Shown here: positions 1 to 25,498 of the stretch, piece by piece
Layout of the letters: the number at the start of each line of letters is the position of its first letter
Numbering within the stretch: position 1 is the stretch's first letter
Origin: Candidatus Methylomirabilis sp.
GTDB lineage: Bacteria; Methylomirabilota; Methylomirabilia; Methylomirabilales; Methylomirabilaceae
Direction: 5' to 3'
DNA length: 25,498 nt
NCBI GenBank assembly: GCA_041498975.1
Contig: JBGQJI010000025.1
Span: forward strand, 1 to 25,498
Translations under genes and position numbers: made by a program
The notes under the pieces: model-generated
What the model saw: only the letters and a program-made list of their open reading frames with translations
What the model was told of the DNA's origin: nothing
Database searches by the model: none

Positions 1-257
1 ATGGGCAAAAGAATCATGAGGGCTAATCGGATCGGTCGTTTCGAATCATCTACCAGGGTGGACCGGATCGGCTGGAGGAAGGCCCGCCAGGAGTCGGAGT
101 TCGAGGAAATGTAGACCAGTACGGCGACGAGCACGATCGCCATGTAGAGGCTGAGGACGCTGTGCGGGACCGGGGGCCGGATCCCGAACCGGAAGGTCAG
201 GAACGACACGAGCAGGATAAGGACCACCTGGCAGAACTTGGACCGAAGGAGCCCCAT
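1..257 (-). CDS. Membrane protein of the bd-like oxidase operon, probably a membrane-anchored cytochrome c subunit (partial, runs off the window)
   Basis: Not in the ORF track. ATG at 257 lies 1 nt after the upstream TGA. Translates MGLLRSKFCQVVLILLVSFLTFRFGIRPPVPHSVLSLYMAIVLVAVLVYISSNSDSWRAFLQPIRSTLVDD..., with hydrophobic helices. No CxxCH is visible yet. Confidence 0.65.
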   Translation of the reverse strand, partial: MGLLRSKFCQVVLILLVSFLTFRFGIRPPVPHSVLSLYMAIVLVAVLVYISSNSDSWRAFLQPIRSTLVDDSKRPIRLALMILLP

Positions 258-258
258 G

Positions 259-1089
259 TCACTTCTTCGCCGTCGCCCCCTCACCCTTCAGGGTGAGCAG
301 GAACGACACGACGTCCATGTACTCCTTGGCCGTCAGGCGCTGCCCAAAGTCTTTCAGCATCACATTCGGAGGGTAGCCCGCCACAGTCCCCATGCTGGCA
401 GGGTCGAGGATCTTCGCCATGATGTACTCGGGGGTCTGGATCTTGGCGATCTGGCCAAGGTCAGGACCGACGGGGGAGACGCCTATCGAACCCGCCTTGT
501 GGCAGGCGATGCAGGTCGCCTTCCCCATAAACACCACCTGCCCCGCCTTTGGGTCTCCCGGGAGCTTCAACTGTGCCATCGCGGTGCCGCCACCGCCCTC
601 AGGGGCCGCACCCGCGTTCTTGGGGATGTCATCCAGCTTCACCGTCACCGTCCCCCCGAGGGATTCAAGGAACGCCACGACTGCCCAGACCTCGGAACGG
701 TTGAGCCCGATCGGAGGCTTGTCCGCCTTCGGCATGATCGGCGGGTACCCCTCAACCAGGTGCGCCGCCGGATCAAGGAGCGATTCGACCAAATAGGCTG
801 TCCCGCTCATCCCGGGCCTCCTCTTAGCCGCCCGGGCTCCGACCCCGGCCAGGTCGGGCGCCCTCGTCCCCTTCTGGCCGATCTGGTGGCAGATCTCGCA
901 GGTCCCTTTACCCTTGAAAATCCCCTCCCCCGCCTTGACGAGCTGCTCGACCGTGACGTTCCCACCTTCCAGTGAAAGCTCCTCGGGCGGCTTGGATTGG
1001 ATCTGGGGGATGGAGTTGGCGTAGTAGGTGTAGACCCCCATGACCAACAAAGCGAAGGCTGAAACCTTCAGGGTGACCGGAACCCGCAT
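259..1089 (-). CDS. Membrane-anchored dihaem cytochrome c
   Basis: Start trimmed to MRVPVTLK (1089), 1 nt after the upstream stop. N-terminal TM helix, two CxxCH motifs (CEICH, CIACH) and candidate distal Met ligands (GYPPIMP, GYPPNVML). Confidence 0.9.
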   Translation of the reverse strand: MRVPVTLKVSAFALLVMGVYTYYANSIPQIQSKPPEELSLEGGNVTVEQLVKAGEGIFKGKGTCEICHQIGQKGTRAPDLAGVGARAAKRRPGMSGTAYLVESLLDPAAHLVEGYPPIMPKADKPPIGLNRSEVWAVVAFLESLGGTVTVKLDDIPKNAGAAPEGGGGTAMAQLKLPGDPKAGQVVFMGKATCIACHKAGSIGVSPVGPDLGQIAKIQTPEYIMAKILDPASMGTVAGYPPNVMLKDFGQRLTAKEYMDVVSFLLTLKGEGATAKK

Positions 1090-1090
1090 G

Positions 1091-2938
1091 TCAGAACCGA
1101 TCCTCCTCTTCGAGTATCCTTCCTTCGGTTGCGCCCAGGACGGGTGAACCGCCGCCAATGCCAGGCGCGTGGCCGACCGCCTCCTTCCCCTTCTCCCCCA
1201 GGCTTCCCAGCCAGAAGATGAAAAGCACCAGGGCAAGGAAAATAGTGGTGACCACGGTGATCACGTTCGCGGCGTATCCGAGGGCCGGGGTCACGGCGTC
1301 AACGGAGGTGTCGCGCATGACTCCATAGACGTGCCAATACTGGCGGATCCCCGACCGTGCGAAACCCATGAGCCCCATGAGCCAGGTGAAGGTCACCGCG
1401 AGGAGGATCAACACATATTGCGAGCGCGGCGCAATCGTACCCCAGCGGATAGTCCCTGTGGACCGCGCACCCTTGAACATCGGAACGTCAATAGCCATGA
1501 CCGCAGCAATAGCGCCAAGGACAGCCAGCACCTGATAGACCGAGAAACCGATCCGCACGATCGACTCGACGAAATAGCCGTATACGCCGTAGAAGATCAC
1601 GATGGCGGCCGCCATACCGAAGATCACCCACTGGGCGCCCATGCCCGCGCCGACCCAGGGCTTGGTGGATATCCGGTTGGCGCGACGATACAGGAGAAAG
1701 GAGAGGAACGTGGTCAGGATCAGAAGGTTGACGGCGGTATTCTTGGCCGACATGACGCCGAGGAAGCCCAGTACCGGGTGATTGGTGCCACCCATGGCGC
1801 GAGTCTCCTGGAGCGTGACGACCATGCTCCTTGGGGTCGCCCAGACGATGAATCCGGCGGCAATCACCATGATCAAATAGGGGATGTACTTCCGATACCG
1901 TTCCGCGCCCGGGATCCGCTCCATCCCCAACCAGAGGTAGTAGTTGGAGCCGATAAAGAGGACACCGATCAGGATCGCCTGGAGGACCCACAGCCAGGAC
2001 ATGAAGCCGCCCATCATGGTAATGCCCATCGTCTGATTGAAGCTGTAGATCTCACGCCCCAGATAATACCCGGCGAAGGGAAGCACAAGGAGAGCCGAGG
2101 TCGCGACGAAGTTCCCCACGTACCCCATCCAGTCGTAGCGGGCCCGTTCCTCGTCGGTCTTGGCGGAAAGGAACCGGAAGGCGGCATAGGCGGCGGCGAT
2201 GGTCCCGCCAAACACGACATTGGCGATGATGCGGTGGATGTTAATCGGCATCCAGGTATGGTTGTTGATGGCCTGCCACAGGCTCTTCAGGTTGCCGGCC
2301 TCATCCACCCCACGCGGGCTCATCATGAACGTGGCCCAGGAGTTCGCGATCAACAGGATCGTCGTTCCAATCAGGTTGGCAAGGATGCCGAGGGTGAGGT
2401 GGATCCACTTCCGGCTCCCTGAGAGCCAGTCCCAGCCGTAGTACCAGAGGTACACCGAGAAGGTCTCCAGAAAGAAGAGAACCGCATAGACCCACATGGT
2501 CGGGTAGAAGATCCCCGTCATGTAGCCCCAGAATTTGGGGTAGTAGCCGATTAAGAGGAAGAGGAGGAGCGCCCCAAGGAGGGCGGTCGTGGAGAAGGCG
2601 GCAAAGACGAGCTTCACAAACTGGTGGGCGAGCCAGTCGTACCGGGGATCTCTCGTCCGCATCCCGACGGCCTCCACGATGACCGCGAAGATGGGAACCC
2701 CGAGGATGAAAGCTGCGAAGTTGAGGTGGATCTGAGCGATGGCCCAGACCGCGAGCCTGCTCCCGAACAGGGGAAAGGCCCGATAAGCCGGGGCACCTTT
2801 CGCCGCTTCCTGGGCGAGAGCTGGAACCGCGCAGAAAAGAAGTAAGAGGGGTGCGCCTACCCAGATCGCCGCAGCAACCCGTCGCGCGATGGATTCCGAT
2901 CGCGGGGCTCGGTTTCGTCTCTCGGAGGACGAAGGCAT
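1091..2938 (-). CDS. Cytochrome bd-like oxidase subunit I (CydA-like, cytochrome-c-associated Nitrospira-type)
   Basis: Polytopic membrane protein with CydA hallmarks: QIHLNF (His), ANSWATFMMSP, INIHR (His), and C-terminal MGFARSGIRQYWHVYG, a divergent form of ExGRQPW. Signal-peptide-like N-terminus. ATG 2938 has AGGA upstream; an alternative TTG lies at 2959. Confidence 0.85.
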   Translation of the reverse strand: MPSSSERRNRAPRSESIARRVAAAIWVGAPLLLLFCAVPALAQEAAKGAPAYRAFPLFGSRLAVWAIAQIHLNFAAFILGVPIFAVIVEAVGMRTRDPRYDWLAHQFVKLVFAAFSTTALLGALLLFLLIGYYPKFWGYMTGIFYPTMWVYAVLFFLETFSVYLWYYGWDWLSGSRKWIHLTLGILANLIGTTILLIANSWATFMMSPRGVDEAGNLKSLWQAINNHTWMPINIHRIIANVVFGGTIAAAYAAFRFLSAKTDEERARYDWMGYVGNFVATSALLVLPFAGYYLGREIYSFNQTMGITMMGGFMSWLWVLQAILIGVLFIGSNYYLWLGMERIPGAERYRKYIPYLIMVIAAGFIVWATPRSMVVTLQETRAMGGTNHPVLGFLGVMSAKNTAVNLLILTTFLSFLLYRRANRISTKPWVGAGMGAQWVIFGMAAAIVIFYGVYGYFVESIVRIGFSVYQVLAVLGAIAAVMAIDVPMFKGARSTGTIRWGTIAPRSQYVLILLAVTFTWLMGLMGFARSGIRQYWHVYGVMRDTSVDAVTPALGYAANVITVVTTIFLALVLFIFWLGSLGEKGKEAVGHAPGIGGGSPVLGATEGRILEEEDRF

Positions 2939-3059
2939 GATGGCTGTCCTGTCACGCAAGGGATCGGCACACGGGCGAACTGTCCTTAGTCACGGCCACT
3001 CATCATATAGAAAACATCTCCCGAGTCAACCGAAAAAACCGAGTAGCGGGCTTCGCAAT

Positions 3060-3206
3060 TGTCATTGCGAGCACAGCGAAGCAATCTGACCCGAGAGGCC
3101 TGTCCTGAGCCAAGTCGAAGGGTCATTCCAAGCACATTCGCTTCGCTCAGTGTAAACTCCGCGAGAAACCAGAGAGAGATTGTCTTGGCTGCACCTCTCA
3201 ACGACA
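3060..3206. repeat. REP-like palindromic element (TGTCATTGCGAG..GCAATCT family) with nested sub-elements
   Basis: Left arm TGTCATTGCGAGCACAGCGAAGCAATCT and decayed right arm AGATTGTCTT...CTCAACGACA. Internal CCTGTCCTGAGCCAAGTCGAAGGG and GTCATTCC...CTTCGCTCAG modules. Confidence 0.8.
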
Positions 3207-3254
3207 CTGCTCATCGGATTGCCACGAACCATTCGGGCGGACCCATTCTTTCTC

Positions 3255-4163
3255 TTACAACCTGGGGCGGACTTTTTGGGCAAAAGCCTCAAGAGTGCTC
3301 AGCACTCCGTTGAGGTCCTGGTCGTTCACGGCCGGATTGCCATAGTAGGTGTCGAACATGAAGCCTGTGACGCCCGCCTCCTTGTACCTGGCGATATCCT
3401 CTACGATCTGTTCCGGCGCCCCCACCAGGAGCGGGCGTGGTTCTGGGATCTTGCCGGTCGTCACAACCCGCAGCGGAGCCCTCGCGGTGATCTGAAGGGC
3501 CTTGGGGTCGCGGCCCCGCGCCTTTGCCAATTTCTTGAACTGCTTCGCCCCGGCGGCGATATCTTCGACCGGCCGGTGTGATGGATGCCAGGCGTCGGCG
3601 AATTCGGCGGCGCGTCTGAGCGCTGCCTGGCTGTTTCCGCCGATCCAGATCGGTGGATGCGGCTTTTGGAGCGGCTTCGGCTCGGCCTTGATCCCCGCGA
3701 ACCGGAAGAACTTGCCCTCGAACCTCGGTTCCGCCTCCGTCCAGAGCGACCGCATCACCCTGAGGGCCTCATCGCTCCGGGCCCCCCGCTCTGTAAAGGG
3801 GATGCCCAGGGCCTCAAACTCTTCGGCGAGCCAGCCGACCGCGGCACCGACGATGAGGCGGCCGCCCGACAGGACATCGATCGTGGCCAGGGCCTTCGCC
3901 ATGAAGAGCGGATTGCGATACGGGAGGATGATCACACTTGTCCCAAGCCGTATCCGCCCCGTCTTTCCCGCCACGTAAGCCAGGGTCGTGAACGGCTCGA
4001 AGAAGACCTCACCGAACCTCGGGATCGCGCTCTGCGGGACGACGATGTGGTCACTCACCCACACGGAATCGAACCCCAGCGCCTCTGCCTGTCGGGCAAC
4101 CGTCACGATCGCCTCCGTGGAGGCCGCCTGCCGGAAATGTGGAAGCCCGACCCCGAAGTGCAT
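3255..4163 (-). CDS. LLM-class (luciferase-like), probably F420-dependent oxidoreductase
   Basis: Motifs AEALGFDSVWVSDHI, IRLGTSVIILPYRNP, DVLSGGRL and PKPLQKPHPPIWIGGNS. Strong RBS GAGGAGG. Confidence 0.92.
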   Translation of the reverse strand: MHFGVGLPHFRQAASTEAIVTVARQAEALGFDSVWVSDHIVVPQSAIPRFGEVFFEPFTTLAYVAGKTGRIRLGTSVIILPYRNPLFMAKALATIDVLSGGRLIVGAAVGWLAEEFEALGIPFTERGARSDEALRVMRSLWTEAEPRFEGKFFRFAGIKAEPKPLQKPHPPIWIGGNSQAALRRAAEFADAWHPSHRPVEDIAAGAKQFKKLAKARGRDPKALQITARAPLRVVTTGKIPEPRPLLVGAPEQIVEDIARYKEAGVTGFMFDTYYGNPAVNDQDLNGVLSTLEAFAQKVRPRL

Positions 4164-4377
4164 CGCCTCCTCCTCTCACTCGATTCTCGTTGGATGCCCC
4201 GGGCCGTCCACTGAGCGTGGGGGCGAAGTTGCCTGGGGCAGGATGGCCGCTATCCTATCACACGACCTCTTTCAACGGAAAGGCTTACGCCGCGATCATA
4301 GGGTGGTCCGGCATGATCTCTTGGAGAGCCTGACGTGGGGAGGGGAGAGGGCGAAGTGCCAAGCACACTCGACGCCA

Positions 4378-4406
4378 TTGACATCACGGTGGGGGATGTG
4401 TAACAT
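4378..4406 (+). promoter_or_regulatory. Putative sigma70 promoter for the SoxYZ-like/FccB-like operon
   Basis: TTGACA-17 nt-TAACAT. Confidence 0.6.
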
Positions 4407-4528
4407 CGCCTTACGCGGCGGCAATGGGCTCTTGCCGATGGAAGCCCGTTGTCGGAAGGAAAGAGGTTCAGGCATTCGAAGAGCGCTGAGGTGATGACAG
4501 GCGCTTTGTGCACAAGGGTGAAAGAGGA

Positions 4529-5368
4529 ATGAGACGAGCGGGCGTCATGCTGGCCTTGGCTCTTGGCCTGAGCATGCTGGGCGGCTTTCCACTCAGTTCA
4601 AGGGCTGATGATTTGGAGCTCCGAACTGCCCGGTGGATCGACTTGAAGAAACACCTGTTCGGAGATCGGCTCATCCAAGAAGACCCGGGTGGAGTCATTC
4701 AGCTTGAGGTCCCGCTCAGGCCAGACAATGCCGCAACCGTTCCCATTGCGGTCAAGTCGGCGGTCTCCCAGTCGCCGGACCGCTACGTGAAGACTCTCTT
4801 CATCGTGGTCGAGAATAACCCGGAACCGCTGGCGGGCGCTTTTCACCTCACACCCGACAGCGGCCTGGCCGAGCTGGGCACCAACATTCGCGTCCAGACA
4901 CACGGCCCCGTGCGAGCCATTGCCGAGATGAACAACGGCGAGCTGTTTATGTCGTCCAAGTTCGTTAAAGCATCTGGGGGCTGCGCCATCCCTCCCCCCG
5001 TCACAGCGACCGCCTCAGCAAATCTGGGGCAGATGCTGATCCGAACCCAGGACACCACCATACTGAACCAACCCAATTGGGTGCAACTTATCATCACGCA
5101 TCCTAACCACACTGGCATGCAATATGATCTTTTCAAGGGGTTCCTGATCCTGGCGCACTTCATCGAGAAGATCACCGTGAGCTACGGCGACAACACAATC
5201 CTGGCGGCGGAGACCGGTATCTCGATCAGCGAGGATCCCAACTTCCGCTTTTACTTCATCCCTCGTGCAGCAAGCGTCCTCAGGGCCGAGGTCAAAGACT
5301 CCAAGGGGTTGACCTTCACCAAATCTGTCGAAGTGACCGCCAAGTTAGCCACTGAGGCGCCGCGATGA
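4529..5368 (+). CDS. Fused SoxY-SoxZ-like carrier (quinoprotein dehydrogenase-associated type), exported
   Basis: Signal peptide. SoxY-like half (VENNPEP...VKASGGC, GGC carrier Cys internal) and SoxZ-like half (ITHPNHTGMQ, GISISEDPNFRF, VKDSKG). RBS AGAGG. Confidence 0.88.
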   Translation: MRRAGVMLALALGLSMLGGFPLSSRADDLELRTARWIDLKKHLFGDRLIQEDPGGVIQLEVPLRPDNAATVPIAVKSAVSQSPDRYVKTLFIVVENNPEPLAGAFHLTPDSGLAELGTNIRVQTHGPVRAIAEMNNGELFMSSKFVKASGGCAIPPPVTATASANLGQMLIRTQDTTILNQPNWVQLIITHPNHTGMQYDLFKGFLILAHFIEKITVSYGDNTILAAETGISISEDPNFRFYFIPRAASVLRAEVKDSKGLTFTKSVEVTAKLATEAPR

Positions 5369-6648
5369 GCCTGAACAGGCGCGATTTCCTCAAGTTGGCC
5401 GGCGTTGGCGCCGCCCTTGTCGGAGCCTCCCCGACTCGCGCGGTCTTGGCCAGCGTTCAGCACTCGATCCCCGAGCTGATGGGAAAGCCCAAGGGCAAGC
5501 GTCTCGTGATCCTGGGAGCGTCTTTCGGCGGCATTAACACCGCGCTGACCGTGAAAAGGCTCGTCCCGGATACCCAAGTCGTTCTCTTGGACAAGGCGCC
5601 GTTCTTCATCTCCTGTCCCGCCACCTTAGAATCTCTAGTTGGGATGGTGTCGCTCGACACGATCACGCGCGGATACACATCGCTTCACGAGAGGGGGCTC
5701 GAGTTCGTTCGAACGACGATCCTTGCCCTGGACCGTGACAAGAAAATGGTTGTCTGCGCCGACGGCACAGTGGACTATGACTACCTCTTGGTGGCAACCG
5801 GGGTCCGCATGGCCTACGAAGACGTCCCGGGTCTGACCGAGCGGCCTCGCGCCAACCTCTGTCTGTATGACAAAGGTTCACCCCTGATCGACTTACACCA
5901 CCGGATCGCCGCCTTCCAGGGAGGGGACGTGGTCGTGAGTATCCCCAACAGCCCTTACAAGTGTCCCCCGGGACCGTACGAGTATGCCCTCCTCTGGGCC
6001 GACTACATCAAGAAGAAGAGGCTCAAGGGGAAGGTGACCATGGTGGACCCGCGCCCAAAGCCGATCCCTCCGGCTCTCGCGCCCGGCTTCCTGAAGGCAA
6101 TGGAGGCAAACAAGGACGTCCTGACGTACCACCCGCATACCCGGCTCCTGAGGGTGGGCCCGGAGGATCGAACGGTCGAGACCGAGGCCGGCAAGCTTCG
6201 GTACGACATCCTCAGCGTTATCCCGCCCAACAAGACCATGCCGTTCCTCGTGGAGGCGGGCCTTGGCGATCCCTTTATCGAGGTGAACTCCCAGACTTTC
6301 AGGTCCACGAGGGACGACACGATTTACGCGCTAGGCGACACCGCCGATACCCCATTCACCAAGAGCGCGTTTTGCGCGACCACCTCTGCCAAGATCGCCG
6401 GCCAGCACATCGCCAAGGTCCTCGGCGCCAAAACCAAAGACCCCGGCGGCCCCGGAAACATCTGCTGGCCTCTTGTCTCTATGGACAGTGCCCTCATGAT
6501 CTCAGTCGCCTGGTCTTTCGAAAAGGACAAAGAGGGTAACATCCAGGTCAAGAGCGAGGGGACAACCGACAACGAGGCCAAAACTTCACATCTCCTTGCC
6601 CGAAGGGAATGGGAAATGGGCCTTCTCCAGGAGATGTTTGGCTCTTAG
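5365..6648 (+). CDS. Tat-exported flavocytochrome c sulfide dehydrogenase flavoprotein-like (FccB/SoxF family)
   Basis: Tat motif NRRDFLK, FAD motif GASFGG, active-site CPPGPYE, second Cys in NICW and IYALGD. ATGA overlap with the upstream gene. Confidence 0.88.
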   Translation: MSLNRRDFLKLAGVGAALVGASPTRAVLASVQHSIPELMGKPKGKRLVILGASFGGINTALTVKRLVPDTQVVLLDKAPFFISCPATLESLVGMVSLDTITRGYTSLHERGLEFVRTTILALDRDKKMVVCADGTVDYDYLLVATGVRMAYEDVPGLTERPRANLCLYDKGSPLIDLHHRIAAFQGGDVVVSIPNSPYKCPPGPYEYALLWADYIKKKRLKGKVTMVDPRPKPIPPALAPGFLKAMEANKDVLTYHPHTRLLRVGPEDRTVETEAGKLRYDILSVIPPNKTMPFLVEAGLGDPFIEVNSQTFRSTRDDTIYALGDTADTPFTKSAFCATTSAKIAGQHIAKVLGAKTKDPGGPGNICWPLVSMDSALMISVAWSFEKDKEGNIQVKSEGTTDNEAKTSHLLARREWEMGLLQEMFGS

Positions 6649-6662
6649 CCTTGTGCCCCGTC

Positions 6663-6691
6663 TAGACAACCCCTATCTGGCCCTTTATAAT
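6663..6691 (+). promoter_or_regulatory. Near-consensus sigma70 promoter
   Basis: TAGACA-17 nt-TATAAT upstream of the ORF at 6775. Confidence 0.7.
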
Positions 6692-6774
6692 ATATGTGAA
6701 GTGGGGTAAATGCTTTAACCGGTCGCACCAGGAAATCCGGCGGCACGTTGCCAGGTGCAGGCAGGAGGGGAGAA

Positions 6775-7092
6775 ATGCGAGCCATTAGGGGACCGATCGC
6801 TGTAATCGCGGCCACAGCCATACTGACGACTGGCCTTTTGCTGGCCGTCACCTCGGCAAGCGGCGGCAGCTTCGGAGCCGGACCTGCCACAGATCAGCTT
6901 ATCCGCGAGGGGCAGGTTGTCGAGATCAGCGATACGACGATCACGATCCACGAGTGGGCAGGCAAATACACCTATGGTCTCAGCCCCACAGGGCGGCAAA
7001 GCCTGGAGGCGAACCAGATTCGCCCGGGCGACAAGGTCCGCTTCAATGTCTGGGCCGTTTGGGAGATCGCCTATTACTTTAAGAAGATGTGA
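6775..7092 (+). CDS. Small exported hypothetical protein, beta-rich (OB-fold-like)
   Basis: RBS AGGAGG and signal peptide. EGQVVEISDTTITI...IRPGDKVRF pattern resembles small periplasmic beta-barrels. Confidence 0.75.
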   Translation: MRAIRGPIAVIAATAILTTGLLLAVTSASGGSFGAGPATDQLIREGQVVEISDTTITIHEWAGKYTYGLSPTGRQSLEANQIRPGDKVRFNVWAVWEIAYYFKKM

Positions 7093-7117
7093 GCGGGTAG
7101 TGTTTTCGCGCTGAGTC

Positions 7118-7247
7118 TGCCATTGCGAGGCTGGCCCTTCGGCTGGGCTCAGAGTAGTCGAAGCAATCTAAGGGCTGCGGCCACAGCCTGCAATCCGAGC
7201 GGCTCACTTGAATAGTCGGAGATTGCTTCGCTCCGCTCGCAATGACA
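7118..7247. repeat. REP-like palindromic element (same family as 3060)
   Basis: TGCCATTGCGAG...GAAGCAATCT / AGATTGCTTCGCTCCGCTCGCAATGACA, with nested CCCTTCGGCTGGGCTCAG. Confidence 0.85.
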
Positions 7248-7370
7248 CTACCCTCTGAGACATTCTGCAATAACTGACCCTGCCTCTCGGCCGCGTTTCA
7301 TGACTCTCAGACTGCAGCCTTCCTACCATCGTTCACCTGGCTGGCCCGGCTGGCTTGTCCGTCCCTATCA

Positions 7371-7379
7371 TGGTATACT
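7371..7379 (+). promoter_or_regulatory. Putative extended -10 promoter
   Basis: TGG-TATACT, 32 nt before ATG 7412. Confidence 0.45.
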
Positions 7380-7411
7380 CCGCAGGCACGGCCAACCTCG
7401 GAGAGCCTTCC

Positions 7412-8776
7412 ATGACCTATCGAGCCTACTCGATCTCCTGGAACCTGACCCAGCGGTGCAATCTCCTTTGCGCCCATTGCTACATGAGCGCCTTCTCTGG
7501 GGCCGATCCGTCGCAGGAGTTGACGACCGGGGAGTGTCGCCGCGTCATCGATGAGATCGCTCAAGTCAACCCCAACGTCTTCTTGATCCTCACCGGCGGC
7601 GAGCCGCTGCTCAGGAAAGACCTCTTTGACATCGCCGCCTACGCCGCGGAAAAAGGGTTCACGGTCGTCCTTGGGACGAATGGCGTCCTCCTGCGGGACA
7701 AACAGGCCCGCCTGATGCGCCGGCACGGCATCCAGGGGGCCAGCATCAGCCTCGATTCCACCGACCCGGCAAAGCACGACACCTTCCGACACTTGCCCGG
7801 CGCCTTTCGGGGGGCGATCCGCGCCACGGAGGCGCTGCGGGCCGAAGGTCTGGACTTCTCCATCCACACCAGCGTGACCTCCTGGAATGTGACGGAGATC
7901 CCGGCGATGATCGACCTGGCCAGGTCGCTCGGCGCCCGCGTCCTTAATCTGTTCTTCCTGGTCCGGACCGGCCGGGGCCGAGATCTGACGGACATCACGG
8001 CGGACCAGTACGAACATCTCCTGACCTACCTTGCCCGCGTCCAGGGAGTCGGCAACGGTAAAGGCCAGAAGCCGAACGAGTCTTTCTCGATCTTCGATCG
8101 GCCGGAAGACCCCTGGTCAGTCCCGGCAGGCCGATCGGGCGACCTCCTCATCCGCGCCAAGTGTGCCCCTCACTTTCGCCGGATCATCTACGCCCTCGAC
8201 CCGACCTCGCCGCTGTTGAAGAACTATGCGCACGGAAGTTGCCCGGCCGGCAAATATTACTGTCGGATTATGCCGGAAGGAGATATCACCCCCTGCCCCT
8301 ACATGCCCGTGTCAGCCGGAAACCTCCGACGCCAGTCTTTTTCCGCCATCTGGGAAGGGGCACCCGTCCTCACCGACCTCCGAGACCCGCACCTGGGCGG
8401 CCGGTGCGGGGTGTGCGAGTTCTCCAAGATCTGCGGGGGCTGCCGCTGCCGGGCCTATGCCACCTACGGCGACTACCTGGCGGAGGACCCCGGATGCGGG
8501 TATCAGCCGGGCCAGTTCGGCGGTCAGGTGATCACGCTGCCAGAGGAACAGACCTTCGGGCTCGAAGCGCGCTTTACGCTCCAGTGGGATGAGGCGGCCA
8601 AAGACCGGTTAGGTCGACTCCCTTCCTTTGCCCGCGGCATGGTGATAAAGGGGGCGGAGCGGTACGCGACGGAGCAGGGGATCAGCGTCATCACGCTGGA
8701 GGTGTTGCGGGCAGTCCGGGAGCGGGCTGAGGCGCGCTTCGGCCGCGGCTTCAGGTTCACCGAATTCCGTCGATGA
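7412..8776 (+). CDS. Radical SAM/SPASM protein, AhbD/NirJ-like (haem biosynthesis), with a C-terminal PCP-reductase-like domain
   Basis: CNLLCAHC, TGGEPL, CAPHFRRI. SPASM cysteines CPAG..C..PCPY..CGVC..CGGCRCRA..DPGC. Tail WDEAAKDRLGRLPSFARGMV..AERYA. Confidence 0.88.
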   Translation: MTYRAYSISWNLTQRCNLLCAHCYMSAFSGADPSQELTTGECRRVIDEIAQVNPNVFLILTGGEPLLRKDLFDIAAYAAEKGFTVVLGTNGVLLRDKQARLMRRHGIQGASISLDSTDPAKHDTFRHLPGAFRGAIRATEALRAEGLDFSIHTSVTSWNVTEIPAMIDLARSLGARVLNLFFLVRTGRGRDLTDITADQYEHLLTYLARVQGVGNGKGQKPNESFSIFDRPEDPWSVPAGRSGDLLIRAKCAPHFRRIIYALDPTSPLLKNYAHGSCPAGKYYCRIMPEGDITPCPYMPVSAGNLRRQSFSAIWEGAPVLTDLRDPHLGGRCGVCEFSKICGGCRCRAYATYGDYLAEDPGCGYQPGQFGGQVITLPEEQTFGLEARFTLQWDEAAKDRLGRLPSFARGMVIKGAERYATEQGISVITLEVLRAVRERAEARFGRGFRFTEFRR

Positions 8777-8921
8777 CTTCCGAACTATACCAAGAGTTTT
8801 TTCATGAGCATCTGCAGGGTGCCGCCGGCTCAGCCCTACACGACGAACACGCCCCCGAGTTCTCCTGGTTCCTCTCATTCGTAAGGAGTGGCGAGGGAAG
8901 GGTGGAGTGTCGTCGCGTCCA

Positions 8922-8954
8922 CCCCACCCGGCTTCCTTTTGCAAAGGGGAGGGG
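8922..8954. repeat. Degenerate CCCTCTCCC/GGGAGAGGG-type palindromic repeat
   Basis: CCCCACCCGGCTTCCTTTTGCAAAGGGGAGGGG, same layout as the copy at 16459. Confidence 0.45.
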
Positions 8955-8974
8955 AATTTTCTGAGCATGCCCCC

Positions 8975-9973
8975 ATGAAGGCGGCCCGCCTCTCGAAGGC
9001 GCAGCCGGTCGCGCGGCACCCGCTGGAGCTGGTCGATCTGCCGATGCCGACCCCCGGCCCAGGCGAACTCCGCTTGCGGGTCGAGGCTTGCGGCATCTGC
9101 CGGACTGACCTGCACATCGTCGAAGGGGACCTATCGCTCCCGAAGCTCCCCGTCGTCCCAGGTCATCAGATCGTCGGCGTGGTAGACCAAGTGGGCAAGG
9201 GGGTGACGCGCTTCCGGGAGGGCGACCGTCTTGGCATCCCCTGGCTTTTCTCCACCTGCGGTCAGTGCCCGTTCTGTCAGCGAGAACAGGAAAACCTCTG
9301 CGATGCGGCACGCTTCACCGGCTACCACGTAGACGGCGGCTATGCCGAGTTTGCGGTGGCGCCCGAGGCCTTCGCCTTCCAGCTTCCCCCAGGATTTTCG
9401 CCTTCTCAGGCCGCGCCCCTTCTGTGCGCAGGCGTGATCGGGTTCCGCGCCCTTCGACAGAGCAAGGTCAAGCCGGGCCGGCGACTGGGTCTCTATGGGT
9501 TCGGCGGCTCCGCCCACATCGTGATCCAGATTGCCGTCCACTGGGGTTGCGAGGTCTCTGTCTTTACCAGGAGCGAAGAGCATCGCGCCCTAGCACGAGA
9601 GTTAGGAGCACACTGGACCGGCGGGGCAGAAGATGATCCCCCGGCCAAGCTCGACGGCGCGATCATCTTCGCGCCTACCGGAAGCTTGGTCCCGGAGGCC
9701 CTCCGGGTTCTCGCAAAGGGAGGCACCGTGGCCCTGGCCGGAATCACCATGAGCCCGATCCCCCAACTCGACTACTCCCTGATCTACCCGGAGCGAGCAG
9801 TGCTCAGTGTGGCGAACAGCACGCGACAGGATGTCCTCGATCTCCTGGAGCTTGGAGCCGAGATCCCGATTCGCACAGAGATCGAAACGTTCCCGCTCGA
9901 AGAGGTGAACCACGCCCTTCAACTCCTCAAACAGAGCCGGCTCCGCGGCGCCGCCGTCTTGACGATCTCATAG
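8975..9973 (+). CDS. Zinc-dependent alcohol dehydrogenase family protein
   Basis: CRTDLH, PGHQIVG, structural Zn motif CGQCPFC..ENLC, APLLCAG and GLYGFGG. Confidence 0.95.
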   Translation: MKAARLSKAQPVARHPLELVDLPMPTPGPGELRLRVEACGICRTDLHIVEGDLSLPKLPVVPGHQIVGVVDQVGKGVTRFREGDRLGIPWLFSTCGQCPFCQREQENLCDAARFTGYHVDGGYAEFAVAPEAFAFQLPPGFSPSQAAPLLCAGVIGFRALRQSKVKPGRRLGLYGFGGSAHIVIQIAVHWGCEVSVFTRSEEHRALARELGAHWTGGAEDDPPAKLDGAIIFAPTGSLVPEALRVLAKGGTVALAGITMSPIPQLDYSLIYPERAVLSVANSTRQDVLDLLELGAEIPIRTEIETFPLEEVNHALQLLKQSRLRGAAVLTIS

Positions 9974-10137
9974 TCGCCTCTCCATGGCGCCGGGCTTGCC
10001 CCTCCATTTATCCCCCACGGGAGATCCCGCTTCCTGCTAGGAACCAGTCCCGTCGCCCTCCACTTATTACAATCCCTGTTCTAACGGGGGATTTTGTCTT
10101 CAATCGAAAGTTAGTCTGTAGATTTAATCCTATTTTC

Positions 10138-10168
10138 TCTTGATTTATCAAGAACTATGGCCTATTAA
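10138..10168 (+). promoter_or_regulatory. Palindromic operator overlapping a putative promoter of the MocR gene
   Basis: TCTTGAT-TT-ATCAAGA inverted repeat; TTGATT-17-TATTAA in an AT-rich tract. Confidence 0.45.
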
Positions 10169-10175
10169 AGAAGGC

Positions 10176-11681
10176 ATGTCTGAGCCCTTCTTCAACATTC
10201 GGATTCGCCGTGACACGAGGGAGCCGGCTCATTTCCAGATACAGCGAGGGATCCGTCTCGCTATCTCGACCGGGACCCTACGCCCGATGGAGCAGCTTCC
10301 ACCCGTCAGATCGCTGGCTTCCGAGTTAGGAGTGAACAGACTCACCGTGCTGAAGGCCCTGTCAGCCCTCAAAAAAGCCGGGATGGTCATCGGACGGCGA
10401 GGTCGCGGATACACCGTCGCGGATAATCCCTTGCACAAACTGAAGGGAACCTCGGAGTGGCGGCCCTCCAGGAGGCTAGATCAACTCCTCCATGGGGACG
10501 AGTTTGAAACCCCGTGGGCCAGCAAAGTGAGCAGGTCCTTCGACGCGCTCGGCCCAACCTTTCAACCTTCCGGTCTCCTCTCGTTCGCAGCAGAGGCGCC
10601 GGCCCCTGACCTTTACCCCCGGACCGAGCTGAAGCGCCTCGCCGCCGGGGCGATCGGGGCCTGCGATCCATCCTCTTTCGGATACGTTGGGCCAGATGGG
10701 CTGCCCGAACTTCGGGAGCGGCTGCTGGAGCGGTTCCAACGACGCGGGGTTGACCTCACAGGTCTGGAGCTTTTGATGACCTCAGGCGCGCAGCAGGCAC
10801 TCGATCTCCTCGCCCGCACAATCCCACGCCGATCGGGGATCGTCCTGACCGAAAGCCCCACCTACTTCGGCGGCCTTGTGGCCTTCGAGCGAGGCGGGTT
10901 CGCCGTAGCGGGTATCCCCCTTGACGGAAACGGCATCAACGTGGATGCGCTCGAGGAGCGGTTGCAGCGGGCGGCGTACGACCTCCTGTACGTGATCCCG
11001 ACGTTCCACAATCCGACAGGTGTGACGACCGGTGATGGGCGCCGCCGGGAACTGCTCCGCCTCGCCGCAGCCCACAATCTCCTGGTGGTGGAGGACGACG
11101 CATTCAGCGAGATCCGGTTCACCGGAAAGCCGGTCAAATCGATCCTACAGCTCCGAGGCACTGCCAAGGTTCTGCAGATCGGCTCGTTCTCGAAATCGCT
11201 GATGCCAGGTCTCCGGCTCGGGTGGGCCCTCGGGCCCTCAGAGGTCATCGGCCACATGAGGGTCGCGAAGGCCGCAGATGACATCAGTTCCTCGACGCTT
11301 TCACAACTGATGGTGGCACATTATCTCGCATCCGGCGGATACGACCGCCACTTGCGCAGAGTCCGGCGCGAGTACCGCAAACGATGCACGGCAATGGTAA
11401 CGGCAATTGCGCGGCATTTCCCCTCGGAGGTCCGCCACACGGCGCCAAAAGGCGGATTGCACGTCTGGGTGGTCCTGCCGGAGCGCGTGAACGCTGTGAA
11501 TGTGCTGCCGGTGGCCAGGCGGGCTGCCGTAGATTACATGCCGGGCCCGGTTTTCTTCCCGGACGGGCGGCGCGGAACCAACTGCCTTCGGCTTAACTTC
11601 TCAACACAGAAGGTCGAGGAGATCGATCGGGGGATGCAAATCCTGGGCGAGCTGTTTGCGCGGGCGCTGGGGCGAAAGTAG
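10176..11681 (+). CDS. MocR/GabR-type GntR regulator (wHTH plus PLP aminotransferase domain)
   Basis: LPPVRSLASELGVNRLTV HTH, TSGAQQAL, FHNPTG, EDD, and the PLP lysine in SFSKSLMPGLRLGW. Confidence 0.95.
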   Translation: MSEPFFNIRIRRDTREPAHFQIQRGIRLAISTGTLRPMEQLPPVRSLASELGVNRLTVLKALSALKKAGMVIGRRGRGYTVADNPLHKLKGTSEWRPSRRLDQLLHGDEFETPWASKVSRSFDALGPTFQPSGLLSFAAEAPAPDLYPRTELKRLAAGAIGACDPSSFGYVGPDGLPELRERLLERFQRRGVDLTGLELLMTSGAQQALDLLARTIPRRSGIVLTESPTYFGGLVAFERGGFAVAGIPLDGNGINVDALEERLQRAAYDLLYVIPTFHNPTGVTTGDGRRRELLRLAAAHNLLVVEDDAFSEIRFTGKPVKSILQLRGTAKVLQIGSFSKSLMPGLRLGWALGPSEVIGHMRVAKAADDISSSTLSQLMVAHYLASGGYDRHLRRVRREYRKRCTAMVTAIARHFPSEVRHTAPKGGLHVWVVLPERVNAVNVLPVARRAAVDYMPGPVFFPDGRRGTNCLRLNFSTQKVEEIDRGMQILGELFARALGRK

Positions 11682-11838
11682 ACCTCTAGACGGGACGCTT
11701 TTCCAGCTTATTTGCCACGCCCCCGTTGGCCGCTCTCAATGACAATGACGAAGAGGGCTCAGCAACGCGTCGAGCCGGCTGATGTACGGCTGGCTTCGCA
11801 TCAGTCGCCTGTCTTCGCTGTCTGAAGTGAAGCAAGGC

Positions 11839-13050
11839 TCAGCGGAGGTCAAACCTCTTCGCGGCCAGCCTGGCGATCTCAAAACCGATGCTGATGGAGG
11901 CCGTCGCCGCTGGTGAGGGGGCGTTCAGAACATGGATCATCCGCTCGGCTTCGACGATTCGAAAGTCGTCCACGAGGTGGCCGGTCGGCTCGACAGCCTG
12001 TGCCCGAACTCCCGCCCCTGCCCGGCGGATATCATCGAGACCTATTTCGGGGATCAGCCGCTGGAGGGCTTTCACGAAGGCGCGCTTGCTGAGGGAGCGG
12101 CAAAGCTCATCGAACCCCGCTTTCCGGTATCTCCAGGCCATCCGCCAGGACCCGCCATATGAAGCCATCTCTTTAAGGTCTGTCACAGAGAAGCTCCGTC
12201 GGCTGTAGCCTTCACGCTTGAAGGCGAGCACAGCGTTCGGTCCGGCCTCGACGCCCCCGCGGATCATCCGCGTGAAATGGACGCCGAGAAAAGGGAACTG
12301 GGGGTCAGGGACAGGGTAGACGAGGTTCCTGACCAGGAAGCGCCGCTCTGTGACCAGCTCGTAGTACTCCCCACGGAAAGGGATGATCTGGAGTCCCGGC
12401 TCGACCCCGCACATCCGGGCGATCCGGTCGGACCGAAGCCCGCCGCAATTTATGAGGTAGCGACTGCGGACCTCTCCGCTCGTGGTTTCAAGTATTAGCT
12501 CATCCGCCTTGCGGTGGAATCCATAGACCTGAGCTCCCGTCTGGATCCTCCCGCCCGCTTTCCCCACGATGTCGGCGAATGCACAGGTGACCTCGGTGTA
12601 GTCCACGATGCCCGTCTCAGGGATGAAGAGCCCGGCGATCCCCGATGCGTGGGGCTCGTGCTCTCGGATCTCCTCAGGGCGTAGCCTCCGAATTCCCTGA
12701 AGGCCGTTGGCCTTCCCCCTCCGCTCCAGCTCTTCCAGGGCGGATAGCGCGCGCTCACGGGTCGCGACGACGACTTTCCCGCAGCGCTCATGCGCGATTC
12801 CGTGTTCTTGGCAGAAGCGGAACATCGCCTCACGCCCCTCGACGCATGTGCGCGCCTTCAATGAACCGGGCCTGTAGTAGAGCCCGGAATGGATCACCCC
12901 GCTGTTGTGTCCACTCTGGTGAGCCGCCAGGCGATCCTCCGCTTCCAGAACGATCAGCGAGAGACGCCAGCGCGACGTGAGGGCCATGGCCGTGGCCGTC
13001 CCAACGATTCCCCCACCGATGACGGCGACGTCGTACCGCTGTGCGCTCAT
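11839..13050 (-). CDS. lhgO: L-2-hydroxyglutarate oxidase
   Basis: GGGIVG, HQSGHNSGVIHSGLYYRPGSLKA, PFRGEYY, PFLGVHFTR, GPNAV and NAPSPAATAS. Confidence 0.95.
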   Translation of the reverse strand: MSAQRYDVAVIGGGIVGTATAMALTSRWRLSLIVLEAEDRLAAHQSGHNSGVIHSGLYYRPGSLKARTCVEGREAMFRFCQEHGIAHERCGKVVVATRERALSALEELERRGKANGLQGIRRLRPEEIREHEPHASGIAGLFIPETGIVDYTEVTCAFADIVGKAGGRIQTGAQVYGFHRKADELILETTSGEVRSRYLINCGGLRSDRIARMCGVEPGLQIIPFRGEYYELVTERRFLVRNLVYPVPDPQFPFLGVHFTRMIRGGVEAGPNAVLAFKREGYSRRSFSVTDLKEMASYGGSWRMAWRYRKAGFDELCRSLSKRAFVKALQRLIPEIGLDDIRRAGAGVRAQAVEPTGHLVDDFRIVEAERMIHVLNAPSPAATASISIGFEIARLAAKRFDLR

Positions 13051-13084
13051 CACTGACCGTTCCGCCCCCCACTGCCCCATTCGC

Positions 13085-13113
13085 TTGACCGTGTCGGCCT
13101 CTTCAGATATGCT
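13085..13113 (+). promoter_or_regulatory. Putative sigma70 promoter for the GYD gene
   Basis: TTGACC-17 nt-TATGCT. Confidence 0.55.
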
Positions 13114-13213
13114 GGCCCCACGAGACTTCTCCGACTCATCCCACACCGTCTTGCCGGAGTGTTCTGGCCCGCGCAGCGGACAGCACGACGGCTTCGCCGA
13201 AAGGAGGAAGCGG

Positions 13214-13504
13214 ATGCCACGTTACATCGCGCTCGTCTCATTCACTGACCAAGGGATTCGGGACATCAAGAACTCCCACAAGCGGGCCGACCGGTTTAAG
13301 AGGCTTGCAGCGAAACATAAGGTCAAGGTCCGGGAAATTCACTATACGATGGGCAGGTACGACATCGTCGTCAGCTTCGACGCGCCAAGCGATGCGGCGA
13401 TGAGCGCTCTCACGCTCGAAAATGCCTCGCTCGGCAATGTCCGGACCGAAACCTTGCGCGCCTATAGCCGCGAAGAGTTCGCTCATGTCCTCAAGGCCAT
13501 CTGA
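13214..13504 (+). CDS. GYD domain protein
   Basis: RBS AAGGAGG; FTDQG, MGRYDIV and GNVRTETLRA. Confidence 0.9.
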   Translation: MPRYIALVSFTDQGIRDIKNSHKRADRFKRLAAKHKVKVREIHYTMGRYDIVVSFDAPSDAAMSALTLENASLGNVRTETLRAYSREEFAHVLKAI

Positions 13505-13922
13505 CGGGCAGCCGCTCTGACACTGATCTTGGGGGACGACCCGTTTCGTAGAGGAAGAGGGCGGCGGCTCCTTTGATGCTGGAGCGCTTCGTGAAACGCG
13601 ACACGACGATTCGCATACCCTGGAGAGCATCCGCAAAGGCATAAGCGGCGGCCCATCGCTTGATCCGCGGGAGCAGGAGATCGGATGCCTCCAGGACGCC
13701 GCTGCCCAGAATGATCATCTCGGGATTCAGGAGATTGACGAGATTGGCGACGCCTGCCCCCAGGGCTCGCGCCGCGATCTCGACCACCTCCAGAGCGGTC
13801 GGGTCACCGGTACGCGCGGCGGCGAAGACATCCCGAGCCGTGAGGCGGCCAGGGTTGCCCTGGCACAGGCTTAGAAGCCGACTCGATCCCGACATCTGAA
13901 GCCGCTCTCGCGCTTGGCGGCC
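13491..13922 (-). pseudogene. ROK family protein, C-terminal remnant
   Basis: TARDVFAAARTGDPTA..LGAGVANLVNLLNPEMIILGSGV..IKGAA. The N-terminal ATP-binding and Zn motifs are absent, and an in-frame TAA lies at 13923-13925. Confidence 0.8.
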
Positions 13923-13988
13923 TTACCTTACCACACCTTCCCCCCACCTGTGAAGCGGCGCACTGTCTGGGTAACGCCCTGATTCTCC

Positions 13989-14906
13989 TCAAGTTGAGCG
14001 ACTTCCCTGCCGTGCCAGGACGATCCCAGCAAGAACGACCGCCCCGCCGAGGGCTTGCCAGGGGCCGATAGATTCGCCGAGGATGATCCAGGCGAACAGC
14101 GCGGCAACGGCCGGCTGAAGCAGCAGGCCGACCGACGAAAACGCGGCCGGCAGATGCGCGAGCGCATAGGCGATAAGGCCCTGGCCGCCGACATGAGACA
14201 CCAAGGCAAGGCCCACCAGCACCGCCCAGCCCCTGGCAGTGAAGGCGGTCAGTCCCTCGCCGAACAAGAGAGTGACAGGCAGCAGTGCGATGGCACTGAC
14301 GACCCCGCTCCAGGTCATAATCGTCGCGGCGGAGAAATCGTCTCGCAGGTCTTTAACGGCCAGAATGTACCCCGCGTAGAAAAACGCCGTGAGAAGGCCC
14401 AACCCATCGCCGAGCAGATGCTGGATGCTCAGGCGGAAGCTCGCCCCTGCGAGGATGGTCACGCCCGCCATGGCCGTCGCCATTCCACAGATGAAAGTCG
14501 GGGTAAAGCGCTCGGCGAACCACAACCAGGCGGCAAACGTGACGAATATAGGAGTGGCATTGGCCAGTAGCGTGGCGTTGGCGACAGAGGTAAGTTTGAT
14601 CGACCAGTGCCACACTGCGAGGTCCGCGGCAAAGAACAGGCCGGCAGCGACCAGCCGGCGGTAATCGGCCCCACAGGATGGCTGCCGCGGGGCGACCGTT
14701 CTCCGCCCCTCGAGGCCCATCCATAGCCATAACGGAGGCAACGCCAGGGCCAGCCTCCAGAATGCCGTCGCACTCGGCCCAAGCTCGCTCAGCCGCACAA
14801 AGATCGGCGCAAATGCAATCCCGACTGCGCCGCCGAGCAAGGCGATCAGAGCCACTTGAGCCGACCGATTCTGAGCTGTTGAGCTCATTGATTCAGCATT
14901 GCTCAT
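13989..14906 (-). CDS. DMT/EamA family transporter
   Basis: About 10 TM helices; APIFVRLS, TSVANATLL and LQPAVAALFAWIILGE. Confidence 0.93.
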   Translation of the reverse strand: MSNAESMSSTAQNRSAQVALIALLGGAVGIAFAPIFVRLSELGPSATAFWRLALALPPLWLWMGLEGRRTVAPRQPSCGADYRRLVAAGLFFAADLAVWHWSIKLTSVANATLLANATPIFVTFAAWLWFAERFTPTFICGMATAMAGVTILAGASFRLSIQHLLGDGLGLLTAFFYAGYILAVKDLRDDFSAATIMTWSGVVSAIALLPVTLLFGEGLTAFTARGWAVLVGLALVSHVGGQGLIAYALAHLPAAFSSVGLLLQPAVAALFAWIILGESIGPWQALGGAVVLAGIVLARQGSRST

Positions 14907-15190
14907 GGCGGCGATTCTATGCCATCCCCCCGGCTGATTCGAAGACAAAATTCAAGCCAGGCGTCACAGCGATCCCGTCACCACCCTCTAGCCTAAGCTG
15001 AGAAGATCTCGCTGAGGGGATAGACTGAGCCAGGAAGATACACGAAGCGACGCGATAGTCCCCGTGACCCCTTGCGGGGGAAGGACAGGCCAGCAATTAC
15101 CGGCAACGTCAATATGGGCTTGGCTTATTGAGGTATGTCGGCTATATCTTTAGCAGCGGATAGCCCGATTAAGGGCTTCCTTAATAACGG

Positions 15191-15360
15191 TGTCCTCACG
15201 AGGGAACGAAGTGGCTGAGGCAATCTCAACAAGGTTCGAGGTTCCAAGTGCCAAGTTCCAGGTTGCAAGACTCAAATTGAAAGTTTGGTAGGGCTCGCTC
15301 TTGGCCTGGAACCGGGAACATCGGACATTGAACTGCGAAGCCCAGTCGCTTGCAATGACA
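15191..15360. repeat. REP-like palindromic element enclosing an inverted heptamer array
   Basis: Left arm matches the reverse complement of 24403-24438 at 29/36 positions; right end GCTTGCAATGACA. Internal 7-mers ARGTTCC-like (15232-15287) and inverse GGAACVN-like (15308-15335). Confidence 0.75.
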
Positions 15361-15404
15361 CCGCAGGGACTGATTCTCCAGGGCTCGGGTTATAGGAGGG
15401 AAGA

Positions 15405-15944
15405 ATGAACAGATTCTTGAGCAGCGCGGCGAGGTTGGCTGTGGTGGGGCTTGCCGCCCTCCTCGTTGGCGCAGGAGGTGAAAACATGGAATTGAAAAGC
15501 CAAGCGTTTCAAGCGGGAGGCATGATCCCGGCCAAGCACACCTGTGACGGACAAGATATCTCGCCGCCTCTTAGCTGGTCGGACCCTCCGGCCGGGACGA
15601 AGAGCTTTGCTCTGATCTCGGACGATCCTGATGCACCGGTCGGGACATGGGTCCACTGGGTGATCTGGAATATTCCCGTGAGCGCGCGCGCCCTCGATGA
15701 GAATCTCCCCAAGACCGCGTCGCTGGCGAATGGTGCGAAGCAGGGGACCACGGACTTCCGGCGGATCGGTTATGGTGGCCCCTGCCCGCCGTCGGGGACC
15801 CACCGGTATTTCTTCAAGCTCTACGCGCTCGATACTACCCTGAATCTGCCCGCGAGCACCACCAAGAAGGACCTGGAGAAGGCGATGGGGGGCCACATCC
15901 TTGGCCAGGCGGAGCTGATGGGAAAGTACCAGCGCCGGAGGTAG
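15405..15944 (+). CDS. YbhB/YbcL family PEBP (Raf kinase inhibitor-like) protein
   Basis: DPDAP, WVHWVIWNIP and YGGPCPPSGTHRYFF. Signal-like N-terminus; second start at 15486. Confidence 0.95.
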   Translation: MNRFLSSAARLAVVGLAALLVGAGGENMELKSQAFQAGGMIPAKHTCDGQDISPPLSWSDPPAGTKSFALISDDPDAPVGTWVHWVIWNIPVSARALDENLPKTASLANGAKQGTTDFRRIGYGGPCPPSGTHRYFFKLYALDTTLNLPASTTKKDLEKAMGGHILGQAELMGKYQRRR

Positions 15945-15964
15945 CGGGGGGCGAGGGGAAGGCG

Positions 15965-16432
15965 ATGCACAGCTACCTGATGCGGCACGGGGAGGCGAAA
16001 GCCGGGACGGAGGATCCGGCCCGGCCGCTCAGCGATCGCGGGTTCCAAGAGGTTCAGCGAGTGGCGCAACATGCCGCAACCTTGGGCCTTGAGGTCGCCG
16101 AGATCCGCCATTCGGGCAAGCTCCGGGCCCGGCAGACGGCAGAAATCCTGGCCGAACACCTCAAACCACGGCTCGGCATCCGCGAGGTAGAGGGCCTCGA
16201 ACCCGCCGACGACCCGGGAAAGGCCGCGACCGAACTGGAGATGGCCAAGCAACCGCTGATGCTCGTGGGACACCTCCCGCACCTGAGCCGGCTCGCCTCG
16301 GCCCTGCTGGTCGGCGATCCTGAGAAGGAAATCATTTCGTTGGGGATGGCGACGATTGTCTGTCTTGCCAAGACCGAGATGGGGTTTCGATTGCTGTGGA
16401 TACTCACTACGGAGCTGGCGAAACCGTTATGA
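15965..16432 (+). CDS. sixA: Phosphohistidine phosphatase
   Basis: RHGEA, RPLSDRG, HSGKLRARQTA and LVGHLPHL. Confidence 0.92.
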   Translation: MHSYLMRHGEAKAGTEDPARPLSDRGFQEVQRVAQHAATLGLEVAEIRHSGKLRARQTAEILAEHLKPRLGIREVEGLEPADDPGKAATELEMAKQPLMLVGHLPHLSRLASALLVGDPEKEIISLGMATIVCLAKTEMGFRLLWILTTELAKPL

Positions 16433-16458
16433 CAAAGCTTAAAGGCGATGCGGGATGA

Positions 16459-16496
16459 CCCTCAGCCTGGACCCTCTCCCTAACAGGGAGAGGGGG
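16459..16496. repeat. CCCTCTCCC/GGGAGAGGG palindrome between convergent genes
   Basis: Perfect 10-bp stem CCCTCTCCCT-AAC-AGGGAGAGGG. Confidence 0.7.
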
Positions 16497-16565
16497 TAAT
16501 ATGCTGAAGGTCCCCGAGTTGACGAAAGGAAGTAATGAGCAAGGAGCGGCGGGGAAACCGAACGA

Positions 16566-17099
16566 TTATTCCTTGCCGATCTGGTAGAGTTCTTCGCTCT
16601 CCTCCACGATCTTCCCCGTTGAGGCGTCCACCTCTACCTTCATTTCCTTTCCGTCCTTGGTGAGGATATCGAACTCGTAAGACGCATCGCCGTTCGGCTC
16701 GATCTCGTACTCGACCTCCTTGATCTCACCGGGATACGCCTTGAGCGCGATCTTTCTGGCCTCCGCCTCGCTGATCTTCATCTTGGCCTTGAACAGCGGG
16801 TCGTCAGCGTTGCGCACCTCCTGCTCAACCTCGGTGATCTTTCCGGTATTGGCGTCGCACTCGATGTCCCATGCCTTGCCGTCTTTACTTTCGATGTCGA
16901 ACTCATAAATGGGCGCGCCCCTCTCGATCTTGAATTCGACCTTGACAACGGTGCCCTGGTGCTTGGCCAGGGCCGCTTTCATGCACGTCTCCAGCGTGAC
17001 TTTCGTCTTTGGCATCTTGAAGTCGGCCGCAGACGCAATCGAGGCGCCCAATGACAGAGTCATCGCGCTGAGCATGACGATCCGGAGCCCCCTTTTCAT
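16566..17099 (-). CDS. lanP: Exported tandem-PepSY protein, lanpepsy (LanP)-like lanthanide-binding protein
   Basis: Signal peptide and two acidic PepSY repeats ([15 protein letters not shown] / [15 protein letters not shown]), about 19 kDa, ending YQIGKE. Resembles Methylobacillus LanP from memory. RBS AAGGAGG. Confidence 0.7.
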
Positions 17100-17285
17100 G
17101 ATCTCGCCTCCTTATTCAGCCCATTCACCCCAGACAGGTTAACCGCAACGCTCACCCGCTCTTGCCACAGTATCCCGGAAGCCCTATGGCTGGGTCAAGT
17201 TGAATTGACGCAAACGACCTTGTTTTCCGCCCTTGTTCATGGTCTACTTGGGGCTATTCAGGACGCAAAGGAGCATGGGAGGACC

Positions 17286-17825
17286 ATGAGAGTGCTGGTT
17301 ATCGCCCTGCTGGGAGCGTGGATCGCGGGCAGCCTGATCCTCGCGGGAGTGGCGACACAGAATTTCCGCACGGTCGATCGACTGCTGTCTGCATCGACCC
17401 CAGAGTTCTCCCACGCCATTGCTCCTCTCGGGAACGATCAGGCGCGCATCGTCCTGCGATATCTCTCCTCTGAGCTGAACAGGCTCTATTTTGGCGCCTG
17501 GGGTCTTATCCAGCTCGCCTTCGGCGTGGCGATCCTGGCGGGGGCGCTCGGCCACAGGCCGCTCGACCGTGCAGGCCTGATCGGCGCAGCCGCGACTCTC
17601 CTGCTCGCCGTGGCGATGTTGCTGCTGAACTGGTTCATCATTTCGCTCGGCCGGAGTCTCGACTTCGTGCCTCACGCCCCGCCACCCCCAGGTCTAGCGC
17701 GCTTCTGGCGGCTTCACTTTGCATACACCTCTCTTGACGCCATGAAGGTGGTCCTTTGTTTATGGCTACTGATCCGTTGGTCCCGCCGGCCGGGCGGCCT
17801 CTCCGCCAGGCGTGGTTCGACATAG
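17286..17825 (+). CDS. Four-TM membrane protein (DUF4149-like)
   Basis: RBS GGAGG before ATG 17286; four hydrophobic helices; FWRLHFAY. Confidence 0.75.
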   Translation: MRVLVIALLGAWIAGSLILAGVATQNFRTVDRLLSASTPEFSHAIAPLGNDQARIVLRYLSSELNRLYFGAWGLIQLAFGVAILAGALGHRPLDRAGLIGAAATLLLAVAMLLLNWFIISLGRSLDFVPHAPPPPGLARFWRLHFAYTSLDAMKVVLCLWLLIRWSRRPGGLSARRGST

Positions 17826-17864
17826 CTCACCACAGGCTGAAGATTTCGCTCGCCAGGCGCCATC

Positions 17865-17981
17865 TTACCAAGTCATCCGCACCCGATACGATACTGTCGT
17901 CTTCCCGTCCGCGGGAACATTCACCTTGTACTTCAGGGTGTGGGCCTCGTCCTTTTCGTATGGGCGGCGGCTTCTGATCAC
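17865..17981 (-). pseudogene. 3' remnant of a DUF4139-like gene
   Basis: VIRSRRPYEKDEAHTLKYKVNVPADGKTTVSYRVRMTW* resembles DUF4139 C-termini; no RBS or ATG. Confidence 0.6.
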
Positions 17982-18026
17982 CGGATACGACAGCTTGGGG
18001 ATGAAAAACTCCCCGGAGGCAGATAT

Positions 18027-19091
18027 CTATTGGTTGTCTGGCGATGAAGGAGAGGGCTTCGGGGAGATCGTGAGAGAGACCAGCACCTCGTTTGAGGCCG
18101 GCACCTCCAGCTCCTTTCCGAACACCTGCCCCAGCTCGGCGAGGAGGGCATCGAGGCGTGAGACCGCCTGGACCGGAATGATCAGAGACAGGGTGCGTTG
18201 GCCGGATGGCGTTGACTCGCCGGTGGCGGGCGCATCCAGTAGGCGACCACCGGCCTGTAGGGCCCACCCGCGAACCCGCTCGGCGGCGGCTGCCACGTCT
18301 GGAGTCCGGAGGCTCATGATTCGGAAGGGTGTGGGCGCGGGCTGCGCCGGCGCCTGGGCCGAGGGCTCACGCGATACCCCTGATTCAAGCCGCTCGATTG
18401 GCCGGCCCTCCTGCTGGGAAAGGACAGACGGCAGCTCGTTCAGCTTTCGGAGGGCGCGCGGCATCGTGCGCGTCGGCGGAGACGGAGGAGCGGGCAGGGT
18501 CCTCTCCGGAGAAGGTTGCTCGCTGGGCGTGGCGCCGATCGATTGCTGTGAATCAGCCTTGGCTTTAGGAGCCGATCCACCTGCTCGAAATTCCGGGGTC
18601 TGGGCGAGGGGAGGGGGGACTGGACGCTGTGGCTTGCCCCTCTGTTCCTCCCGCGCCACCAACTCCTCCATTCGCCTCGCATCGTTCCGCTCCAACTCCA
18701 TGGAGGTGGGGGCCTCCCGCAGGACAGGCTGTTCGACCACTTGCCGCATCTCGGGTGTGCGCTGGTAGATGAGCACAGCCCCGATCGCCAAGAGGACTAA
18801 AGCTGCCGCCTCAAGCGGCAGCTTGATATGCCAGGGCATGAAGAGCCAACGTGCCAGGCGGCGATGCCAAGGGGGGGTCTCGATGATCGCCCGGACGCGG
18901 GCGGCGAACCCGGGAGTTGGCTCGACAGCACCCAGGCCACGGAGCCCGTCGATCGCCTTCTGGAATTCGGCCCACTCCTGCCGACAGGCCAGACAGATCG
19001 CCAGATGCCGCTGCAGCTCGGCGAGCTCCTCGTCGCGCAGGTGTCCGTCGCGCAAGTCCGTGAATCGGTTCGTGACGTCGTGACAGTCCAT
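18027..19091 (-). CDS. Zinc-finger (zf-HC2) membrane anti-sigma factor
   Basis: MDC...HLAICLAC, one TM helix, Pro-rich linker and a C-terminal ferredoxin-like/DUF4349-like domain; directly follows the sigma gene. Confidence 0.9.
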   Translation of the reverse strand: MDCHDVTNRFTDLRDGHLRDEELAELQRHLAICLACRQEWAEFQKAIDGLRGLGAVEPTPGFAARVRAIIETPPWHRRLARWLFMPWHIKLPLEAAALVLLAIGAVLIYQRTPEMRQVVEQPVLREAPTSMELERNDARRMEELVAREEQRGKPQRPVPPPLAQTPEFRAGGSAPKAKADSQQSIGATPSEQPSPERTLPAPPSPPTRTMPRALRKLNELPSVLSQQEGRPIERLESGVSREPSAQAPAQPAPTPFRIMSLRTPDVAAAAERVRGWALQAGGRLLDAPATGESTPSGQRTLSLIIPVQAVSRLDALLAELGQVFGKELEVPASNEVLVSLTISPKPSPSSPDNQ

Positions 19092-19098
19092 GTGTCAC

Positions 19099-19722
19099 TC
19101 AGCGATAGGGTTTCAGCCGCTCCTTGAGTTCCATCCGCGCCCGGTGAAGGCGAGACCGGACGGTGCCAGACTCAAGCCCCAGGAGGCCGCCGATCTCCTC
19201 GTATGCAAGTCCCTGGATATCGCGAAGCACCAGAATGGCGCGATGCTCGGGTGTGAGCCGGAGGAGTTGCTCCTGGATCAAGCGCCGCAGATCGGCCTGC
19301 TCCAGGACCTGATCGGCCCCCGGAGCAGGGTCCGCGACCCGGTCCTCAACGGGATCAGGGTTGCCTTCCGCCCGTGTCGACCTGATCATCTCCTGAAGTC
19401 GAGGCCGGCGGCGTCGCGACTCCAGGCGGTTCAAGCAGTGGTTCGTGGCGATCGTGTAGAGCCATGTCGAAAAGGATGACTTCCGCTCGAACTGCGGGAG
19501 CGAACGATACACTTTGAGGAAAATCTCCTGCGCCATGTCCTCGGCCTCGGCGCGATCCCCCAGCATCCGGTAGGCCAGCGTAAAGACCCAGCCCTGATAC
19601 TTTCGAACCAGCGCCTCGAAGGCGCTGGTGTCCCCGGCGCTCGCTCTCTCGACGGCGGCCAGGTCTTCGTCGTGTTGGCGAGCTGCCGGTGTCTGCGCCG
19701 CTGTCGAGGTCTCCCCTGTCAT
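19099..19722 (-). CDS. ECF sigma-70 factor (RpoE-like)
   Basis: AEDMAQEIFLK, FSTWLYTIA, and region 4 YEEIG..GTVRSRLHRAR. Start position uncertain. Confidence 0.95.
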   Translation of the reverse strand: MTGETSTAAQTPAARQHDEDLAAVERASAGDTSAFEALVRKYQGWVFTLAYRMLGDRAEAEDMAQEIFLKVYRSLPQFERKSSFSTWLYTIATNHCLNRLESRRRRPRLQEMIRSTRAEGNPDPVEDRVADPAPGADQVLEQADLRRLIQEQLLRLTPEHRAILVLRDIQGLAYEEIGGLLGLESGTVRSRLHRARMELKERLKPYR

Positions 19723-19723
19723 C

Positions 19724-19752
19724 TCTGACCGGTATTCACGCCGTCCGGTTCC
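19724..19752 (-). promoter_or_regulatory. Candidate autoregulatory ECF promoter
   Basis: GGAACCG-16 nt-GTCAGA compared with the sigmaE-type GGAACTT-16-GTCAAA. Confidence 0.5.
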
Positions 19753-19911
19753 ACCACCCATTTCACCTGGGTTCCCCGCCGAAGAAGGTCCCTTCTTTCC
19801 CGACCCCCCCCTGTTGCCATCTCGAGGAAACCGCCCTTTCCACCCAGTATTCGGCATTCACCGAAAGGACGCAATAAAAACCCACAGTAGCGCAGCCAGG
19901 GCCGGAAAGAG

Positions 19912-19940
19912 TTGACATGGGGGTCGAATATGGCCATAGT
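19912..19940 (+). promoter_or_regulatory. Putative sigma70 promoter of dcd
   Basis: TTGACA-17 nt-CATAGT. Confidence 0.6.
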
Positions 19941-19976
19941 TGCTGAGGCATTTCCACCCCCAAGAAGAGGCTATAA

Positions 19977-20495
19977 ATGAGCATTCTCACGCATGATGAG
20001 ATCCTGAAGGAGATTGCGGCGGGACACATCCGGATCGAGCCGTTCGACCCGACGGCGGTCGGTCCGGCGTCGGTCGATCTCCATCTGGGATCGGAGTTCC
20101 GGGTCTTCCGCAAGGCCAGGGAAGTCATCCGGGTGACCGAAAACACAGACTACGAGACCGTGACGGAGAAGGTCCACGTGGCGGGAGGCCTGATGCTGAT
20201 GCCTGGGGAGACGGTGCTGGGGATCACGCTGGAGCACATCACCCTCGCGCCACATCTATGCGGATGGCTGGAGGGGAGGAGCCGATTTGCTCGCCTGGGC
20301 CTGCTGGTCCATGTCTCGGCCAGCTTCATGCAGCCGGGCATCGCCAACAAGCAATGTCTGGAGCTTAGCAATTTCAGCCCGATGCCGCTCGAGGTGACCC
20401 CCGGGCTTCCTATCTGCCAATTCATCTTCCAACGCACGATCGGGGAGGCCCGTTACACCGGTCGCTTCCGCAATCAGCGCGAGGGCAATTTCTAG
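19977..20495 (+). CDS. dcd: dCTP deaminase
   Basis: GPASVDLHL, LEGRSRFARLGL, LELSN and ICQFIF. Confidence 0.92.
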   Translation: MSILTHDEILKEIAAGHIRIEPFDPTAVGPASVDLHLGSEFRVFRKAREVIRVTENTDYETVTEKVHVAGGLMLMPGETVLGITLEHITLAPHLCGWLEGRSRFARLGLLVHVSASFMQPGIANKQCLELSNFSPMPLEVTPGLPICQFIFQRTIGEARYTGRFRNQREGNF

Positions 20496-20602
20496 TGCGT
20501 TTCCAACTGGTTACGCCACACAAATGGTGAGGCTAGGGAAGGCGATAGTTTTTCGGAGGGCTCCTGTTGGCGATTCGCCGCAACAAGCTGGAGCGGCACT
20601 AG
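20492..20602. mobile_element. MITE-like element with CTAG-ended imperfect inverted repeats
   Basis: CTAGTGCGTTTCCAACTGGTT versus the reverse complement of the right end CTAGTGCCGCTCCAGCTTGTT (16/21). Confidence 0.5.
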
Positions 20603-20625
20603 CGCGGGACGGATGCCGCCGCCCT

Positions 20626-20669
20626 GAAAAGAATGCGGCCCCTCAGAGATCACTCTGAGGGGCCGCATT
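20626..20669 (-). terminator. Intrinsic terminator of csp
   Basis: Perfect 17-bp stem AATGCGGCCCCTCAGAG / ATCA loop, followed by CTTTT on the minus strand. Confidence 0.85.
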
Positions 20670-20690
20670 GGTTCAGAACAGAACGTGGGC

Positions 20691-20897
20691 TTACTGTGCT
20701 GCTGTGACGTTGGCAGCCTGCTTGCCCTTCGGCCCATCCACGACGTCGAACTCCACAGCCTGCCCTTCATTGAGCGACCGGAATCCGGATCCAGAAATCG
20801 CGGAAAAGTGCACGAACACGTCGTCGCCGTCCTCTCGCGCGATAAAGCCGTAGCCCTTCGCATCGTTGAACCACTTCACGGTACCCGTGACTCGCAT
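20691..20897 (-). CDS. Cold-shock protein (CspA family)
   Basis: GTVKWFN, RNP1 KGYGFI, RNP2 VFVHF and [10 protein letters not shown]. Confidence 0.97.
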
Positions 20898-20944
20898 CAA
20901 ACTCTCACCCCCTTCCATTTTGAACTCTCGGGGCCTTGCCCCGA

Positions 20945-20987
20945 TAAACAAAAACCGCGAAAGCTTCATTCAGCAGCTTTCGCGGTT
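20945..20987 (-). terminator. Terminator-like hairpin in the csp leader
   Basis: 13-bp perfect stem AACCGCGAAAGCT/AGCTTTCGCGGTT followed by TTTGTTT on the minus strand. Confidence 0.65.
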
Positions 20988-21029
20988 CTCTCGACTTGCA
21001 CAACAAAAGCATGCTACGAAGACAGGCAC

Positions 21030-21058
21030 ACAGTACAGCCCGTCTATTCAGATGTCAA
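21030..21058 (-). promoter_or_regulatory. Putative sigma70 promoter of csp
   Basis: TTGACA-17 nt-TACTGT. Confidence 0.6.
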
Positions 21059-21103
21059 GAAGTTTTTTCGGCCCTCCAGCGTTCTTCGCGATTCACGCGG
21101 TGT

Positions 21104-21790
21104 TCAGGCCCCACCAGCCCTCCTGAAAGCCCGCCTGGCCCTTCGACCCCACGCTCGCTCCTCCTGCCTCCTGTACCACGGCGCGGCCCGGAATGCGTTG
21201 ACGGCCTCGCGAAGCACCTCAGTCGCCTTTTCGCGCTGGCCGGTCGCAAGGTAGCACTCTCCCAGCTTGTAGAGCCCCTCGACGCCGGAGCTGTAGATGT
21301 CCCGGAACGCCTCGTAGTGTGGGATCGCCTCCTTGTGCTCGCCGCGGGCGAAGAAATAGTCGCCGAGGCGTAGCTGGGGCTCGCCGTACCCGAATCGCGG
21401 GTTCAGTTCCAACGCGCGCACGATGTACCGCCGGCCTTGCTCCATGTCGCCAAGCGCCAGATGCGTCCATCCCAGGTAGAAGTTCGTGTCCGGCTGATCG
21501 TCGCACCGCGTGATCGCTTTTTCGAGATGCGGGAGCGCCTCGGCAAACCGGCCTTTCCGGGCGAGCATCTCTCCAAGATCGCTCCTGGCCTTCGCGTTCT
21601 CCGGATTGATGGCCAGCTCTGCCCGCAACTCCCGGATCCGGGCGACATCGCGCCATGCCTGCCGAAAGCGATAGAGCCGCCGGGAGTAAAGCAGATAGCT
21701 CCCGCCGAAGAGCAGGAGGATGATTGCGCCTGCAAGGATCGGGTTGCCCGTGAGCCAGGTCAGGAGCCAGAACAGGAGAAAGGTGCGCAT
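21104..21790 (-). CDS. Membrane-anchored tetratricopeptide repeat protein
   Basis: N-terminal TM hairpin followed by TPR helices (NPENAKARSDLG, ALELNPRF, GLYKLGECY). Confidence 0.9.
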   Translation of the reverse strand: MRTFLLFWLLTWLTGNPILAGAIILLLFGGSYLLYSRRLYRFRQAWRDVARIRELRAELAINPENAKARSDLGEMLARKGRFAEALPHLEKAITRCDDQPDTNFYLGWTHLALGDMEQGRRYIVRALELNPRFGYGEPQLRLGDYFFARGEHKEAIPHYEAFRDIYSSGVEGLYKLGECYLATGQREKATEVLREAVNAFRAAPWYRRQEERAWGRRARRAFRRAGGA

Positions 21791-21996
21791 ATGGTCTCTA
21801 CTATACCGGGCTGAGACGCCGATGCAACGGAAAACCGGCCAAGCGCCGAACCGACTATGTACCCCGGACCGACATGGGTGGGGCACCGTTTCAAAGACGA
21901 TCTTCGAGAAACTTTCGATTGGTTTCCGTCTGCGTTGTGCGTATAATCCCGCCCTATGGCAATTTTGTATCGCTCCCATCAGGCTCCCACGAGCCG

Positions 21997-24216
21997 ATGA
22001 CAAAGGCCGCCTCGCTCCTGCCGCAACTGCTCCTCCTGGCGGCGGCCACAGCGTTCCTGCTCTGGTACTGGCTGAAAGAGAATCGCCCGGACGCCTCCGT
22101 CGCACCGGGCGCCATTTCCGAGCGCCGCTTCGTCCTGGCGAGCTTCGTCAGCCTCTTCCTCGAACTCCTCCTGATCCGCTGGGTGTCGTCCGAACTGCGC
22201 ATCTTCGCCTACCTGAAGAATTTCGTCCTGATCGCCTGCTTTCTCGGGTTCGGGTTTGGGGCCTACCTGGCCCGCCGACGCGTCCAGATGTTGACCCCCC
22301 TCTGGGGCTGCCTCGCCCTCGCCGGCATCACCTGGTTTTCCCGGCGGCAGCCGGCGTCGCTCTTTGTCTGGATCTCGGAAGTGATGGGGGAATTCGAAGA
22401 CGTGACGATGATGGGGAAGACGGTCTGGCTGAGCGGCGCCGACCACGTGATCTCCCTGGCCCTCTCCTGCATGGCCGTCGCCAGCACCTTCCTCCTGCTG
22501 ACGCTCATCTTCATTCCATTCGGTCAGATCGTCGGGCGGTACCTGGACAACTCGCCCAATACGATTCGGGCCTACTCGCTCAACATCGCCGCGAGCCTGC
22601 TCGGGGTCTGGGCTTTCACTACGCTGGCGTTCTTTTCCACGCCACCCTGGGCCTGGTTTCTCATCGGCTTGCTGCTCTGCCTTGGCCTGGTCGGGGCGGG
22701 GGCGAGGACGGTAGGGTTCACGATCCTGGCCTCGCTCCTCACGGCGGCCTTCCTCCTGGAACCCAGCAGTCCGTCGGAGTGGACGATCTGGTCGCCCTAT
22801 CAGAAACTCCGCCTGACGGAGTCCCGCCACAAGGATGAGGCGGTCGCCTACGAATTGGAAGTGAACGGCACGTGGTATCAGCGGGCGCTGGACCTTTCGG
22901 ACGGCTACATCGCAACCCACCCGGAGCTGTTTGCCGGAAAGCGCCTGGAGTACGATCCGTACAACATCCCGTTCTTCTTCAAGCCTCGCCCTGGCCGCGT
23001 GCTCATCGTCGGCTCCGGGATGGGGAACGACGTGGCCGGGGCCCTTCGTAATGGGGCGGGTCATGTGGTCGCCGTGGAGATCGACCCGCAGATCCTGGCA
23101 GAGGGACGCCGCCTCCACCCTGAGCGTCCCTACAGCTCGCCGAAGGTCGAGGCGGTCGTCAACGACGCCCGAAATTACTTCAAACACGCCGACGAGCGAT
23201 TCGACCTCATCATCTTCGGCCTGCTGGACTCCCATACACTATCCTCCAACTTCGCGAACATCCGCCTCGACAACTATGTCTACACACAGGAAGCGTTCAA
23301 AGAGGCGAAGGGGCTGCTCCGCGATGACGGGCTGATCGTCGTCAAGTTCGAGGTGCAGCGCAGATGGCTTGGCAGTCGGATGCAGGGGATGCTCACAAAG
23401 GTGTTCGGGCGGCCTCCGCTTCTCTTCAGAGATGAGGAAGGCGTCGGAGCGCGGGCCTTCGTCTTCGTGGCCGGGAATCCGGAGCAGATTCGCGGAACCC
23501 TCGATGCAGGTCCAGAGCTTGCGAGGTTCGTCAAGGCCAACGCAATGACATATCCTCCCGAGTCGATCACGATGGCAACGGACGATTGGCCCTTTCTGTA
23601 TCATCAGGGACGGTACATCCCCAGGATCTACCTGATCTTCTCTCTGCTCCTGGCGGCGACGGCCGTGGTGTTCACGCGCGGGTTTCTCAGTGGAGGGGTG
23701 GGCCGGAACTGGCACTTCTTTTTCCTGGGTGCCGCCTTCCTCCTCCTTGAGGTCCAGATCGTCAGCAGGCTGGCCCTGTTCTTCGGCACAACGTGGATCG
23801 TCAACGCGATCGTCATTTCCGGCGTGCTGGTCATGATCCTCCTCTCGAACTTCGTGGTCGAGCGATGGAGCAGGTCGAGCTATCCGCTTTTCTATGCGCT
23901 CTTGCTCGCCTCGATCTGCGCAATCTACCTCCTCCCCCTGGACCGCCTGTTCCTGACATCGGAGCTGGCCAAGGGGTTCGTGGTGGGGGGCCTGTTCTGC
24001 CTCCCGGTTTTCTTCGCGGGCCTCATCTTCATTACCAGCCTCCGCGCAGTGCCCCACAAGGATGCCGCCTTTGGCGCCAACCTCCTCGGCGCGATCCTGG
24101 GCGGGTTCCTGGAAGCGGTCTCATTCATCACCGGGATGCGCGTCCTGCTCCTGTTCGCCGCCGGTCTCTACCTCATCTCGGCAGCAGCCCTGCCGCGTCT
24201 GCGTCAGGCCCTTTGA
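21997..24216 (+). CDS. Membrane protein with a central spermidine-synthase-like SAM-binding domain
   Basis: TM bundles flank WSPYQK, VLIVGSGMGND, AVEIDP, VVNDAR, FDLIIFGLLDSH and ATDDWPF. TATAAT at 21942. Confidence 0.88.
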   Translation: MTKAASLLPQLLLLAAATAFLLWYWLKENRPDASVAPGAISERRFVLASFVSLFLELLLIRWVSSELRIFAYLKNFVLIACFLGFGFGAYLARRRVQMLTPLWGCLALAGITWFSRRQPASLFVWISEVMGEFEDVTMMGKTVWLSGADHVISLALSCMAVASTFLLLTLIFIPFGQIVGRYLDNSPNTIRAYSLNIAASLLGVWAFTTLAFFSTPPWAWFLIGLLLCLGLVGAGARTVGFTILASLLTAAFLLEPSSPSEWTIWSPYQKLRLTESRHKDEAVAYELEVNGTWYQRALDLSDGYIATHPELFAGKRLEYDPYNIPFFFKPRPGRVLIVGSGMGNDVAGALRNGAGHVVAVEIDPQILAEGRRLHPERPYSSPKVEAVVNDARNYFKHADERFDLIIFGLLDSHTLSSNFANIRLDNYVYTQEAFKEAKGLLRDDGLIVVKFEVQRRWLGSRMQGMLTKVFGRPPLLFRDEEGVGARAFVFVAGNPEQIRGTLDAGPELARFVKANAMTYPPESITMATDDWPFLYHQGRYIPRIYLIFSLLLAATAVVFTRGFLSGGVGRNWHFFFLGAAFLLLEVQIVSRLALFFGTTWIVNAIVISGVLVMILLSNFVVERWSRSSYPLFYALLLASICAIYLLPLDRLFLTSELAKGFVVGGLFCLPVFFAGLIFITSLRAVPHKDAAFGANLLGAILGGFLEAVSFITGMRVLLLFAAGLYLISAAALPRLRQAL

Positions 24217-24341
24217 GCGCTTGACACCCTTTCATCGAACCCACCGCTGTCGCGCTACGATCGCGCGGTCCGCTGATTACCCTGCCTTGCGTGTCACCAT
24301 AGCAAAAGCACTAACCGTTGCTACATTGGCGGTCTTAGAGA

Positions 24342-24438
24342 TGTCATTGCGAGTGACCAACGGGAGCGTGGCAATCTCGCCGTTCTCATCTGCGCTATTG
24401 CGGGATTGCTTCAGTCACTTCGTTCCTTCGCAATGACA
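24342..24438. repeat. REP-like palindromic element (least decayed copy)
   Basis: TGTCATTGCGA..GCAATCTCGC / GCGGGATTGC..TCGCAATGACA. Confidence 0.88.
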
Positions 24439-24558
24439 CCCTATTTAGTGTGTTTGTATTCATTCGGCAGACGCACTGACCTTGGCGCCCGGTCCATCCA
24501 AGCTCTAATCGGATTATGCGGACCAGCATTTGTCGGCCACGGCGGGGTCCGGAGAACC

Positions 24559-24587
24559 TTGACAAGCCCTCGAAAACCCGAAAGAAT
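24559..24587 (+). promoter_or_regulatory. Possible sigma70 promoter for the methyltransferase
   Basis: TTGACA-17 nt-AAGAAT (weak -10). Confidence 0.4.
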
Positions 24588-24628
24588 CGCCGCAGTCGAG
24601 GGAGGCGCAAGGACCAAGAGAGGGCAGT

Positions 24629-25276
24629 ATGGTTAAGTGGTTATTAAAACTCATGCACAAACCAATCTACGAAAGGCGCCTTGCTGTCTTAGCAAACAAG
24701 ATCGTCCCTCACCTTGAAATGCATGACATGGTGCTGGACGTTGGCTGTGGTTCAGGAATGCTGGGCGAGGCGGTACTAAAGCACAGGGGTTGTCCAAACG
24801 GCGTTACTTACCAAGGCCTGGACAAATCAAAGAGGGGCGGAGAGCCAATTGAAGTGCTTGAATACAAGGCGAGACAGTTACCCTTCGTGGATCAGGCGTT
24901 TGATGTCGTAATATTGGCCGACGTGCTGCACCATGAAGAGCAAGAGGGTGTTCTGCTCGGCGAGGCAGCCAGAGTGTCTAAACGACTTCTGGTGGTCAAG
25001 GATCACAAGCCAGAGGGGTTCTTGGGATTCTGGCGGGTATGTTTCTTGGATTGGGCAGCGAATAATCCTTATAATGTGAAATGTCTGTACCGCTATCATA
25101 CGAAGGAAGAATGGCATGCCATGTTTAAGGGATATAGCCTTATTCCGCTCTCGGAAGAGACATCACTCGATCTCTATCCGCCGTTATTCAACTTCCTGTT
25201 CGGTAGGCGGCTGCAGTATTTTGCAGTGCTCCAAAGACGGAACAACGCCGAACAAAGCGCTGCAGCGGACGGCTAA
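24629..25276 (+). CDS. Class I SAM-dependent methyltransferase (cassette-like, lower GC)
   Basis: VLDVGCGSG and LPFVDQAFDVVILADVLHH; the 3' end runs into the attC site. Confidence 0.93.
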   Translation: MVKWLLKLMHKPIYERRLAVLANKIVPHLEMHDMVLDVGCGSGMLGEAVLKHRGCPNGVTYQGLDKSKRGGEPIEVLEYKARQLPFVDQAFDVVILADVLHHEEQEGVLLGEAARVSKRLLVVKDHKPEGFLGFWRVCFLDWAANNPYNVKCLYRYHTKEEWHAMFKGYSLIPLSEETSLDLYPPLFNFLFGRRLQYFAVLQRRNNAEQSAAADG

Positions 25277-25303
25277 TCGCCGCCGCTGATCTCCGCGTTA
25301 GAC
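25247..25303 (+). mobile_element. Integron attC recombination site
   Basis: R'' GCCGAAC, 5 nt, L'' GCTGCAGC, GGACGGC-TAATC-GCCGCC, L' GCTGATC, 5 nt, R' GTTAGAC; 57 bp. Confidence 0.85.
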
Positions 25304-25355
25304 GCGAGAACCGCACCAATTGATGACTGGGATTGCGTCGAAGGGAGGAACACGC

Positions 25356-25498
25356 GTGTCAGAGAAGGAACCGGTGCTGTATCAGAGAGAAAAGGGAATT
25401 GCCCGGATTATATTGAATAGACCGGAGGCCCTCAATGCCATGAACACGGACGTGCTTCAACGACTGGCGTCCCTCCTTGACACAGCAAGGGGAGATGA
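25356..25498 (+). CDS. Enoyl-CoA hydratase/isomerase (crotonase) family, partial
   Basis: Not in the ORF track. RBS GGAGG and GTG start; MSEKEPVLYQREKGIARIILNRPEALNAMN. Confidence 0.88.
   Translation, partial: MSEKEPVLYQREKGIARIILNRPEALNAMNTDVLQRLASLLDTARGD

Follow-up and report, generated by a model that had tools for sequence, protein, structure and literature searches.

A methyltransferase cassette probably locked in place behind the remnant leader of a reverse-orientation integron in Candidatus Methylomirabilis

An 'inverted integrase group' of integrons is named in PMC3575428, and in the reverse integron of Treponema denticola (PMC3607928) each integron locus has one attI, next to intI. 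In archaea, attI sites downstream of intI have also been reported (10.1101/2022.02.06.479319). Inactivation of the integrase is common, with 43% of 1,135 homologues affected (PMC3108266), and CALINs are thought to arise through intI loss (10.1101/2022.09.11.507474, 10.1101/2025.06.18.660453).

Here we describe a window of 25,498 nucleotides, the whole of contig C25 in a Candidatus Methylomirabilis genome (2.68 Mb in 241 contigs, completeness 84.9%), in which a methyltransferase gene ends in an attC site (Table 1). Very probably, this gene is the first-position cassette of a relic integron of reverse orientation, likely fixed and with the predicted cassette promoter kept. A first-pass annotation of the DNA had left two options open, a cassette inserted at a chromosomal secondary site or the first unit of an integrase-less array. 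The second was the right one: there is an integron leader upstream, and the next gene is a crotonase cassette.

Table 1. Features of the locus at the right end of the window
Feature	Positions	Strand	Basis
Gene for a membrane protein that has a spermidine-synthase-like domain; flanks the slot on its left, chromosomal side	21874..24216	+	Start is the longest-ORF call
MITE-like insertion; REP-like hairpin enclosed by imperfect terminal inverted repeats of 18 bp	24297..24462	.	
Integron leader, made up of the intI tail, the predicted promoter and the left portion of the attI region; model positions 1-152 of 177	24463..24621	+	
Last codons of the deleted intI: SADAL, from ...RSPADAL; contains TTCGGC	24463..24478	+	
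Near-palindromic motif of the leader family, first of two copies	24515..24529	+	Alignment and sequence reading
Sigma70-like promoter, predicted Pc: TTGACA, 17 nt, AAGAAT	24559..24587	+	Consensus match
Junction left by a deletion that took the attI core together with the 5' end of the cassette itself; probable ribosome-binding site next	24619..24628	+	
Methyltransferase gene (SAM-dependent, class I; 215 aa; GC 0.50), the first cassette gene that remains	24629..25276	+	
attC site, 57 bp	25247..25303	+	Box layout, bottom-strand covariance-model score
Second cassette start: enoyl-CoA hydratase (crotonase) from ~25356, cut by the contig end	25298..25498	+	

The attC site has the layout first read from its letters. 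A pattern scan found boxes spaced 7-5-8 and 7-5-7, with AAC and GTT triplets; both extrahelical bases are present, as G25262 and A25269 of the top strand (C and T of the bottom strand), and the crossover point lies between G25297 and T25298. The methyltransferase ORF does stop inside the site, and R'' and R' do mismatch, because R' is the start of the crotonase cassette. A strict attC pattern scan of the 2.68-Mb genome gave three matches, two of them unconvincing, and a relaxed scan gave 39 lines that were mostly noise, so a covariance model was adopted. It was trained on 10 attC-like sites of relatives, with the window site left out; these were kept from 15 candidates picked by our own pattern scan, which left aside L098, two sites of more than 100 nt and, as misaligned or long, L114 and L138:3942. 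On the contig this model of our own picked out one strong site, the window attC, whose bottom strand scored 45.1 bits (E 3.7e-10) against 7.8 bits for the top strand; the second-best match in the window had only 12.2 bits. Folding and the model both give a strand-asymmetric hairpin on the bottom strand, and the folding energy is weak evidence by itself (z -1.83; 10 of 200 shuffles equally stable). The Rfam gathering scan of the window returned 0 matches. In population contigs, a G>A change at 25282 in the attC stem gives a bottom-strand G-T wobble.

The methyltransferase is an ordinary integron cassette, of a kind already known: its ORF ends at attC, its composition is foreign and its distribution is patchy. 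It is indeed AT-richer, as first noted, when set against the upstream gene (GC 0.50 vs 0.62; GC3 0.56 vs 0.82). It was found in none of the 17 genus relatives searched, and among 200 other genomes of the phylum there was a single match, at 34% identity. Relatives are nevertheless numerous, with 835 at E 1e-30 or better. We gathered 27 homologue loci and scanned 20 of them with the attC model; a 67% identical homologue elsewhere likewise ends in attC, and just two of the 20 loci, which carry one and the same gene, do so, which argues that the family is mostly chromosomal. No NCBIfam model scored above its cut-off for the protein, and one solved relative, 3cc8, is a weak match over 80 residues. 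The neighbours of non-cassette homologues include three UbiA-family genes, while two others matched nothing; on account of the UbiA-family neighbours, we offer as a tentative guess from context that the enzyme methylates in cell-envelope glycan or lipid synthesis.

Upstream of the gene, the stretch 24465-24619 turned out to be repetitive when the locus was searched against 40 relatives. The predicted promoter had been taken for the cassette's own; it belongs instead to an integron leader, conserved and present in many copies, whose place is after the 3' end of intI. A pattern of TTGACA, 17 nt and nAnAAT occurs in 54 of the 65 leader copies that span the promoter. As originally seen, the window contains no intI. 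A complete integron is not present in it, as intI is cut to five codons and the attI core is gone. The search for intI across the genome found no intact gene; besides the five codons at the window there is a 123-aa C-terminal fragment with a stop on C6, which is the best match and falls below the family cut-off. One leader copy of this genome adjoins that fragment. Given the completeness of the assembly, an intact intI may be unassembled. The REP-like element reported beside the cassette is real, with 61 BLAST matches in the genome; its hairpin core spans approximately 24342-24440, and G002 and G014 have no REP/MITE insertion at the corresponding place.

The hexamer TTCGGC at 24463 had been put forward as a possible left boundary. 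The hexamer is there, and R'' is complementary to it; with a single attC visible on the contig and no intI in the window, the locus could be taken for one cassette at a chromosomal secondary (attG) site (SALIN), bounded by TTCGGC and carrying its own promoter. We regard this as very unlikely. The hexamer is common, occurring in 34% of random 800-bp stretches of the same genome, and at the orthologous place G002 and G014 have TCCGGC or CCCGGC, so it was rejected as a boundary; it sits at the boundary of the REP/MITE insertion and belongs to the intI C-terminal codons SADAL. The flanks are not ordinary chromosome either, with an intI tail and leader on the upstream side and a cassette on the downstream side, and the right junction is the attI-crotonase junction of relatives. 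Finally, relatives have 24463-24621 at the orthologous locus with no methyltransferase behind it, and 19 of 20 genus genomes contain the stretch. These empty-slot alleles refute insertion at a secondary site.

The slot itself can be followed in relatives through the upstream membrane-protein gene, which has orthologues in six of 40 relatives, with a leader downstream in five of the six. The search for the empty site was thus successful, as the leader stands at the orthologous locus without the methyltransferase. The first cassettes at the slot differ: an RraA-like gene in G002, a BrnT pair in G005, and others in G009, G014 and G016. G021, from another family, has no leader at the slot, and a DUF255-like gene, recognised by eye, comes directly next.

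The first-pass annotation called the cassette solitary and the crotonase no typical cassette gene, and neither description stands. In G005 and G016 a crotonase directly follows attI, joined at the same G|TT, and the bases after the attI core before these crotonases are those that follow G25297; the crotonase of the window is thus a second cassette, and the methyltransferase is placed at the former attI junction. At the G005 slot the BrnT pair is followed by the crotonase. In the window the crotonase's own attC would be beyond the contig end, and in G005 and G016 it is a half site; the remainder of the crotonase gene was not found in the assembly. The contig shows one attC and ends at 25498, 195 bp past it. 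Because a DUF255 gene on C181 of the same genome, the probable right flank of the slot, has a further ORF and a half attC in front of it, the array probably continues there, with the linkage of C25 to C181 drawn only from synteny. In population contigs a near-identical methyltransferase is followed by a crotonase allele with many differences (25307-25498). This difference may come from recombination or from a chimeric contig end.

The leader family was defined by a search with a 177-position profile, which covered the fetched loci of 18 relatives and the whole of the window's genome (G000) and yielded 78 copies; the census loci had been chosen for earlier leader matches. G000 has six copies on six contigs, BLAST found the leader in the genus genomes up to 11 times, and copy number is 1 to 12 per genome, at several loci. 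The core is reached by 45 of the 78 copies. Among these 45, GTT stands at the core in 37 and the exact GTTRRRY in only 16; the information content of the columns is mostly around 1 bit up to the core and does not exceed 0.28 bit past position +6, and the copies carry 41 different downstream sequences. Judged from this alignment, the leader of relatives ends in attI, and conservation halts at the GTT core. Of the 50 leaders with at least 1.5 kb of downstream DNA, 19 are followed within 2.5 kb by a co-oriented attC, none is followed by an anti-oriented one, and 31 give no downstream match; the upstream count is seven of 53. Ten of the attC sites counted around leaders are the training set of the model.

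Could the leader be a regulated promoter that is mobile, with the palindromic motif as operator for a repressor, behind which cassettes merely gather, and not an attI at all? It does carry two near-perfect palindromes, one of them upstream of the -35 box (the second motif copy is located inside attI and is deleted in the window leader), and many copies have neither intI sequence nor attC. We nevertheless hold this explanation to be improbable, since conservation ends at the GTT core exactly where cassettes begin, the family adjoins intI 3' ends, and the left ends of the copies are ragged. When the profile-search copies were compared, no common left end was found, as a discrete mobile unit would have, and what is left of intI varies from nothing to 123 aa. 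A repressor could also bind the leader palindromes, which is compatible with the attI reading that we prefer.

A tree built from 53 leaders leaves 26 of its 50 inner branches open, with an unsettled bootstrap, and does not separate duplication from repeated gain. With a divergent leader as query, five near-complete genomes gave just weak extra matches. The leader-richest genomes are bins of 80-94% completeness, and the closed genome G008 has two leader copies in its fetched loci and 15 attC matches across the chromosome.

Several copies deserve mention in their own right. In G014 and G016, deletion between two near-palindromic 16-mers has left promoter-less minimal attI sites (L025 1629-1700; L024 7770-7844). 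In G002 the same RraA-like cassette start is found behind two tandem leaders (L012 1649-1760 and 2744-2829), through duplication or an assembly effect. In the window's own genome, leaders at G000:C42 2262-5273 (L200) and C218 317-900 (L202) are followed by low-GC or toxin-like ORFs, and C7 has an attC at 30334-30391 (L203) with no leader match on the contig.

The orientation of the ancestral integron is indicated by the intI loci of the phylum. A co-oriented attC lies downstream of the intI 3' end in 21 of 29 loci, and upstream in none. The tally includes two unpublished genomes, on whose sequence none of our claims depends. Beyond the intI 5' end the view covers no more than ~0.8 kb in these loci, and upstream arrays could escape it. 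The leader family directly adjoins an intI 3' end in six of 32 loci (E below 1e-20). None of the intI copies before these six leaders is a single full-length match: four are in two pieces and two are partial. Three intact integrases were found in the genus (two in G011, one in G018), and related but diverged leaders lie downstream of them. At the level of sequence, these data show that the window leader descends from DNA immediately 3' of intI, and that its integron ancestry is of the reverse orientation, with attI and cassettes past the intI 3' end on the same strand.

Some intI genes in the genus lie directly behind a dnaE2-like gene (G018, by Pfam; G010, by eye) or, in G011, directly behind a lexA-like 3' end (by eye); the loci concerned are L043 2574-3944, L053, L042 and L050. 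Because intI directly follows such genes, its position suggests SOS coupling through the operon.

The junction between leader and methyltransferase is where the window departs from intact copies. The window leader ends at model position 152, ~25 nt short of the core, with positions 153-177 missing, and is followed at once by the probable ribosome-binding site, which lies 7-9 nt ahead of the ATG. Among the 65 promoter-spanning leaders, eight end before position 166. A left core site GTTRRRY matching R'' is absent before the methyltransferase, having been deleted along with attI. With both attI and the left core site absent, precise excision is not expected, and because the window copy has lost intI and the attI core, the methyltransferase is likely fixed and probably locked in place.

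A perfect GTTRRRY does occur a little further in, as GTTAAGT at 24632-24638 (codons 2-4), and a cassette using it as left crossover would still be mobile. This is highly improbable, as the same bases encode the natural N-terminus, MVKWLL being found in four close homologues; there is moreover no attI sequence to the left of GTTAAGT, and excision there would strand the start codon. Nor did the contigs of four sediment runs contain a joint that skips the methyltransferase, with the qualification that contigs drop rare variants.

The same runs bear on the question of whether an assembly error in a metagenome bin created the absence of attI or the gene order. The attC is close to the contig end, and the population contigs carry a crotonase allele unlike that of the window at many places, both of which would fit such an error. 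The leader-methyltransferase junction, however, is spanned without a gap by contigs in all four runs, one of which may be the source of the assembly, and in three of the four the contigs extend through the methyltransferase and attC to the crotonase start. An assembly artefact is accordingly extremely unlikely.

Taken together with the fixed first-position cassette that we favour, the following history may be proposed. A reverse integron would have settled behind the upstream membrane-protein gene and captured the crotonase cassette first, making it older than the methyltransferase. The intI gene would have eroded down to its last codons, and the methyltransferase would have entered at attI by IntI-mediated attI x attC insertion, either before or after intI was lost. 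A deletion would then have removed attI and the 5' end of the methyltransferase cassette, and perhaps earlier cassettes as well, and the MITE would have landed last, at the left edge of the leader. Both methyltransferase and crotonase would be transcribed from the predicted TTGACA promoter.

A broader possibility, which we regard as doubtful, is that the integron is distributed in one Methylomirabilis-like branch. The 180-bp promoter-attI leader without intI would have multiplied into up to a dozen chromosomal landing pads, which would take up cassettes by means of an integrase acting in trans and express them, and deletion of attI, as in the window, would domesticate a useful cassette. On this reading the pads are dispersed and tandem, some of them having spread fused to an attC-targeting IS3-type end.

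An IS3-type element with OrfA and an integrase-like OrfB, recognised by eye, was observed at L178-L197 (e.g., L184 321-1578, G001:C133). At 13 of 20 loci, compared with a background of 12%, a distance of 13-22 nt (mostly 18-19 nt) separates its left end from the AAC of a preceding attC left half. The element looks attC-targeting; the right half was unseen at the one right end checked. In four places (L023 3252-3350 and 5662-5751; L024 6752-6836; L025 2518-2606) the IS3-type end is fused to a leader at the same 5-nt microhomology, behind three different half attC sites. It is possible that such fusion is a route by which leaders multiply.

We found no dedicated paper on integrons of this bacterial group, the genus being mentioned once or twice in other papers. 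Nor did we find a description of a dispersed multi-copy promoter-attI leader without intI, or a paper on multiple attI or attI deletion, in a searched literature that lacks most subscription journals; survey tables may already list such arrays. The window shows, to the base, an apparent SALIN arising from platform decay rather than from attG insertion, and such an origin bears on how counts of isolated attC sites are read. The 45 natural crossover junctions also supply a candidate attI/Pc family for the reverse integrons of an uncultured phylum; sites of this sort are seldom mapped. Should leaders that lack an integrase still take up cassettes, integrons would amount to a genome-wide network of promoter-bearing slots.

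Finally, we compare the locus with the known systems. The inferred ancestry of the leader shares with the Treponema denticola reverse integron (PMC3607928) the transcription of intI toward attI; it differs from that system in that intI is down to five codons and attI is deleted in the window, and in that the leader is present in 1 to 12 copies per genome. As in CALINs (10.1101/2022.09.11.507474, 10.1101/2025.06.18.660453), attC cassettes occupy a conserved position with no adjoining integrase and with variable content; unlike them, the window has one visible attC, the remnant of the platform is recognisable, and most sister copies retain both promoter and attI, 45 of the 78 reaching the core. 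A single attC and no integrase on the contig are also features of SALINs formed by attG insertion (10.1101/2022.09.11.507474), the class that an automatic scan would assign to the locus, but the insertion point here is the former attI junction before another cassette and not an arbitrary site. The Xanthomonas integrons with inactivated intI (10.1101/2025.06.18.660453) resemble the locus in their widespread integrase decay and fixed cassettes; there, nearly all genomes carry intI at a single ancestral locus (ilvD), whereas here the leaders are dispersed and sometimes tandem. Our verdict is that the window feature is probably a CALIN derived from an integron of the inverted-integrase type, and thus of a known kind, and that its unusual part is the dispersed, multi-copy promoter-attI leader.
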